A stretch of 64,000 bases of DNA from Mobula hypostoma (Eukaryota). The stretch spans positions 122,576,001 to 122,640,000 of the forward strand of contig NC_086097.1 of the NCBI RefSeq assembly GCF_963921235.1. Direction: 5' to 3'. Each line of letters opens with the position of its first letter. Position 1 is the first letter of the stretch. The position numbers were made by a program, and so were the translations under genes. Below are positions 1-64,000 of this stretch, piece after piece. The notes under the pieces were generated by a model that ran no database searches, had not been told where the DNA came from, and worked only from the letters and a program-made list of their open reading frames with translations.

Positions 1-769
1 TATGGGCAATTATCTAGTAAAACCTTTTTATTTATAAATTTGTTTTTCAGAATGTTGGGATCACTGATAAAACTACCATTTTATTGCCCATTTAATACTG
101 CTTTTCAGAAGAGCTAATTGTTGACTTCAGGAAGGGGAAGGAGGGAAAACGTGCACCAGCCTACACTGAGGGATCAGTGGTAGAGAGGGTCAGCTGCTTT
201 AAATTTCTGGGCGTTAACATATTGGATGACCTGTCTTGGACCCAGCACATAGATGCAATCATAGAGTGGTATTGCACATCACACCTCCTGGATGGTTTAA
301 AGATATAGCAAAATATTTTTCATAATTCTGGATACCCAGCCTATGAACTTTCTTGTAGCCATGGTACTTGTAGAGTTACCCAGCATAGAAACAGATGCTA
401 CAATCTACCAATTTTGCCAGCAAGCATTCATTTACACTAATCCTACAGTTATCCCATTCTCCACATATTCCCAACTGGGAGACAATAAAAATGCTAATAT
501 ATGTGACAGTTCAACTTGAGTTACCAGACAATGGTGATCCCCATAAAGTTAGTTGATGGTGAGATTTGGTGATATTATTGGCTTTTAATATCAAAGGTAG
601 GTTCCAGAACTCTTCAGATGTGAATGGACATTGCCAGTTTCTACTGTTACCTGCCATGTATCATTCAGGACATGAATGCTGCCTTGGCCTTCCTTCATGC
701 AGGCACGGGCTGTTTCATCTTCTGAATGGAATGTTATACAACCTTCAGAAAATGTCCTCACTTCTGATC

Positions 770-3700
770 TGATGATAAAATGAGCAGATATTGATGAAAC
801 AGTTGATATTCTGAAAAGGGAGGGTAAGCAACCAGAAGTTGTGGTACATATTGGTACAAACGACATAGGTAGAAAAAGAGAGGATGTCCTGAAAGCACAA
901 TACAGGGAATTAGAAAGGAAGCTGAGAAGCAGGACTTCAAGGTAGTAATCTCAGGATTGCTGCCTGTGCCACGCGACAGTGAGGATAAGAATAGAATGAG
1001 GTGGCAGATAAATGCGTGGATAAAAAACTGGAATAGGGGCCTGGGATTCAGATTTCTGGACAATTGGGAGCTCTTCTGGGGCAGGTGGGACCTTCACAAA
1101 AGAGATTGGTTGCACTTGAACCCGAGGGGGGCCAATATCCTTGTGGACAGGTTGAGTAGCACTGTTGGGAGTTTTTTAAACTAATATGGCAAGTATCATA
1201 GATCTGCTGATGAGCCAGCAGGTTTACTACCAGATGATGGATATAACATGAATGTAAGGATGGACAAGTCAGTGACTGGGCACAAATGCAGACAGAGCAA
1301 AGAGTTAAATTGTACCACAGAGGTAAAATTCAAAAGGGCAAAGAATTCTGGACTGAAGATGCTATATTTAAATGCATGCAGCATTCAGAATAAGGTGGAT
1401 GAACTTGTGGTGCAATTAGAGATTGGTATGATGTTGTGGGCATCACTGAGTTGTGGCTGAAAGAAGGCCATAGTTGGGAGCTTAACATCAAAGGATATAC
1501 TTTGTATTGAAAGGACAGGCAGGAAGGCATAGGCAGTGGTGTGGGTCTGTTGGTAAGAGATCTTTTGAAAGAGGTGACATAGGGTCAGAGAATGTTTAAT
1601 CTTTGCAGGTGGAGTTATGAAACTGAAAGGGTAGAAGAACCATTATGGGAGTCATATCCAGGCCTCCAAATAGTAACCAAGATGTGGGGTTTAGATTGCA
1701 AAGGGAGCTGGATAAGGCATGTAGCAAAGATAATGACACAGTTATAATGACACAATTATAATGGGGGACTTCAATATGCAAGGGGACTGGGAAAATCAGG
1801 GTGGTGTTGGATTGCAAAGGAGGGAATTTGTTGAATGCCTACAATACAGCTTTTTAGAGCAGCTTGTGCTTGAGTCTACTTGGGGAAAGGCTATCTTAGA
1901 TTGGGTGTTGTGTAATAACTCAGATCCTATTAGGGGGCTTAACGTAAAGGAACCTTTTGGAGACGGTGATCATAATATGATTGAATTCATACTGCAACTG
2001 GAGAGGAAGCAGCATGTCACATATATCAATATCACAATGGAATAAAAAGAATTACAGAGGCATGAGAGAGGAGTTTGCCCAGGTGGATTGGAGGAGGATA
2101 CTGCTGGGGATGACGACAGAGCAGAGGTGGCTGAAATTTCTGGGAATAGTTCACAAGCTGCAGATAAATATGTCCCACAGAGGAAGAAGTTCTCAAATAG
2201 CAGGGGTAGGCAAAGGAAGTTAAGCACTACATAAAAGCCAAGGAGAGGGTATATAAGGAAGCAAAAGCTTTTGAGATTAACAAAAGGCAAATAAAAATGC
2301 TATAAGACAGGAAAAGATGCAATATGACGGTGAAATAAACAATAATATAAAGCAGTTATATAAAGAGTAAAACTGAGGTGAGAATTGATATTGGACCACT
2401 GGAAAAGAATGCTGGTGAGGTAGTAATGGGAGAACAAAGAAAAGAGCAGATGAACAAAATGTATACTTTGCATCTGTTTTCACTGTGGCAGACACTAGCA
2501 GTGTGCCAGAGGTCTGTGGGTGTCAGGGAGCAGGAGTGAGTGCCATTGCTATTACAAAGGAAAAGGTGCTAGGCAAACTCAAAGGTCTTAAGGTGGATAA
2601 GTCACTTGGGCCAGAGGGACTACATCCCAGAGTCTCGAGGGAGGTTGCTGAAGAGATAGCAGTTGCATTGGTTATGATCTTTGAAGAATCACTTGATTCT
2701 GGCATGGTTCCTGGAGGGCTGGGAAATTGCAAATGTCACACCACTCTTTAAGAAAAGAGGAAGGCAAAAGAATAGAAGGTATAGGCCAATTAGCCTACCC
2801 TCAGTGGCTGGAAAAGTGTTGGAGTCTATTATTAAGGATGTGGGTTCAGGGTACTTTGAGACTAATGATAAAATAAGTCAAAGTCTGCATGGTTCCTGTA
2901 ATGGGATATGAAGATAGGTGGAGGGGTAGGTAGTGCTGAGGAAGCAATGCGATTGCAGCAGGACTTAGACAAATTGAAAGAATGGGCAAAAAAAGTGACA
3001 GATAGAATACAGAGTTGGGAAACGTATGATAATACATTTTGGTAAAAGGAACAATTGTGGGGACTATTCTCTAAATGGGGAGAAGGTTCAAACATCAGAG
3101 GTGCAAAGGGACTTAGGAGTCCTCGTAGAAGACTCTCAGAAGGTTAATTTAAAGATTGAGTCTTTGGTAAAGAAGGCAAATGCAATGTTGGCATTTATTT
3201 CAAGGGGAATAGAATATAAAAGCAAGGAGATAATGCTGCAGCTTTATAAGACACTAATCAGACAGCACTTGGAATATTGTCAATAGTTTTGGGCCCCATA
3301 TCTCAGAAAGGATGTGTTGTTATTGGAGAGATTCCAGAGGAGGTTCACAAGGATAATTCCAGGAATGAAGTGGTTAACAGGTAAGGAGCTTTTGGCAGCT
3401 TTGGGCCTGTACTCTCTGGGATTTAGAAGAATGCAGGGGGATCTCATTGAAACCTACTGATTGTTGAAAGGATTAGATAGGGTGGATGTGGAGAGGATAT
3501 TTCCTATGGTGGGGGTATCCAGAACTAGAGGGCACAGCCTCAAAGTTGAGGAGTAACATTTTAGAATAGAGGTAAGGAGGATTTTTTTTAGCCAGAGAGT
3601 AGTGAATCTGTGGATCGCTCTGCCGCAGTCTACGGTGGAAGCCAAATCCATGGGTATATCTAAGGTGGTTGATCATTTCCTGATGGGTCAGGGCATCAAA

Positions 3701-3815
3701 GGATATGGCGAGAAAGCAGGTATATTGAGTTGAGTGTGATCCAGAATCAGCCGTGGTGGAAGGGTGGAGCAGACTCGATGGGCTGAATGGCCTAATTCTG
3801 CTCCTGTGTCTATGG
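770..3815 (+). mobile_element. CR1 LINE, decayed: ORF1 esterase end, APE endonuclease and RT with an internal deletion
   Basis: Translates to QPEVVVHIGTNDIG and INAWIKNW...GFRFLDNW (SGNH esterase ORF1), LYLNACSI, MGDFN and KSLGPEGLHP, with a CR1 3' end. Sequence jumps from the HG motif to KIGG at ~2905. Many stops. Confidence 0.9.
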
Positions 3816-5171
3816 GCTTCAATTCCTATCGTTGCCTGTAAGGAGTTGTATTTTCTCCCCCTGCCCACGTGGGTTTTCTCCAGGTGCTCCAGTTTCCTCC
3901 CACTGGCAAAAGACGTAAAGGTTGGTAGGTTCAATTCGTGATTAGGCTAGGATTAAACCTGGGGATTGCTGGGTGGTGTGGCTTGAAGAGCCAGAGGGGC
4001 CAATTCTGCACTGTATCTCAATATAAAATAATGCAAGTGCAGTTCTTCCCCATAATTAATAATTAACCATTATTAAACCACAATCTATAAGAATAACACA
4101 AAATTGCTTCAAAGTATGCAATATTAATAGCAACGGGTTGTGAGGAGATCTAGATTAAAATGGTTGTCAATTAAGAGAATAACCAGTATAGTTTGATGGG
4201 CCAAATAGCATGTTCCTTTTGGTGTGACATTTTAAATTCTGATGGCAGCCTTAAGGCAAAATTAATTATATGTAAACTATAGCAGGAAGACGGTCAATAG
4301 TCGACACAAACTTTATGAATTACATTTGTTATTGCGGAGTGTCTCACAGGGCACTTGCTGAGCATCTTTCAACCGCTGGATACAGTTATCCTTTCTGAGA
4401 CTTTGGATTGTTCCAGCTGGTTGACTGCATGTCAAATGATAACCTGGAAAGGCGAAACAGGAAGTTAAAGTGAAAATACTTTAGACTATTTCACTCAGCA
4501 AAGTCAAGCCTTGTTCCCAAAAGTTTTGCAGTTACCAACGTTTGATTTATTTGATCAATTAAAGTTTACAAGTTTGACGTAAATATATTATTAAAATAAA
4601 TGTATGTCAGCATGTACTATCCTGAGGTTCATTTCCCTGCGGTCATTCACAGTAGAGCAAAGAAATACAATAGAATCAATGAAAAACTACACACAAAGGC
4701 TGACGATCAACCAATGTATAATAGAAGACAAATTAGGACCTTCTGACAACTAAACTATCGCAATTTGTGTACTTCATGGAAAAGGAGAAAGTGAAGTGCA
4801 AATGGTCTTATTCCTCGATAAATAATTAAACACCTTCAATAATTTAGCCAGTTAACTTGTAAGGAAAAGACTTTTTGTTCTTTTCTGTCAGTACAGTAAA
4901 TTTGTAATGCTGATTCATTATGTTAATAGGATAGGATATTGTGTTAGCGTATACATAATGCATTGTGCAAAGTAAATGGTTAAGGTCAAAAGAAGTACTT
5001 TGATTGCCATTATCCAGTTGATGATTAATGATTGATGTATTTGAAGCCATTTGAACTGCACATATGTTTGAGTAACATAATGTTGCTCCATTCTATTATA
5101 CTTAACATTAATGTAGAAATGTGGGAAGCAGTCAATTAAAGCCATTTCTTTGTGAAAATACTGGATACTTA

Positions 5172-5731
5172 CACACAGTAGCACTTTATTTGGTATCTCC
5201 AGTACCTAATAAAGTGGCCACCGAGTGTATGTTTGTGGTCTTCTGCTGCTGAACCTGATCCACTTCAAGGTTAGATGTGTTGTGCATTCTGAGATGCTCC
5301 TCTGCATACCACTGTTGTAACACATGATTATTTGAGTTACTGTTGCCTTCCTGTCAACTTGAACCAGTCTGGTCGTTCTCCTCTGACCTCTCCTATTAAC
5401 AAGCCCACAGAGCTGCTGCTTGCTGGATGTCTTCTATTTATTTGTACCATCCTCTGTAAACTCTAGACACTGTTGTGCATGAAACTCACACAAGATTAGC
5501 AGTTTCTTAGATAAGTTCAAACCTACCCTGTCTGGCACCAACTATCATTCCACAGTCAAAGTCAGTTAGATCACATTTTTCCCCCATTCTGATCTTTGGT
5601 CTCAACAACTGAACCTCTTGACTGTGTCTACATGATTTTATGCATTGAGTTACTGCCATATGATTGGCTGATTAGATATTTGCATTAATAAGTAGATGTG
5701 CAGGTGTACCTAATAATGTGGCTATTGAGTG
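5172..5731 (-). mobile_element. Tc1-derived non-autonomous element (family A)
   Basis: TIR cactcagtggccactttattaggtac; body homologous to a Tc1 transposase N-terminus; palindromic double TIR at 5172-5228. Confidence 0.85.
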
Positions 5732-6659
5732 TCATCTGGAACTGTGCCTGTAAGATTACTGAAATTTCAGGACAATTATATTCAACAATCATGGCTACTT
5801 GGAAATTAATTTGTTGCATGACGAGCATTTATTTGGATTTGACAGTTATACTCTTAAAAGATTCACATTTAACACAATGCCTCCAAGACTCAACTGCTTA
5901 GCTTACTGCATGTAGCCTGACAATGCCATCCATTCCAATAAACTTTGTTACAGATGATCAGAGCCACAAGTCTTTAAGTATTGAAGAGGCTATCTTTACT
6001 TCAAAGGCTAGTTTTGAGATTCACTAAAACATTAATATAAGTCAAAGTTAGCTGAAAGCACTGAGATAGATCTGCTACGTTTATTTTCATCCATTATTAG
6101 TGTCCATTATCAAAAGTGATCAAGATAATGTTATGAAGTGGGTTTTCTACAATTATAAATGCAAGCTATTCTTGGCCTTAAACATCATGTAGGTTTGGAA
6201 TAGAGTCATCATCAAGGGATCAACAGTGGACAGGGTAAGCAGTTTCAAGTTCCTGGGTGTCAACCTCTCTAAAGATCCACCCAGGGAGAACAGGGAACTC
6301 ACCAAACTCCTGTATTTTAGCATGTGTACCTCACCAAAGTAAAGCCCATTGGGAATGCTTTGTTTGCTCTGATCATGGTCAAATTGAGACCAATGTATAA
6401 AATAAACCTCGCCTTTGTTACTGACCTGAGAGCATTTGACATGCAGCAAAGCTGGGGATGGAACATTGTCTCCTGTCGCAACCTGTTCAGACACACTTAA
6501 AAGCCATTAAACATGAAGCGGATGATTTATAAAATTCTTGGCTGTGAATCCCCATTGAAATGAAAAGTTTTCCCCACACTAATCTGACTGATGGAGGATC
6601 AGAGAGGCAGACAATCCATTGTACTGCAACTAACTCAAGATCCCTGCAGTGTACTTAAT

Positions 6660-7275
6660 AATCAGAACCAGAATCAAGTTTATTATCACTGACGTATGAT
6701 GTGAACTTTGTTGTTTAGTGGCAGCAGTACGTAACAATTTACTCTAAATTACAATAAGAAATATATTTTAAAAACTAATAGCGCAAAAATGGAGCAACGT
6801 AGTGAGGACTGTTCAGAAGTTTAATGACGGAGGGGAAGAAGCTGTTCCTAAATTGTTGAGTGTGCATCCTCGGGCTCCCATACCTCCACTCTGTTGGGAG
6901 TAGTAAGAAGAGGGTATGTAAGAGTAGTAAGGGTCCTTAATGACGGATGCCGCTCTTTTGAGAAATCACACTTTGAAGATGTCCTTGATGATGGGGAGGC
7001 TCGTGCCTGTGATGGAACTGGCCGAGGCTATGACTCTGCAGGATTTTTTTTTGGATCCTGTGCAGTCCACGCCACATGGTGATGCAACCAGTCTGAGTTC
7101 TCTCCACAGTACGCCTGCAGAAATTTGCAGGAGTCTTTGGTGACGGACCAAATCTTACCAAATTCCTCACGAAGTATAGGCACTGATGTGGCTGCTTCGT
7201 GGTTGTGTCTGTATGGCAGGCCCAGCATAGATCTTCTGAGATGCTGATTGTCAAGAATTTGAAGCTGTTCACACT
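6660..7275 (-). mobile_element. Rex1/Babar- or L2-like LINE 3' fragment
   Basis: Minus ORF NSFKFL..ISEDLCW...HQCLYFVRNL resembles the Rex1 RT C-terminus; followed by a 3' UTR and short repeat tail. Confidence 0.7.
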
Positions 7276-7480
7276 TCCATTCTATTGAAATACCGCAGAA
7301 TGCAACCAGGAACCCCGTAGCACAACATTTCAAATGAAAATATGCAGACTTTTGTTATATGAATGGGACTTGTTGTGTGATATGTGTGAACTGGACGTGT
7401 GAGGACATGGCTGAATGTCTACAATTGCCACAGCAAACTTATTGGAACTATTATTTCCCTGGCCCATAACTTTCCCTGCA

Positions 7481-7778
7481 TGATCACTTTACTAGGTACC
7501 TCTAGTATCTAATAAAGTGATCAATATGTGTATGACGTGGTCTTCTGCTGCTGTAGCTCTTCCACATCAAGGTTCGATATGTGCATGCAGAGATGCTCTT
7601 CTGCACACCCCTGTTGCAACACGTGGTTATCTGAGTTACTGTTGCCTTCTTGTCAGCTTGAACCAGTCTGGCCATTCTCCTCGTCCTTGTATTGAGTTGC
7701 TGTCACATGATTGGTTGATTAGATATCTGCATTAACAAGCATATGTACAGGTGTATCTAATAAAGTGGCCACTGAGCG
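7481..7778 (-). mobile_element. Tc1-derived element family A, internally deleted
   Basis: Same TIR and body as 5172-5731; ends aagtggccactgagcg-TA. Confidence 0.8.
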
Positions 7779-7829
7779 TAGAATTTGTTGTATGATAAAG
7801 AGTAACCAAGCAGACCTTTACTCAATTAG

Positions 7830-8421
7830 TTATCAGGCAAACCGCTTCACATATAGAAGGTCTTCAGACATGTCAGTCAATAGTCTCCTCTATGGTTATG
7901 AAGAGGTTACTCTCAGATTGGAGGAGAACACCTCATATTCTATCTGAGAAGCCTTCAACCTGATGGCATGAACACTGATTCCTCTAACTTCTGGGAATTT
8001 CTTCCCTTCTCCCTTTTTCCACCTCATTCTGGCTCCTCCTTACCCCATCTCTTCTCCTCACCTCCCTCTGCTGCCCCTCTTGCTCCCCTTTTTCCCATGG
8101 TCCACTCTCCTTTCCTATCAGATTCCTTCCTTCTTCAGTCCTTTACCTCTTCCACCTATCGCCTCCCACCTTCTTACTTCATCCCTCCTCTCCCATCCAC
8201 CCACCTCCCCTGTCACCTGGTCTCATCTATCACTTGCTAGCTTGTACTCCTTTCCCTTCCCCCACATTCTTATTCTGGCTTCTCCCTTCCCCACCCTCCA
8301 CGCCCCCCGCCACCTTCTCTTCCAGTTCTGATTAAAGGTCTCGGCCCAAAACGTCGACTGCTTACTCCCTTCTATAGATGCTGCCTGACCTGCTGCATTC
8401 TTCCAGCATTTTGTGTGTGTT
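7830..8421 (+). mobile_element. Penelope-like element 3' end (GIY-YIG C-terminus plus pLTR with decayed hammerhead)
   Basis: 7870-7990 reads SLLYGYEEVTLRLEE / HLIFYLRSLQPDGMNTDSSNF (frameshifted), then a pyrimidine tract and a hammerhead-like motif at 8323-8360. The pLTR resumes at ~10463 after a CR1 insertion. Confidence 0.8.
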
Positions 8422-10458
8422 AACATAGAATAGTACAGCACATTACAGGCCCTTCAGCCCACAATGTTGTGCCGACCCTTAAACCCTGCCTCCCATAGAC
8501 CCCCCCACCTTAAATTCCTCCATATACCTGTCTAGCAGTCTCTTAAATTTCACTAGTGTATCTGCCTCCACCACTGACTCAGGCAGTGCATTCCATGCAC
8601 CAACCACTCTCTGAGTAAAAAACCTTCTTCTAATATCCCCCTTGAACTTCCCACCCCTTACCTTAAAGCCATGTCGTCTTGTATTGAGCAGTGGTGCCCT
8701 GGAGAAGAGGCACTGGCTGTCCACTCTATCTATTCCTCTTAATATCTTGTATACCTCTATCATGTCTCCTCTCATCCTCCTTCTCTTCAAAGAGTAAAGC
8801 CCTAGCTCCCTTAATCTCTGATCATAATGCATACTCTCTAAACCAGGCAGCATCCTGGTAATTCTCCTCTGTACCCTTTCCAATGCTTCCACATCCTTCC
8901 TATAGAGAGGCGACCAGAACTGGACATAGTACTCCAAGTGTGACCTAACCAGAGTTTTATAGAACTGCATCATTACCTCGCGACTCTTAAACTCTATCCC
9001 TCAACTTATGAAAGCTAACACCCCATAAGCTTTCTTAACTACCCTATCTGCCTGTGAGGCAACTTTCAGGGATCTGTGGACATGTATCCCCAGATCCCTC
9101 TGCTCCTCCAGACTACCAAGTATCCTGCCATTTACTTTGTACTCTGCCTTGGAGTTTATCCTTCCAAAGTGTACCACCTCACACTTCTCCGGGTTGAACT
9201 CCATCTGCCACTTCTCAGCCCACTTCTGCATCCTATCAATGTCCCTCTGCAATCTTCGACAATCCTCTGCACTATCTACAACACCACCAACCTTTGTGTC
9301 GTCTGCAAACTTGCCAACCCACCCTTCTACCCCCACATCCAGGTCATTAATAAAAATCACGAAAAGTAGAGATCCCAGAACAGATCCTTGTGGGACACCA
9401 CTAGTCACAATCCTCCAGTCTGAATGTACTCCCTCCACCATGACCCTCTGCTTTCTGCAGGCAAGCCAATTCTGAATACACCTGGCTAAACTTCCCTGGA
9501 TCCCATGCCTTTCAACTTTCTGAATAAGCCTACCGTGTGGAACCTTGTCAAATGCCTTACTAAAATCCATGTAAGTCACATCCACTGCACTACCCTCATC
9601 TATATGCCTTGTCACCTCCTTAAAGAACTCTATCAGGTTTGTTAGACATGACCTGCCCTTCACAAAGCTATGCTGACTGTCCCTGATCAGACCATGATTC
9701 TCTAAATGCCCATAGATCCTATCTCTAAGAATCTTTTCCAACAGCTTTCCCACCACAGATGTAAGGCTCACTGGTCTATAATTACCCGGACTATCCCTAC
9801 TACCTTTTTTGAACAATGAGACAACATTCGCCTCCCTCCAATCCTCCAGTACCATTCCCCTGGAAAACGAGGACATAAAGATCCTAGCCAGAGGCTCAGC
9901 AATCTCTTCCCTCCCCTCATGGAGCAGCCTGGGGAATATCCTGTCAGGCCCTGGGGACTTATCCATCCTAATGTATTTTAACAACTCCAACACCTCCTCT
10001 CCCTTAATATCAACATGCTCCAGAACATCAACCTCACTCATATTGTCCTCACTGTCATAAAGTTCCCTCTCATTGGTGAATACCAAAGAGAAGTATTCAT
10101 TGAGGACCTCGCTCACTTCCACAGCCTCCAGGCACATCTTCCCACCTTTATCTCTAATCGGTCCTACCTTCACTCTTGTCATCCTTTTGCTCTTCAGATA
10201 ATTGAAGAATGCCTTGGGGTTTTCCTTTACCCTACTCGCCAAGGCCACCTCATGTCCCCTTCTTGCTCTCCTCAGTCCCTTCTTAAGCTCCTTTCTTGCT
10301 ACCCTATATTCCTCAATAGACCCATCTGATCCTTGCTTCCTAAACCTCATGTATGCTGCCTTCTTCCACCTGACTAGATTTTCCACCTCACTTGTCACCC
10401 ATGGTTCCTTCACCCTACCATTCTTTATCTTCCTCACCGGGACAAATTTATCCCTAAT
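8422..10458 (-). mobile_element. Young 5'-truncated CR1 LINE, ORF2 RT region with a single in-frame stop
   Basis: ORFs 9001-10560 and 8479-8973 are in frame, split by one TGA (CGA in the sister copy). Motifs NYRPVSLTS, DFSKAFD, GVPQGSVLG and FADD; ttctatgtt tail. Confidence 0.95.
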
Positions 10459-11244
10459 GATCTGTTGATCTGGACTTCCAGCATCTGTTGAATCTCTTGC
10501 ATTTTTCAGCATGAATCTTTTTTTCCCAAATGTTGATTTCAAGAAGTTATTCTGCTTCACTCATTTCCTCATCCTCCATACTAAAATCACAGATGCATGC
10601 TTCAATTATTTCTCCTTATATCATTTAATCTCTCCTCTCATTAATGCTGTCACATAAGTCTCCTTTGCTTCTCAGTAAACTTACCCATTTCTCTGCATTT
10701 TAACATTGCCTTATTTCCCTAGCTCAGATGGAGACTCATCAATCTGAAATATCAGCCTTTTTTTCTGCACAGACGTTGCCTGTCCTTAATATTTCAATCT
10801 TGTTCCCATTTTTATCTTTAATGTTATTTACTTTTTGAAACGAGGGTACTGGATGTCATGCGCAGGAATTGAAGAACCAGCCTTAAATTAGAAACATGTC
10901 ATGAATAAATAACTGATGAAGATAAACATGGTTGTTCTGGGGTCGGTACTAAACAAGTCCCTGATGTGGGAATATGAATTTAAGTTACAAGATATTGTCA
11001 AATAATAAGCCGAGGTATGGCGGTTAAATTGGCTATGAAGAAGTCGAGTCCTCTCTCCACTATAATGATATAATAAGAAACCACAGTTAAACGAACACTG
11101 ACTGTCACAAGATTACTGATCCATCCAAAATCAGCAATTGCTGAAAATCTGATCTAAACAGAAACAATAAGCAGGTCAGGCAGGATCTGTGCAGAGAGAA
11201 AGAGAGTTAACCTTTCAAGTTAATGACATAACCCTTCTCGATGC

Positions 11245-11720
11245 AAAATTTCAGATTCAGATCTGTTGAAACATTCAATAAAATGTGTCATTTGCTTTAA
11301 CAACCAACACAAAGATGTGCTAGGGGCAGCCCATAAGATTTATTGCACATACTGGCGGCAACATAGCATGTCCACAATACTTGGAGGAGCAAAACTGAAC
11401 ATAGCAGGCGACAACAGCAGAACAAACCTCTACTCACACACAGACATACAAACAGTTCTCCAACCTCCAGACAGGTCTCCAGGTCTTCAGCCTCCAGTGG
11501 ACTCCCAGACAATGGGCTTCCGACTTTCCCAGAGGACTCCCAGACAATGGGCTTCCGACTTTCCCAGAGGACTCCCAGACTTGCACATCCAGGGCTTTAG
11601 CTATTGGGTTTAAAAATCTAGACTACCGATCGAACTCGGGCTTCAGTCTTCAGTATTGATCCCAGGATTAGCCAATGACAGGACCACAAAATATAGGCCT
11701 CGAACTCCAGACTCAGGATG
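11245..11720 (-). repeat. Unclassified SINE-like repeat (relatives at ~24490-24850, ~28990-29420, ~39900-40265)
   Basis: Shared 3' block (gttggttgtt...aaatgacacattt...actgta...aaatctgaatctgaa) in four places. Confidence 0.55.
11499..11580. repeat. 35-bp perfect tandem duplication (2.3 copies)
   Basis: Unit ggactcccagacaatgggcttccgactttcccaga. Confidence 0.9.
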
Positions 11721-12319
11721 ATGGGATTGAATTGGACGGTTTCAGGTAAACAACCATTCCAGCCTTGGAACCCACATTTCAAATCTTCAGTCTTCCTTTT
11801 CTATTCTCTCCTTATAGTTTTTGCTTTCATTTGTCCTCTATTTAAATCTCTCTGAGGCATGTCATTCATAATTCACCAGCTCATAGCATGACCTTCACCC
11901 AGCACAATGACTTGTGACGTTCAGTTTGCAAATGAACAAGAGCACCGCCACCCAGGCCATGCTCTCTCCTCACTTCTACCATTGGGCAATAGGTACCACC
12001 CAGGCCATACTCTCTTCTCGCTACTGCCAATGGGAATGAGATACAGAAGCCTTAGGTCCCACACCACCAGGAACAATTATTACCTTTCAACCATCAGGCT
12101 CCTGAACCAGCATGGATAACTTCACTCACCTCAACACTGAACTGATTCCAGAACTAATGGACTCACTTTCAAGGACTTTACAACTCAAGTTATCAACATT
12201 ATTTATACATGTATAATTTGCACAATGGTTGTTTGTCAATCTTTATACTTATGTGTAATTTTTATAAATTCTATTCTCCATCTCCCTCTCTGTCCCGCCC
12301 CCCCCGCCCCCGAGGATGA

Positions 12320-12950
12320 ACGATAACCAATGTGCAAAAGACAACAACTGTACAAAATAGAAAATGAGAAGGAAAAAAAAATAATAATAAATAAATAAGC
12401 AATAAGTATTGAGAAAATGAGTTGTAGAGTCCGTGAAACAGTGGGAGCAGTCCAGTAATGGGACAAGTGAAACTGAGGGAAGTTGTCCTCTTTGTTTCAA
12501 GAGTCTGTTGGTTGAGGGGTAATATCTGTTCCTGAATCTAGTGATGTGGATGCAGAGGCTCCTGTACCTTCTTCTTGGTGGTAGCCACAAGAAGAGAGCA
12601 TGACTTGGATGATGGGGGTCCTTGAAGATGGATGCTGCTTTCCTGAGACAGCGCTCCATGACGATGTACTCAATGGTGGGGAAGGCTTTACTTGTGATGG
12701 ACTGGGCTGTATCCATTACTTTTAGTAGGTTATTCTATTCAAGTGCATTGGTACTTACATACCGGGCCGTGAAGCAACTGGCCCGTTTACTCTCCACCGC
12801 ACATCTATAGAGGATTGTCCAAGTTTTAGATGACGATCCAAATCTTTGCAAACTTCTAAGGAAGTAGAGGCACTGCTGTGCTTTCTTTGTAGTGGCACTT
12901 ATGTGCTGGGCCCAGGACAGATCCTCTGAAATGCTAACACTGAGGAATTT
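12320..12950 (-). mobile_element. Rex1/Babar-like LINE 3' fragment
   Basis: Minus ORF AQSIT...RKAASIFKDPHHPSHALF...RRRYRSL...TRFRNRYYPSTNRLL. Confidence 0.75.
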
Positions 12951-13815
12951 AATAAAAAGACACAGGATAAAAATGGGCCTTTCTGCTCACTAACGACCCA
13001 CCAACCACTGAGCAGCTACTTTTACAACAATCTTTCCCTAATCCTCTGTATTTTCCTCACTTTCCTACAAGCACCTCCCCTCTCTAAATTTTACCACTCC
13101 TCCGGACACTGGGCGAAATTTGCAATGTTCAAGTAAACTACCGACCTGGAAGGAAGCTGGAGCACCTGGAGTAAATCCATGAGGTCAAAGGGAGACTCTG
13201 CAAACTCCACATGGACAGCAGCAGAGATCAGGGCTGAGCCACGTTGACTGGAGCTGTGAGGAAGAAGCTCTCTTGCCTGTGTCATTGTGTCGTGGACCCA
13301 GTATCAACCAGCACTTACCCTGACAATGCTCAAGCACCCCGGGTCCAAATGCAAATTGGGTCTAGGAACCCTGAGGTTTAATTGGGCAGCATGGAAGTGT
13401 AAGGGTTACAGCAATACTTCACAGTGCCAACTGTAAGATCAGCTTCTAAGGGTTAGTGCAGTGCTTTACAATGCCTTCCATAAGATTAGACCCACAACTG
13501 TCTGTAACCGTTTTTTACATTCCCCCATGACTGCATGGCTGCCTCCAGATGCCCTGGTTTCCTCCCACATTCCAGAGATGCATGGTTAGAGTTAGTGCAT
13601 TACGGACATGCTAAGTTGGTGCCAGAATCATGGCAGCACTTGTGGGCTTCCCAGCTTAATCCTTACTGATTTGATTTGATGCAAACTACGGCTTTCACTG
13701 TATATTTCAATGTACATGTGACAAATAAAGCTAATCTAATCTTTATTGATCCATCTGTCAGAATCTGGAAAACAAGGACATAAGGAAAAGCTTGGTTTCA
13801 GACTACATTCAAATA

Positions 13816-14361
13816 CACCCAGTAGCCACTCTATAAGGTGCAGCAGTATACCTAATGAAGTGGCCAGAGGAATGGAACCTAGTTTGGTCTTCTGCTTCTG
13901 TAGCCTATCTACTTCATGGTTCGGCATGCTGTGCGTTCAGACATACTCCTCAGCATATCACTGCTGTAACACGTGTTGTTTCTGTCACTGTCAGCGTAAA
14001 CCAGTTTGGCCATTCTCCTCTGACCTCTCATATTTACAAGGCATTTTCACCCACAGAACTGCTGCTCACTGGATTTTTTTTTGTTTCTTGCTCCATTCTC
14101 TGTAGACTCAAGAGTCTGTTGTGTGTGAAAATCCTAGGAGATCAATAGTTTCTGAGATACTCAAACCACCCCATCTGGTACCAACAATCACTCTATGGTC
14201 CAGTCACTTTGTTGATATTTCTTGACCATTCTGATGTTTGGTCTGAACAGCAACTGGACCTCTTGACCATGTCTGCATGCTTTTATGCATTGATTTGCTA
14301 CCTCATGATTGGCTGATTAGAGATTTGCACAGGTGTGCCTAATAAAGTGCATACAGAGTGC
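13816..14361 (-). mobile_element. Tc1-derived element family A
   Basis: Double TIR at 13816-13870, transposase N-terminal remnant, distal TIR at ~14335-14361. Confidence 0.8.
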
Positions 14362-16248
14362 ATATTGAAACATTGCATGTGTGATTCTCAACTTGAGAGC
14401 TCAATAAATCCTGACTAATTTTTAAAAGTGATTGGAATTGCCCATAAAGTGCAAGAGATGGTATCATTCTACATGTCTCAAACATCAAGAAGTTGAAAGT
14501 ATATTGTAAGATGAAAATGTGGCTTGCTGCACAAAATAATTTTCTGCACAGTTTCTCTCTATTAAATGAATGTTATATGCACCAACATAAAGCAAGGAAT
14601 ATATATTCTCTGAAGAGACAAAGGAAAGTGAAAATGGGAACATAATATAAATACTGCAAGTTATTATAATGCTCAAAAAATATTTGAACTAGGGAATACA
14701 GAAGGAGAAGGGGCACCAGAGTGAGGTGATAGGCAGGTGAGGAGAAGAGACCAGCATCATTAAATTCAACATAACATTGTGCAGAAACTGAGGACATTTT
14801 TCAGTGAGTGTTTGGCTGAAGATCAATGGAGTATATTTTAAGACATGCTGCAGAGTATTTCAGAGAGTGAAGATTTGGTACTGTGAACCAAGCTAAACCA
14901 GGAATTGAAATAAATATCAAGATATATGAAAATAAAAATGGCAAGTTAAATTCAGTGAAGCCTTTCGGGGAAGTGCAAGGAAATTCAATGGGGAGTACAA
15001 GAGATTTCAGGAGCATGTTAGCAGTGGTTAAAAGGGGCAAAAAAAAAGAATTTGGTACTAAGAGCTGCTGATACAAACCATTACGTGAAACTTTTCCATT
15101 ATAGTAAAACTGAGAGAGCTGTCAGAGAAAAAGATCAAAATCTTAGCAGATATTAATGGGGGATAAAGCTGTACTTTTAAATACCGTATGTTAATAGAAA
15201 ATTTTGCAGGCTAAAGGAACATTATCTTTCCAAAGAGTCTCTGAGGATCAGAAGTGCCCAATTTCATTTTGCCTACCAAACTTGATCTGAGACATATTCT
15301 ATCGGTCTCCACAACTGTTCTGAATATAATATACTGTTTAGTGTACTACTTAAGCCCAATGTGATGTTCACTTCAATGGCAGGCAGAGATAAATCTTAAG
15401 TAACAACCTATGGACTCAAATCTCATTTTAAACTCAACGGCAGGACCTGATTATCATTCAGCAGGTTTTACCCTCACGTATTTCCTGCTGGCCTCACAGG
15501 TTCAGTGCTACTGCATTAAAACTGTGTTCTCTGCTTTATGTTATATGTTCTATGCTCTAAAAACAGGGTTTTCTTGCAGTTGTCCAAAGCCAATGTTCCC
15601 AGGACAACATGGTCTAAGATAGCATGAGTAGTGGTGAAGGGGTTGATAGGAGGTCAGATTTAGTTTGTAGGACAGTGTTCATGAGTTGGTAAAGTAGACA
15701 GAACATTGGCAGATGGAACTTAATCCTGGTATGTGTGAGGTGATCCATTTTGGAAGGAATGTTAGTTAAAGTAAACAATGCATTTTTCTGTGTTTTTATG
15801 TACACATTACAAATAAGCAAGATTTCAAAGTACATTTATTATCAAAGTACATTTATTTGTTATTGTATGGAGTATACAACCCTGAGATTCATCCCACAGA
15901 CAGCCACAAAACAAAGAAAAACCATGGAACCTGTTCAAAGAAAAGCATCAAACCCCCAACACACACAGAAAAAGAACAAATTATGCAAAAGGCAAAGAGA
16001 GATGAATGGAAAACACAGAATACAAAACACCAGGCCACAAAGTCATCAAAAGAGTCCCGGGATATTCAGTCCAGCTCAGCTCAGCCTAACCCTCCTCTGT
16101 GTCTTCGCAATGTGCAAGTTGCAGAGCTAGTCCACCTTGATCAAAAACACACAAAGTAGCAACAAAAAGTAGTAACCAGAAACCAGAGTCTTGAACCTTG
16201 ATCTTTCGAAGATAGATAGAACATAGACATCAACAGCACATTACAGGC

Positions 16249-17429
16249 TTTTCATTGACTACAGCTCTGCCTTTAATACCATCATTCCAAATAAACTGAT
16301 TCCTAAGCTCCAGATCCTGGGCCTTGGCACTCAGATCTGCAGCTGGATCTTCAACTTCCTCACAGACAGGACCCAGGCTGTAAAAATAGGGGACAAGCTC
16401 TTCTCTACAATCTCTCTGAGCACCGGTGCCCCACAAGGCTGTGTACTCAGCCCCCTGCTGTACTCACTGTACACCCATGATTGTGTAGCCAAGTTTCCAT
16501 CGAACTCAATATATAAGTTTGCTGATGATATCACTATTGTAAGCCGTATCTCAGGTAATGATGAGTTTGAGTACAGAGAGGAAATTAAGAACCTGGTGAC
16601 ATGGTGTGAAGACAATAACCTATCCCTCAACATCAGCAAGATGAAGGAATTGGTTGTTGACTTCAGAAGGAGTAGTGGACTGCACGACCCCATTTACATA
16701 GGTGGTGTGCAAGTGGAACAGGACAAAAGTTTTAAGTTCCTCAGGGTCAATATCACAAATGTCCTGACTTGGTCCAACCAAGCAGAGTTCACTGCCAAGA
16801 AGGCCCACCAGCACCTTTACCTCCTGAGAAAGCTAAAGAAACTTGGCCTGTCCTCTAAAACCCTCACTAATTTTTATAGACATACCGTGGAAAGCATTCT
16901 TCTAGGGTGCATCGCAACCTGGTATGGAAGTTGTCCTGTCCAAGACTGGAAGAAGCTACAGAAGATCGTGAACACAGCCCAGCACATCACACAAACCAAT
17001 CTTCCATCCGTGGACTCACTTTACACCGCATGCTGTCGGAGCAGTGCTGCCAGGATAATCAAAGACATGACTCACCCAGCCAACACACTTTTTGTCCCTC
17101 TTCCCTCCGAGAGAAGGCTCAGGAGCTTGAAGACTCGTACAGCCAAATCTGGGAACAGCTTCTTTCCAACTGTGATAAGACTGCTGAATGGATCCTGACC
17201 CAGATCTGGGCCGTACCCTCCAAACATCCAGACCTGCCTCTCGGTTTTTTTGCACTACCTTACTTTCCATTTTCTATTTTGTATTTATGACTTATAATTT
17301 AAATTTTTTAAATTTAATATTGATTTGTACTCCAGGGAGCGCGAAGCGCAGAATCAAATATCGCTGTGATGATTGTACGCTCTAGTATCAATTGTTTGGC
17401 GACAATAAAGTATAAAGTATAAAGTATAA
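16249..17429 (+). mobile_element. Young 5'-truncated Rex1/Babar-type LINE; uninterrupted RT C-terminal frame 16251-17198
   Basis: [33 protein letters not shown] and KFADD in one stop-free frame; (taaagta)n tail; nested in a CR1 3' tail. Confidence 0.9.
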
Positions 17430-20400
17430 AGGCCCTTCGACCCACATTGTTGTGCTGACCATGTAATCTACTCTAGAAATTGCTGAGAATTTCTTTATCT
17501 TTATTATAAAGGTGGAACAAAGATAACGTCGGCCTGCGGTATCATCGAGAAAAGACGTGTAGATCCAAAGATTCCCTGATGTTGACATTTCATAATGAAG
17601 GCAAATTAGGTGGCTGCCTTTGATAGCCATGGTACAGAATATAAGAGCAGGGAGATTATGGCACAGTTTGATTGACATTAGGTAGGCTATAGCTGGAGTT
17701 CTGGATGCAGTTTTGGTTGCTACATTATTGGAAGGATGTGATTGCACTAGAGAGGATGGTATCTCCTGGGATGGACTGTTTTAGTTATGAGATGATACCA
17801 GAAAAGCTGAATTGTTTGCTTTGGAGCAGAGGATGATGTGTGAGAGTCTGACTGAAATACACAAAACAATGAGGGATATAAGATGAATAGTTAGAAACTT
17901 GTCCCCATAGCAGAGGGAATAGTTTTAAAGGGATAAAAGGTGTAGAGGGGAATTTAGACTCAGTCAAAGTAAATTTGTTATCAAAGTACGCACGTCATAT
18001 ATTACCTGAGGTTCATTTTCTTGCCGGTATCTCCAGGAAAATAAAGATATACTTTCTGTTTTGATTTAGAAGATCTGTGATATTTTGGCTTTATGTTATG
18101 AAATAAAAAACTGTCTTGAGATGTATGTTAGAGCTATCAAGATACCTCTGGGCTTTGGAATATATTTTCTTTAAAAGTGGGGTAATATTAATGAATGATA
18201 TCTAGTAGCTTAGCAAGCCTTTCCCATTGTTAGTATCGCAGTATCTAAATTATCTAATGTAGATTACATTATAAATATTGCACTTATGTCATTAAATGTT
18301 TAAAGAACTACCTTCTTTCTCTCCCTCTTGCTGCTGCTCCTGAATCTCAGAGTTGTATACTGCATAAATGCTTTGATAATAAATGTACTTTGAATCCTTT
18401 GAATCCCAATGCTACAATCTTACGACATGGCAAAAAATCTGTATGAAGACCTTGTTGGTTTCTGATAGATCTTTTCTTGGAGGAGTGTAACAAACTCCCA
18501 TAAACTCACCAAATAAATAAAACCAATTTCCATTTATCCCACACCTTTACTGTAGGAGTACCTCTGTAGGTACTTCATAGTGTAATCAGAGAAGGAATGT
18601 AACATCACAGCAAAGAAGAGGTGAGGAGGTCTGCCAAAAGGAGTGCTTTTTGTTGGGCAGGTCTTGAAGGAGGGAAGATGCAGTGAGGCAAAAAGATTCA
18701 GTGAAGGGATTGGTGAACTGAATGGACCGGAACACCTCATAAATCATTGCATCACCGGGGCTGGAGAACAAGGCAATGGAAGTTGTGTTAAAGAAGCATC
18801 AGCGACTAGCGACTAGCTAGGTTATATTGAGCATATTGTATTTATTTCCAGACACTGTACATCAGGAAGAAACATTGGCTGTGGGATGTTGCCACGGAGA
18901 TTTACAAAAAAAGAAAATTCTGGGATGATAATCTGCAGTAATGGAATGAAACCAGATACATGAAGATAAGACATATATTTCCTAATCAAAGATGTGATGA
19001 ATCAGCATATAGAAGGGAGATTGAAGACCTGGCTGAATGGTGCCACAACAACCACCTCTCACTCAATGTCAGCAAAACCAAAGAGCTGATTAATGACCAC
19101 AGGAAGAAGAAACTGGAAGTCCATCAGGGGATCAGAGGTGGTGAAGGTCAATAACTTTAAATTCCTGGGCATTATCATAATCAGAGGATCTGTCCTGGGA
19201 CCAGAATGTAAACATTATTTCAAAGAAAGTATGGCAGCGCCTCTAATTTCTTCCAAGTTGGTGCAGATTTGGCATGTCATCTAAAACTCTGACAAATTTC
19301 TATAGATTCACAGTGGTGCCCAGGAACAGAAAAGCCAACAAAAAGTGAATTATATAGCTCAGTACATCACAGAAAAATCTCTCCCCACCTTTGATCTCAT
19401 CTACACAGAGCACTGCTGCAAGGAAGCAGTATCCATTATCAAGCACCCCACTATCCAAGCCATGTTCCCTCCTCACTTCTACCATCAGGAATGAGGTATG
19501 GGAACCTCAGGTCCCACACTACCAGGTACTGGAACAGTTAATACCCTTCAACCATCAGGCTCCTGAACCAGCATGGACACCTTCACTCACCACACATTGA
19601 ACCATAAGACTATAAGATATAAGAGCAGAATTGGGCCACTTAGCCCAGCGAGTCAGCTCTGCCAATTCATCATGGCTGATCCATCTTCCTCTCAGCCCCA
19701 ATCTCTTGCCTTCTCCTGTGTATCCCTTCAGCCCATGACTAATCAAGAATTTATCAACGTCTGTCTTATATATACCCAATAACTTGGCTTCCATAGCTGC
19801 TTGTGGCAATGAACCCTACAGATTCACCACTCTCCAGCGAAAGGAATTCTTCCTCATCTCCTTTCTAAATTGATGTACCTCTATTCTGAGGCTGAGTCCT
19901 CTGGTCTTGGACTTAAGGACTCAACAACTCATTTTCTCAATTTTATATATTTACTTATTTTTTATGGTTATTAATTCCTGTTTATTTTTGTATTTGCACA
20001 ATTCATCAGTTTTTGTTTGTGTGTTTTTTTCCACTTATTCTACTGTTCTTTTTTCTACTGTAAATGCCTGAAAAAATGAATGTCAGGGTAGGTTTTGGTG
20101 ATATATTTACTTACTTTGATAATAAAATTTAGTTTGTACTTTGTGCTTTGTATTATTCCACAGAAGATACTGGTGCAATTCTACCCTGGCATCATAGAGA
20201 GAGTCCTCGCATCAGCCATTACTGTCCGGTTTGGTGCAGCATCTTCTCACCATGCACAAAAACGACAGTGAACTGTCAGTTCAACAGAAACTGTCTGCAG
20301 TCTATCACCACCGCCGGACTTGTATGTGTCCAGGACCTAAATTAGGCAGAAAAAATCATTGTGGACACCACCAACCCTGCAAACTACCCTTTCCAAAAGC

Positions 20401-20674
20401 CTCTTCTGGGACACACTATAGATGCTATTAAAACAAAAACTTCATGCCATCTTAACAGTTTATTCCCCCACCCCGCCCCAACCACTCTAGTTAACATCCC
20501 TTCCATGCCCTCAATCTCTGCACTGCTCTGTAAACATTTTAAACTACATTTTATAATGCCGCTTACATTGTAAATACATGCTGGTATTAATGTATTTATG
20601 CACATTTTATTCTATATCTGTACTTTAACCTCTAAGTTTATTTTATGTAATTCATTATTCTTTATAATTGTTGA

Positions 20675-21245
20675 GGGGTGTATGGGGTGTCAGGGAGGGG
20701 TAGCACCTCTGGTGGGGGAACATGTCGCGTCCTTTTCAGGGCGGTTAGTCCACCTTTGGTCCCCACCTGGCACTCAGCTCTCACCTGTGGCTCCCCGTAG
20801 CTGTTTGCATGCGACAGCGGCCACACCCTGGGCAACGGCTTCGACAAGCCGGCTAAACCAGGTGAGGGTAGCCGACGGGTCTCAAACCCTCGGTGAGATA
20901 GGGAGTTGTCTATCCCAGCATGTGAAGACAGACTCCGGCGGATTGAGCAGACGAGACCAGTGGAAGGTCCAACGGTCAAGAAGGCGGTCTCTGCAAGCGT
21001 CATGGAATATGTAGAGCAGGACAAGACACAGAAGACGTCCTGGTCATCCACTGCGCCTAGTCCCATCTCCAGCCGTCTAGACTCTGTCTTGCCACTGGAT
21101 CCAGATGGGAATTGGGAAGAGAGAGTGAGGCTGACGCTGCGCAACTCTCCCTCACTTAAATCCAAATCACGCGCTAGCCTCAACACCATCATTATGGTGT
21201 CGAGGTCCTCATCGACGTCAACGATGGACGAACAACAACAACAAC
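20675..21245 (+). mobile_element. Non-coding RTE-type retroposon with a 5' HDV-like ribozyme, copy 1
   Basis: 11-bp TSD ataattgttga (20664-20674 and 21246-21256), (aac)n tail, second copy at 50200-50755. Confidence 0.9.
20684..20868 (+). ncRNA. Predicted HDV-like self-cleaving ribozyme
   Basis: P1 ggggtgt/acaccct with G1-U wobble; P2 ctcacctg/caggtgag; P3 ggc/gcc; L3 tcc able to pair with gg (P1.1); P4 cggctt/aagccg; J4/2 g-C-taa. Confidence 0.8.
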
Positions 21246-22842
21246 ATAATTGTTGAAAGTTGCTGTTTTTGTTGCATGTCACACCCTGACCAACACACCA
21301 CAGCAAGTTCCTAATGCATGTAAATGTACTGTATATGGCAAATAAAGTTGGTCTTTGATCCTTGAAAGGTGATTAGAAAAGTTAAAAATAATGCAAATTG
21401 GATATTGCAACTCCATAAGTTAATGGAAAAGTAACATTGAATACTTGGGTTATGGAACTAAAGCAGATCAATGAAAACAGGACGCATATCAACCATTAGC
21501 TAACTGAATGAGGGATTAGATTCTAACTGATAAATGGGCTACTCAAACTGAGCATAAAATGAACTACAGGATGAACTCAATGCATCAAGCAGCATCTGAG
21601 GAGGGTAAAGAATGGCTAATGCTTTCAGTTGAGACCCTGAATCAGAACTGGGAGTATAGAGAGGTAGCATGTTAGTGTAACACTACTACAGCACTGGCCC
21701 CATCTTCTCTGTGACCTTGTGTGTTTCCTCTGGGTGCTCTGGTTTCCTCCCACATTCCAAACGTGTACGGGTCAGTAGCTTAATTGGTCGCATTGTTGTA
21801 ATTGAGCAGTGCGGACTCATTGGGCCAGAATTGCTTGTTACCGTGCTGGATCTCTAAAAAAACCAGATTGTCAGAATATAAAGTGAAAGGGAGGGGCGAG
21901 ACAGAAGCTGGAATTTGATAGATAAAAACAAGAAAAGGAGAACAAATCATTAGGCAGGTGGAGACTGGTGTGTGGGGGAAAGGGTTAAGATTAGGAACAG
22001 GGGCTTCTAGGAGTGGGTGGAACCAGAAACTGGTAGAATGATGGACTAAATCGAGGAGGCAATAGCAAAGGTGAACCAAGGAGATAGGGATGTGTGTAAT
22101 GGGCAGATGGAGACATTTGGGGGAGGGTGATGAGTCTAAATTACAAGGGAAAAACAAATGGGGAATGTGAATAGAGGAAGAGAAAATCTGGCCTGGACTT
22201 GGATCATTGCACGCAAAAGAATTTTTAAAATTATTGCCACATTGTGCACACGCTCTTAAAAATGTTTGTCACTCCTGGTTGAGTCTATGCATGGTTTCAC
22301 CAGTGTAGAGGAGGCCATACCATGAGCAGCAGATGCAGTGGACCAGGCTGAAAGGGGTTTATGTGAACCTCTACCTCACCTGGCCACACTTGCAGTGTGG
22401 CTTTTTGCAGCAGACTCGCTGTGTCCCATCTCCTACAAGCCTCACTATAAAACAGAAAGTCACAGGAGCACCACAAGATCAATTGTCCAGTCGTCCCCAG
22501 TACCTGTGGACGTTGTATAAAATCATATTAAAGTAGTAAAACATATAATATTAACCAAACCTGATTATGAACCTGTACAGACAATACACTGAGCCATTGA
22601 GGAAAAGTAATAATCTCAAAAGGCAAATATTTCCCATTCTTCTAAATTAGGAAGTCTGTTCACTCACAAAAACCTATGCCTTCTTTAGCAGTGGATTTAC
22701 CTATACGTGGCTGTCTCCAAAGAGAGTGTAATTTGGGAGGAAATACATGCAGGAATAGTAGTTCAAATTTTACAGCTAAATGTGTCTGTGCTGCTTCTTT
22801 GAATGAGCTTCCTTCAATTGTTATTAGTGCCCAAAAGTGTTC

Positions 22843-22975
22843 TGATCCTTGGGTGTTGGGCTCAGGCAGATCCCTGGATGTTGGGCCCAGATGATTTCTG
22901 GATCTTGGACCCAGGCTGATCCTAGATCTCGGACCAAAGTTGACTCATGGATCTTGAGCCCAGGCTGATCCCTAG
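22843..22975. repeat. Degenerate ~21-22 bp tandem repeat (~6 units)
   Basis: Unit approximately gatccctggatcttgggcccaggct. Confidence 0.65.
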
Positions 22976-23819
22976 TACCCAAGCTTAAAATCAGTAAAAC
23001 GAAAAATCTGATTGTTGACTTCAGGAAGGTGAATATGTGCGAATCTGTTTCAGTGGAATGGTGGTGCAGAGGGTAGAAGCTTTAAATTTCCCGTCATTGA
23101 TATATTGGATTACAGAAATATCAGGCCTCTTTGTTGCTGCAATTGGCTGTTTGAGTAGGAGCTGAAGTATAATGGCTGAGCAGACAATATACCTGTGATC
23201 TGCTTCACACATCCATGCCGTGCCAATTGATCCTCATTTGCAGAGTCCCCAGTGGTAGCTTTGAAACAACCATGAGGCATGAAGATTGGCTGCAGCTCTG
23301 AACCTCGAGTCACTGGCAATGCTGTACCTGTGGAGCTTTGGCTGCCGATAAGCTCGCAGCATATGGCATGACTCTGTATTAGCTTCCCTGATTAATCGTA
23401 GACTCCACGGACGCCACTTCTCAGACAAGGAGAGGGGACTGGATAATCTGGAGTACCAGAAGGCGGATGCTGAGTACCTCAGGTGTCTGGTTTGGCATGG
23501 CTCTTCATTGTTTAAAAATAAAGAATCATGAGGAAACACTTTATGCTTCCACAGAGCAGGTGTTGAAGAAAAAAGGAATGCAATGTCATAGCCAGAAAGG
23601 CTCTTCAAACCAGCACAAACAAAATAACATTAAAGAGCTTACAAAATAGCTGTCATACCACTGTTAGCCTCTGTAAGCTGATTTCCAAATTGGGCTCAAT
23701 TAACAGGCAGGCAAAAGAAAAGTGCCTGGGACGTCTGGAATGTTTAATGGGTTCCTTTCTATAACTGGCTGACTGAAACTAAAGATAATTTAGAGTTTGG
23801 GATCCCATCATTGGCAGTC

Positions 23820-24485
23820 CATAAGACTATAAGACAGAGGAGCAGAATTAGGCCATTCAGCCCATCAAATCTGCTCTGCCATTCCATCATGGCTGATTCC
23901 AGGACCCACTCCAACCCCATACACCTGCCTTCTCACCATAACCTTTGTTGCCCTGACCGATTAGGAAATGATCAACTTCTGCCTTAAATATACAAACGGA
24001 CTTTGCCACCGCAGTCTGTGGCAGAGCATTCCATAGATTTACTGTGCTCTGGCTAAAAAAAAAACCTCCTTACCTCTGTTCTAAATGGTCGCCCCTCAAT
24101 TTTGAGGCTGTCCCTCTTGTTCTGGATACCCCCACCTTAGGAAACATCCTCTCCATTTCCACCCTATCTAGTTCTTTCAACATTCGATAGGTTTCAATAA
24201 GATCCCACCTAAATTCCAATGAGTACAGGTCCAAAGCTGCCAAATGCTCCTCATACGTTAACCTCTTCATTCCCAGAATCATCCTCGTGAACCTCCTCTG
24301 GATTCTGTCCAATGACAACACATCCTTTCTGAAATATGGGTCCCAAAGCTGTTGATAATACTCCAAGTGTGACCTGATTAGTATCTTATAAAGGTCAGCA
24401 GTATCCCCTTGCTTTTATATTCTCTTCCCTTTGAAATAAATGCCAACATTGCATTTGTCTTCTTTACCACAGACTCAGCCTGTAG
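23820..24485 (-). mobile_element. CR1 3' fragment
   Basis: Minus ORF EYYQQLWDPYFRKDVLSLDRIQRRFTRMI; CR1 tail. Confidence 0.85.
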
Positions 24486-25200
24486 TCCTGGGGTCAGTAC
24501 TAATGATCAAAGGCTGAAGGTCGATACTAATAATTGAAGGCCAAAAGTCAATCAGAAGTCTGGAAGTCAAAACCTGATAGATAAAGTATGGAGACTGGAG
24601 GCTCGGAGGACTGTCTGTCTGTCTGTAAGGGTAGGTACGGTGCATGCTCTGCTGTCATTCTCTTGTCGATTGTCTTCTGTATCGTTCTGTTGAACATTGT
24701 GGGTATGCTATGCTGGTGCTGGAATGCCTGATGACACTTGCAGCCTGCTCACAGTAGATCATTAGGTTGTGTTGGCTGTTAACACAAATGACACATTTCA
24801 CTGTACATTTCAATGTACCTGTGATAGATAAACTCATCTGAGTCTTGAAGAATGGGGAGTTTGCCTCATGATGTCAGCATGATAAACAAGTGTAATACTA
24901 AACAGAAGATTGCAACAGAGAGAATGCTTTTTGGGAATGTCCTCTGCACAAATGAAAGAGATCAAGTCCCAATTGGAAAATGGCACCTGTTTTGTCAATA
25001 GTAGAATGGAGCCATTACAATAGCGAAAGAGTCTGAACACCAACTCTATCAAAAAAAGCTCTGCTTGTCTCATTCACAAACACACTAAACTGTACTCACA
25101 CTGGTATGTTTGTTTTTATGCCACTGATGGTGATAAGACACAATAAAAATAATATTTTCATTTCTCTAAATTCAAAATAAATTTAGTATCAAAGTACATA

Positions 25201-26566
25201 CACTCATGGCCACTTTATTAGGCACACCTGTACACCTGCTCATTTACGCAAGTACCTAATCAGTCAATCATGTGGCAGCAACTCAATGAATAAAAGCATA
25301 CAGACATGGTCAAGGGGTTCAGTTGTTATTCAGACCAAATATTATAATGAAGAAGAAATGTGATCTGAAGAACTTTCTCTGTGGAATCATAGTTAGTGCC
25401 AGACGGGCTGATTCGGCTATCTCAGAAACTGGTGATCTCCAGGGACTTTCACGCACGACATTCTCTACAGTTTACAGACAACGGTGCACAAAAGAGGAGA
25501 CGATGGCACCTAATGGCGACGCCTTTGCTTGCATCTTTGGAAATAGCTCTATTTCCATCTTTAATATCTATATTTTTCCCGTTCAGGGTTCTTTAAAGAC
25601 ACTAACCTGGAGTTACACATGGACTTCAGTTCTTTGCGGGAATGGGACCCGCTCTCAGAGTTTCACGACTGACAGTTATTTGACATGCCAAGGGCATGGC
25701 CTAAGAGATCGGCTCGCCTTTGGAGGGCCAAGATCTCGTGGCTCTGGAGATGGGCGGATCAGAGGTCAGTGTCCCAGTAGATCGGTGCGTCGTGGGAGTT
25801 GGAAGAACTATGGCTGTGTGCCCAGAGACCTGAGGTCTTTGGACACAGTGCTCAGAAAAAGCAACGCCATGAACTTTTAACATCGCAAACCAGTGAGCTG
25901 TTTGTTATGTCTCTCCTCTCACCGTGAAAGAGATCCACCTCTTTCTCCCTTATTAGGGAAAGAGAGAGCCTGTGGTTTGTCAAATACCAGGTTAACAAGT
26001 AGTCTTTGTGGTACTGCAAGTCTGTGTCTTTGCTGTTGCTTTGCTGAGTGCTCGGCAGTGGGTGCTGATTTTTTTTTGCCAGTGGGGGGAGGGAGGATCG
26101 TTTCTTGCTGCCATTTACACGTGGGAGGGAAGGGAGCTAGTGGGAACTTTGGGGTTCTAAGATTTAACTATCATTCATTATTTGGGGGCACTCCTCTGTT
26201 TTCGTGGATGGTTGCAAAGAAAAAGCATTTCAGGATGAATATTTTATACATTTCTCTGACATTAAATGTACCTTTGAAACCTTTGAAAACACAAAAACAT
26301 CCTGTGGGTAGCAGTTCTTTGGGTGAAAATGCCTTGTTAATTTCAGAGCTCGGTGGAGGCTGGCCAGACTGGTTCAAGCTGACAGGAAGGCAACAGGAAC
26401 TCAAATAACCATGTGTTGCAACAGTGGTGTGCAGAAGAGCATCTCTGAATGCACAACATCTCAAACCTTGAAGTAGATGGGGTGCAGCAGCAGAAGACCG
26501 TGAACATACACTCAATGTTCACTTTGTTAGGTACAAGGATATACCCAGTAATGTGGCCATTGGGTG
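25201..26566 (+). mobile_element. Tc1-derived element family A interrupted by a retroposon at 25494-26289
   Basis: TA-flanked TIRs; ORF MKKKCDLKNF..GIIVSARRA..AISETGDL.GLSRTT (Tc1 HTH); body resumes at 26290. Confidence 0.85.
25494..26289 (+). mobile_element. Non-coding retroposon with (ctttgaaa) tail
   Basis: Splits the Tc1 element; candidate TSD cacaaaa (25487-25493 and 26290-26296); GC-rich 5' part. Confidence 0.7.
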
Positions 26567-26742
26567 TAAATATCACTATATACTACCCTGAGATTAATTT
26601 TCTTTTATTGCATTCACAGTGGAACAATGAAATACAATAGAACCAATTAAAAAGTATATACAAAGAAAGACTGACAAACAATGAAAGTACAAAGCAAGAC
26701 ATCTGTGCAAATGCAATAATAATAATATTAATAATAACAATA

Positions 26743-27800
26743 AGGAAGAGGAATAACAGACATAAAAAGATTTACACAACAGTTGGTTAAAACTTCTAAT
26801 CTAAGGATATATTTTCATCAATGAAAAGAGGATTCAGCAGTTTATGTGAGCATATGCAATACTGATGAGAAATACACCCCACTAAACTTAAATGAAAACA
26901 CAGCCTAGAAAAATGAAGAAACTATCACTACAGAAGAAAAAGTTAACCAATGGAAGAACATAACCCTCCATGGAAGACATCCCCATGATCTGAACAGACT
27001 AGATGTCAACAAGGAAGTGATAAAAGACTGGCTCAGAGTTGACGACTTCTTTACAGAAACAGAGTGGCTCCTTGTGACAATACAGGACCAGGTGATTAAC
27101 ACAAATTATATCAAAAATGCATAATAAAAGACCAACAGTTTCAAGACAATAAGTGCAGAAAATGCCAAGGGAAACCAGGAACAATCCTACCCATTACAGG
27201 ATCCTGTAGCTGTTTAACTCAATCTGATTACTTACACAGGCATACAAAGAGGCAAACTTCATTCAAGATCTTGCTTTAAAATACAAACTCATAAAAGGCA
27301 CCATACCTTATTACAAATACAAGCCTAATCCAGTTTTAGAGTTGAAGTCCTACAAATTATATTACAACAGATCTATTATTACAGATAGGGTAATGCATAA
27401 TAACTGTCTGAATATAATATTACAGATAAACAAGCAAGAGCAATTTACTTAATAGATATAGTCATTCTGAATACACATAACTTACAGGAATCAGTAAGTA
27501 AAATGCGCCAGAAATATGCTGAATTAAAAGAGGAAATTGAAAGACTATAGAACATGAACAGAGTATACATTGTCTAATAGTAATATCTGCCATTGATATC
27601 ATCCCAAAGTCCTTACATAATAGCATTAATCAATTAGGCCTAAATAGCAATATTTACACAATGGGAGTCTCCAGAAAGCCACAATAATAAACACCTCTAG
27701 AATAATCTGAAAGTTCCTCGCAATTGAAAAATGAGTGTGCTTGGCTATATCCATACCTCAGGTTTTACCAACTTGTTCAGAGAGAAAATATATAATAATA
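26743..27800 (+). mobile_element. Decayed R4/Dong-clade (RLE) non-LTR retrotransposon 3' fragment
   Basis: Fragments LHGRHPHDL, FTETE...TIQDQVINT, KCRKC..(H)I.GSC, DYLHRH, IITDR, YLIDI, QKYAELKEEI and LQKATI..T; flanked by TAA runs. Confidence 0.8.
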
Positions 27801-29934
27801 AACAGATAGTAATTAAATAATACTGAGAACATTAAGTGTAGAGTACTAGTACTTGAAAGTAAGTCAATAGGTTGTGGAATCAGTTCACCATTGAGGTGAG
27901 TGAAGTTATCCACATTGGTTCGGGAGCCTGATGGTTGAAGTGCAATATCTGTTCCCGAACCTCGTCATGTGGGCCTAAAGCTCCTGTACTTCCTTCCTGT
28001 TGGTAGTAGAAAAAAGAGAGCATAACCTGAATGGTGGTGGTCCTTGATACTAGATGCTGCTTTTTTGTGGCAGTGCCCCTTGTAGACATGCTCAAAATTC
28101 TCCTAAACAAAATGGAATACAAAATAGCATAAAACCATAAACGGTATCTCTTTTTATAAACTCAGAATAAAGCAAGTTTCTGTTAATTTTAGCGTGTTTT
28201 GCATTTTTATAGAAGGAATCCTTTTGCAATTAATATATCTTTCATGACATCTCGAAGAGGCTTACAGCCAACAGAATACCTTTCTGTGATCCATTAGTTT
28301 TGATCTTTCACTATTCCTCTGATTCCCAAAATGTCTCAGAGGACTGGGAATCTAGGAATGAACTTTTCCTAGAGTTATAGAGTCATAGAACACTACAGCA
28401 TAGAAACAGGCCTTGCCAATGTCTTATAGAACATCAACATAACATCCCAATTCCTGTACCTTGATTTATGAAGGCCAATGTGCCAAAAGTCATCCTTACG
28501 GCCCTCTCTACTTGTGACATTTCTTCCAAAGAACTATGGATTTGTACTCCCAGATCCCCCTGTTCTACCACATTCCGCAATGTCCTGTTGAAGAAAGAAA
28601 GGAAATAGAACAAAGGAAAATGCAGGGCAGTTAGTCTTAAATTCCTTGTTATGAATATGCTGGAATCTATTAATAAGGAAGATTTGGCAGAACGTTTAGA
28701 AAATCCAAATATAATGGAAGTTTTATGAAAGAGAAATTGGATTAGTGGCATAAGTAGTAGAGCTAAACCTCACAGCTCCAGTGACTTGGCCTCCATGGCT
28801 GTGTGCAGATTACATGTTCTCTGGGTGTTGCCACTTTCCTCCCACATCCCAAAGACAGATAGGTTTATTGGTTGTAAGTTGCCCCTAGTGGATAAGTGCT
28901 TGGCAGAGACGGGAAGAAATACATGGAAATGTGGAGAAAATAAAATGACCTTAGTGTTGGATTAGGAAAATCAGTGGAATAGATTAGTGATCAGGGTCCC
29001 ATCATCAATGAGTCTGAATTTTGAGGCCTAGTGTTTGGTGATCAGAGAGTCCTGGGGCTGATGCTGAGGATGGAGTCTGGACGTCAAAAGTCTGGACGTC
29101 GAGGCTGTGAATCTCTGTGTGTCTGCCGGGGTAGTCGAAGGCCCAGTATCTGCGAGTCCGAGTCTGTTGGAAGCTGAAGGCCTCAGAAGATGGGCTGTTC
29201 TCGAGGTAGAGGGAGGTTTTGCTGTTGTTGTTTTCTTGCCCGTTGTGGTCTGTGTTCTGCTGAGTATTGTGAGCATGCTTTCTAGGCTTCAGAATGTGTA
29301 GCTGCACATGGGGCCTCCCCCCAGCACCTCCTCAAGTGTGTTGGTTGATTACACGAATGGCACATCTCACTGTAAGGTTTAATGTACAAGAGATAAATAA
29401 ACTTGAATCTTGAATCCTAACTTTGGTGGGGGGGTGGGCAGGGTTTGTCAAAGAGCCACTTTGCAAGCACTACGACTAAATTCAATTCCTCAGCTTTCTT
29501 TGAGGATATAACTGTCAGGGTGAATAAAAGGATCAGTAGAGGCTGAATCCAGTTGTCAAAGCTTGTATTGTCTAAAAATGCAGCACTGACTGGAAACTCT
29601 TGTTCTTTTCACAGAACAGTTATAGATTTCCAAAATGCTATCAGTAAAGAGCTGCACAAGATGTTCTTGGTTTCAGAGCTCATGTCATGGAGGGCAACCT
29701 AATAGTATAGTGTAAAGAAAGGCTTGAATATCTAATGAAAAAAGTTTGAAAAAAGGCCATTTTTATATTGACAAATTATAGCTGGTGGGGGAGCAGCAAA
29801 GATCATTTGGGTGATCAACTATTTACAATTTACATGAGTGATTCAGGTAAACGGACTCAGTGTTTTATCGCCCACATTTTCTGATGATGGGAAAGAAATG
29901 TGCAAGGAAGAAGCAAAAAGTCTACAAAGACCCC

Positions 29935-30410
29935 AGGATGCGGACTGGATAAGAGAACGTGTCTCATGAGCAGAGGTTGTGTGAGCTAGGGCTTTTCTCG
30001 TTAGCACGAAAGAGGATGAGAGGTGACTGGATAAAGGTGTACAAGATGATAAGAGGGTGGATCGAGTGGGTAGTCAGAGATATTTTCCCAGGATGGAAAT
30101 GGTTAGTACAAGAGGACGTAATATTAAGATGATTGGAGGAATGTATGGGGAGGGGGGAGGTGTCAGAGGTAAGTTTCTTTACACAGAGAGTGGTGAGTAC
30201 ATGGAGCTCCCTGTCAGAGGTAGTGGTGGAGGCAGATACATTCGGGATATTTAAGAAACTCTTAAACAGGCACATACACAACAGAAAAACAGAGGACTGT
30301 GTAGAAGGGAAGGGTTAGACTGATCTTAGAATAGATTATAAGTTCGACACAACATCATGGTTTGAATAAATTGTACTCTGCTGTTGTGTTCCATGTTCTA
30401 CGTTCTATAA
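29935..30410 (+). mobile_element. CR1 3' fragment
   Basis: FFTQRVVSTWSSL motif and (ttctatg) tail. Confidence 0.8.
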
Positions 30411-31079
30411 AGAGATATTAATAGGTGAAGTGCGTGGCTAAATTTCGGCAATTTCAAATAATTTGAGGTAGTACACAGTTACCCACTTCAGTAGGAAGAG
30501 CAGAAAAGGAGAATGTAGTTGAATGGAGAGAGACAGCTTGAGATGAACCCAGATATTCTTACACATGAAGCACAGAAAGTTACGCTGCAGGTGCAGTAGG
30601 TAATTAGGAAAGCAAGGGAAATGTTATTTTGCAAAGTGGTTAGAATATAAAAGTAAGGAAGGATTGCTGCAATTGTTGGTAAAATCAGACCTGGAGGCCT
30701 GCCTGAAGTTTTGGCCTTTCTTTCAGGAGGTATAAACTTGCATTGGAATCACCTCCGATGAGCTTGCCCAGTTTAATTCCTGGGATCAATTGGATGCCTC
30801 CTAAGGAAAGGACAATAATATTGATGTGGAGGATCCTCCTCACAAATAGGCAAGGCAAGTGGTGGTGTTCATTGGAATATACAGGTGATAAAGCATCATG
30901 TTAGCAGACACCGAGTGAATCTCTTGCTGACTCTTCCACAGTTTGTCTTCTTTTGCACATTGATTGTTTGTCATCCTTTGTCCATGTGGAGCTTTTCATT
31001 GATTCCATTGTATTTCTCTGTTCTACTGTGAATGCTTGTAAGAAAATGAATCTCAAAGTAGTATATGAGTAGTCCACTA

Positions 31080-31082
<3 letters not shown>

Positions 31083-31118
<36 letters not shown>
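31083..31118. repeat. (CT)n microsatellite
   Basis: Directly visible. Confidence 0.95.
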
Positions 31119-31635
31119 AGAATTAAGAAACTTTTAGCTTTGACCAAGGAAAACAACCTCCACAAATTTAAATAAATTAATACTAGTCAGTCTTCCACAG
31201 TTTTGCACGAAAGTTGTCAAGGTCAAGTGTAGCCTTCAGATAAAGTAATGTTAGAAAAGGAGAACGAGTAGATCAAGATGCAATTTACTTCCCATTTTGA
31301 GTCAAGCAATCTGCCCTCAATTCCCATGTTCACATTTAAAATAGAAACTGCCTTTGTAACCAGGTCACACTGTAATTACAGCCTCCAACCCCTGGATCCC
31401 CTGCAGCCACTAGTGGGAGGTGTAATTACAAGCTGACAAGTTTCTGCGGGCAGTTTCGATTATAAATGCGGACTGAGGAATTTAGAGTGGAAAAAAGTTG
31501 AAAGGAAGAGCAAATCGAGATAAGGGGCCAGATTTTGTTGCATCTTAACATCTTTTAACATGTCCCCATCAGTCAGGCTGGTATCTATCATGCATATTTA
31601 AATGATAATTTGTTTGTCCACACATTTGCAGGAGA

Positions 31636-33980
31636 TAGAACATAGGACATAGAACATAGAATAGTACAGCATATTACAGGGCCTTCGACCCACAGTGTTG
31701 TACCAATCCTCAATCCCTGCCTCCCATATAACCCCCCCCCACCTTAAATTCCTCCATATACCTGTCCAGTAGTCTCTTAAACTTCACTAGTGTATCTGCT
31801 TCCACCAGTGCATTCCACGCACCAACCATTCTCTGAGTAAAAAACCTTCCTCTGATATCCCCCTTGAACTTCCCACCCCTTACATTAAAGCTATGTCCTC
31901 TTATATTGAGTACTGGCGGCCTGGGGAAGGGGCGCTGGCTATCCACTCTATCTATTCCTCTTATTATCTTGTACATCTCTATCATGTCTCCTCTCATCCT
32001 CCTTCTCTCCAAAGAGTGAAGCCCTAGCTCCCTTAATCTCTGATCATAATGCATACTCTCTAAACCAGGCAGCATCCTGGTAAATCTCCTCTGTACTCTT
32101 TCCAATGCTTCCACATCCTTCCTATAGTGAGGCGACCAGAACTGGACACAGTACTCCAGTTGTGGCCTAACCAGAGTTTTATAGAGCTGCATCGTTACAT
32201 CGCGACTCTTAAACTCTATCCCTCGACTTATGAAAACTAACACCCCATAAGCTATCTTAACTACCCTATCTACCTGTGAGGCAACTTTCAGGGATCTGTG
32301 GACACGTACCCACAGATCCCTCTGCTCCTCCACACTACCAAGTATCCTGCCATTTACTTTGTACTCTGCCTTGCCGAGTTTGTCCTTCCAAAGTGTACCA
32401 CCTCACACTTCTCCGGGTTGAACTCCATCTGCCACTTCTCAGCCCACTTCTGCATCCTATCAATGTCTCTCTGCAATCTTCGACAATCCTCTACACTACC
32501 TACAACACCACCAACCTTTGTGTCGTCTACAAACTTGCCAACCGACCCGTCTACCCCCACATCCAGGTCGTTAATAGAAATCACGAAAAGTAGAGGTCCC
32601 AGAACAGATTCTTGTGGGACACCACTAGTCACAATCCTCCAGTCTGAATGTACTCCCTCCACCATGACCCTCTGCCTTCTGCAGGCAAGCCAATTCTGAA
32701 TCTACCTGGCCAAACTTCCCTGGATCCCATGCCTTCTGACTTTCTGAATAAGCCTACCGTGTGGAACCTTGTCAAATGCCTTACTAAAATCCATATAGAC
32801 CACATCCACTGCACTACTCTCATCTATATGCCTGGTCACCTCCTCAAAGAACTCTATCAGGCTTGTTGGACACGATCTGCCCTTCACAAAGCCATTCTGA
32901 CTGTTCCTGATCAGACCATGATTCTCTAAATGCCCATAGATCTTTTCTCTAAGAATCTTTTCCAACAGCTTTCCCACCACAGATGTAAGGCTCACTGGTC
33001 TATAATTACCCGGACTATCCCTACTACCTTTTTTGAACAAGGGGACAACATTCGCCTCCCTCCAATCCTCTGGTATCATTCCCGTGGACAATGAGGACAT
33101 AAAGATCCTAGCCAGAGGCTCAGCAATCTCTTCCCTCGCCTCATGGAGCAGCCTGGGGAATATTCCATCAGGCCCCAAGGACTTATTCGTCTTAATGTAT
33201 TTTAACAACTCCAACACCCCCTCTCCCTTAATATCAACATGCTCCAGAACATCAACCTCACTCATATTGTCCTCACCATCATCAAGTTCCCTCTCATTGG
33301 AGGATACCGAAGAGAAGTATTCATTGGGGACCTCACTCACTTCCAGAGCCTCCAGGCACATCTTCCCACCTTTATTTCTAATCGGTCCTACCTTCACTCC
33401 TGTCATCCTTTTGTTCTTCACATAATTGAAGACCTTGGGGTTTTCTTTACCCTACTCGCCAAGGCCTTCTCATGCCCCCTTCTTGCTCTTCTCAGCCCCT
33501 TCTTAAGCTCCTTTCATGCTTCCCTATCTGAACTATCTGATCCTTGCTTCCTAAACCTCATGTATGCTGCCTTCTTCCACCTGACTAGATTTTCCACCTC
33601 ACTCGTCACCCATGGTTCCTTCACCCCACCATTCTTTATCTTCCTCACTGGGACAAATTTATCCCTAACATCCTACCAGAGATCGCTAAACATCGACCAC
33701 GTGTCCATAGAACATTTTCCTGCAAAAACATCATCCCAATTCACACCTGCAAGTTCTAGCCTAATAGCCTTGTAATTTGCGCTTCCCCAATTAAAAATTT
33801 TCTTGTCCTCTCTGATTCTATCCTTTTCCATGATAATGCTAAAGTCCAAGGAGCGGTGGTCTCTGTCCCCCAGATGCTCACCCACTGAGTGATCTGTGAC
33901 CTGACCCAGTTCATTACCTAGCACTAGATCTAGTATGGTATTCTCCCTAGTCGGCCTGTCCACATACTGTGACAGGAATC
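31636..33980 (-). mobile_element. Young 5'-truncated CR1 LINE, same subfamily as 8422-10458
   Basis: ORFs 31710-32333, 32354-32665, 32702-33421 and 33673-33963 are consecutive ORF2 pieces; (catagaa)n tail. Confidence 0.95.
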
Positions 33981-34059
33981 TGTCACAGAATCAGATCAGG
34001 GTGGTAATCATACAATGTGGTGTCCAGACACTGGACCTGGATCAAAAGAATGGTTAAGC

Positions 34060-34385
34060 GTTCTGAAGATGCTGAAAATCCACAGCAACACATTCAAAAT
34101 ACTGGAGGAACTCAGTAGGACAGGCAGCATCAATGGAGAGGAATAAACCGCTGATGTTTCAGGCGAGTCCCCTTATCAGGACTGGAAAGTAAGGAGAAAG
34201 AAGCCAGAATAAGGAAGTGGGGGGGAGGAGAGGAGTACAAGCTAGAAGATGATTGGTGAAACCAGGTAAGGGGGAAGGTGAATGGGTGAAATGAAGTGAG
34301 AAAGTGGGAAGTGATAGGTCGAAAAGATAAATGGCAGAAGAAGGAGGAACCTGACATGAGAGGAGAGTGGACCATAGGAAAAAGG
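34060..34385 (-). mobile_element. Penelope-like pLTR with decayed hammerhead
   Basis: Reverse complement reads cagtc-ctgataa-ggggactcgcct-gaaac-atc; homologous to 8090-8420. Confidence 0.75.
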
Positions 34386-34958
34386 ATCAAGCACTGTCTC
34401 CTTTCTTCATTAGACAAGGATTGAACAACAACGCTAGAAAGGAAGGATTAGAGTTGATGAATTTGACACCAAATAAGGAATAGTTATAAAGGACGTTCAA
34501 TAATTATTTTTATGTTTAAAATTCAACATTTTTAAAATCATATAAAATAGCTCACACCACCAGAAGGGATTTTTCACTCTTTGGGCAGAAGTCTTTGGTT
34601 ATCATTGTCAATTTACACATCTTTCAGAATATGATTGACGTATTGTCATGAAAGTTGTTTTGTGGCAGCAGTACAGTTCAATACAAAAAATGTGCTATAA
34701 ATTACAATAAGAAATATTGTAAATTCTTAAATTATATTTATCTTAAATATATTCCTCCACCTTAACTATATACAGTTTAAACATGTATTCTTAAATTATA
34801 TTAAATATATAGTATACATGGTTCATGGTTAATAGAGAAATCTGAAAACGGAGGGGAAGAAGCTGTTACTAAAATATTGAGTGTGTGTCTTTAAGCTCCT
34901 GTACCGCCTCTCTGATGATAGTGATGAGAGTGGGACATGCATTGGGAGGTGGGTGCTT

Positions 34959-35182
34959 TGTAATGAATATTTCAATAATATTTGAGTCATCTTGCATATA
35001 TATTGGTTGATTAAGCATTCTTGTTTGTTTAAATTATTAATTATGGGTTATATGTAAAATATGTTATTTGCATACATCATCACGCCACCATACAATAAAG
35101 TAAACTCGAAGCTAGACTCACATTTCGGACTACCATGTCTTCTTTGAATTAGTTTAATATTTTGAAGATACAAAACATAACA
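34959..35182 (+). mobile_element. Possible solo LTR
   Basis: TG...CA ends, internal aataaa, interrupts a Rex-type tail; gtgggtg repeated near both sides. Confidence 0.45.
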
Positions 35183-36814
35183 GTGGGTGTCCTTAATGAT
35201 GGATATCCTTTTTTTGCGGCATTGACTTTTGAAGATGTCCTCAATGGTGGGGAGGCAAGTGATACACCCCTAATTAAGTTTGACTCTTGTGCTGAGTTTA
35301 ATGAGCATTTGCAAACACCATGAAAATAGGGAAAGACTGTGGCTGAAAGCCTGTTTTTAATAAAACTAATCATGGAGTGGTTCAAAAATTGACAGCAACT
35401 TGTCACAATTTGCTGTTTACAGAGGAGTTGTCCGAGAAATTACTGGATGATTTGCACATTAACAATTCATCAGATCATTTTATGAGATAACTTTATGTAA
35501 AATCAAATTAAGTTATCTTTATTTTCTTATAAATATAAATAAATTTTATTTTGCACAAATTATCTTTCATAAATTCCAGAATAGCAAGGATTGGTTACAG
35601 AAATTTATAATGGGTGATACTAGATCTGTCGATCTCTCTCAGTTTAGAATTTCAGTGATTTCAGTGGATCAAAACATTGGAAAAACATGCACAATAACGA
35701 AAATAAGGGGAGATTGGAGAGAGGTACACAAAATTATGAGGGGTATAAATAGTGTAATTGCAAGCAGGCTTTTTCCACTGAAGTTGGGTGAGACAAGAAC
35801 TAGCAGTCATGGGTTAAGTTTTCATGGTGAAGTATTTAAAGGGGAATATGGGGGGTATTTTGAGAGTGTGGAACGAGTTGCCAGTGGAAGTGATGGATGT
35901 GGGTTTGGTATGAGAAATGTGGATAGTTGGAAGGAGTATGGAGGGCCACGATCTAGGTGCAGGTCAATGAGACTAGGCAGGCTAATATTTCAGCACACAA
36001 TGGCTGAAGGGCTATTTCTGTGCTGTGATACTCTATGATTCTATGTCTCTATGTCTATAAACAGTTCCTTTATATCACCTGCTTACATTTTGCCAAAATT
36101 TATTTTTCAGGGAAGCAACAAAAGCTGAGATTCATTTCTTAAGATTGCAGAGTCATAGAGAAGTGCAGCACAGAAACATGCCTTTTGGCCTGCCTAGTCC
36201 ATGCTGAACCATTTAAACTGTCTAGTCCCATCGACCTACACTGGGACCATAGCCCTCCATACCCCTACCATCCATGTACCTATCCAAACATGTTTTAAAC
36301 ATTGAAATTGAGCTCATATGCACCACTTGCTCTAGCAGCTCTCACAATGCTCTGAGTGAAGACGTTTCCCCTCATGTTCTCCTTCAAGTTTTCACCTTTC
36401 ACCCTTAACCCATGACCTCTAGTTGTAGTCCCACCCAACCTCAGTGGAAAAAGCCTGCTTGCATTTATCCTATCTATACCCTTCATAATTTTGTACAACT
36501 CTATCAAATTTCCTCTCAATCTTCTCTCTGCTGCCATCAGGAAGAAGGTACGGAGCTCAGGACTCACACCACCAGGTTCGGGAACAGTTACTACCCTGCA
36601 ACCATCAGGCTCTTAAATCAGATGGGGTAACTTCACTCACCCCATCATTGAAATGTTCCCATAACCTATGGACTCATTGTCAATGACTCTTCTCATGTTC
36701 TCGACATTTATTGCTCATTTATTTATTATTATTATTATTATCACTTTTTTAATATTTGCACAGTTGGTTGTTTTTTGCTCATTTGTTGTTAGTCCATTCT
36801 GCTGGGTGTGCTCC

Positions 36815-37375
36815 TATAAGTTTTAGGAGCTGAATTAGGCCATTTGGCCCGTTGAATCTGCTCTGCCATTTCATCATGGTTGATGCAATTTTCCCCTCTC
36901 AGTCCCATTCTCTGGCCTTCTCCCTGTATTCCTTCATGCCTTAAATATACCTAAAGATCTGGCTTCCACAGTTGCCTGTGGCAAAGAATTCCACAGATTC
37001 ACCACTCTCTGGCTGAAGAAATTCCTCCTCATCTCCGTTCTAAAATGATACCCTTCTATTCTGAGGCTGTTTCCTCGGAACCTACACTCTCCCATCAGAG
37101 GAAACATCCTGTCCACATCTGCTCTATCAAACCCTTTCACTATTTGATAGGTTTCAATGAGGTCGCCTCTCATTCTTCTGAATTCCAGTGAATACAGGCC
37201 CAGAGCTATCAGGCACTCTTTATATGACAAGCCATTCAATTCTGGAATCATTTTCGTGAGCCTCCTTAGAACCCTTTCCTGCTTCAGCACATCCTTTCTA
37301 AAATAAGGGGCCCAGATCTGCTCACAATACTCCAAGTGAGGCCTCAACAATGCTTTATAAAATTCCCTTTGCACC
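36815..37375 (-). mobile_element. CR1 3' fragment
   Basis: ORF 36934-37425 YKALLRPHLEYC...FFSQRVVNLWNSL. Confidence 0.85.
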
Positions 37376-37422
37376 TCAGCTTTTTTGTATCTTCTCTCCA
37401 CTTTGAAAATAGTCAACCCTTT

Positions 37423-38425
37423 CATTTCACAGGGATCTGTTCTGGGACCCCTCTTCTTCGTTATTTTTATAAATGACCTGAATGAAGAAGCAGAAGGGTG
37501 GGTTAGTAAGTTTGCTGATGACGCAAAGATTGGGGGTGGTTTGGATAGTCTGGAGGGTTGTCAAAGGTTACAGTGGGACAGCGATCAGATGTAGAACTGG
37601 GCTGAGAAGTGGCAGATGGAGTTCAACCCAGATAAGTGTGAAGTGGTTCATTTTGGTAGATCAAATCTGAAGACAGAATATAGTAATAATGGTAAGAGTC
37701 TTGGCTGGGTGGAGGATCAGAGGGACCTTGGGGTCCGCGTCCATAGGACACTCAAAGCTGCTGCTCAGGTTGACAGTGTTGTTAAGAAGGCGTATGGTGT
37801 GTTGGCATTCATCAGTCATGGAATTGAGTTCAAGTAGTGTGAGGTAATGTTACAGCTGTATAAGACCTTGGTCAGATCCTATTTTGAGTACAGTGTTCAG
37901 TTCTGGTCACCTCACTACAGGAAGGATGTAGATACTATAGAAAGAAGGCAGAGGAAATTTACAAGGGTGTTGCCTGGATTGGAGAGTGTGCCTTATGAGA
38001 ATAGATTGAGTGAACTCCGCTTTTTCTCCTTGGAGCAAAGGAGGATGAGAGGTGACCTGATAGAGATGTATAAGATGATGAGAGGCACTAATTGTGTGGA
38101 TAGCCAGAGGCTTTTTCCCAGGGCTGAAATGGCTAACACAAGAGAGCATAGTTTTAAGATGCTTGGAAGTAGGTACTCAGGGCCATGTCAGGGATAAGTT
38201 TTTCACACAGAGAGTGGTGGGTGCATGGAATGCACTGCCCTTGACGGTGGTGGAGGTGGATACAATAGAGTCTTTTAAGAGACTCTTAGATAGGTACATG
38301 GAGCTTAGAAAAATAGAGGGCTATGTGGTAGGTAATTCTAGGCAGTTTCTAGAGTAGGTTACATGGTTGGCACAATATTGTGGGCCGAAGGGCCTGTAAT
38401 CTGCTGTAGATTTCTATGTTCTACA
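37423..38425 (+). mobile_element. CR1 3' fragment (RT C-terminal half)
   Basis: QGSVLGPLFF, KFADD, LYKTLVRS and FFTQRVV motifs; tail. Confidence 0.9.
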
Positions 38426-39177
38426 TATCTGAGCTCACGTTGATCTTAAACATAATTAACTTCATTACTCAATTTAAGTTCAATAAATTATAGTTAACTA
38501 GTCTTACATCTCTTAACATACACAAACTCAAAATATTTCCAGGTTATTGAGAGGGGGCTAGGTGAGGGGCCTGTCAGAAGAATAACCACAGACTCATCTA
38601 ATCCCATGCTTACTTGCTTCTCCTAAATGTTCACTGTTCTGGCAAGAGCAAAGCAGTCAAGCACCCGAATCCTTATTGATGCTGACAGCACAGTAGTGAA
38701 CGTCCACAAAGAACTGCCCAAGGACCAGTCATGATCTTCAGGAGAACTGGAAAAAAATATTCCAGAAGAGGATGTCAGAACCACAGCTATTAATTTTGGG
38801 CCTTTTCAACATGAGGGAAGATAATAAGTACAAACCCCCACATATTCAGAGTACCACAATCTTTATGTTCTGGTAGATTGTGAAACATGAAATGTACCCC
38901 CATTTCACCAGAGCATAAAACAAATAGGGACAAAAGAAAAATCTTAATAAAAGCCCATTTAGTCAACTGCAACTTACCACTCAAAATGTTTTATATTCGT
39001 AAGTATAATTCTGGGGAGAGAGAGAATAATTTTAGGGATCAGGTTAGGGTTTAGGGACAGTGATGTGGGGTAGTTAGAGGTCAGATTAGGCTTTTTCATT
39101 CAACATCCAGTGACATGGGTGGGTGATGAAGGACATCTGTAGTCTAGGCCTCCATTTCGTGCACAAAGTTCAATGAC

Positions 39178-39820
39178 ATTAGATTAGATTATTACATTAG
39201 ATTAGATTACGAGGACACGCAGTCCTCTTATTGTCATTCAGTAATGCATGCATTAAGAAATAATACAATATTCCTCCGGTGTGATATCACAGAAACACAG
39301 GACAGACGAAGGCTGAAAAACTAACAAAACCACATAATTATAACATATAGTTACAACAGTGCAACAATACCATAACTTGATGAAGAACAGGCCATGGCAC
39401 AGTAAAAAAAGTTCAAAGTCTCTCAAAAGTCCCACATCTCACGCAGACGGGAGAAGGAAGAAAAACTCTCCCTGCCATGCCTGACCACAGTCCGACTCTG
39501 AGTCGTCCGAAAACTTCGAGCTCTGATCAGCCCTCTGACACCGAGTACCGAGCACCATCTCTGCCGAACGCTTCGACCTCAGCCTCAGTTGCCAGCAGCA
39601 GGCAAAGCCGAGGATTTTGGGGCCTTCCCTCCAGAGATTCTCGATCGCACAGTAGCAGTGGCAGCGAACCGGGCATTTCAGAAATTTCTCCAGATGTTCC
39701 TCTGCTTCTCACGTCCGTCTCCATCAAATCAGAATTGAACACGGCCCCTACTTAACAAATACGATATCATTTCACCGGAGAGCTGCGCCCGCTGGTGTCA
39801 CGCCGCCGTCCTCTCCTCCC
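39178..39820 (-). mobile_element. CpG-rich non-coding retroposon with (taatc)n tail
   Basis: Retains CpGs (young); aataa-like signal followed by attag repeats at 39178-39210. Confidence 0.65.
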
Positions 39821-41289
39821 ACCTTCATGGACTTGTAATGAAGAGCATCTGATCCCAGAAACAGATCAAGGAGGCAAGAGCTGGTCAGTTGGCACACCCA
39901 GGGTTCAAGTATGGTCTTTGGGATCCCATCATTGTCTATTTCGAGGGTTGAGAGCAAAGATTAAAGAGTGAAGAATTCCAGAAGTCGAAGCCTGATGGCT
40001 GAAGCCTCGAGACTGGATTTAGAGGATTGTCCTTGTGGGTGGGTGCATGGGAGGGAGGAAAGGGGCTTAACTTGCTGTTGTTTTGTTGCTTGTTTGTGTT
40101 CTGCGTTGTTCTGCTGAGTACTATGGACACGCTATGTCAGCACCAGAATGTGTGGCAACACTTGGTGTCGCATCTCTAGGTGGGTTGGTTGATAACACAA
40201 GTGACGTGTTTCACTGCATGTTTTGATGTAAATGTGATAAGTAAATCTGAATCTGAAACTGAATTCCTTATTTTGCATCCCATTATCTTTTGAGCGCCCT
40301 AGCATGTGCACCTCTACTAATCAGCCAGCAATATTACCCGGCTCATTTATTCCCATGTGTCTGTGGTATGCTTAAACATGACCTCAACATAGCTACCTTT
40401 CTCTATAACCTACCATAAGATTTAATAAACATACCTTTACATTCTCTTTAATTTTATGTGATATACAGTGTGGAATGGGCCCTCTGCTTTTATTTCTTCT
40501 ACCAAAGTGCATGACCATACACTTCCTGACACCGTATTCTATTTGTCTGCCAAAGGATAGCTATGGAATCAAATGTGCATCCTACATAAATACCAGTATG
40601 TATTTGCCTCACCAGTCAGCAACCTGACTATTTATTCCTATCCTAATTACAGGACAATTTACAATGACCAATTAACCTACGAACCGGTACATCTTTGGAC
40701 TGTGGGAGGAAACCGGAGCACCCAGAGGAAATCCATGCATCACGGGGAGGACGTACAAACATCTTACAGACTTGAAGACCAAACTCTGACATCCTGAGCT
40801 GTAACAGCATTGCACCAGCTGCTCCACCACCGTGATACCCTATCATTTAATACATTAAATCTCTTTTTTAAAAACTTAGAATCGATTCCTGCATTCCAAT
40901 TCTTCTCAGTTCCTTCTGTATTTCAGTAATGAGATTGTGCACTATAAAATAGATAGGGTCTGTCCAAAAAGTTATATAGTCAGCATTATGTCACTTTCAT
41001 GGTGTATATGCTGGCATTTCGTTAATGCATCTTCTAAAGTTTTTGCCACATTGTACAGACAATGATAGAGGTAGCAAACACTCCAAGACAATGGTTTTGT
41101 TGAGTTCTACAGTATAGAAACGTAACCAAGTCCCAGTCCAGACCCTTTATTAAACACCAGTTGATATGAATCCCACTTTATTCTCTCCACCACTACAACA
41201 AGCCCATCCCCTGCCCCCCACTTCCCCATCACTGCTCTGCACTGCGGACACTTTAAACCACTTTTCATAATGCTGTGTACAGTGTAAAT

Positions 41290-41530
41290 ATTTATTTTTA
41301 TTTAGATACAGCATGGTAACAGGATCTCCTGGCCCACGAACCTGTGCTGCCTAATTACCAACAAATGACCAATCAGCCTACTAATCTGCACGCCTTTGGA
41401 ATGTGGGAGGAAACCGTACAACCCAGAGGAAACGCACGTGGTCATAGGGAAAAAGTATAAACTCCATAAAGATAGCGACAGGAATTGAACCTAAAGGTCA
41501 TTGGCACTGTAATAGCGTTATGCCACCATG
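41290..41530 (-). mobile_element. tRNA-derived V-SINE/HE1-like SINE
   Basis: Box B ggttcaattcc on the minus strand; V-core gggttgtacggtttcctcccacattccaaa. Confidence 0.7.
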
Positions 41531-41594
41531 CTTCCCCTAATACATGCTGGTATTTATGTATTATGCACATCTGATTCCACAGCTATCCTTTAGC

Positions 41595-42370
41595 AAATGG
41601 AGTACTGTGTCAGGAAGTGGATGGTCATGCACTTTGGTAGAAGGAATAAAAGCATAGACTATATTCTAAATGGCAAATAAAATTCAAAAATCCAAGCTGA
41701 AAAGGGACTTCGGAGTCCTCGCCCAGGATTCCATACAGTTTAATTTGCAGGTTGAGTCGGTGGTAAAGAAGGCAAATGCAATGTTAGCGTTCAGTTCAAG
41801 AGGACTAGAATATAAAAGCAAGGATGTAGGACTGAGGCTTTATAGGTACTGGTGAGGAGTATTGTGAGCAGTTTTGGGCCACATATCTTAGAAAGGATGC
41901 ACTGACATTGAGGAGGGGTTAGAGGAGGTTCACAAGATTGATTCCAGGAATGAAAAGCTTATCGTATGAGGAGCGATTGATGGGTCTGGACTGCTACTTG
42001 CTGGAATTTAGAAGAATCTCATTGAAATCTATTGAATATTGACCGGCCTAGATAGAGTGGATGTGGAGAAGATGTTTCCTATGGTGGAGGAGTCTAGGAC
42101 CAGAGAGTGACGTCCATTTAGAACAGAGCTGAAAAGGAATTTCTTTAGCCAGAAAGTGGTGAATCTGTGGAATTCATTGCCACAAGTGGCTGTGGAGGCC
42201 AGGTTATAGGGTGTATTTAAGGCAGAGGTTGACAAGTTCGTGATTAGTCAGGGAATTAAAGGTTATAGGGAGAAGGCAGAAGAATGAGGTTGAGAGGGAA
42301 ATGGATCAGCTATAGTGAAACGGTGGAGCAGACTCGATAGCCTAATTTTGCTTCTATGTCTTATGGTTGT
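41595..42370 (+). mobile_element. CR1 3' fragment
   Basis: VKKANAMLAFSSRGLEYKSKDV; CR1 tail. Confidence 0.85.
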
Positions 42371-43409
42371 TAACCGCTAACTTTATTTTTTATATAATTC
42401 TTTATTCTTTAGATGTTGAATGTTTTTTGTTGCATGTCATGCCCTGACCAACACACCACACCAATGTTTAAGGTGAATAAAGTCAATCCTTTGATCTTTG
42501 ATCCTTCATCCTTGAAGTCTTATCAGATCCTACTACCTACCTACATATTAGGCACAATTCAAAGTGACCAGTTAACCCACCAGCCCACATATCTTAGGAA
42601 CTGGAGCACCCGAAGGAAAACCAAAGAATCGCATAGCGAACACAAGAGGTTCACAAAGACAACGCAAAAGGTCGGCATTAAACCTGCTTCCCTGCTGCTA
42701 TGAGGCAGTTACTCTATTTGCTATGACACTGTGCTATCCTTGCTCTTTTCCAATCACCTAAGACACATTTTTTGCCATCCATTTTGCATTAATGCCAGAG
42801 TTCATTGTATTCACTAGGGACAACTTTGTCGGTACTAAATTTCATCTTCCATCTGCATTGCATGTTCTGTATTAATATCTTTTGAGAAGTATTCTGTAGG
42901 CTCCAGACCCCTGATTGTAAATAAGAGTTAATGTTTTGTTGTACATGCAAATACCATTCACTTTTTCCTGTCACCCTTCATGAGTTATTCAGAGTTTTAC
43001 CGAATCTCATCCAGTATCGATGTGAAGGAGGATGAGAGGTGACTTGATAGAGGTGTACACGAGGATGAGAGACACAGACTGACTGGACAGCCAGACACTC
43101 CCCCCCCAGGGTGGCAATGGCCAGAATGAGGGGGCATACTATCAAGGTATTTAAGGTGACTGGAGGAAAGTATAGGAAAGATGTCAGCGGTATGTTTTTT
43201 ACACAGAAGGTGGTGGGTGTGTCTGTCAGGGATAACGGCGGAGGTGGATACATTCGGGACATTTAAGAAACTCTTATAAAGGCACATGGATGATAGAAAA
43301 ATGGAGGGCTATATAGGAGCAAAGGGTTAGATTGATCTTAGAGTAGGTTAAAAGGTCGGCACAACAGCATCGGCCAAAGGTCCTGTACTGTGCCATAATG
43401 TTGTATGTT

Positions 43410-43900
43410 CTATCCATGGTTTGTAGAATTTATCCAAAATTTCTCTGAGTGTGAAAATCTTAACATATTATACACCCTTTTCTTCATTGGAATGAGTCTC
43501 AGTAGGATTTGCCTATGTTTTCCATCAATAAAATTCTACTCATTTTTTCCCTATTCTCAAAACAAGCATCTTGCATGGCATTCATAGCAACATCAATCTT
43601 CAAGTATCATTAGTTAAAATAAAATATACTGTTATACCCTGGTATGGATTGAACACACGAGCTTGAAATGGAGCCCAAGAAAATAGCACTCATAAGGGTT
43701 GAACTTCTGTCCATAATGAAACAATGGCTAAGGTTTCTGAATAATCTTAATGACAGAAAGTCTAATACCAATAATTTTATTCTGTTGGATCGCACATTTT
43801 ATGCATTCATGTGCTCATTCTATGATATTTCTGCGTTGAGATCTTTTACTCTCTCTCAATGCCCATGAAACATTAAAGGCAATTTATGATGATTGCTTTA
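43410..43900 (-). mobile_element. Old L1/Tx1-like ORF2 end
   Basis: Minus frame KIFTLREILDKFYKPWI; homolog KIFTFRKSLDKFCKSWI at ~61440. Confidence 0.45.
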
Positions 43901-44029
43901 ATCTTTTATATCTGTGCATCTCGCCTTCTCAGGCAGTCCCTCTGGAATGAGGGTGACTCTGCAGTTGTGGGTTCTTAGGCTGCGAACGAGGCTAGTGTGA
44001 GAAAATTACTCTTCCACAACGTGGAATGT

Positions 44030-44280
44030 GGGCGGCTCGGTAGCATAGCAGTTGGCATCGCGCTATTACAGCACCAGTAAACCAGGTTCAATTCCCTCTA
44101 CTGTCTATAGGGAGCTTGTACATTCTCCCCATGACGGCGTGGATTTCCTGCGCGAGTTCTGGCTTCAATCCACATTCACAAGGAGTAAGGGTTAGCAGGT
44201 TGAGTGGTCACTTGCATGTAATTGGGTCTTGCGGGCTGGAAGGTCTGTTACCATGTTGTATCTCCAAATAAAAAATAAAA
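44030..44280 (+). mobile_element. tRNA-derived V-SINE/HE1-like SINE
   Basis: Box A-like tagcatagcagttgg, box B ggttcaattcc, V-core and A-rich tail. Partial relatives at ~3825, 13390, 21665 and 40600. Confidence 0.75.
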
Positions 44281-45759
44281 TAGAGAGCAATTCCCTAATG
44301 GGGCGGGTGGTAGATAGTTTGTGAGATGTGATTAGATTAGTTTATTGAAAATATACAATAGGAAAAATAAAAGTCTTGCTTGCATGAAGCTCACAGAGTA
44401 AAGAGTGTATGGGCAAAATGCAATACTAATCATTCAACAGCAGAATGATGCAAACATTGTAGTTCAATCTGAAGTTGTGCAAAAATAAATATCATAAAAG
44501 AATGTCACTGAAATCCTTGACAAATAGGTGCCCAGTGGAACTGGTTACATCATGGCCTAGAATGGAAATATCAATGCTCAGGAATGGAAAATTTGATAGA
44601 AAGTGGTAGATACACTCCAATCCATCACAGACAAAACTCCTCACCACTGAGCACATCTACAAGGAGCACTGCCATAAGAAAGCAGCATCCATCATCAAGG
44701 ACCCCCATCATCCACTCCAAGCTCTCTTCTTGCTGTTACCATCGGAAAGGAGGTACAAGAGCCTTACATCCAATGTAACCAAGTTCAGGAGCAGTTATTA
44801 CCTTTCAACCATCAGGCTTCTGAATCAGCCTAGACAGCTTTACTCACTTCAACTTTGAACTGACCCCACAACCTACAGACTCATTTTCAAGGACTTGACA
44901 CCTCTTGTTCTCGGCATTATTCTCTTTTTTTCAAATTTGCACTACTTATCTTCTTTTACACATAGATTGTTTGTCAGTCTTTGTTTACTGTTTTTCATAA
45001 ATTCTATTGTCTTTCTTTATTCTCCTGAAAATACACTTCTTGCAAGAAAATGATTCACAAGGTAGCATAAGGTGACATATACATACTTTGCTAATAAATT
45101 TGACTTTGACTTTGTCTTAAAGTGCAAATGATGGAAAACCAAGAGAGGTAATGTTATAATTATGAGTATGTGGCAGGACCAATGGAAAGGGGTGTGAAAG
45201 ATGGGATTGGTCCACAACTAATGTATTGGCATATCATACATATAAAACTAAACTTTGGGAATGCTAAATTATCTATCATTGTGTAATGAAAATTCTCACT
45301 TGGTAGATAATGAAACTTGTATGAAATCATACATGTTCCTGAAATGAAGTCAATATATTCATTATAGACCACCAAATCCCAAATATTTCACATTAATACA
45401 AATGCAGGTATGATTTTAAAGCAAACTTGAGCATATAGTTCATGCTGGTGTTTATGTCTTTATCGACATTCAATTCTATATCTGTACTTTAACCTCTAGT
45501 TTATTTCTATATAATTCTGTATAATTGTTGAATGTTGTTGTTTTTTGGTGCATGTCGCACCCTGACTGACACACTGCAGCAAATTCCTAATACTTGTAAA
45601 TGTATTGATGAATAAAGTTGGTCTTTGATTTTGACCTACTGTAAATTGCACTCTTATTTCTAAATGCTTAGACATTTCACTAGGGAGTTTGTATATCAGT
45701 TGTTGCAGGATAAGACTGCAAAATCAAAAAAAAAACATCGTAAACTCATCTTCAGTCGG

Positions 45760-46170
45760 CAACACACAGAATGCTGGAGGAACTCATCGGGTTGGACAGC
45801 ATCCCTGGAAGTGAATAGATAGTTGATGTTTCAGGCCAAGACCCTTCTTCAGGACTGAGAAGGTAGGGGGAAGGCACCAGAATAAAATGATGGGGAGGAA
45901 GGGAAGGAGACTAACTGAAAGGTAAATTTTTCCCACCCACCTGGTTTTACTTATCACCTTCCAGCTAGCTTCCTTCCACACCGCCCCCACCACCCACCAC
46001 ACCATTTTTTTCTGGCGTCTTCTCTCTTCCTTCTCAGTCCTGAAGAAAGATCTCGGCCCGAAACTTCGACTATCTATTCATTTCCATAGATGCTGCCTGA
46101 CCTGCTGAGTTCCTCCAGCATTTTGTGTGTGCGGCTTTGGATTTGTAGTATCTGCAGACTTCTATGTTGA
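45760..46170. mobile_element. Two inverted Penelope-like pLTRs, each with a hammerhead motif
   Basis: Minus copy ~45760-45920 and plus copy ~45930-46170; cores ctgaaga...gaaac. Confidence 0.8.
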
Positions 46171-47269
46171 TCGCCTTCAGTAAGTAGAAACCATTTCCTG
46201 TTTGGATATGTATGCTGTATCTCAATGAATTTGTCGTGGTATATTGGTTAGAGCACAACATGCCCCCAAAGCAACATTCAACAATTATAAAGAATTATAT
46301 AAAAATGAAATTATAAATTTAAGTATGGATATGGAATAAAATGTGCATAAATACATAAATATCAGCATGTATTTACAATGTAATCAGATTATAAAAAGTG
46401 GTTTAAAGTGTTTACAGTGCAGTCCAGTGATGGCTTGCACGACAAGACAGATTTGGCATAAGACAGCTACCACTGACACTAAGCCAACAGTATAAGGTTT
46501 TAAAATATCTTTACCTAATGTGAGGCAGGGAACTAAATAAAATTTCCTCCATTCAAGTTCTGAGCAGTGCCACAATCTCCCAAATCAATGGCACTGTATT
46601 TCGTATTGTGTTATTTTAAAAGCATCATGAGAGCTATTACGCCTAACCACAAATCAACAAGAGAGGACATTTGAACTAACAGCCAGTGTCTCTAATAATT
46701 TAGAATTACTGCACAGTAATGGCAGCCTAGATTAAATGCTCAGACAATAGAGATAAACTACAGATTTATTATTAATGAGTAAGATGTAAGAAGTAGTCCA
46801 AGTATATAATAGTACAGTGTATTTTGCATAGCATAGCATTTTGTAATTATGAACAACCCAGCTCTACTCCCTCCCTGAAGTGGTCATCCTTCCCTTCTTC
46901 TCTGACTTCCCATCATGAAGAAAATGCCAGTGATTGAGAACCAAGAGAAATTGAGAGCCAGAAGAAATGTCTTGAAACATAACATTTGGAAAAATAAAAT
47001 CCAAACATAATTTGGGAAAATAAAAGTATGGGTGTTTATATTTATCCAAGGCTCCCTCTTGGGTTGAGGATAACCTGTTTGTGGCTTGTATGGGTTCTGA
47101 TGTGGCTGATGGGCCCAAAGTGGCATCTATAGGCTCTGCCTCTGGGAGGGACAGGGGGTGAATAATAGGGCAGCAAGCTGGGTGCTGCCACGTTTGCTGT
47201 GTGCCAGCAGAGAGACTCTGGGTTATCCTGCATATTCCTTCTCCATTTTGAATGGTCATGGATCAGGGA

Positions 47270-49545
47270 TTTCCACATAGAACATAGAGCAGTGGAGCAC
47301 AGGAACAGGACACTCGGCTTGGTAGTCCATTCCAGGTACTCACATCTGAATGTAAAAACTTCTCCCCTCAAATCTCTTTTAAAATTACCTCATCTCACAA
47401 AAGGTATAGACACTTCAATGCTGGGAAAAGATGCCTTTTCTCTTCTCTACCTATGCCTCTCATAATCTGATAAACATCTGTCAGATCTTCCCTTAGCCTC
47501 TGCCACTCTACAGAAAATAGTCCAAGACTGTCCAACCTCTTGTTATAGAAGACGCACTCTGAACCAGCCAGCATCCTGGTAAACTTCTTCTGCACCCTCT
47601 CCAAAACCTTGACATCCTTCCTATAATGGGAAGACGAGAATTGTATGCAATATTCCAGATGTTGCCTAAGTAGAGTTTTATAAAGCTGTAACATAACTTC
47701 CTGACTTTTGAACTCAGTGCCTTGATTAATAAAGACAATCATGATTCTTAACCACCTATCAGCTTGGGTAGCCATTTTGTGAGAGCTATGAACTCAGACC
47801 CTCATGAACTTCAGCACTTAACTGTCACTTTACATTTGACCTACCAAGTACAACACTTCACATTTGACCAGATTAATCTCCATCTGCTACTTCTTTGTCC
47901 ATTTCTGCAACTGATCTATATCCCACTGTATTATTTGTCAGTGTTCTACACTATCCACAACACCACCAATCTTCGTATCATCTGCAAACATACTTACCCA
48001 GCCATCTACATTTTTATCCAGATCATTTATGTACAGCAGAAGTCCCTGCAGAATGCCACTAATCACAGACCTTCACCTAGAATAAGTCTCATTGACCAGT
48101 ACCCTCTGTTTTCTATGAACAAGCTTTTTCTAAATTCAAATGGCCCCAAGCATCTTAATCTTTTGGATGAGACTCTTATGAGGGCCCTTGTCAAACACCT
48201 TACTAAAATCCATGTATAACAACATCCACAGCTCTACCTTCATCAATCACACTCATCACCTCATCAAAAAGCTCAATTAAGTTAGTAAGACACAACTTGC
48301 TCTCACAAAGGCACGATGGCTCTTCCTAATTAGACCATAGTTTTCCAAATGCTCATAAATCCTATCTCTAAAAATTTTCTCCAGGAACTTCCCAACCACT
48401 GACATGAGACTCACCAGTTATAGTTTCAAGGTTTATCCCTGATTCCCTCCTTGAACAATAGAACAACATTAGCTACTTGGCAGTCCTCCGAGACCTTGCC
48501 TGTGGTTAGAGAGGACACAAAGATATTGGTCAAGGTCCCTGCAATCTCTTCACTGCCTCTCTCAATAAGCTGGGTATAACGCATCAAACCCCAGTGACTT
48601 ATCCACCTTACTACTTTTTAAGACACCCGACACTATCGCTGCCTTTACTTTTAAATGCCCCAGTATATTAATACCCTCAGCACTGACCTTCGTATCTTCC
48701 ATGTCCTTCCCCTTGGTAAATACTGATGTAAAGTACTCATTAAAGACCTTACCCACATCCTTCACATCAAGCAAATTTACCTCCCTTCATCCTTAGGTAG
48801 CCCCACCCTCTCCTTAGTTATCCTCTTGGTCCTGATGTATTAATTTATTAATTTATGGGATGTGGGCATCGCCAGCTAATCTAGCTTTTATTGCCCATCC
48901 CTAGTTGCCCTTGAGAAGGTGTTGATGAGCTGCCTTTTTGAACCGCTGCAGTCCCTGAGGTGTATAGAATACTCTATATAGAGTACCTCTTTAACCTTAC
49001 TTGCCAGCAACATTTCATGGCCCCTCCTGGCTTTCCTAATTCCTTTCTTGAATTCTATTCTGGTTTCTTTATAATCCTCAAGGGCTCTGTTCAATTCGAC
49101 CTTCCTAAGCTTTTTTCCTTCTTGACTAAATTTATCACCTCTGTGGACATCCAAGGTTCTCTTACCTTGCCATCCTTGACCTTCCTTCTGACCAGAACAT
49201 ACCTGTCCTGTACTCTTTGCTGTTGTTCCTTAAACATCCTCCACATTGCAGATGTGGACTTGCCCAAAATCAGCTGTTCCCAAATAACTCCCCCTACTTC
49301 CTACCTAATGCTCTCATGCTTGCCCTGCTCCAGTTTAACACTCTCCCGCAAGGTCCATACTTATCCTTATCTTTAAAAAAAAACTTAATGAGTTGTGCTC
49401 ATTGTTCTCCAACTGCTCACCCAATGTAAGGTTGGTCACCTGGCCAGGCTCATTACACAACACCAAATCCAGTCTTGTTGGACAATCTACATATAGATTT
49501 AAGAAAGCCTCCTGGATGCAATAAACAAATTCTGCTGCATCTAAG
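47270..49545 (-). mobile_element. Decayed CR1 LINE
   Basis: ORF pieces LYKTLLRQHLEYC and FNEYFTSVFT; small foreign insert at ~48841-48965. Confidence 0.85.
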
Positions 49546-50199
49546 CCTCACTCCGACAAAGAAGGTCTCAGTTTCACGGGGATGGGAACCAGACTGCCAG
49601 AACAGATAGTGGAGAGGCTGTGGAAAGAAATGCTGTTAAGACCTCAGACAAAATCAGGAAACAAAAAGATTGAGCAAGGTGTAACTAATGTTCTGAGTTG
49701 CGTATATTTCAATGGAAGAAGTATTGTAAGAAAGACAGATGAGCTCAGGGCATGGATCAGCAGATAGAATTATGATATTGTAGCCATTTGTGAGACTTGG
49801 TTGCAGGAAGGACAGGACTGACAGCTCAATATTCTGGGGTTTTGCTGTTTTAGATGTGACAGACCAGGAGGGATTAAAGGGGAAGGGGTGGCATTACTAG
49901 TCAAGGAAAACATCATGGCAGTGCTCAGTCAGGATAGACTGGAGAACTTGTCTAGTGAGGCGTTATGGGTGGAACTGAAAAATAAGAAAAGTATGAACAT
50001 GTTAATGGGACTATATTATGGACCACGCAAAAATCTGCAGGATTTAAAGGAACAAATTTGACGAGAGATCGCAGATTGCTGCAAGAAACATAATGTTGTG
50101 TTAGTAGGTGACAGTAACTTTTGACAATGACTGGGACTCCCAAATGACTAGATGGGATAGAGTTTGTCAAATGTATTCAGGAAATTTTCCTTAATCAGT

Positions 50200-50755
50200 T
50201 GGTTGTTCGTCCATCGTTGACGTCGATGAGGACCTCAACACCATTAAGATGGTGTCAAGACTAACACGTGATTTGGATTTAGGTGAGGGAGAGATGCGCA
50301 GCGTCAGCCTCACTCTCTCTTCCCAATTCCCATCTGGATCCAGTGGCAAGACAGAGTCTAGACGGCTGGAGATGGGACTAGGCGCAATGGATGACCAGGA
50401 CGTCTTCTGTGTCTTGTCCTGCTCTACACGTTCCATGACGCTTGCAGAGACCGCCTTCTTGACCGTTGGACCTTCCATAGGTCTCGTCCGCTCAATCCGC
50501 CTGAGTCTGTCTTCACATGCTGGGATAGACAACACCCTATCTCACCGAGGGTTTGAGACCCGTCGGCTACCCTCACCTGGTTTAGCCGGCTTGTCGAAGC
50601 CGTTGCCCAGGGTGTGGCCGCTGTCGTATGCAAACAGCTACGGGGAGCCACAGGTGAGAGCTGAGTGCCAGGTGGGGACCAAAGGTGGACTAACCGCCCT
50701 GAAAAGGACGCGACATGTTCCCCCACCAGAGGTGCTACCCCTCCCTGACACCCCA
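50200..50755 (-). mobile_element. Non-coding RTE-type retroposon with a 5' HDV-like ribozyme, copy 2
   Basis: 8-bp TSD taatcagt (50192-50199 and 50756-50763); short aacaacca tail; cleanly splits the CR1 endonuclease coding sequence. Confidence 0.9.
50570..50754 (-). ncRNA. Predicted HDV-like ribozyme, copy 2
   Basis: All core pairings identical to copy 1; G1 at 50754, 1 nt inside the element end. Confidence 0.8.
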
Positions 50756-52979
50756 TAATCAGTACCTAGAAGTCCCAATGACAGAATGTGCAATACTTCA
50801 TCACCTATTAGAGAATGAGACAGGGCAGGTAGCATAAGTTTGTGTAGTGGAAGACTTGGCATCTAGTGATGATAATGCCATTAGTTTCAAAGTAAATATG
50901 GAAAAATACAGGTCTGCTCTGTGGCTTGAGATTCTAAATTGGAGAAAGGCGAATTTAGATGGCATATGGAAGGTTCTGGCAAGGATTGATTGGGAAAGGC
51001 TGTCTTCTGGCAAAGGTATACTTGGTAAATGGGAGAATATCAAAGATGAAATTTTGAGAGTATAAAGCTTGTATGTGCCTATCAGAATAAAAGGTAAAGA
51101 TAACAAGTGTGGGGAACCTTGGTTTTCAAGATATATTGAGGCTCTGGTTAAGGAAAAAAAGGAGGTGCATAGCAGGTATAGGCAGGTCGGAACAATTGAA
51201 GTACTTATGGAGCATAAGAAATGCAAGAGAACACTTAAGAAAGAAATCAGGAAGGCTAAAAGAAGTCATGAGGTTGCCCTAGCAGAGAAGGTGAAGGAGA
51301 ATCCTAAGAGCTTCTACAGATTTGTTAAGAGCAAAAGGATTGCAAGGGACAAAATTAGTCCTCTGGAAGATCAGTGGTGATTTATGCATGGAGCCAAAAG
51401 AGATGGGGGAAGTCTCGAGTGGACTTTTTGCATCTGTATTTACTTGGGAGACAGGCATAGAGTCCATAGATGTGAGGAAAAGCAGCAGTGAGGTAATGGA
51501 TCCTATATGGAATACAGAGGAGGAGATATTTTCTGCCTTGAGGAAAATTCAGGTGGATAAGTTGTTTCCTCGATCTCTGTGGGATGCATGTGCAGAAATT
51601 GTAGTGGCACTAGCAGAGATATTTAAATCATCCTTTGCAACAGGTGAGGTACCGGAGGACTGGAGGATAGATAATGTTCTGCTTTTTATGAAAGGTTCTA
51701 AAAATAAACCAAAAATTATAGGATAGTGAGGATGACATTAGCAGTGGGAAGATTAATGGAATGTGTTATAAGGGAATGGATATTTGAGCATTTGGATAGA
51801 CAGGGACTTATTAGGGATAGTCAGCATGGCTTTGTGTGTGGTGGGTCGTGACTAACCAATGTTATAGAGTTTTTCGAGGAAGTTACCAGAAAAGTTGATG
51901 AAGCAAGGCACTGAATGTTGTTTACATGGACCTTAGCAAGGCTTTTGACAAGGTCCTACATGGAAGCTTGGTCTAGAAGGTTCAGTTGCTCAGCATTCAA
52001 AGTGAGGTAGTAAACTGGATTAGACATTGACTTTGTGGGAGAAGCCAGAGCGTAGTAGTAGATGATTGCCTCTGTAACTGGAGGCCTGTGACTTAGTGGA
52101 GTATTGCAGGGATTGGTGCTGGATTCATTGCTGTTTGTCAGCTATATAGGCCATCAGGATGATAATTGGTTAAATGGATCAGTAAATTTGCAGATGCTAC
52201 CAAGATTGTGGGTGTAGTAGACAGCAAGGGAGACTATCAGAGCTTGAAGAGTACAGTAGAAGAAAGGGATCTGGGAATACAGGTCCATAGTTCAGTGAAA
52301 GTGGCAGCACATGTAGATAGGCTCGTAAAGATATGTTTGTACTTTTGGTAAGTTGGCCTTCATAAATCAAAGTATTGAGTACAGGTGTTGGGATGTTATG
52401 TTAAAGTCATATAAGACTTTGGAGAAGGCTAACTTGGAGTATTGTGTACAATTTTGGAAAGATGTATATAAGGTTGAAATGGTACACAGAAAATTCACAT
52501 GGATGTTGCTGGGGCTAGAGGACCTGAGTTATAAGGAAAGATTAGAACTTTATTCCTTGGAACCTAGAAGATTGAGAGGAGATTTGTTAGAGGTATACAA
52601 AATTATGAGGGGTATAGAAAGGGTAAATGTAAGCAGGCCTTTTCCACTGAGGTTGGGTGGGACTACAACCAGAGGTCATGGGTTGAGGGTGAAAAGTGAA
52701 AAGCTTAAGGGGAATATGAGGGGAAAATTCTTCACTCAGAAGCTCGTCAGAGTGTGAAATGAGCTGCCAGCTCAAGTGGTGCATGCAAGCTCAATTTCAG
52801 TGTTTAAGAGAAGCTTGGATAGGTACATGGATGGAAGGGATACGGAGCATTATTGTCTCTGTGCAGGTCGATGGGAGTAGGCAGTTTAAATGGTTTGACA
52901 CAGACTAGATGGGCTGAAGGGCCTGCTTCTGTGCTGTATGACTCTATGAATCTCTACAATAGGGAAGTTGAAGTCCTCC

Positions 52980-54560
52980 AAGACAACAACTCTATTTTTT
53001 TACACCTCTCCTAAATCTACCTGCATACCTGTTCCTCAATGTTCCAATGGCTATTGGTGGGGGGGAGGAGGGTGTCAGTAGTATAATCCCATCAGAGTGA
53101 TAGCATCCTTCCCATTTTTAAGTTCTACTCATATAGACTCAATGGACGAACCTTCTATTATGAGTGCGGCTGTGATATTGTCCCTGATTAGTAGTGCAAT
53201 TTCCCCTCCCCCCCTTTAACCTCCTCCTCTAACTTTCCTAAAACATCAACACCTTAGGTCATTAAGAATCCATTCCTGTCCCTCTATCAATCAGTTCTCT
53301 GTAATGGCCACAAAATCATAGGTCCGTGTACTGATCCATCCTTTAGGTTCATCAATCTTCCCCATAATACTCTGAGTATTAAAATGCACACACTTCAAAC
53401 TATCCATATTATCTTATCTATTACTTTGCTCCCGCCTGTTTTTACTGGCCTGATGTCTACCTTTCACTGCTTCCTTCCACTTTCTTACCTGGTGCTGTGG
53501 TTCCCCCCCCCACCCCCCGAATAAACTAGTTTAAACCCTCCCAGGTTCTGGAACCTCCCAGCCAGGATATTGGTACCCCTCCATTTTATTTGCAACCCAT
53601 GCCTCTTGTACAGGACAAACTTTCCCCAGAAGAGGATTCAGTGAACCAATAACCTGAAACCCTGCCCCCTGCACCAGTTCCTCAGCCACTCATTCATCTG
53701 CACTATCATCCTATTCCTGCCCTGACTAGCACATTGCACCGGGAATAATGAAGAGATTACTCCTTTGAAGACCCTACTCTTCAGCTTCTTTCCTAATCCC
53801 TATGTTGTCTGTGAATGGCCTCTTCCCCCTTTCTACCTACGTCATTGGTGCCAATGTGCACCATGACCTGTGGTTGCTCACCCTCCCACTTGAGTATAAT
53901 CTGTAGCAGCTCTGAGACATCCTGAACCCAGCACCTGTGCTGTGAGCACACATCATCCTGGCGTCTCTTTCTTGGCCACGGAATCTCCTGTCTGTTCCCC
54001 TGACAGTCGAGTCTCTTATCACTAGCACTCTGCCTGACGTTACTCATCCTTGCCTAGAGTCTCAGAGCTGGTGACGTTGCCACTGGCCTAGCTGGTGCTG
54101 CTGTGCCCTGATAGAAGATCCTCTTCAACAGTGTCAAAAGGTAAACACTTGTTGCTGAAGGGAGTAGCTACAGGGGAACTCTGCACTAACTGCTTTCGCC
54201 CCTTACTTCTCCTGGTTGTCACCCATCTCCTATCTGAACCAGCACTCTGGGTGTGATCACCTCAATACAAGTTTCTGCCTCCCAGATGGTTCTGAGTGCA
54301 TCCAGCTCCAGCTCTAGTTTCTTGACCTTCTCCGTCAAGAGCTGAATTTGGGTGTACTTACTGCAGTTGTGGTCATCAGGGAGACTGTTAGGTACCCTGA
54401 GATCCCACATATCACAGGAGGGGCATTGTACCCACCTTAGCCACCCTGTCTACACTGAACTAAGGATTTACAGACAAAAAAAAAGCTTACCAGTTCTCAC
54501 CTGGACCTTCTCTCAGAAACCTCTGAGCTTTTCACTTACCTAGATCAATTAATCAGCCTC
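52980..54560 (-). mobile_element. CR1 5' region (ORF1 coiled coil and esterase, start of APE)
   Basis: MWDLR...CSKYTQIQLLTEKVKKLELELDAL; VIRDSTVRG; PQVMVHIGTNDVG. Confidence 0.85.
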
Positions 54561-55611
54561 TTCTCACCAAACTTGTTATACCTTTAACTTCAACTTCTCA
54601 AGCCCAAAACCCATAATTAAAGCAAATGATAACAAATGACTTAGTTTCCACCTGTTCTCACCAAAGCCTGACCAGTCTAACACTGGCAACTCTAACAATA
54701 GCTGCTCCCACAATGGCCATGTTCCTTACATCTCTCTTCTTTATTTAGGCTCAAATATTATTCACTCCTGAGAAGACTTGTTCCTTTCATTTCAAATTGC
54801 TCCCAACCTGCAATGACGTCACTCTCTCCCTTACTATTTCGAAGAGATGGTGAAAATTCTCAACCGTTCGTCATCAAGGACCCCCACCATCCAGGGCATT
54901 CTCTCTTCTCATTGCTGCCATCAGGAAGGAGGTAGAAGAGCCTCAAATCCCACACCACCAGGTTATGGGCAGCCAGACAGGTCACTCTGCAAACCCCACC
55001 CCTCCAATATGCTTCTGAAATGTGGATTAACTACAACAGGGACCCCAAAGCATCAGAGGGATGCAACCAACACCGTCTAATAAATCATCTAAATTCTCTG
55101 GATAACCTCTCAAAGACCAATATCCACAGAATCAAGGCTCTACTTATGCTCCACATTTTTTTTTGTATTTTTGACATCAGATTCCAGATTCAGGTTCTTT
55201 ACTTGAATTTATCTAGAGCTGTTTATGGCACGAGATATTCATTTTGGACATAACAGCTAGTGTTTTTCTCTTAAAGTACCACACAACTTACTATATACTG
55301 TGTACACAATGCACTTACTTGATTTATGTTACAGAAGGTTATAGTCATGAATATTTTTTATATTCCTTAACGGGCTGAAGATGGTATTGTTCATTTCTAA
55401 TTCCCCCTGAAGTGCGTGGCAGAGGGATGCAAAATGACGAGATATCACCCAGTTATTGAGCGTAACCACAGAGATAAAGCATGAGTGAATAGGTCAAATT
55501 ACATAGCAGATTCTTCTTTATTAGTGAGTCAAGTGGGATTTTTGAAACAATCATTTAGTTTCAAGTTCAACATTACAGATATGCTTCTCATTCTGCAAAT
55601 ATTTAGGTACT

Positions 55612-56550
55612 TAATAGACAATAGACAATAGACAATAGGTGCAGAAGTAGGCCATTCAGCCCTTTGAGCCAGCACCGCCATTCACTGTGATCATGGCTGA
55701 TCATCCACCATCAGTATCCAGTTCCTGCCTTATCCCCATAACCTTTGATTCCGCTATCTTTAAGAGCTCTATCCATCTCTTTCTTGAAAGCATCCCGAGA
55801 CTTGGCCTCCACAGCCTTCTGGGGCAGAGCATTCCAGACATCCACCACTCTCTGGGTGAAAAAGTTATTCCTCAACTCCATTCTGAATGGCCTACCCCTT
55901 ATTCTTAGACTGTGGCCTCTGGTTCTGGACTCACCCATCAGCGGGAACATGCTTCCTGCCTCCAGCGTGTCCAATCCCTTAATAATCCTATATGTTTCAA
56001 TAAGTCCCCTCTCAGCCTTCTAAATTCCAGAGTATACAAGCCCAGACGCTCCAATCTTTCGAAATATGACAGCCCCGCCATCCCGGGAATTAACCTTGTG
56101 AACCTACGCTGCACTCCCTCAATAGCAAGAATGTCCTTCCTCAAATTTGGAGACCAAAACTGCACACAGTACTCCAGGTGTGGTCTCACCAGGGTCCTGT
56201 ACAGCTGCAGAAAGACCTCTTTGCTCTTATACTCAATTCCCCTTGTTATGAAGGCCAGCATGCCATTAGCTTTCTTCACTGCCTGCTGTACTTGCATGCT
56301 TGCTTTCAGTGACTGACGTACAAGAACACCTAGATCTCGTTGTACTTCCCCTTTTCCTAACTGGACTCCATTTAGATAATAATCTGCCTTCCTGTTCTTA
56401 CCACCAAAGTGGATAACCTCACATTTATCCACATTAAACTGCATCTGTCCACTCACCCAGCCTGTCCAAGTCGCCCTGCATTCTCATAACATCCTCCTCA
56501 TATTTCACACTGCCTCCCAGCTTTTGTCATCGGCAAATTTGCTAATGTGC
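55612..56550 (-). mobile_element. Fairly young CR1 3' fragment
   Basis: ORFs 55938-56456 and 55711-55974; (caataga)n tail. Confidence 0.9.
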
Positions 56551-56679
56551 AAATTTGGAAATTAAATTTCCAACTTCATGATTCCAAATCTATAATCCAG
56601 ATCTCCAAGTACAAGCCCAGTAACATAAGCATTGTGGCCATTGAAGTTTCCTTTAACCAGCAAGATCCTCACTGAATTA

Positions 56680-58020
56680 AAATGGGTTGCAAGGACAAGC
56701 CAGGAATCTACAGGTCAGTGAGGTTAACATCCTCAGGTAGGAGAGTTACCTACATTTGGAAGAAGTTTTGAGAGACTGGATCTATCTATATTTGGAAAGG
56801 CAACTGATTGGGGCAGTCAGTGTAATCATGAATTTGACTGTTTTTTTAAAAAAAGAGATGACCAAGAACATTCATGAGAGCAGGGTGGTAGATATGTGCT
56901 ATATGAAGTTTAGCAAGGCCTTTGACAAGGTCAGGCATCGCATGTTGGGATTCAGGGTGACTGAGCCAATTGGATATAAGTTGGCTTGAGGGAACAAGGC
57001 CGTGGGTAGTAGTGGGAGTTGTTTTTCAGATTGGAAGCCTGTGAACAGTGGTGTGCTGTATGGATTAGTGCTGGGTCACCTGTTTTTTGTCATATATAAT
57101 CAAGAATTTGGATGAGAAATCAGACGGCATGATTACTAGGTTTGCAGAGGACACAAAATTTGTGGTGTGGATGAACAATGAAGAAGGTTGTCTGAGGTCT
57201 AAAGCAACTGGTAAGGTGAACCAAGGAATGGCAAATGTAATTCAATAGAGGCAAGTGCAAAGTGATGCATTTTGGGAGTTAAAGCAGGGTAGGACATACA
57301 CAGTAAACGGCAGGGCCCTGGGTAGTGTTGTAAAGCAGGGAGACGTAAGGTCACAATTACATACAGTAGTTGTCTAAAGGCAGTCAGACAAGTCGACAAG
57401 ATGGTGAAGAAGGTGTATTGTATGCCTGCCTTCATCAGACGGAGCATTGTACTGGTATACCACGTTACACCTGAACATAACTGCAGTGGGACAGCACCTG
57501 GAATATTGCGTGCAGCTCTGGTCACCGTACAACAGGAAGATGTGATTAAAGTAGAAAATGTGCAGAAAAAAAAAATCACAAAGATGTTTCTGTTTTCAGA
57601 GACTGAACAGGCTGGCATTGTTTACCCTGAGTAAAAGATGGTTTATTTGGGGTTAAAACATGAGGGGCATAGATAAATTAACTAATATTCTGACAATTTC
57701 AATAATATTAATGATTGTACCAATCTTTTTTGTCCAGAATAGGACAATTAAATTAGAGGCATAGGCCTAAATTGGAAGGCAAACATTTTAAAATGAAGAT
57801 TTTTACACGGAGGGTGGCAAGTATATCAGATAAATTACCTAAAGAATTATGTAAGTTGGAACATTTCACAGTCATTTTGACAGTTTCATGGATAAGAAAG
57901 GTTTAGAAGAATATAGGCCAAATGCAAGCAAATAGAATAGCTGAAGTAGTTACTTGGTTGCACAGATGGTCTGGGTCGAAGAGCCTGAGTCTATGCCGTG
58001 TAACCCAATGACTGCATGAC
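56680..58020 (+). mobile_element. Old CR1 RT fragment
   Basis: YMKFSKAFDKV motif and decayed downstream RT. Confidence 0.75.
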
Positions 58021-58250
58021 AATATGAGTTGATAACTATCATTATTATGTCTTAATAACAAATACTATTGTCAAATGTGAGCATATTAGTTGAATAGGCA
58101 GACAGCAAAAGGTCAGAATTTGGAATTTATAAGATTAAAAAGCGAACTCTGCTGAAGTCAAATAACTTTTTACATTATGAAACCATTACTGATGACAGAA
58201 TCTTATTTGAGATTCTCATAAACTCCTACATGGCTGGATACAAAAATTTA

Positions 58251-58714
58251 CTGTGCTGTGCAAAAGTCTTATGTATAGAGTGAGTTTGTAAATCTGGCAT
58301 GTTGGGAATGATGAGAACTGCGGGAGGGGTATGGGACAGGTGGCAGAGAAGGAATACCAGGGGCTGGGCATGGCGCAAGTGCAGACACCAGGCCCTGGGA
58401 CACCAGGCAAGGTCATTTAATTACAAGTAATTGGTTTATTGATTATTAAAGAATGTCTCTCTGGTGGTTCCCACTCCCTCACCTCTCCATTCCCCTTCTC
58501 CCAACCATGATTTCCTTCTCCCTGCCCTCTTCCCACTCTAAGTCCACAACAGAGACCCATATCAGAATCAGGTTTATCATCACTCACTTACGTCATGAAA
58601 TTTGTTATTTTCTTGTGGCAGCAGTATAACACAATATATATTACTACAGTTCTATGCAAAACTCTTAGGCATTCTTCGCAATATATCAGTGCCTAAGGCT
58701 TTTGCACAGTACTG
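58251..58714. mobile_element. Tc1-type MITE (family B) with captured sequence and terminal double TIR
   Basis: TA-c(t)gtgctgtgcaaaagtctta at the left; cagttctatgcaaaactcttaggca...tgcctaaggcttttgcacagtactg-TA at the right. Confidence 0.7.
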
Positions 58715-58735
58715 TAGGCCTTCCAATATTGTATA

Positions 58736-59000
58736 CACTCAGTGGCCACTTTATAAGGTACACCTGTACACCTGTTTGTTAATGTAAATATCTAATCAGC
58801 CAATCACACGGCAGCAACTCAATGCATAAAAGCAAGTAGACATGGTCAAGAGGTTCAGTTGTTGTTCACATTAAACCATCAGAGTGGGGAAGAAATGTGA
58901 TCTAAGTGGCTCTGACTGTGGAATGATTGTTGGTGCCAGACGAGGTGGTTTGAGTATCTCAGAAACAGCTGATCTCCTGGCATTTTCATGCACAATAGTC
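58736..59000 (+). mobile_element. Tc1-derived element family A, truncated
   Basis: TA-cactcagtggccactttataaggtacacc plus the transposase start. Confidence 0.8.
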
Positions 59001-59004
59001 CCTT

Positions 59005-59345
59005 TTCAATCTCTTGCCTTATCTCCTTGCCTGCCCATCTCCTCCCTTTGGTGCTGATCTCCCTTTTCATTCTTCCATGGCCTTCTGTCCTTTCCTATTA
59101 GATTCCCCCTTCTCCAGCCCTGTATCTCTTACCCCTACCAACTTCCCAGCTCTTTACTTCACCCCCTCCTCCGCATTTCACCTATCATCTTGTGTTTCTT
59201 CCTCCCCTCCCCCCACCTTTTAACTCTACTCCTCATCTCTTTTCTCCAGTCCTGCTGAAGGGTCTCAGCCTGAAACATCGACTGTACTCTTTTCCATATA
59301 TGCTGCTTGGCCTGTTGAGTTTCTCCAGCATTTTGTGCGCAATTG
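59005..59345 (+). mobile_element. Penelope-like pLTR with hammerhead motif (59247-59284)
   Basis: cagtc-ctgctga-agggtctcagcct-gaaac-atc-gactg. Confidence 0.8.
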
Positions 59346-60503
59346 CTTCCCTCAGAATGACTGCCAACAGTTACTGGATAGCAAAGCCTTAGCCCTTGTA
59401 AAGCAATGAACATCCTTTAACAAATTAGTATTTTATACACCAGTGAACAGTTTCAAAATTACACTGGTATGTCAAGTGAGTGGAAGTTCCCAACGGTGGG
59501 AGATTCTAGGACCAGAGGGCATAGTCCCAGAGTACTAAGATTTAAGTTTAAAACAAAGATGGAGGAGGAATTTCTTTAGCCGGTGTGTGTTGAATATGTG
59601 GAAATCATTGCAACCAATACCTATGGAAGCCAAGTTACTGGGTATATTTAAAGCAGGGGATGATAGGTTTTTGATTAGTAAGGGTGTCAACGGTTACAGA
59701 GAGAAGGCAGGATAATAGGGTTCAAATTGAAAATAAAAATTGATTATAAATTGGCCATGGTTAAATACTGGAACAGACTCAATGGGCCAAATGGCATTAT
59801 TCTGCTCCTGTGCCTTATGGTCTTATGGTCTTGATATGACACCCATTGCAATAATTATCCTTCTTGTGGTCAGTCAGAGGCTACTATTTAACCACATTTA
59901 ATCTAAAATGGCTCAGTTGAGGTCACTCCAGAGTAGACCATCAATTTGTTTCACCAGGCCTTTTCTTAATGCATTAAATAGAGTCAATTTAAATGATAAT
60001 GCAAAACCGCAAGATTGATTAACGGGACAACGATAATGAGAAAGTCAACTTTGAAATACGCAGGGGAAAATTCTGCAATTTGGAATGCCGGACACGGCAG
60101 ATGTTGGTAGACTGGTGCCAACACTCCCATGATAATATTGGCAAGTGATATTGATATATTTTATAAAGCACATCAGAAATGCAATTTTGCAAAGGCGAGT
60201 GGACTGAACAGATGTCACAAGCAAAGCTCTTGAAAAGCATTGCACTTTAAAATAGGGAGACGGTCATTGGCAGACATGAGTCGAGGAAGCATTGGTCTTA
60301 ATGTCTGCTTCTACTTCTGATTGTAATAATTATTTTGAATCTCTAATTTAAAGGTAAAGAAAAGCAAATTAAATTATATTTACCACTCACCATTACAAAG
60401 GTGTATTTCATTAACAAAGTGTTTTCATTATGTAATCCAAGCGTTAAAATAAAATTGTGAAAATAGCTTAATTGACAACCTATTTCCCACAACCCTAGTT
60501 ACA

Positions 60504-61067
60504 CACCCAGTGGCCACTTTGTCAGGCACACCTGTACACCGGCTTGTCAAAGCAAATATCTAAGCAGCCAATCAAGTAGCAGCAACTCAATGCATAAAAG
60601 CATGCAGACATGGTCAAGAGGTTCACTTGTTGTTCAGACCAAACATCAGAATGGGGAACAAATGTGATCTAGATTACCTTGACCATGGATGATATTTGGT
60701 GCTAAACAGGGTGATTTGAATATCTTAGAAAATGCTGATCTTCTGTGATTTTCATGAACCAATGTCTCTGGAGTTCACAGAGAATGTTGCAAGAAACTAA
60801 AAACATCCAGTGAGAGGCAGTCCTGTGAGCAAAAATGTTTTGTTAATGAGAGAGGTCAGAGGATAATGGCCAGAATGGTTCAAGCTGACAGGTAAGCTAC
60901 AGTAACTCAGATAATCACATGTTCCAACAATGGTGTGCAGAAGAGCATCTCTGAATGCATAACACATCAAACCTGAAGTGAATGGGCTACAGCAGCAGAA
61001 GACCAGAAGCATACACTCTGTGGCCACTTTATTAGGTATAAAAATACCTAAAAGTGGCCACAGAATG
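60504..61067 (+). mobile_element. Tc1-derived element family A, complete
   Basis: TIR; body encoding a decayed MGNKCDL...RIMARMVQADR...GVQKSISE; terminal double TIR at 61014-61067. Confidence 0.85.
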
Positions 61068-63414
61068 AATATTTTCAATGGTTCTATAGGTACAAGCACC
61101 GAAATTTAACATGCAGAACATACATACAGAATCCGTTTAATTTGAATCTAAATAAAATCAAAAGTAAGTGAATAAGTAAATCAAAATTAAATGAGTTATT
61201 TACAAATTGATAAGAGACATAGATTGAGTGAATAGCCAGAGACATTTTCCCAGGGTGGAAAAGGCCAGTACGAGGGGACACAATTTTCAGGTGATTGGAG
61301 GGGAGTACGGGGGGGGGGGATGTATTGATAATAGGAAAATTGAGGGTTATGTAGGAAGGAAAGTTTAGACTAGTTAAAAGGTCAGCACAACTTTGTGGAG
61401 TACAGTGCCTTTACTGTGCTGTAATGTTCTATGTTCTATCCATGATTTGCAGAATTTATCCAAACTCTTTCTGAAAGTGAAAATTTTATTATTCACAACT
61501 CCATCCTTTTCATCATCTGAATAGTACTAAAAGGGTGTCAAAAACGATTTTCAACAATAGCTTACTCCTACTAAATCTATCCTCAATCTTTTTTGTATTC
61601 CCAAACCAAGCATTGTGCATCAATATTTCAGTATTATTAGTTAAAATGAAAATGTACTGTCATCCCCAGGGTGAAGGGCTTGTAAAGTGCTGTAGTGTTC
61701 TGTGTTCTATGTTCGAAGCCATACACACTTCCTCCCGTACCCTATCCTCCGCTCCCTACACTATTCCTTCTCACATATAACTTTTCTTTTGGGTTTTCCC
61801 TATATTCGTCCACCCTGGCTTTTTCTTTTTGCTATTGTACGATGATAACTTCCTGTTGTTTGTGTCTCTTCACTGTGGTGTAGTCATCATTCAGCTTCTC
61901 CCTCAGTGACAGAGCTATGCAGTATAGAAACAGGTTTTTCTGCCCTTCACAAAGCATAATTGTCATGCCTACCTACACTAGTTCCATTTGCCTGCACTAA
62001 TCCCATATCCTCTTATGCCTTGATCTTTCCAGATGCTTTTTAATGTTGTCACTGTTCCTGCCTCCATGGCCTCTGGCTGCTCATCCCAGATACCAGGGAA
62101 AAAAATACTCATTTCATCCACACTCAACTTCCTCCATATCTCTTTCAACCAATGCCGCCTGGCTTTAGACATTGGCTTTGCGGTGAACTGAGGATGTGGC
62201 CTGCACCAGATGCAGTGATGCTTGGGTCCGTGTCTTCTTAAAACTTCAGTTTTGAAGGTAACTGCTTGCTGTTACTCTTTGCACGATTTGCTTTTTTTCC
62301 TGTGCATTGGCTGGATGACAGTCTTCTTTTTAATAGGTTCTTTTGAGGTTTCTTTGTTTTGTGGCTGCCTGTAAAGAGACGAATCTCAAGGTTGTATAAT
62401 GTATGCACACTTTGATAATAAATGTACTTTGAATTTTGAACTTCCTTACCATAGGAAACAGACTTTGACACTCCACACTCCATTTGCTTCTCCTAACTTT
62501 ATATTCCCCTGTTATATCACCCTTCTGCTTTATATTTATTTTCTTTGCAGAGCTTTGCCAGGAATATCTGCCCATTAGCAGCTCTCTACTCCTGAATCCT
62601 GGACCCCACCTTTGCTCTAAACTGTGTGTTAAAGATACTTTCCTGCGTCCCCCCACCCCCCCCCCCAACCCCGCTCCATGCTTGCCTCCCTTCAGCTATT
62701 GTGTTTTCTAAAAATTGAAAATTGGAAAGTCAGGCTGACTGGGCTTAAACCTTTGTAGGCCTGGATCTCATCCTACTTAAATAGTCATCTTACCTCATGA
62801 AAGTAGCACTTGGTCCCACACCCTGGTTATATCATGTGGGTGGGCTGAAAGTGACATGGATTTGGATTTGAGACTATTTTTAATTTAACCATTGCCACCC
62901 CAATTTTTAAGGGTGAAAGAGACACAGCATATCCAATCTTCTTTTATAATTCAAGCCTTTCAATCTGGGCATCATCATTGGGATTCTCTTCTGAACCCTC
63001 GTGAGCTTAATCCGAAACCTTCCTAAGTATGACAACCAGAACTGCGCCCAATATTCCATATGCAGCCTGAACAATGTCCCACATTTTACATTTAATGCAT
63101 TACAAATAAAAGCAAGCATGTCATATGCCTTCTTCACCACCACTCTTCCCATGTTGCTGCTTTCAGGGAACTATGTACTCGTACGTCAAGGTGCATCAAA
63201 TTCCCCATGTCACTGCCATTTCTGGTCTAGGTCAACTTCCCAAAATGCATCTTCTCACACTTGTCTGAGTTAAATTCCACCTGCCATTCCCTTGCCAACT
63301 TTCCCAGTTGCTTTAGATCCATTTGTAAACTCAGACAACTATCTTGTTTTGTCTACTATACCATTAGTTTGGGTGTCATCTCCAAACTTACTAATCATAT
63401 TCTCACATGTTCTC

Positions 63415-63960
63415 AGCCATAAGACCATCAGACCTAAGAGCAGAATTAGGCTGTTCGGCCCATTGAGTCTGCTCCGCCAATCCATCATGACTGATATCAG
63501 ATCCCACTCAACCCATACACCTGCCTTCTCGCCATAACTTTTGATGCCCTGACCAATCAGAAAACGATTAACTTCTGCCTTAAATATACGCACCGACTTG
63601 GCCTTCATCACAGTCTGTAGAAGGGCATTCCACAGATTTACTACTCCCTGGCTAAAAAAATTCCTCCTTACCTCTGTTCTAAATGGGTCGCCCCTCAATT
63701 TTGAGGCTATGCTCTCTAGTTCTGGATTCACCACCAAAGGAAATATCCACTCCACATCCACCCTGTCTATTCCTTTCAATATTTGGTCGGTTTCAATGAG
63801 ATCCCTCTGCATTATTCTAAATTCCAGTGAATACAGGCCCAAAGCTGCCAAATGTTAACCCCTTCATTCCCAGAACCATCCTTGTGAACCTCCTCTGGAC
63901 TCTCTCCAGTAACAACACATCCTTTCTGAGATATGGGGCCCAAGGCTGTTGACAATACTT
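63415..63960 (-). mobile_element. CR1 3' fragment nested in an older CR1 fragment (~62900-63410)
   Basis: ORF 63339-63851 LGLYSLEFR...FFSQGVVNLWNAL. Confidence 0.8.
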
Positions 63961-64000
63961 CAAGCAACACACACACAATGCTAGAGGAACTCAGCAGGGT

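What the first reader, a model, noticed from the sequence alone, without database searches (positions are those of the whole stretch)
20675..21245. Ribozyme-headed non-coding retroposon: HDV-like ribozyme at the 5' end of a young SINE-like element
Seen: a ~560 bp GC-rich element with an 11-bp TSD and (aac)n tail and no recognisable tRNA head. It folds into the HDV topology: P1 20684-20690 ggggtgt pairs with 20823-20829 acaccct (G1-U wobble); P2 20780-20787 pairs with 20859-20866; P3 ggc 20789-20791 pairs with gcc 20820-20822; L3 starts tcc and can pair with gg 20830-20831 (P1.1); gcaa leads into P4 cggctt-cgac-aagccg; J4/2 gCtaa holds the candidate catalytic C20853. Copy 2 starts 1 nt before G1, and copy 1 starts with a duplicate of the P1 strand, as expected if self-cleavage defines the 5' end. 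An empty-site paralog of the host repeat at ~45520 carries only one ataattgttga. Established: HDV-like ribozymes process the 5' ends of R2, RTE and some other non-LTR elements. Inference: a promoterless non-autonomous element that is released from host read-through transcripts by self-cleavage and mobilised in trans by an RTE-clade LINE.
Basis: partly seen in the sequence, partly recalled or inferred. Interest (0 to 1): 0.9.

Follow-up and report, generated by a model that had tools for sequence, protein, structure and literature searches.

The report
Ribozyme-headed deletion copy of a LINE
A very abundant 571-base jumping element in a large animal genome is a gutted copy of an RTE-like LINE that keeps the LINE's front-end hepatitis-delta-type self-cutting RNA fold, which is a known arrangement seen here in an unusually clear and numerous form.

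Summary
The element is real: window 20675-21245, 11-bp target-site duplication, (AAC)n tail. The family has at least 2,327 copies.

The HDV-type fold is present as drawn. A generic descriptor found it 0 times in 5.12 Mb of shuffled sequence. Related LINEs from other organisms keep the fold with compensatory changes in P1, P2 and P4.

- The element is not an independent SINE. It is nt 1-~519 of the 5'UTR plus the last ~52 nt of a ~4.1-kb single-ORF (endonuclease + reverse transcriptase) LINE of the same genome. One copy of that LINE has an open 1,109-codon frame.
- The 5' ends pile up at 20675, not 20684: 49 of 90 sampled copies start at nt 1-3 and 2 of 90 at nt 10. The terminal GGGGTGT is therefore P1.
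- The G1-U wobble is private to this copy. The family has G1-C.

Rfam finds nothing. The likely reasons are the 96-nt J1/2 domain and a hairpin inserted in L3.

Cleavage itself is untested. HDV-like ribozymes on RTE elements and internally deleted ribozyme-bearing derivatives (R2 SIDEs, NARTc) are already published.

The parts
20664..20674 (+). left target-site duplication ataattgttga
   Evidence: the same 11 nt recur at 21246-21256, and a paralogous empty site holds one copy
20675..21245 (+). 571-bp non-autonomous retroposon, an internally deleted LINE
   Evidence: 2,327 exact matches of an internal 34-mer in the genome; copies have different flanks and TSDs
20675..20681 (+). P1 5' strand GGGGTGT; G20675 is the predicted cleavage-site nucleotide G1
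   Evidence: 5' ends of 49 of 90 sampled copies fall at nt 1-3. In L125 this strand covaries with P1' while the internal repeat does not. It is unpaired in the MFE fold
   Evidence: nt 11-20 pair with nt 92-101 in the MFE fold; only 2 of 90 copies start here; degenerate in L125 and in the intact LINE copy
20682..20777 (+). J1/2 peripheral domain; closing helix 20685-20694 with 20766-20775 (P1.2-like)
   Evidence: the same closed domain is predicted in L144 with a different helix sequence
20778..20787 (+). P2 5' strand, pairs with 20859-20868
   Evidence: L144 has a compensatory CCAG/CTGG in place of CCTG/CAGG
20789..20791 (+). P3 5' strand GGC, pairs with GCC 20820-20822
   Evidence: relatives carry ACC/GGT, GCC/GGC and GCG/CGC
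20792..20819 (+). L3, 28 nt: TCCCCGTA, then inserted hairpin 20800-20818, then G. CC 20793-20794 pairs with GG 20830-20831 (P1.1)
   Evidence: the hairpin insertion is shared by L125 and L144, whereas other relatives have a 7-8-nt L3 starting TCC
20823..20829 (+). P1 3' strand ACACCCT (family state ACACCCC)
20832..20851 (+). J1.1/4 GCAA and P4 hairpin CGGCTT-CGAC-AAGCCG
   Evidence: P4 is replaced by CTACG/CGTAG in L144
20852..20858 (+). J4/2 GCTAAAC with candidate catalytic C20853
   Evidence: GCTAAAC is identical in L125 and L144, and C-N-R-A is present in the other cores (by construction of the descriptor)
20859..20868 (+). P2 3' strand
20869..21192 (+). rest of the LINE 5'UTR retained in the element
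   Evidence: LINE copies L091, L110 and L122 are collinear with element nt 1 to about 516-521
21193..21229 (+). 3' module homologous to the LINE's ~50-nt 3'UTR just after its stop codon
21230..21245 (+). g(aac)5 tail, of variable length between copies
21246..21256 (+). right target-site duplication
50198..50755 (-). second copy, 5' end at element nt 8/9, TSD tgatt(a)
45521..45531 (+). single ataattgttga in a paralogue of the host repeat (empty site)

Best explanation
The 571-bp element is a short internally deleted derivative of a ~4.1-kb RTE-like LINE of this genome. It consists of the first ~519 nt of the LINE's 5'UTR joined to the LINE's last ~52 nt.

Its first ~194 nt, inherited from the LINE, fold as an HDV-like self-cleaving ribozyme:
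- P1: 20675-81 with 20823-29
- P2: 20778-87 with 20859-68
- P3: GGC/GCC
- P1.1: CC/GG
- P4: hairpin
- J4/2: candidate catalytic C20853

Two peripheral additions are present: a 96-nt J1/2 domain closed by a helix, and a hairpin inserted at the 3' side of L3.

Inferred mechanism: when a copy is transcribed as part of a longer RNA, the ribozyme cuts immediately 5' of G20675 and so defines the element's exact 5' end. The 3' module with its (AAC)n tail is recognised by the LINE's reverse transcriptase, which copies the RNA into new sites by target-primed reverse transcription.

Shown: the anatomy, the LINE parentage, the 5'-end pile-up, and conservation with covariation of the fold.

Inferred: that cleavage occurs, that cleavage rather than transcription initiation sets the 5' end, and mobilisation in trans.
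For: Parentage:
- Copies L091 and L110 continue past element nt 516-521 into more UTR and an endonuclease ORF.
- L122 is a full ~4.1-kb copy with Exo_endo_phos (6e-8) and RVT_1 (1e-17) domains. Its stop codon is followed by ~50 nt homologous to the element's tail.
- One LINE copy has a 1,109-codon frame without stops. Its 5' end starts GGGGTGTATGGGG with an intact core.

5' ends:
- 90 copies were sampled by an internal 34-mer. BLAST starts were nt 1 in 35, nt 2 in 8, nt 3 in 6, nt 4-9 in 7, nt 10 in 2 and nt 14-418 in 32.
- Flanks differ between copies.

Fold is not chance:
- 0 full descriptor hits in 5.12 Mb of shuffles and 0 of 5,000 shuffles of the first 200 nt.
- Only the two copies hit in the window.

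Conservation and covariation in related LINEs (80 metagenome loci):
- L125 has P1 GTGGTGT/ACACCAC, so pair 2 changes from G-C to U-A.
- L144 has P1 AGGGTGT/ACACCCT (pair 1 is A-U), P2 CCAG/CTGG in place of CCTG/CAGG, and P4 CTACG/CGTAG in place of CGGCTT/AAGCCG.
- Homology to the window element begins within 2 nt of the P1 strand in both.
- Cores with a 7-8-nt L3 and different P2/P3/P1' sequences were found upstream of the ORF. The TCC descriptor hit 8 of 80 loci on the plus strand and 0 on the minus strand.
- The ribozyme region is 84% identical between the window and L125, against 67% for the whole LINE.

Folding:
- MFE folds leave the terminal P1 strand and P1' free. They form the J1/2 closing helix, P2, the L3 hairpin and P4 in the window and in L144, with different helix sequences.

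Against Pol III:
- A TTTT run at 20733-36 argues against Pol III transcription (the Pol III termination rule is recalled, not from a call).

Literature (passages read):
- HDV-like ribozymes cleave at the 5' junction of RTE, R4 and L1-type elements, and J1/2 loops reach hundreds of nt (PMC3774820).
- RTE and baggins elements carry such ribozymes (PMC6765202).
- A J1/2 helix (P1.2) activates large HDV-like ribozymes (PMC4908430).
Against: - No cleavage or RNA-end data exist. The runs found are contigs only.
- Rfam's HDV-family models give no hit on the window or on 20 related loci.
- The family's first P1 pair is G-C, not the G-U wobble of HDV and CPEB3.
- L3 is 28 nt rather than 7-8 nt, which I did not find described (listing only).
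- A young subfamily has GGGGTAT. This gives an A-C mismatch at P1 pair 6 with no compensating change, yet these copies still start at nt 1. It makes up 15 of the 30 most similar copies and 5 of 58 in the unbiased sample.
- A transcription start at nt 1 would give the same pile-up of 5' ends.
- One related LINE (L124) has a homologous but degenerate core.
- Most of the 80 related loci gave no descriptor hit. Many are cut at the 5' end or may have diverged.
Confidence: 0.7

Rival explanations
1. The 5' end at 20675 is set by transcription initiation from an internal Pol II promoter in the LINE 5'UTR. The conserved HDV-like fold serves another role, such as translation initiation or protein binding, or only trims occasional read-through transcripts, as in the L1Tc dual promoter-plus-ribozyme arrangement.
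For: - A pile-up of 5' ends does not distinguish a transcription start from a cleavage site.
- The GGGGTAT subfamily keeps its nt-1 start despite a P1 mismatch.
- L1Tc combines an internal promoter and an HDV-like ribozyme in the same 77 nt (PMC3383444, abstract).
- HDV-like ribozymes have been proposed to aid translation of uncapped RNAs (PMC6765202, passages).
Against: - The first nucleotide of the element coincides with the first nucleotide of P1 in the window family, and to within 2 nt in L125 and L144.
- P1 covaries in those lineages. That is expected if pairing of the very 5' end matters.
- The reviewed RTE and baggins elements are described as lacking their own promoters (PMC6765202, passage).
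Confidence: 0.2
2. The fold is an inactive relic. The family's G1-C pair, the 28-nt L3 and the P1 mismatch subfamily mean the RNA no longer cleaves, and the copies spread for other reasons.
For: G1-C instead of G-U; long L3; no Rfam hit; A-C mismatch subfamily; degenerate core in L124.
Against: - The core is better conserved than the rest of the LINE: 84% against 67% with L125.
- Compensatory changes occur in P1, P2 and P4.
- The L3 hairpin itself is kept in three lineages with a U-G change.
- The first 8 nt of L3 (TCC..GTA), J1.1/4 (GCAA) and J4/2 (GCTAAAC) are kept.
Confidence: 0.08
3. It is a classical Pol III SINE with an unrecognised head.
For: Short, abundant and non-coding, with a LINE-type tail.
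Against: - No tRNA, 5S, 7SL or snRNA match even at E<=10.
- A TTTT run lies at nt 59-62.
- The first ~519 nt are collinear with the 5'UTR of the LINE.
Confidence: 0.02

Closest known systems
HDV-like ribozymes at the 5' termini of RTE-type non-LTR retrotransposons (drz-Agam-2 family and others; Ruminski et al. 2011, not held here, known to me only through passages in PMC6765202, PMC3774820 and PMC4908430)
   Same: The ribozyme's G1 is the first nucleotide of an endonuclease-plus-RT single-ORF LINE that inserts at many sites. The long J1/2 is closed by a helix (P1.2). The presumed role is 5' processing of co-transcripts.
   Different: L3 is 28 nt with an inserted hairpin, against a 7-8-nt L3 in relatives L143, L155 and L175. 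The first P1 pair is G-C. The host is a large animal genome that earlier notes of this scan take to be a ray's. No activity data exist.
R2 SIDEs, short internally deleted elements (PMC3414825, abstract in a search listing; PMC6765202, passage)
   Same: A non-autonomous element made by internal deletion of the LINE. It keeps the 5' ribozyme and the 3' end needed for target-primed reverse transcription.
   Different: R2 and its SIDEs insert only in 28S rDNA and are cut out of rRNA co-transcripts. This family is dispersed with 5-12-bp TSDs and has thousands of copies.
L1Tc / NARTc of Trypanosoma cruzi with L1TcRz (PMC3383444 and PMC3185411, abstracts)
   Same: A dispersed LINE and its truncated non-autonomous partner share a 5'-terminal HDV-like ribozyme.
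   Different: Different LINE clade (ingi/L1Tc) and a 77-nt compact ribozyme that doubles as a promoter. No promoter function has been tested here.
[quoted passage not shown]
   Same: Two tandem P1-like strands lie upstream of one P1'. Use of the inner one would delete the outer one in progeny. Here 2 of 90 copies, plus window copy 2, start at or next to the inner strand.
   Different: Here the inner strand is old: it is present in L125 and L144. It is predicted to be part of the J1/2 closing helix and is not a recent target duplication.

Membership tests
HDV-like self-cleaving ribozyme | Nested double pseudoknot: P1 (about 7 bp, starting at the cleavage site), P2, P3 (3 bp), P1.1 and P4 in the canonical order | tested here: met
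   (all helices present). 0 chance hits in 5.12 Mb of shuffles.
HDV-like self-cleaving ribozyme | Catalytic C in J4/2 (C-N-R-A) and an L3 that begins U-C-C with a downstream G | tested here: met
   C20853 lies in GCTAAAC. L3 starts TCCCCGTA. GCTAAAC and TCC..GTA are kept in L125 and L144. The catalytic role itself cannot be tested here.
HDV-like self-cleaving ribozyme | Short L3 (7-8 nt) | tested here: not met
   L3 is 28 nt with a hairpin at 20800-18. Relatives L143, L146, L155, L159, L172 and L175 have 7-8 nt. That a short L3 is typical is partly recalled.
HDV-like self-cleaving ribozyme | G1-U wobble at the cleavage site (HDV, CPEB3) | tested here: not met
   The family state is G1-C (26 of 31; 42 of 58). 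Only this copy and a minority have T. Whether the wobble is required across the family is recalled as not strict.
HDV-like self-cleaving ribozyme | Score above threshold with Rfam HDV-family covariance models | tested here: not met
   No hit at gathering score or at E<=10. No hit either on 20 related loci, including the canonical-L3 core of L155.
HDV-like self-cleaving ribozyme | Helices supported by compensatory changes in homologues | tested here: met
   P1 pairs 1 and 2, P2 pair 9 and three P4 pairs change on both sides in L125 and L144. Only three lineages could be aligned by homology.
HDV-like self-cleaving ribozyme | Site-specific self-cleavage giving a 5'-OH product | not testable with these tools
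   No raw RNA reads were available.
RTE-clade LINE (the partner) | Single ORF with AP endonuclease and RT, a 5'UTR, an extremely short 3'UTR ending in simple repeats, and TSDs of about 6-12 bp (PMC2887409, passages) | tested here: met
   a ~1,060-1,109-aa ORF, a ~50-nt 3'UTR and an (AAC)n-type tail. TSDs are 5-12 bp.
RTE-clade LINE (the partner) | RT domain groups with RTE references in a phylogeny | not tested
   No reference RT sequences could be brought in. The nearest solved structures are L1 ORF2p (3e-31) ahead of R2 (3e-16). That only shows an APE-type LINE.
Internally deleted non-autonomous LINE derivative (SIDE-like) | Both the 5' end and the 3' end are collinear with the autonomous element, and the ORF is missing | tested here: met
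Pol III SINE | Head derived from tRNA, 5S or 7SL RNA, with an internal Pol III promoter | tested here: not met
   No Rfam match; T4 run at nt 59-62; the head is the LINE 5'UTR.

The most novel reading that the evidence does not exclude
The hairpin inserted at the 3' side of L3, together with the helix-closed 96-nt J1/2 domain, may define an undescribed structural subclass of HDV-like ribozymes that current covariance models miss. This subclass would be carried by an RTE-like LINE lineage whose proteins are 65-79% identical across rays, sharks, teleosts, a frog, turtles, a tapeworm and a snail. If so, ribozyme-headed deletion derivatives could be a sizeable, overlooked share of what is annotated as 'SINEs' or unclassified repeats in vertebrate genomes.
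Probability: 0.3. Interest if true: 0.6.

Novelty: new member of a known kind. Interest (0 to 1): 0.45.

Why it matters
The locus is a clean natural example of how a LINE's 5' ribozyme lets a gutted copy keep an exact 5' end and spread. At least ~2,300 copies share the sampled 34-mer, most of them the deletion form. About 470 first-look candidates carry the LINE-specific part.

Two practical points follow. Standard Rfam scans miss such ribozymes when the peripheral parts are large. Repeat annotators may file these elements as SINEs.

The L3 hairpin and the tandem P1-like strands make specific, cheap predictions for ribozyme biochemistry.

The principle itself is published: HDV-like ribozymes on RTE, R2, R4 and L1Tc elements, plus SIDEs and NARTc.

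Tried and rejected
- Rfam. Whole window at gathering score, 20600-21300 at E<=10 and 20 related loci at gathering score. No HDV-family hit in any of them.
Not available.
- Genome letters. The intact ORF itself was not read.
- Relaxed descriptor. It was too loose: hits in 51 of 80 loci and many on the minus strand. I used it only to spot the L129 and L178 cores by eye.
- MAFFT alignments. The alignment of the canonical cores misaligned P4 and P2'. MAFFT also shifted L144's P1 strand by two columns. For these reasons I ran no RNAalifold, no count of structure pairs and no covariance model. The pair table comes from my own script.
- RNA evidence. No RNA holder was listed. The four runs laid were contigs, with no table of molecule starts or ends, so nothing can be said about expression or RNA ends.
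- Possible coding frame. A 116-codon open frame runs from element nt 223 to 570. It was considered as a possible ORF1. BLASTP found no match for it in L125 or L144, and it lacks a consistent start codon, so I treat the element as non-coding. This evidence is weak.
- Pol III SINE reading. Rejected.
- Ruminski et al. 2011 (PMC3308841). Not held. Its figures and supplements may already show long-L3 or RTE ribozymes like this one.
- Literature on a hairpin in L3. One search (listing only) showed nothing. That does not establish absence from print.
- Earlier scan notes. The by-sequence look-up found nothing. The by-words and by-genome look-ups gave only loosely related notes.

Full report
**What is at the locus**

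Window 20675-21245 is a 571-bp GC-rich insert. It is flanked by the 11-bp duplication ataattgttga (20664-74 and 21246-56) and ends in g(aac)5.

A paralogue of the surrounding host repeat at about 45460-45620 carries a single ataattgttga at 45521-31. This confirms an insertion.

A second copy lies on the minus strand at about 50755-50198 and starts at element nt 8/9.

**The family**

The genome holding the window is 3.48 Gb.
- The 40 scored matches to the element were 97-98% identical and nearly all full length, out of 3,753 first-look candidates.
- An internal CpG-free 34-mer (21101-34) has 2,327 exact matches. The reversed control has 0.

I took the first 30 listed matches as loci and fetched 60 of the next 70. 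I left out the L002 copy and the two window copies, which I already had, and the last 7 listed. The listing is by coordinate on one contig, so the sample is blind to 5' ends.

Among these 90 copies, BLAST alignments to the window copy begin as follows:

| Start (element nt) | Copies |
|---|---|
| 1 | 35 |
| 2 | 8 |
| 3 | 6 |
| 4-9 | 7 |
| 10 | 2 |
| 14-418, scattered | 32 |

L064 and L065 have identical flanks and are one insertion duplicated 30 kb apart, so the independent count is 89.

Flanks and TSDs (5-12 bp) differ between copies. The RNA 5' end of the family is therefore nt 1 (20675). Only L058 and L082, both with clean TSDs, start at 20684's equivalent, and window copy 2 starts one or two nt before it.

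**It is a gutted LINE, not a separate SINE**

- Two of the 90 sampled copies (L091, L110) run past element nt 516-521 into about 350 nt more UTR. They then enter an ORF beginning ...TIGTWNVRTLLDN...ERRTALVARELARYNIDIAALSETR.
- A full but decayed copy (L122) is about 4.1 kb. It has a 5'UTR of roughly 0.8 kb and an endonuclease domain (Pfam Exo_endo_phos, 6e-8). It has a reverse transcriptase (RVT_1, 1e-17) and a C-terminal C2H2-like motif. Its TAA stop is followed by only ~50 nt, which are homologous to the element's last ~50 nt.
- The element therefore equals LINE nt 1-~519 plus the last ~52 nt, joined at about 21193.
- The LINE-specific part has 467 first-look candidates. The 40 scored were 85-91% identical to L091, apart from L091's own 100% self-match.
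- A protein search of the genome found one copy of this LINE with a 1,109-codon frame without stops (C58:18198471-18201632). It overlaps a hit.
- The 5' end of that copy (L203) starts ...GCTT|GGGGTGTATGGGGCATCAGG and has an intact core with ACACCCC as P1'.
- The architecture matches the published description of the RTE clade (PMC2887409, passages): a single APE-plus-RT ORF, a very short 3'UTR ending in a simple repeat, and TSDs of this size. I could not run an RT phylogeny, so 'RTE' rests on architecture.
- The nearest solved structures are L1 ORF2p (3e-31) ahead of R2 proteins (3e-16).

**Is the HDV-like fold more than chance?**

I wrote a generic HDV descriptor with these requirements:
- P1 of 7 bp
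- P2 of at least 6 bp
- P3 of 3 bp
- CC in L3 pairing with GG after P1
- a P4 hairpin
- C-N-R-A in J4/2
- J1/2 up to 120 nt and L3 up to 35 nt

Results:
- On both strands of the window it hits only the two copies of this element.
- It gave 0 full hits in 5.12 Mb of dinucleotide shuffles of the window, and 13 hits when the P1 5' strand was not required.
- It gave 0 of 5,000 shuffles of the element's first 200 nt with a full hit, and 8 with a core-only hit.

The descriptor was written after seeing the example, which inflates these figures somewhat.

**Independent support from relatives**

The RT part of L122 finds 1,678 proteins at E<=1e-3 among 4,564 candidates. The top hits are 65-79% identical. 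Where named, they come from turtles, a frog, a manta ray, a shark, teleosts, a tapeworm and a snail.

An alignment of 14 of these proteins retrieved 80 metagenome loci that encode relatives, many with 0.7-1.5 kb upstream of the ORF.

Three loci are alignable with the window's ribozyme by plain BLAST:

| Locus | Identity | Length (nt) |
|---|---|---|
| L125 | 84% | 205 |
| L144 | 69.5% | 200 |
| L193 (decayed) | 74% | 171 |

In L125 and L144 the homology starts within 2 nt of the P1 strand, and unrelated AT-rich sequence lies upstream.

The helices compare as follows:

| Helix | Window family | L125 | L144 |
|---|---|---|---|
| P1 | GGGGTGT/ACACCC(C) | GTGGTGT/ACACCAC (pair 2: G-C to U-A) | AGGGTGT/ACACCCT (pair 1: A-U) |
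| P2 | ..CCTG/CAGG.. | as in the window family | ..CCAG/CTGG.., plus one C-G to U-G change |
| P4 | CGGCTT/AAGCCG | not tabulated here | CTACG/CGTAG |

The unpaired core strings are kept in all three: TCC..GTA in L3, GCAA in J1.1/4 and GCTAAAC in J4/2.

In L125 the inner P1-like repeat is GGGTATT, which cannot pair with ACACCAC. In that lineage only the terminal strand can form P1. The same holds for the intact LINE copy, whose inner repeat is GGGGCAT.

Whole-element identity between L122 and L125 is 67% over 4,079 nt, against 84% for the ribozyme. With L144 the only alignable stretch of the first ~440 nt of the 5'UTR is the ribozyme core (72% over 101 nt).

More distant relatives have cores with an ordinary 7-8-nt L3, for example L175: ACC tccacgt GGT ccccctg GG caac ... 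CTAA. A descriptor requiring L3 to start TCC hit 8 of 80 loci on the plus strand and 0 of 80 on the minus strand. The stricter full descriptor hit 3 of 80 and 0 of 80. P2, P3 and P1' differ in sequence among these cores.

Not every relative has the fold. Most loci gave no hit, and L124 has a homologous but degenerate core.

**Architecture**

MFE folding without pseudoknots gives the following:
- nt 1-10 are unpaired.
- nt 11-20 pair with nt 92-101, closing a 90-nt J1/2 domain.
- P2, a hairpin inside L3 (20800-18) and P4 all form.
- P1' is left essentially free.

L144 folds the same way, with a closing helix of different sequence: GGGUGGUUGUG/CAUAACCACUC against GGGUGUCAGG/CCUGGCACUC.

[quoted passage not shown] J1/2 loops of hundreds of nt are documented for R2 ribozymes (PMC3774820, passages).

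Occasional use of it as P1 would give progeny starting at nt 10, as in 2 of 90 copies. This is the behaviour modelled for R2 elements with two P1 strands (PMC3774820, section read).

The unusual feature is L3. Its first 8 nt look like a normal L3, and a 19-nt hairpin is inserted before the last nucleotide. The insertion is shared by the window family, L125 and L144.

**Points against**

- Rfam gives no HDV-family hit.
- The family's first P1 pair is G-C. The window's G-U is a private CpG decay.
- A young subfamily has GGGGTAT. This gives an A-C mismatch at P1 pair 6 without compensation, yet these copies still start at nt 1. It makes up 15 of the 30 most similar copies and 5 of 58 in the blind sample.
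- No RNA-level evidence could be obtained.
- A transcription start at nt 1 would give the same genomic pattern of 5' ends.

**Verdict**

It needs three corrections:
- G1 is 20675.
- The wobble is not a family trait.
- The element is an internal-deletion derivative of the LINE.

Compared with print, this is a new member of a known kind. HDV-like ribozymes at the 5' ends of RTE, R2, R4, baggins and L1Tc elements are established, as are internally deleted ribozyme-bearing derivatives (R2 SIDEs, NARTc) (PMC6765202 and PMC3774820 passages; PMC3414825 and PMC3383444 abstracts).

The L3 hairpin, the copy number and the animal host are the fresh aspects. I could not read Ruminski et al. 2011, which may already cover similar forms.

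Noticed in passing
L049, L055, L085, L093, L099, L102, L114, L116, L117 (loci of G000): 9 of the 90 sampled copies are chimeras. Element nt 1 to ~517 (502 in L099) is followed directly by a tRNA-like SINE (GCCAGCTGGTGGCGCAGTG...GGTTCCCGAGTTCGAATCC...). The 3' end of that SINE (AATGGTGTCGAGGTCTTCATCGATGA.GATGGACGAAC) is homologous to the LINE tail. The genome thus also holds a true tRNA-derived SINE of the same LINE and a composite subfamily.
   Followed up: partly
L064 and L065 (G000:C1 42.75 Mb and 42.78 Mb): Two sampled copies have identical flanks and an identical 5' truncation at nt 113. This is one insertion copied by a ~30-kb segmental duplication.
   Followed up: no
window 20897-21244 (element nt 223-570): A 116-codon frame without stops runs to the end of the element. 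It is also present in L002 and partly in LINE copies. BLASTP found no match for it in L125 or L144.
   Followed up: partly
L122 (reverse complement, nt ~760-900), L125, L144: The main ORF's frame is conserved at the protein level for ~45 codons upstream of the IGTWNV start region (..EEG.RKG.L.I..FI.PWP..RGWRGS..). L122 is 58% identical to L125 and 47% to L144 there. Translation may therefore begin further upstream than the database proteins suggest.
   Followed up: no
proteins P0001-P0120: The LINE's RT has relatives at 65-79% identity in turtles, a frog, a manta ray, a shark, cyprinid and medaka fishes, a tapeworm and a periwinkle. This patchy, high-identity spread would fit horizontal transfer. 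It was not analysed.
   Followed up: no
L155:1-90: Upstream of a canonical HDV-like core, this related LINE contig has three tandem ~20-nt units rich in GTGTGTG. Each could serve as the P1 strand for P1' CACACAT, so several alternative cleavage sites are possible.
   Followed up: no
window 20400-20674 and 21246-21400; 45400-45640: The element sits inside an older dispersed repeat. Contigs of other coded organisms bridge the equivalent empty site (table 5).
   Followed up: partly
G000: The first look for this LINE protein gave 228,461 candidates. Most scored hits, at 66-68% identity to P0001, belong to one or more other related families, several with open frames above 1,100 codons. RTE-like LINEs appear to be a very large part of this genome.
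   Followed up: no

Follow-up and report, generated by a model that had tools for sequence, protein, structure and literature searches.

A predicted HDV-like ribozyme with a hairpin inserted in L3 at the 5' end of a MAR4-like RTE retroposon

A non-coding retroposon present in two copies in a 64,000-nt stretch of the Mobula hypostoma genome (the whole stretch is referred to here as the window) carries at its 5' end all of the core elements of an HDV-type ribozyme, in order, together with a 20-nt insert in L3 that is predicted to fold as a hairpin (Table 1). The region 20789–20822 reads GGC, TCCCCGTA, GCTGTT-TGCATGC-GACAGC, G and GCC, in which the 19-nt hairpin (20800–20818) comprises six pairs (GC, CG, UA, GC, UA and UG) and a 7-nt loop and is followed by the unpaired G20819; A20799 precedes the insert, and the GCC adjoining P1' comes after it. 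The extra L3 hairpin sequence described in an earlier note on this DNA is confirmed, and lies inside an otherwise complete predicted HDV-like fold. We consider it probable that the ribozyme would free the element RNA from host transcripts by cutting at G20675, that a partner RTE would copy this RNA, and that the L3 hairpin would be a tolerated peripheral helix. Comparisons with published systems refer to excerpts of the papers cited.

The element and its ribozyme core

The boundaries of copy A were observed directly as target-site duplications (TSDs), and copy B, on the opposite strand, is 96.6% identical to it over 553 nt. No third copy was found within the 64-kb window. Of the 19 differences between the copies, a single one falls in the first 185 of the 553 nt (P = 0.005). 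Copy B lacks the first P1 strand; the three bases upstream of copy B match 20681–20683, and this fits a short 5' truncation. The target of copy A is itself another repeat: X1 contigs (see below) join ∼20674 to ∼21266, representing element-free paralogues of the target site (flanks 20640–20674 and 21246–21290). An RT/endonuclease ORF is absent, as judged from the translations, which contain stops, and from two frames of the element that matched no Pfam family; the coding potential of a 236-aa minus-strand frame and of a 3' plus-strand frame was rejected for want of a Pfam match. No tRNA or 5S head was matched by Rfam in the element.

An RTE-type 3' end, a microsatellite tail and TSDs are all present. 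The block at 21031–21179, which was the sole part comparable, is ∼92% identical, counted by eye, to turtle RTE-11_PSi in the supplement of PMC5786205, and on this block the 5' part of the element comes from an RTE 5' UTR. Because of this 5'-UTR block and the similarity to an RTE 3' end, the element is, by its sequence, an internally deleted RTE of MAR4 build. MAR4_MD of opossum is a bipartite non-autonomous RTE with the shared block at 346–548, and the block is also found in the autonomous relatives RTE-2_CPB, RTE-3_PM, RTE-7_LCh and RTE-1_NV (Kojima 2018, PMC5786205). Like MAR4_MD and other bipartite RTEs, the element is ∼550–570 nt long, has no ORF, ends in a (CAA)n tail and fuses a 5'-UTR block to ∼45 nt of an RTE 3' end (PMC5786205); the block is offset by 357 nt here, 346 in MAR4_MD and 370 in RTE-11_PSi. 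The likeness to MAR4_MD and the RTE relatives is drawn through this downstream block, the first 190 nt of the relatives lying outside the comparison, and no ribozyme part of related RTEs was found in the paper supplements searched. The hosts of block-bearing RTEs, partly from Repbase name suffixes, are presumably painted turtle, alligator, coelacanth, lamprey, annelid and sea anemone. The element also occurs in sequencing runs of several organisms, and the cross-species similarity of 21031–21179 could stem from strong constraint or from a horizontal spread between aquatic vertebrates.

It is established that RTE and bipartite elements can carry ribozymes at their 5' ends (PMC5786205; PMC6765202), bipartite elements retain the LINE 5' end, and RTE ribozymes have been predicted (PMC5786205). 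A ribozyme-headed RTE derivative is an already known setting, in which the L3 hairpin is the variant feature; the present analysis adds its tie to the MAR4/RTE-11_PSi lineage, an explanation of why the upstream P1 strand wins, grounds for rejecting a register switch and, as a lead, the palindrome in the loop.

Consensus HDV and CPEB3 ribozymes have a G1 pair, a P1.1 of two C-G pairs, U20, G25, a 3-bp P3 joined to P1, and a J4/2 C followed by NAA (PMC8256844, PMC6326823, PMC3386971, PMC4836649), and all of these features are shared by the element. P1 would form 7 bp from G1, the first being G.U or G-C, and the 3-bp P3 (GGC/GCC, three Watson-Crick pairs) is joined without a linker to the P1 3' strand. 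P1.1 would pair C20793-C20794 with G20830-G20831, as read from the sequence alone; U20792 and G20797 are present; C20853 is followed by NAA; and a 6-bp P4 and a P2 of 10 bp that closes the outer pseudoknot are found. L3, in contrast, is 28 nt long versus 7–8 nt in the consensus. Because of this length, and because a canonical descriptor (7–8-nt L3) had no matches in the window, the ribozyme was filed as a putative variant that would work like the HDV-like family rather than as a canonical member. The sites named as expandable in the consensus are J1/2 and P4, not L3 (PMC8256844, Fig. 3 legend). At the base of P2 (20857–20859), the U-A pair beside a bulged C is reminiscent of the base-pair switch of antigenomic HDV (PMC2175327).

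Table 1. Coordinates of the two element copies and of the predicted ribozyme parts of copy A within the window.
Feature	Position	Strand	Remarks
Copy A, full length (571 nt): a MAR4-like bipartite retroposon of RTE type, non-coding	20675..21245	+	TSDs, family 5' end, RTE UTR homology, no Pfam match in two frames
5' TSD of copy A	20664..20674	+	11 bp, ATAATTGTTGA
3' TSD of copy A	21246..21256	+	11 bp
P1 5' strand	20675..20681	+	7 bp with 20823–20829; G20675 = predicted G1, cut just 5'
Second GGGGTGT, predicted sequestered in J1/2 helix	20684..20690	+	Helix probability 0.93–0.99
Structured J1/2 domain (P1.2), predicted	20685..20775	+	Outer helix 20685–20694/20766–20775; −45.8 kcal/mol; 3/500 shuffles as stable
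P2 5' strand	20778..20788	+	10 bp + U-A pair across bulged C20858
P3 5' strand, GGC	20789..20791	+	
Canonical part of L3	20792..20799	+	U20, C21-C22 (P1.1), two variable positions, G25 = 20797
Inserted hairpin + G20819	20800..20819	+	Stem 20800–20805/20813–20818, loop 20806–20812
P3 3' strand, GCC	20820..20822	+	
P1 3' strand, then P1.1 GG	20823..20831	+	20823–20829, then 20830–20831
P4 hairpin	20836..20851	+	6 bp
J4/2, then P2 3' strand	20852..20868	+	Putative catalytic C20853
Conserved RTE 5'-UTR block	21031..21179	+	138/150 identical to RTE-11_PSi 370–519, by eye
RTE 3'-UTR end + (CAA)n tail	21196..21245	+	By-eye similarity to RTE-1_PSi 3726–3767
Copy B	50200..50755	−	Hairpin at 50638–50620; 8-bp TSD at 50763–50756/50199–50192

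The inserted hairpin

The suggestion that fixed-length motif descriptors would miss this structural variant was borne out: the canonical descriptor matched the locus once the insert was removed in silico, and Rfam returned no ribozyme (HDV-type) match at gathering score or at E≤10, with one chance microRNA match at E 3.2. A descriptor with the L3 hairpin, written knowing the sequence, matched only the two copies in the window and nothing in 60 shuffled windows. Genome and viral pattern scans for relatives gave 0 matches, and blastn against plasmids and phages gave no match to the element. One metagenome locus (L001) was rejected as a chance pattern match that shares no more than 12 nt with the element; its contig (L001:1-2573) looks phage-like, with minus-strand open frames, and is unrelated to the element. 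No printed precedent for an HDV-like ribozyme with a helix in L3 was found in the literature searched, which lay apart from Ruminski 2011 and Webb & Luptak 2011.

Taken alone, the hairpin is modestly above chance. Its z score is −1.45, 18 of 200 dinucleotide shuffles fold as well and 364 of 10,000 mononucleotide shuffles are as stable, while an end-anchored 6-bp stem arose in ∼4% of shuffles, namely in 3,652 of 100,000 when mononucleotides were shuffled and in 829 of 20,000 when dinucleotides were. The whole ribozyme arrangement is beyond chance, as seen from the shuffled windows above. Folding with the pseudoknot strands kept open predicted the hairpin pairs at probabilities of 0.36–0.51 in copy A and 0.50–0.72 in copy B, shifted pairings competing. 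In folds of the four copy-A prefixes that include P1', P3 (GGC/GCC) had a probability of 0.57–0.77; the P3 5' strand could also mispair with J4/2.

The insert had been reported in both copies, with their sole ribozyme difference in its loop. From 20684 on this is accurate, the single difference over 20684–20870 being G20811A in the hairpin loop; it does not extend to the outer P1 strand, since copy B is without GGGGTGT 20675–20681. The loop position of G20811A was rejected as a sign of constraint on the stem, as one change placed at random would spare the 12 stem bases with a probability of 94%.

Family variation and the predicted cut site

Part of the element was contained in 20 of 24 sequencing runs and at least half of its words in 16 of the 24 (11 studies). 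Four of the 24 runs were compared, yielding 12,654 contig pieces (X1), 5 (X11), 2 (X18) and 0 (X21, raw reads); runs X19 and X20, with small word shares, were excluded, and depth was not equated with copy number. The hairpin region was present in all three runs that yielded pieces. At position 20829, C makes up 88% of X1 depth, so that the first pair becomes G1-C rather than G1.U, and 20795–20796 changes from CC to AA in ∼18% of X1 depth with the flanking core bases unchanged. These are the two L3 positions that vary in HDV-type ribozymes; a designed-ribozyme descriptor keeps U, C and G fixed around them. In one X11 contig, for which all 13 changes could be placed, the P2 5' strand, the P3 5' strand, U20, P1.1, G25 and the first five bases of the hairpin were free of changes; two of the changes turned J1/2 pairs into wobbles.

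A further 132 X1 contigs fit the element as far as 20828, beyond which their J1.1/4 and P4 differ from it; their loose-end consensus (agreement 0.7) shows P4 pair 2 changed from G-C to C-G. Because these contigs fit up to 20828, the hairpin region was likely retained in a subfamily with diverged P4 and J1.1/4. One X11 contig of this diverged type is without 20806 and 20814, which would remove one stem pair (depth 4; three changes unplaced), and the X1 row for 20806 holds no deletion matching it. No two-sided substitution in the hairpin stem was seen among the substitution rows listed, and no joint removing just the insert among the joints listed.

The heptamer GGGGTGT occurs twice, at 20675 and 20684 (9 nt apart), and either copy is able to pair with 20823–20829. 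In the predicted fold, the inner strand lies in a 10-bp helix that closes the 91-nt J1/2 domain, and freeing it would cost 11.8 kcal/mol against 10.1 for the P1 duplex. In prefix folds with P1' that end before P2 can close, P1 formed with the first strand at a probability of 0.16–0.47 and with the second at 0.00. The first G (20675) directly adjoins the TSD, mixed loose ends precede 20675 in 117 X1 contigs, and one X11 contig starts at 20675. Since the inner strand is predicted to be locked, the first G abuts the TSD, and the 5' end of the family falls at 20675, G20675 is likely G1. Not all copies reach 20675, as indicated by the drop in X1 depth (35,247 in the bin 20662–20683 versus 231,818 in the next) and by other X1 pieces that begin at 20680–20681. 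G20684 was rejected as the cut site of copy A, the second GGGGUGU being predicted to be locked in the J1/2 helix; copy B, lacking the outer strand, may be a poor cleaver on this prediction.

The predicted layout, consisting of P1, a 3-nt linker, P1.2, a 2-nt linker and a long P2, is that of drz-Agam-2, with its nested double-pseudoknot elements, large structured J1/2 (P1.2), short linkers and long P2 (Webb et al. 2016, PMC4908430); P2 is 10–11 bp here versus 12 in drz-Agam-2. The ribozyme predicted here is set apart from drz-Agam-2 by the 20-nt hairpin inserted in L3 and by the doubling of its P1 5' strand. The work of Ruminski 2011 is said to link ribozymes of the drz-Agam-2 type to RTE elements. 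Two possible P1 strands at the 5' end are also a feature of R2 ribozymes and R2 SIDEs, in which the upstream strand wins and the duplication is propagated (Eickbush et al. 2013, PMC3774820). The inner strand, however, would be silenced by J1/2 pairing here versus mutation in R2, and section 18 of PMC3774820 mentions no L3 insert in R2 ribozymes.

Mechanism, rival readings and wider meaning

Within the proposed mechanism, in which the ribozyme would cut the element RNA out of host transcripts and a partner RTE would then copy the freed RNA, the hairpin would project from the 3' edge of L3, occupying the site of its final nucleotide, a base that HDV bulges out. The matching nucleotide of antigenomic HDV, C29, is flexible or always bulged and is among the least conserved L3 positions (PMC3386971). 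Because it is bulged and poorly conserved there, we infer that the insert, which would sit after the last canonical L3 base, occupies the sole L3 position where an add-on is structurally plausible. A closed helix would bring its own ends together without disturbing U20.G25, P1.1 or the crossover between P3 and P1, and may favor an early closing of P3 as the RNA is transcribed. The main reason for keeping the stem would be that 20 inserted nt, left unpaired, would disrupt the core.

Both P3 registers set out in the earlier note can indeed be drawn: GGC/GCC, with the hairpin inside L3, and GGC/GCU, with a canonical 8-nt L3 and 20 nt looped out between P3 and P1. The latter brings L3 back to its usual length and fits a descriptor allowing an insert between P3 and P1, but this descriptor also gave 2 false matches in 60 shuffles. 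With P2 and P4 fixed (ViennaRNA; pseudoknots are outside the model, hence these are partial energies), GGC/GCC with the hairpin reached −28.5 kcal/mol and GGC/GCU −21.8, a gap of 6.7 kcal/mol, and the pairing probability of GGC/GCU was 0.00 in every fold computed. GGC/GCU would moreover destroy the hairpin and break into the P3-P1 crossover, a central feature of the core (bioRxiv 2022.09.22.508989), P1' coming immediately after L3/P3 (PMC3774820). On these models GGC/GCC, with P3 abutting P1', would be the preferred register because it is 6.7 kcal/mol better and keeps P3 joined directly to P1; GGC/GCU is highly improbable, and the earlier idea of a conformational switch between the two registers was abandoned on the same grounds. 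The insert might still toggle between an active fold and an inactive one (U20.G20819, or an extended P3 holding P1') and so slow or time cleavage, although we find this quite unlikely. These alternatives do carry predicted weight: G20819 can pair with U20792 (U20) at a probability of 0.34–0.47, in a form more stable by 2.4 kcal/mol that would rival the essential U20.G25, and the extended P3 (20786–20791/20820–20825), a competitor of P1 and P2, reaches 0.54–0.77 in copy A. Alternative pairings of this kind, however, are common in HDV-type folding, no trigger was identified, and the register switch stands at zero probability.

A further reading takes the insert to be a regulatory module, a source of kissing dimers or a protein-binding site that would gate cleavage or pair RNAs for retrotransposition. 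The copy-A loop holds the self-complementary GCAUGC, a 6-nt palindrome in a 7-nt loop, as well as UGCAUG, which we take to be the RBFOX motif, and it is unchanged in the X11 contig 20675–21169. Computed energies favor a self-duplex of the copy-A hairpin (−25.4 versus 2 × −5.2 kcal/mol; loop-loop duplex −8.0) and a homodimer of the core (−88.6 versus 2 × −36.8 kcal/mol). An L3 palindrome also pairs two ribozymes in crystals of the CPEB3 ribozyme, where it is 4 nt long, lies in the core loop and opens P1.1, whereas the palindrome here is 6 nt long and on an added hairpin, its dimerization being computed; the CPEB3 dimer, however, lacks catalytic competence, and the NMR evidence is mostly for a monomer (bioRxiv 10.1101/2022.09.22.508989). 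A 6-nt palindrome in a 7-nt loop arose in 3,065 of 100,000 random draws (∼3%), and was noticed here after the fact. Copy B breaks both the loop palindrome and UGCAUG, and the loop is changed elsewhere in X1, in one contig and as C20812T in 17% of depth (CpG-type decay). On balance we regard such a module as unlikely. That the ribozyme is inactive or irrelevant, with the insert disabling it or staying unpaired and the 5' end set otherwise, e.g. by an internal promoter, appears very unlikely: the weak hairpin statistics, the silence of Rfam and those copies that begin some bases downstream of 20675 (copy B as well as X1 pieces at 20680–20681) would accord with it, but every core nucleotide is intact, L3 varies only at two positions that are free in HDV, P4 carries a compensatory swap, the element's 5' end falls on G1, and differences are underrepresented in the 5' 185 nt.

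Should the ribozyme cleave, with the hairpin as a tolerated peripheral helix, then L3, the loop that builds the active site, would tolerate a whole helix at its 3' edge and would join J1/2 and P4 as a third site of natural expansion. Any descriptor census that fixes L3 would in that case have overlooked a high-copy class of ribozymes, perhaps one that spans the RTE and MAR4-type repeats of vertebrates, and the insert would mark a natural insertion point beside the active site for aptamer-controlled HDV ribozymes. A bolder proposal, to which we give little credence, is that a widespread RTE lineage carries an HDV-like subclass in which the self-complementary loop of the L3 hairpin is a docking module, through RNA kissing or a host protein, that controls the release of retroposon RNA. 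The lineage meant comprises the relatives of RTE-11_PSi (turtle) and of MAR4 (opossum); lamprey, coelacanth, alligator, annelid and sea anemone share the downstream block.

Elsewhere in the window, RT fragments (RVT_1) of other LINEs lie at 16227–17198 (+), 9001–10560 (−) and 32702–33451 (−), the first of which also matches ALKBH8_N, and a fold-back repeat at 45762–46130 has 137-nt arms that are 82% complementary and 95 nt apart.
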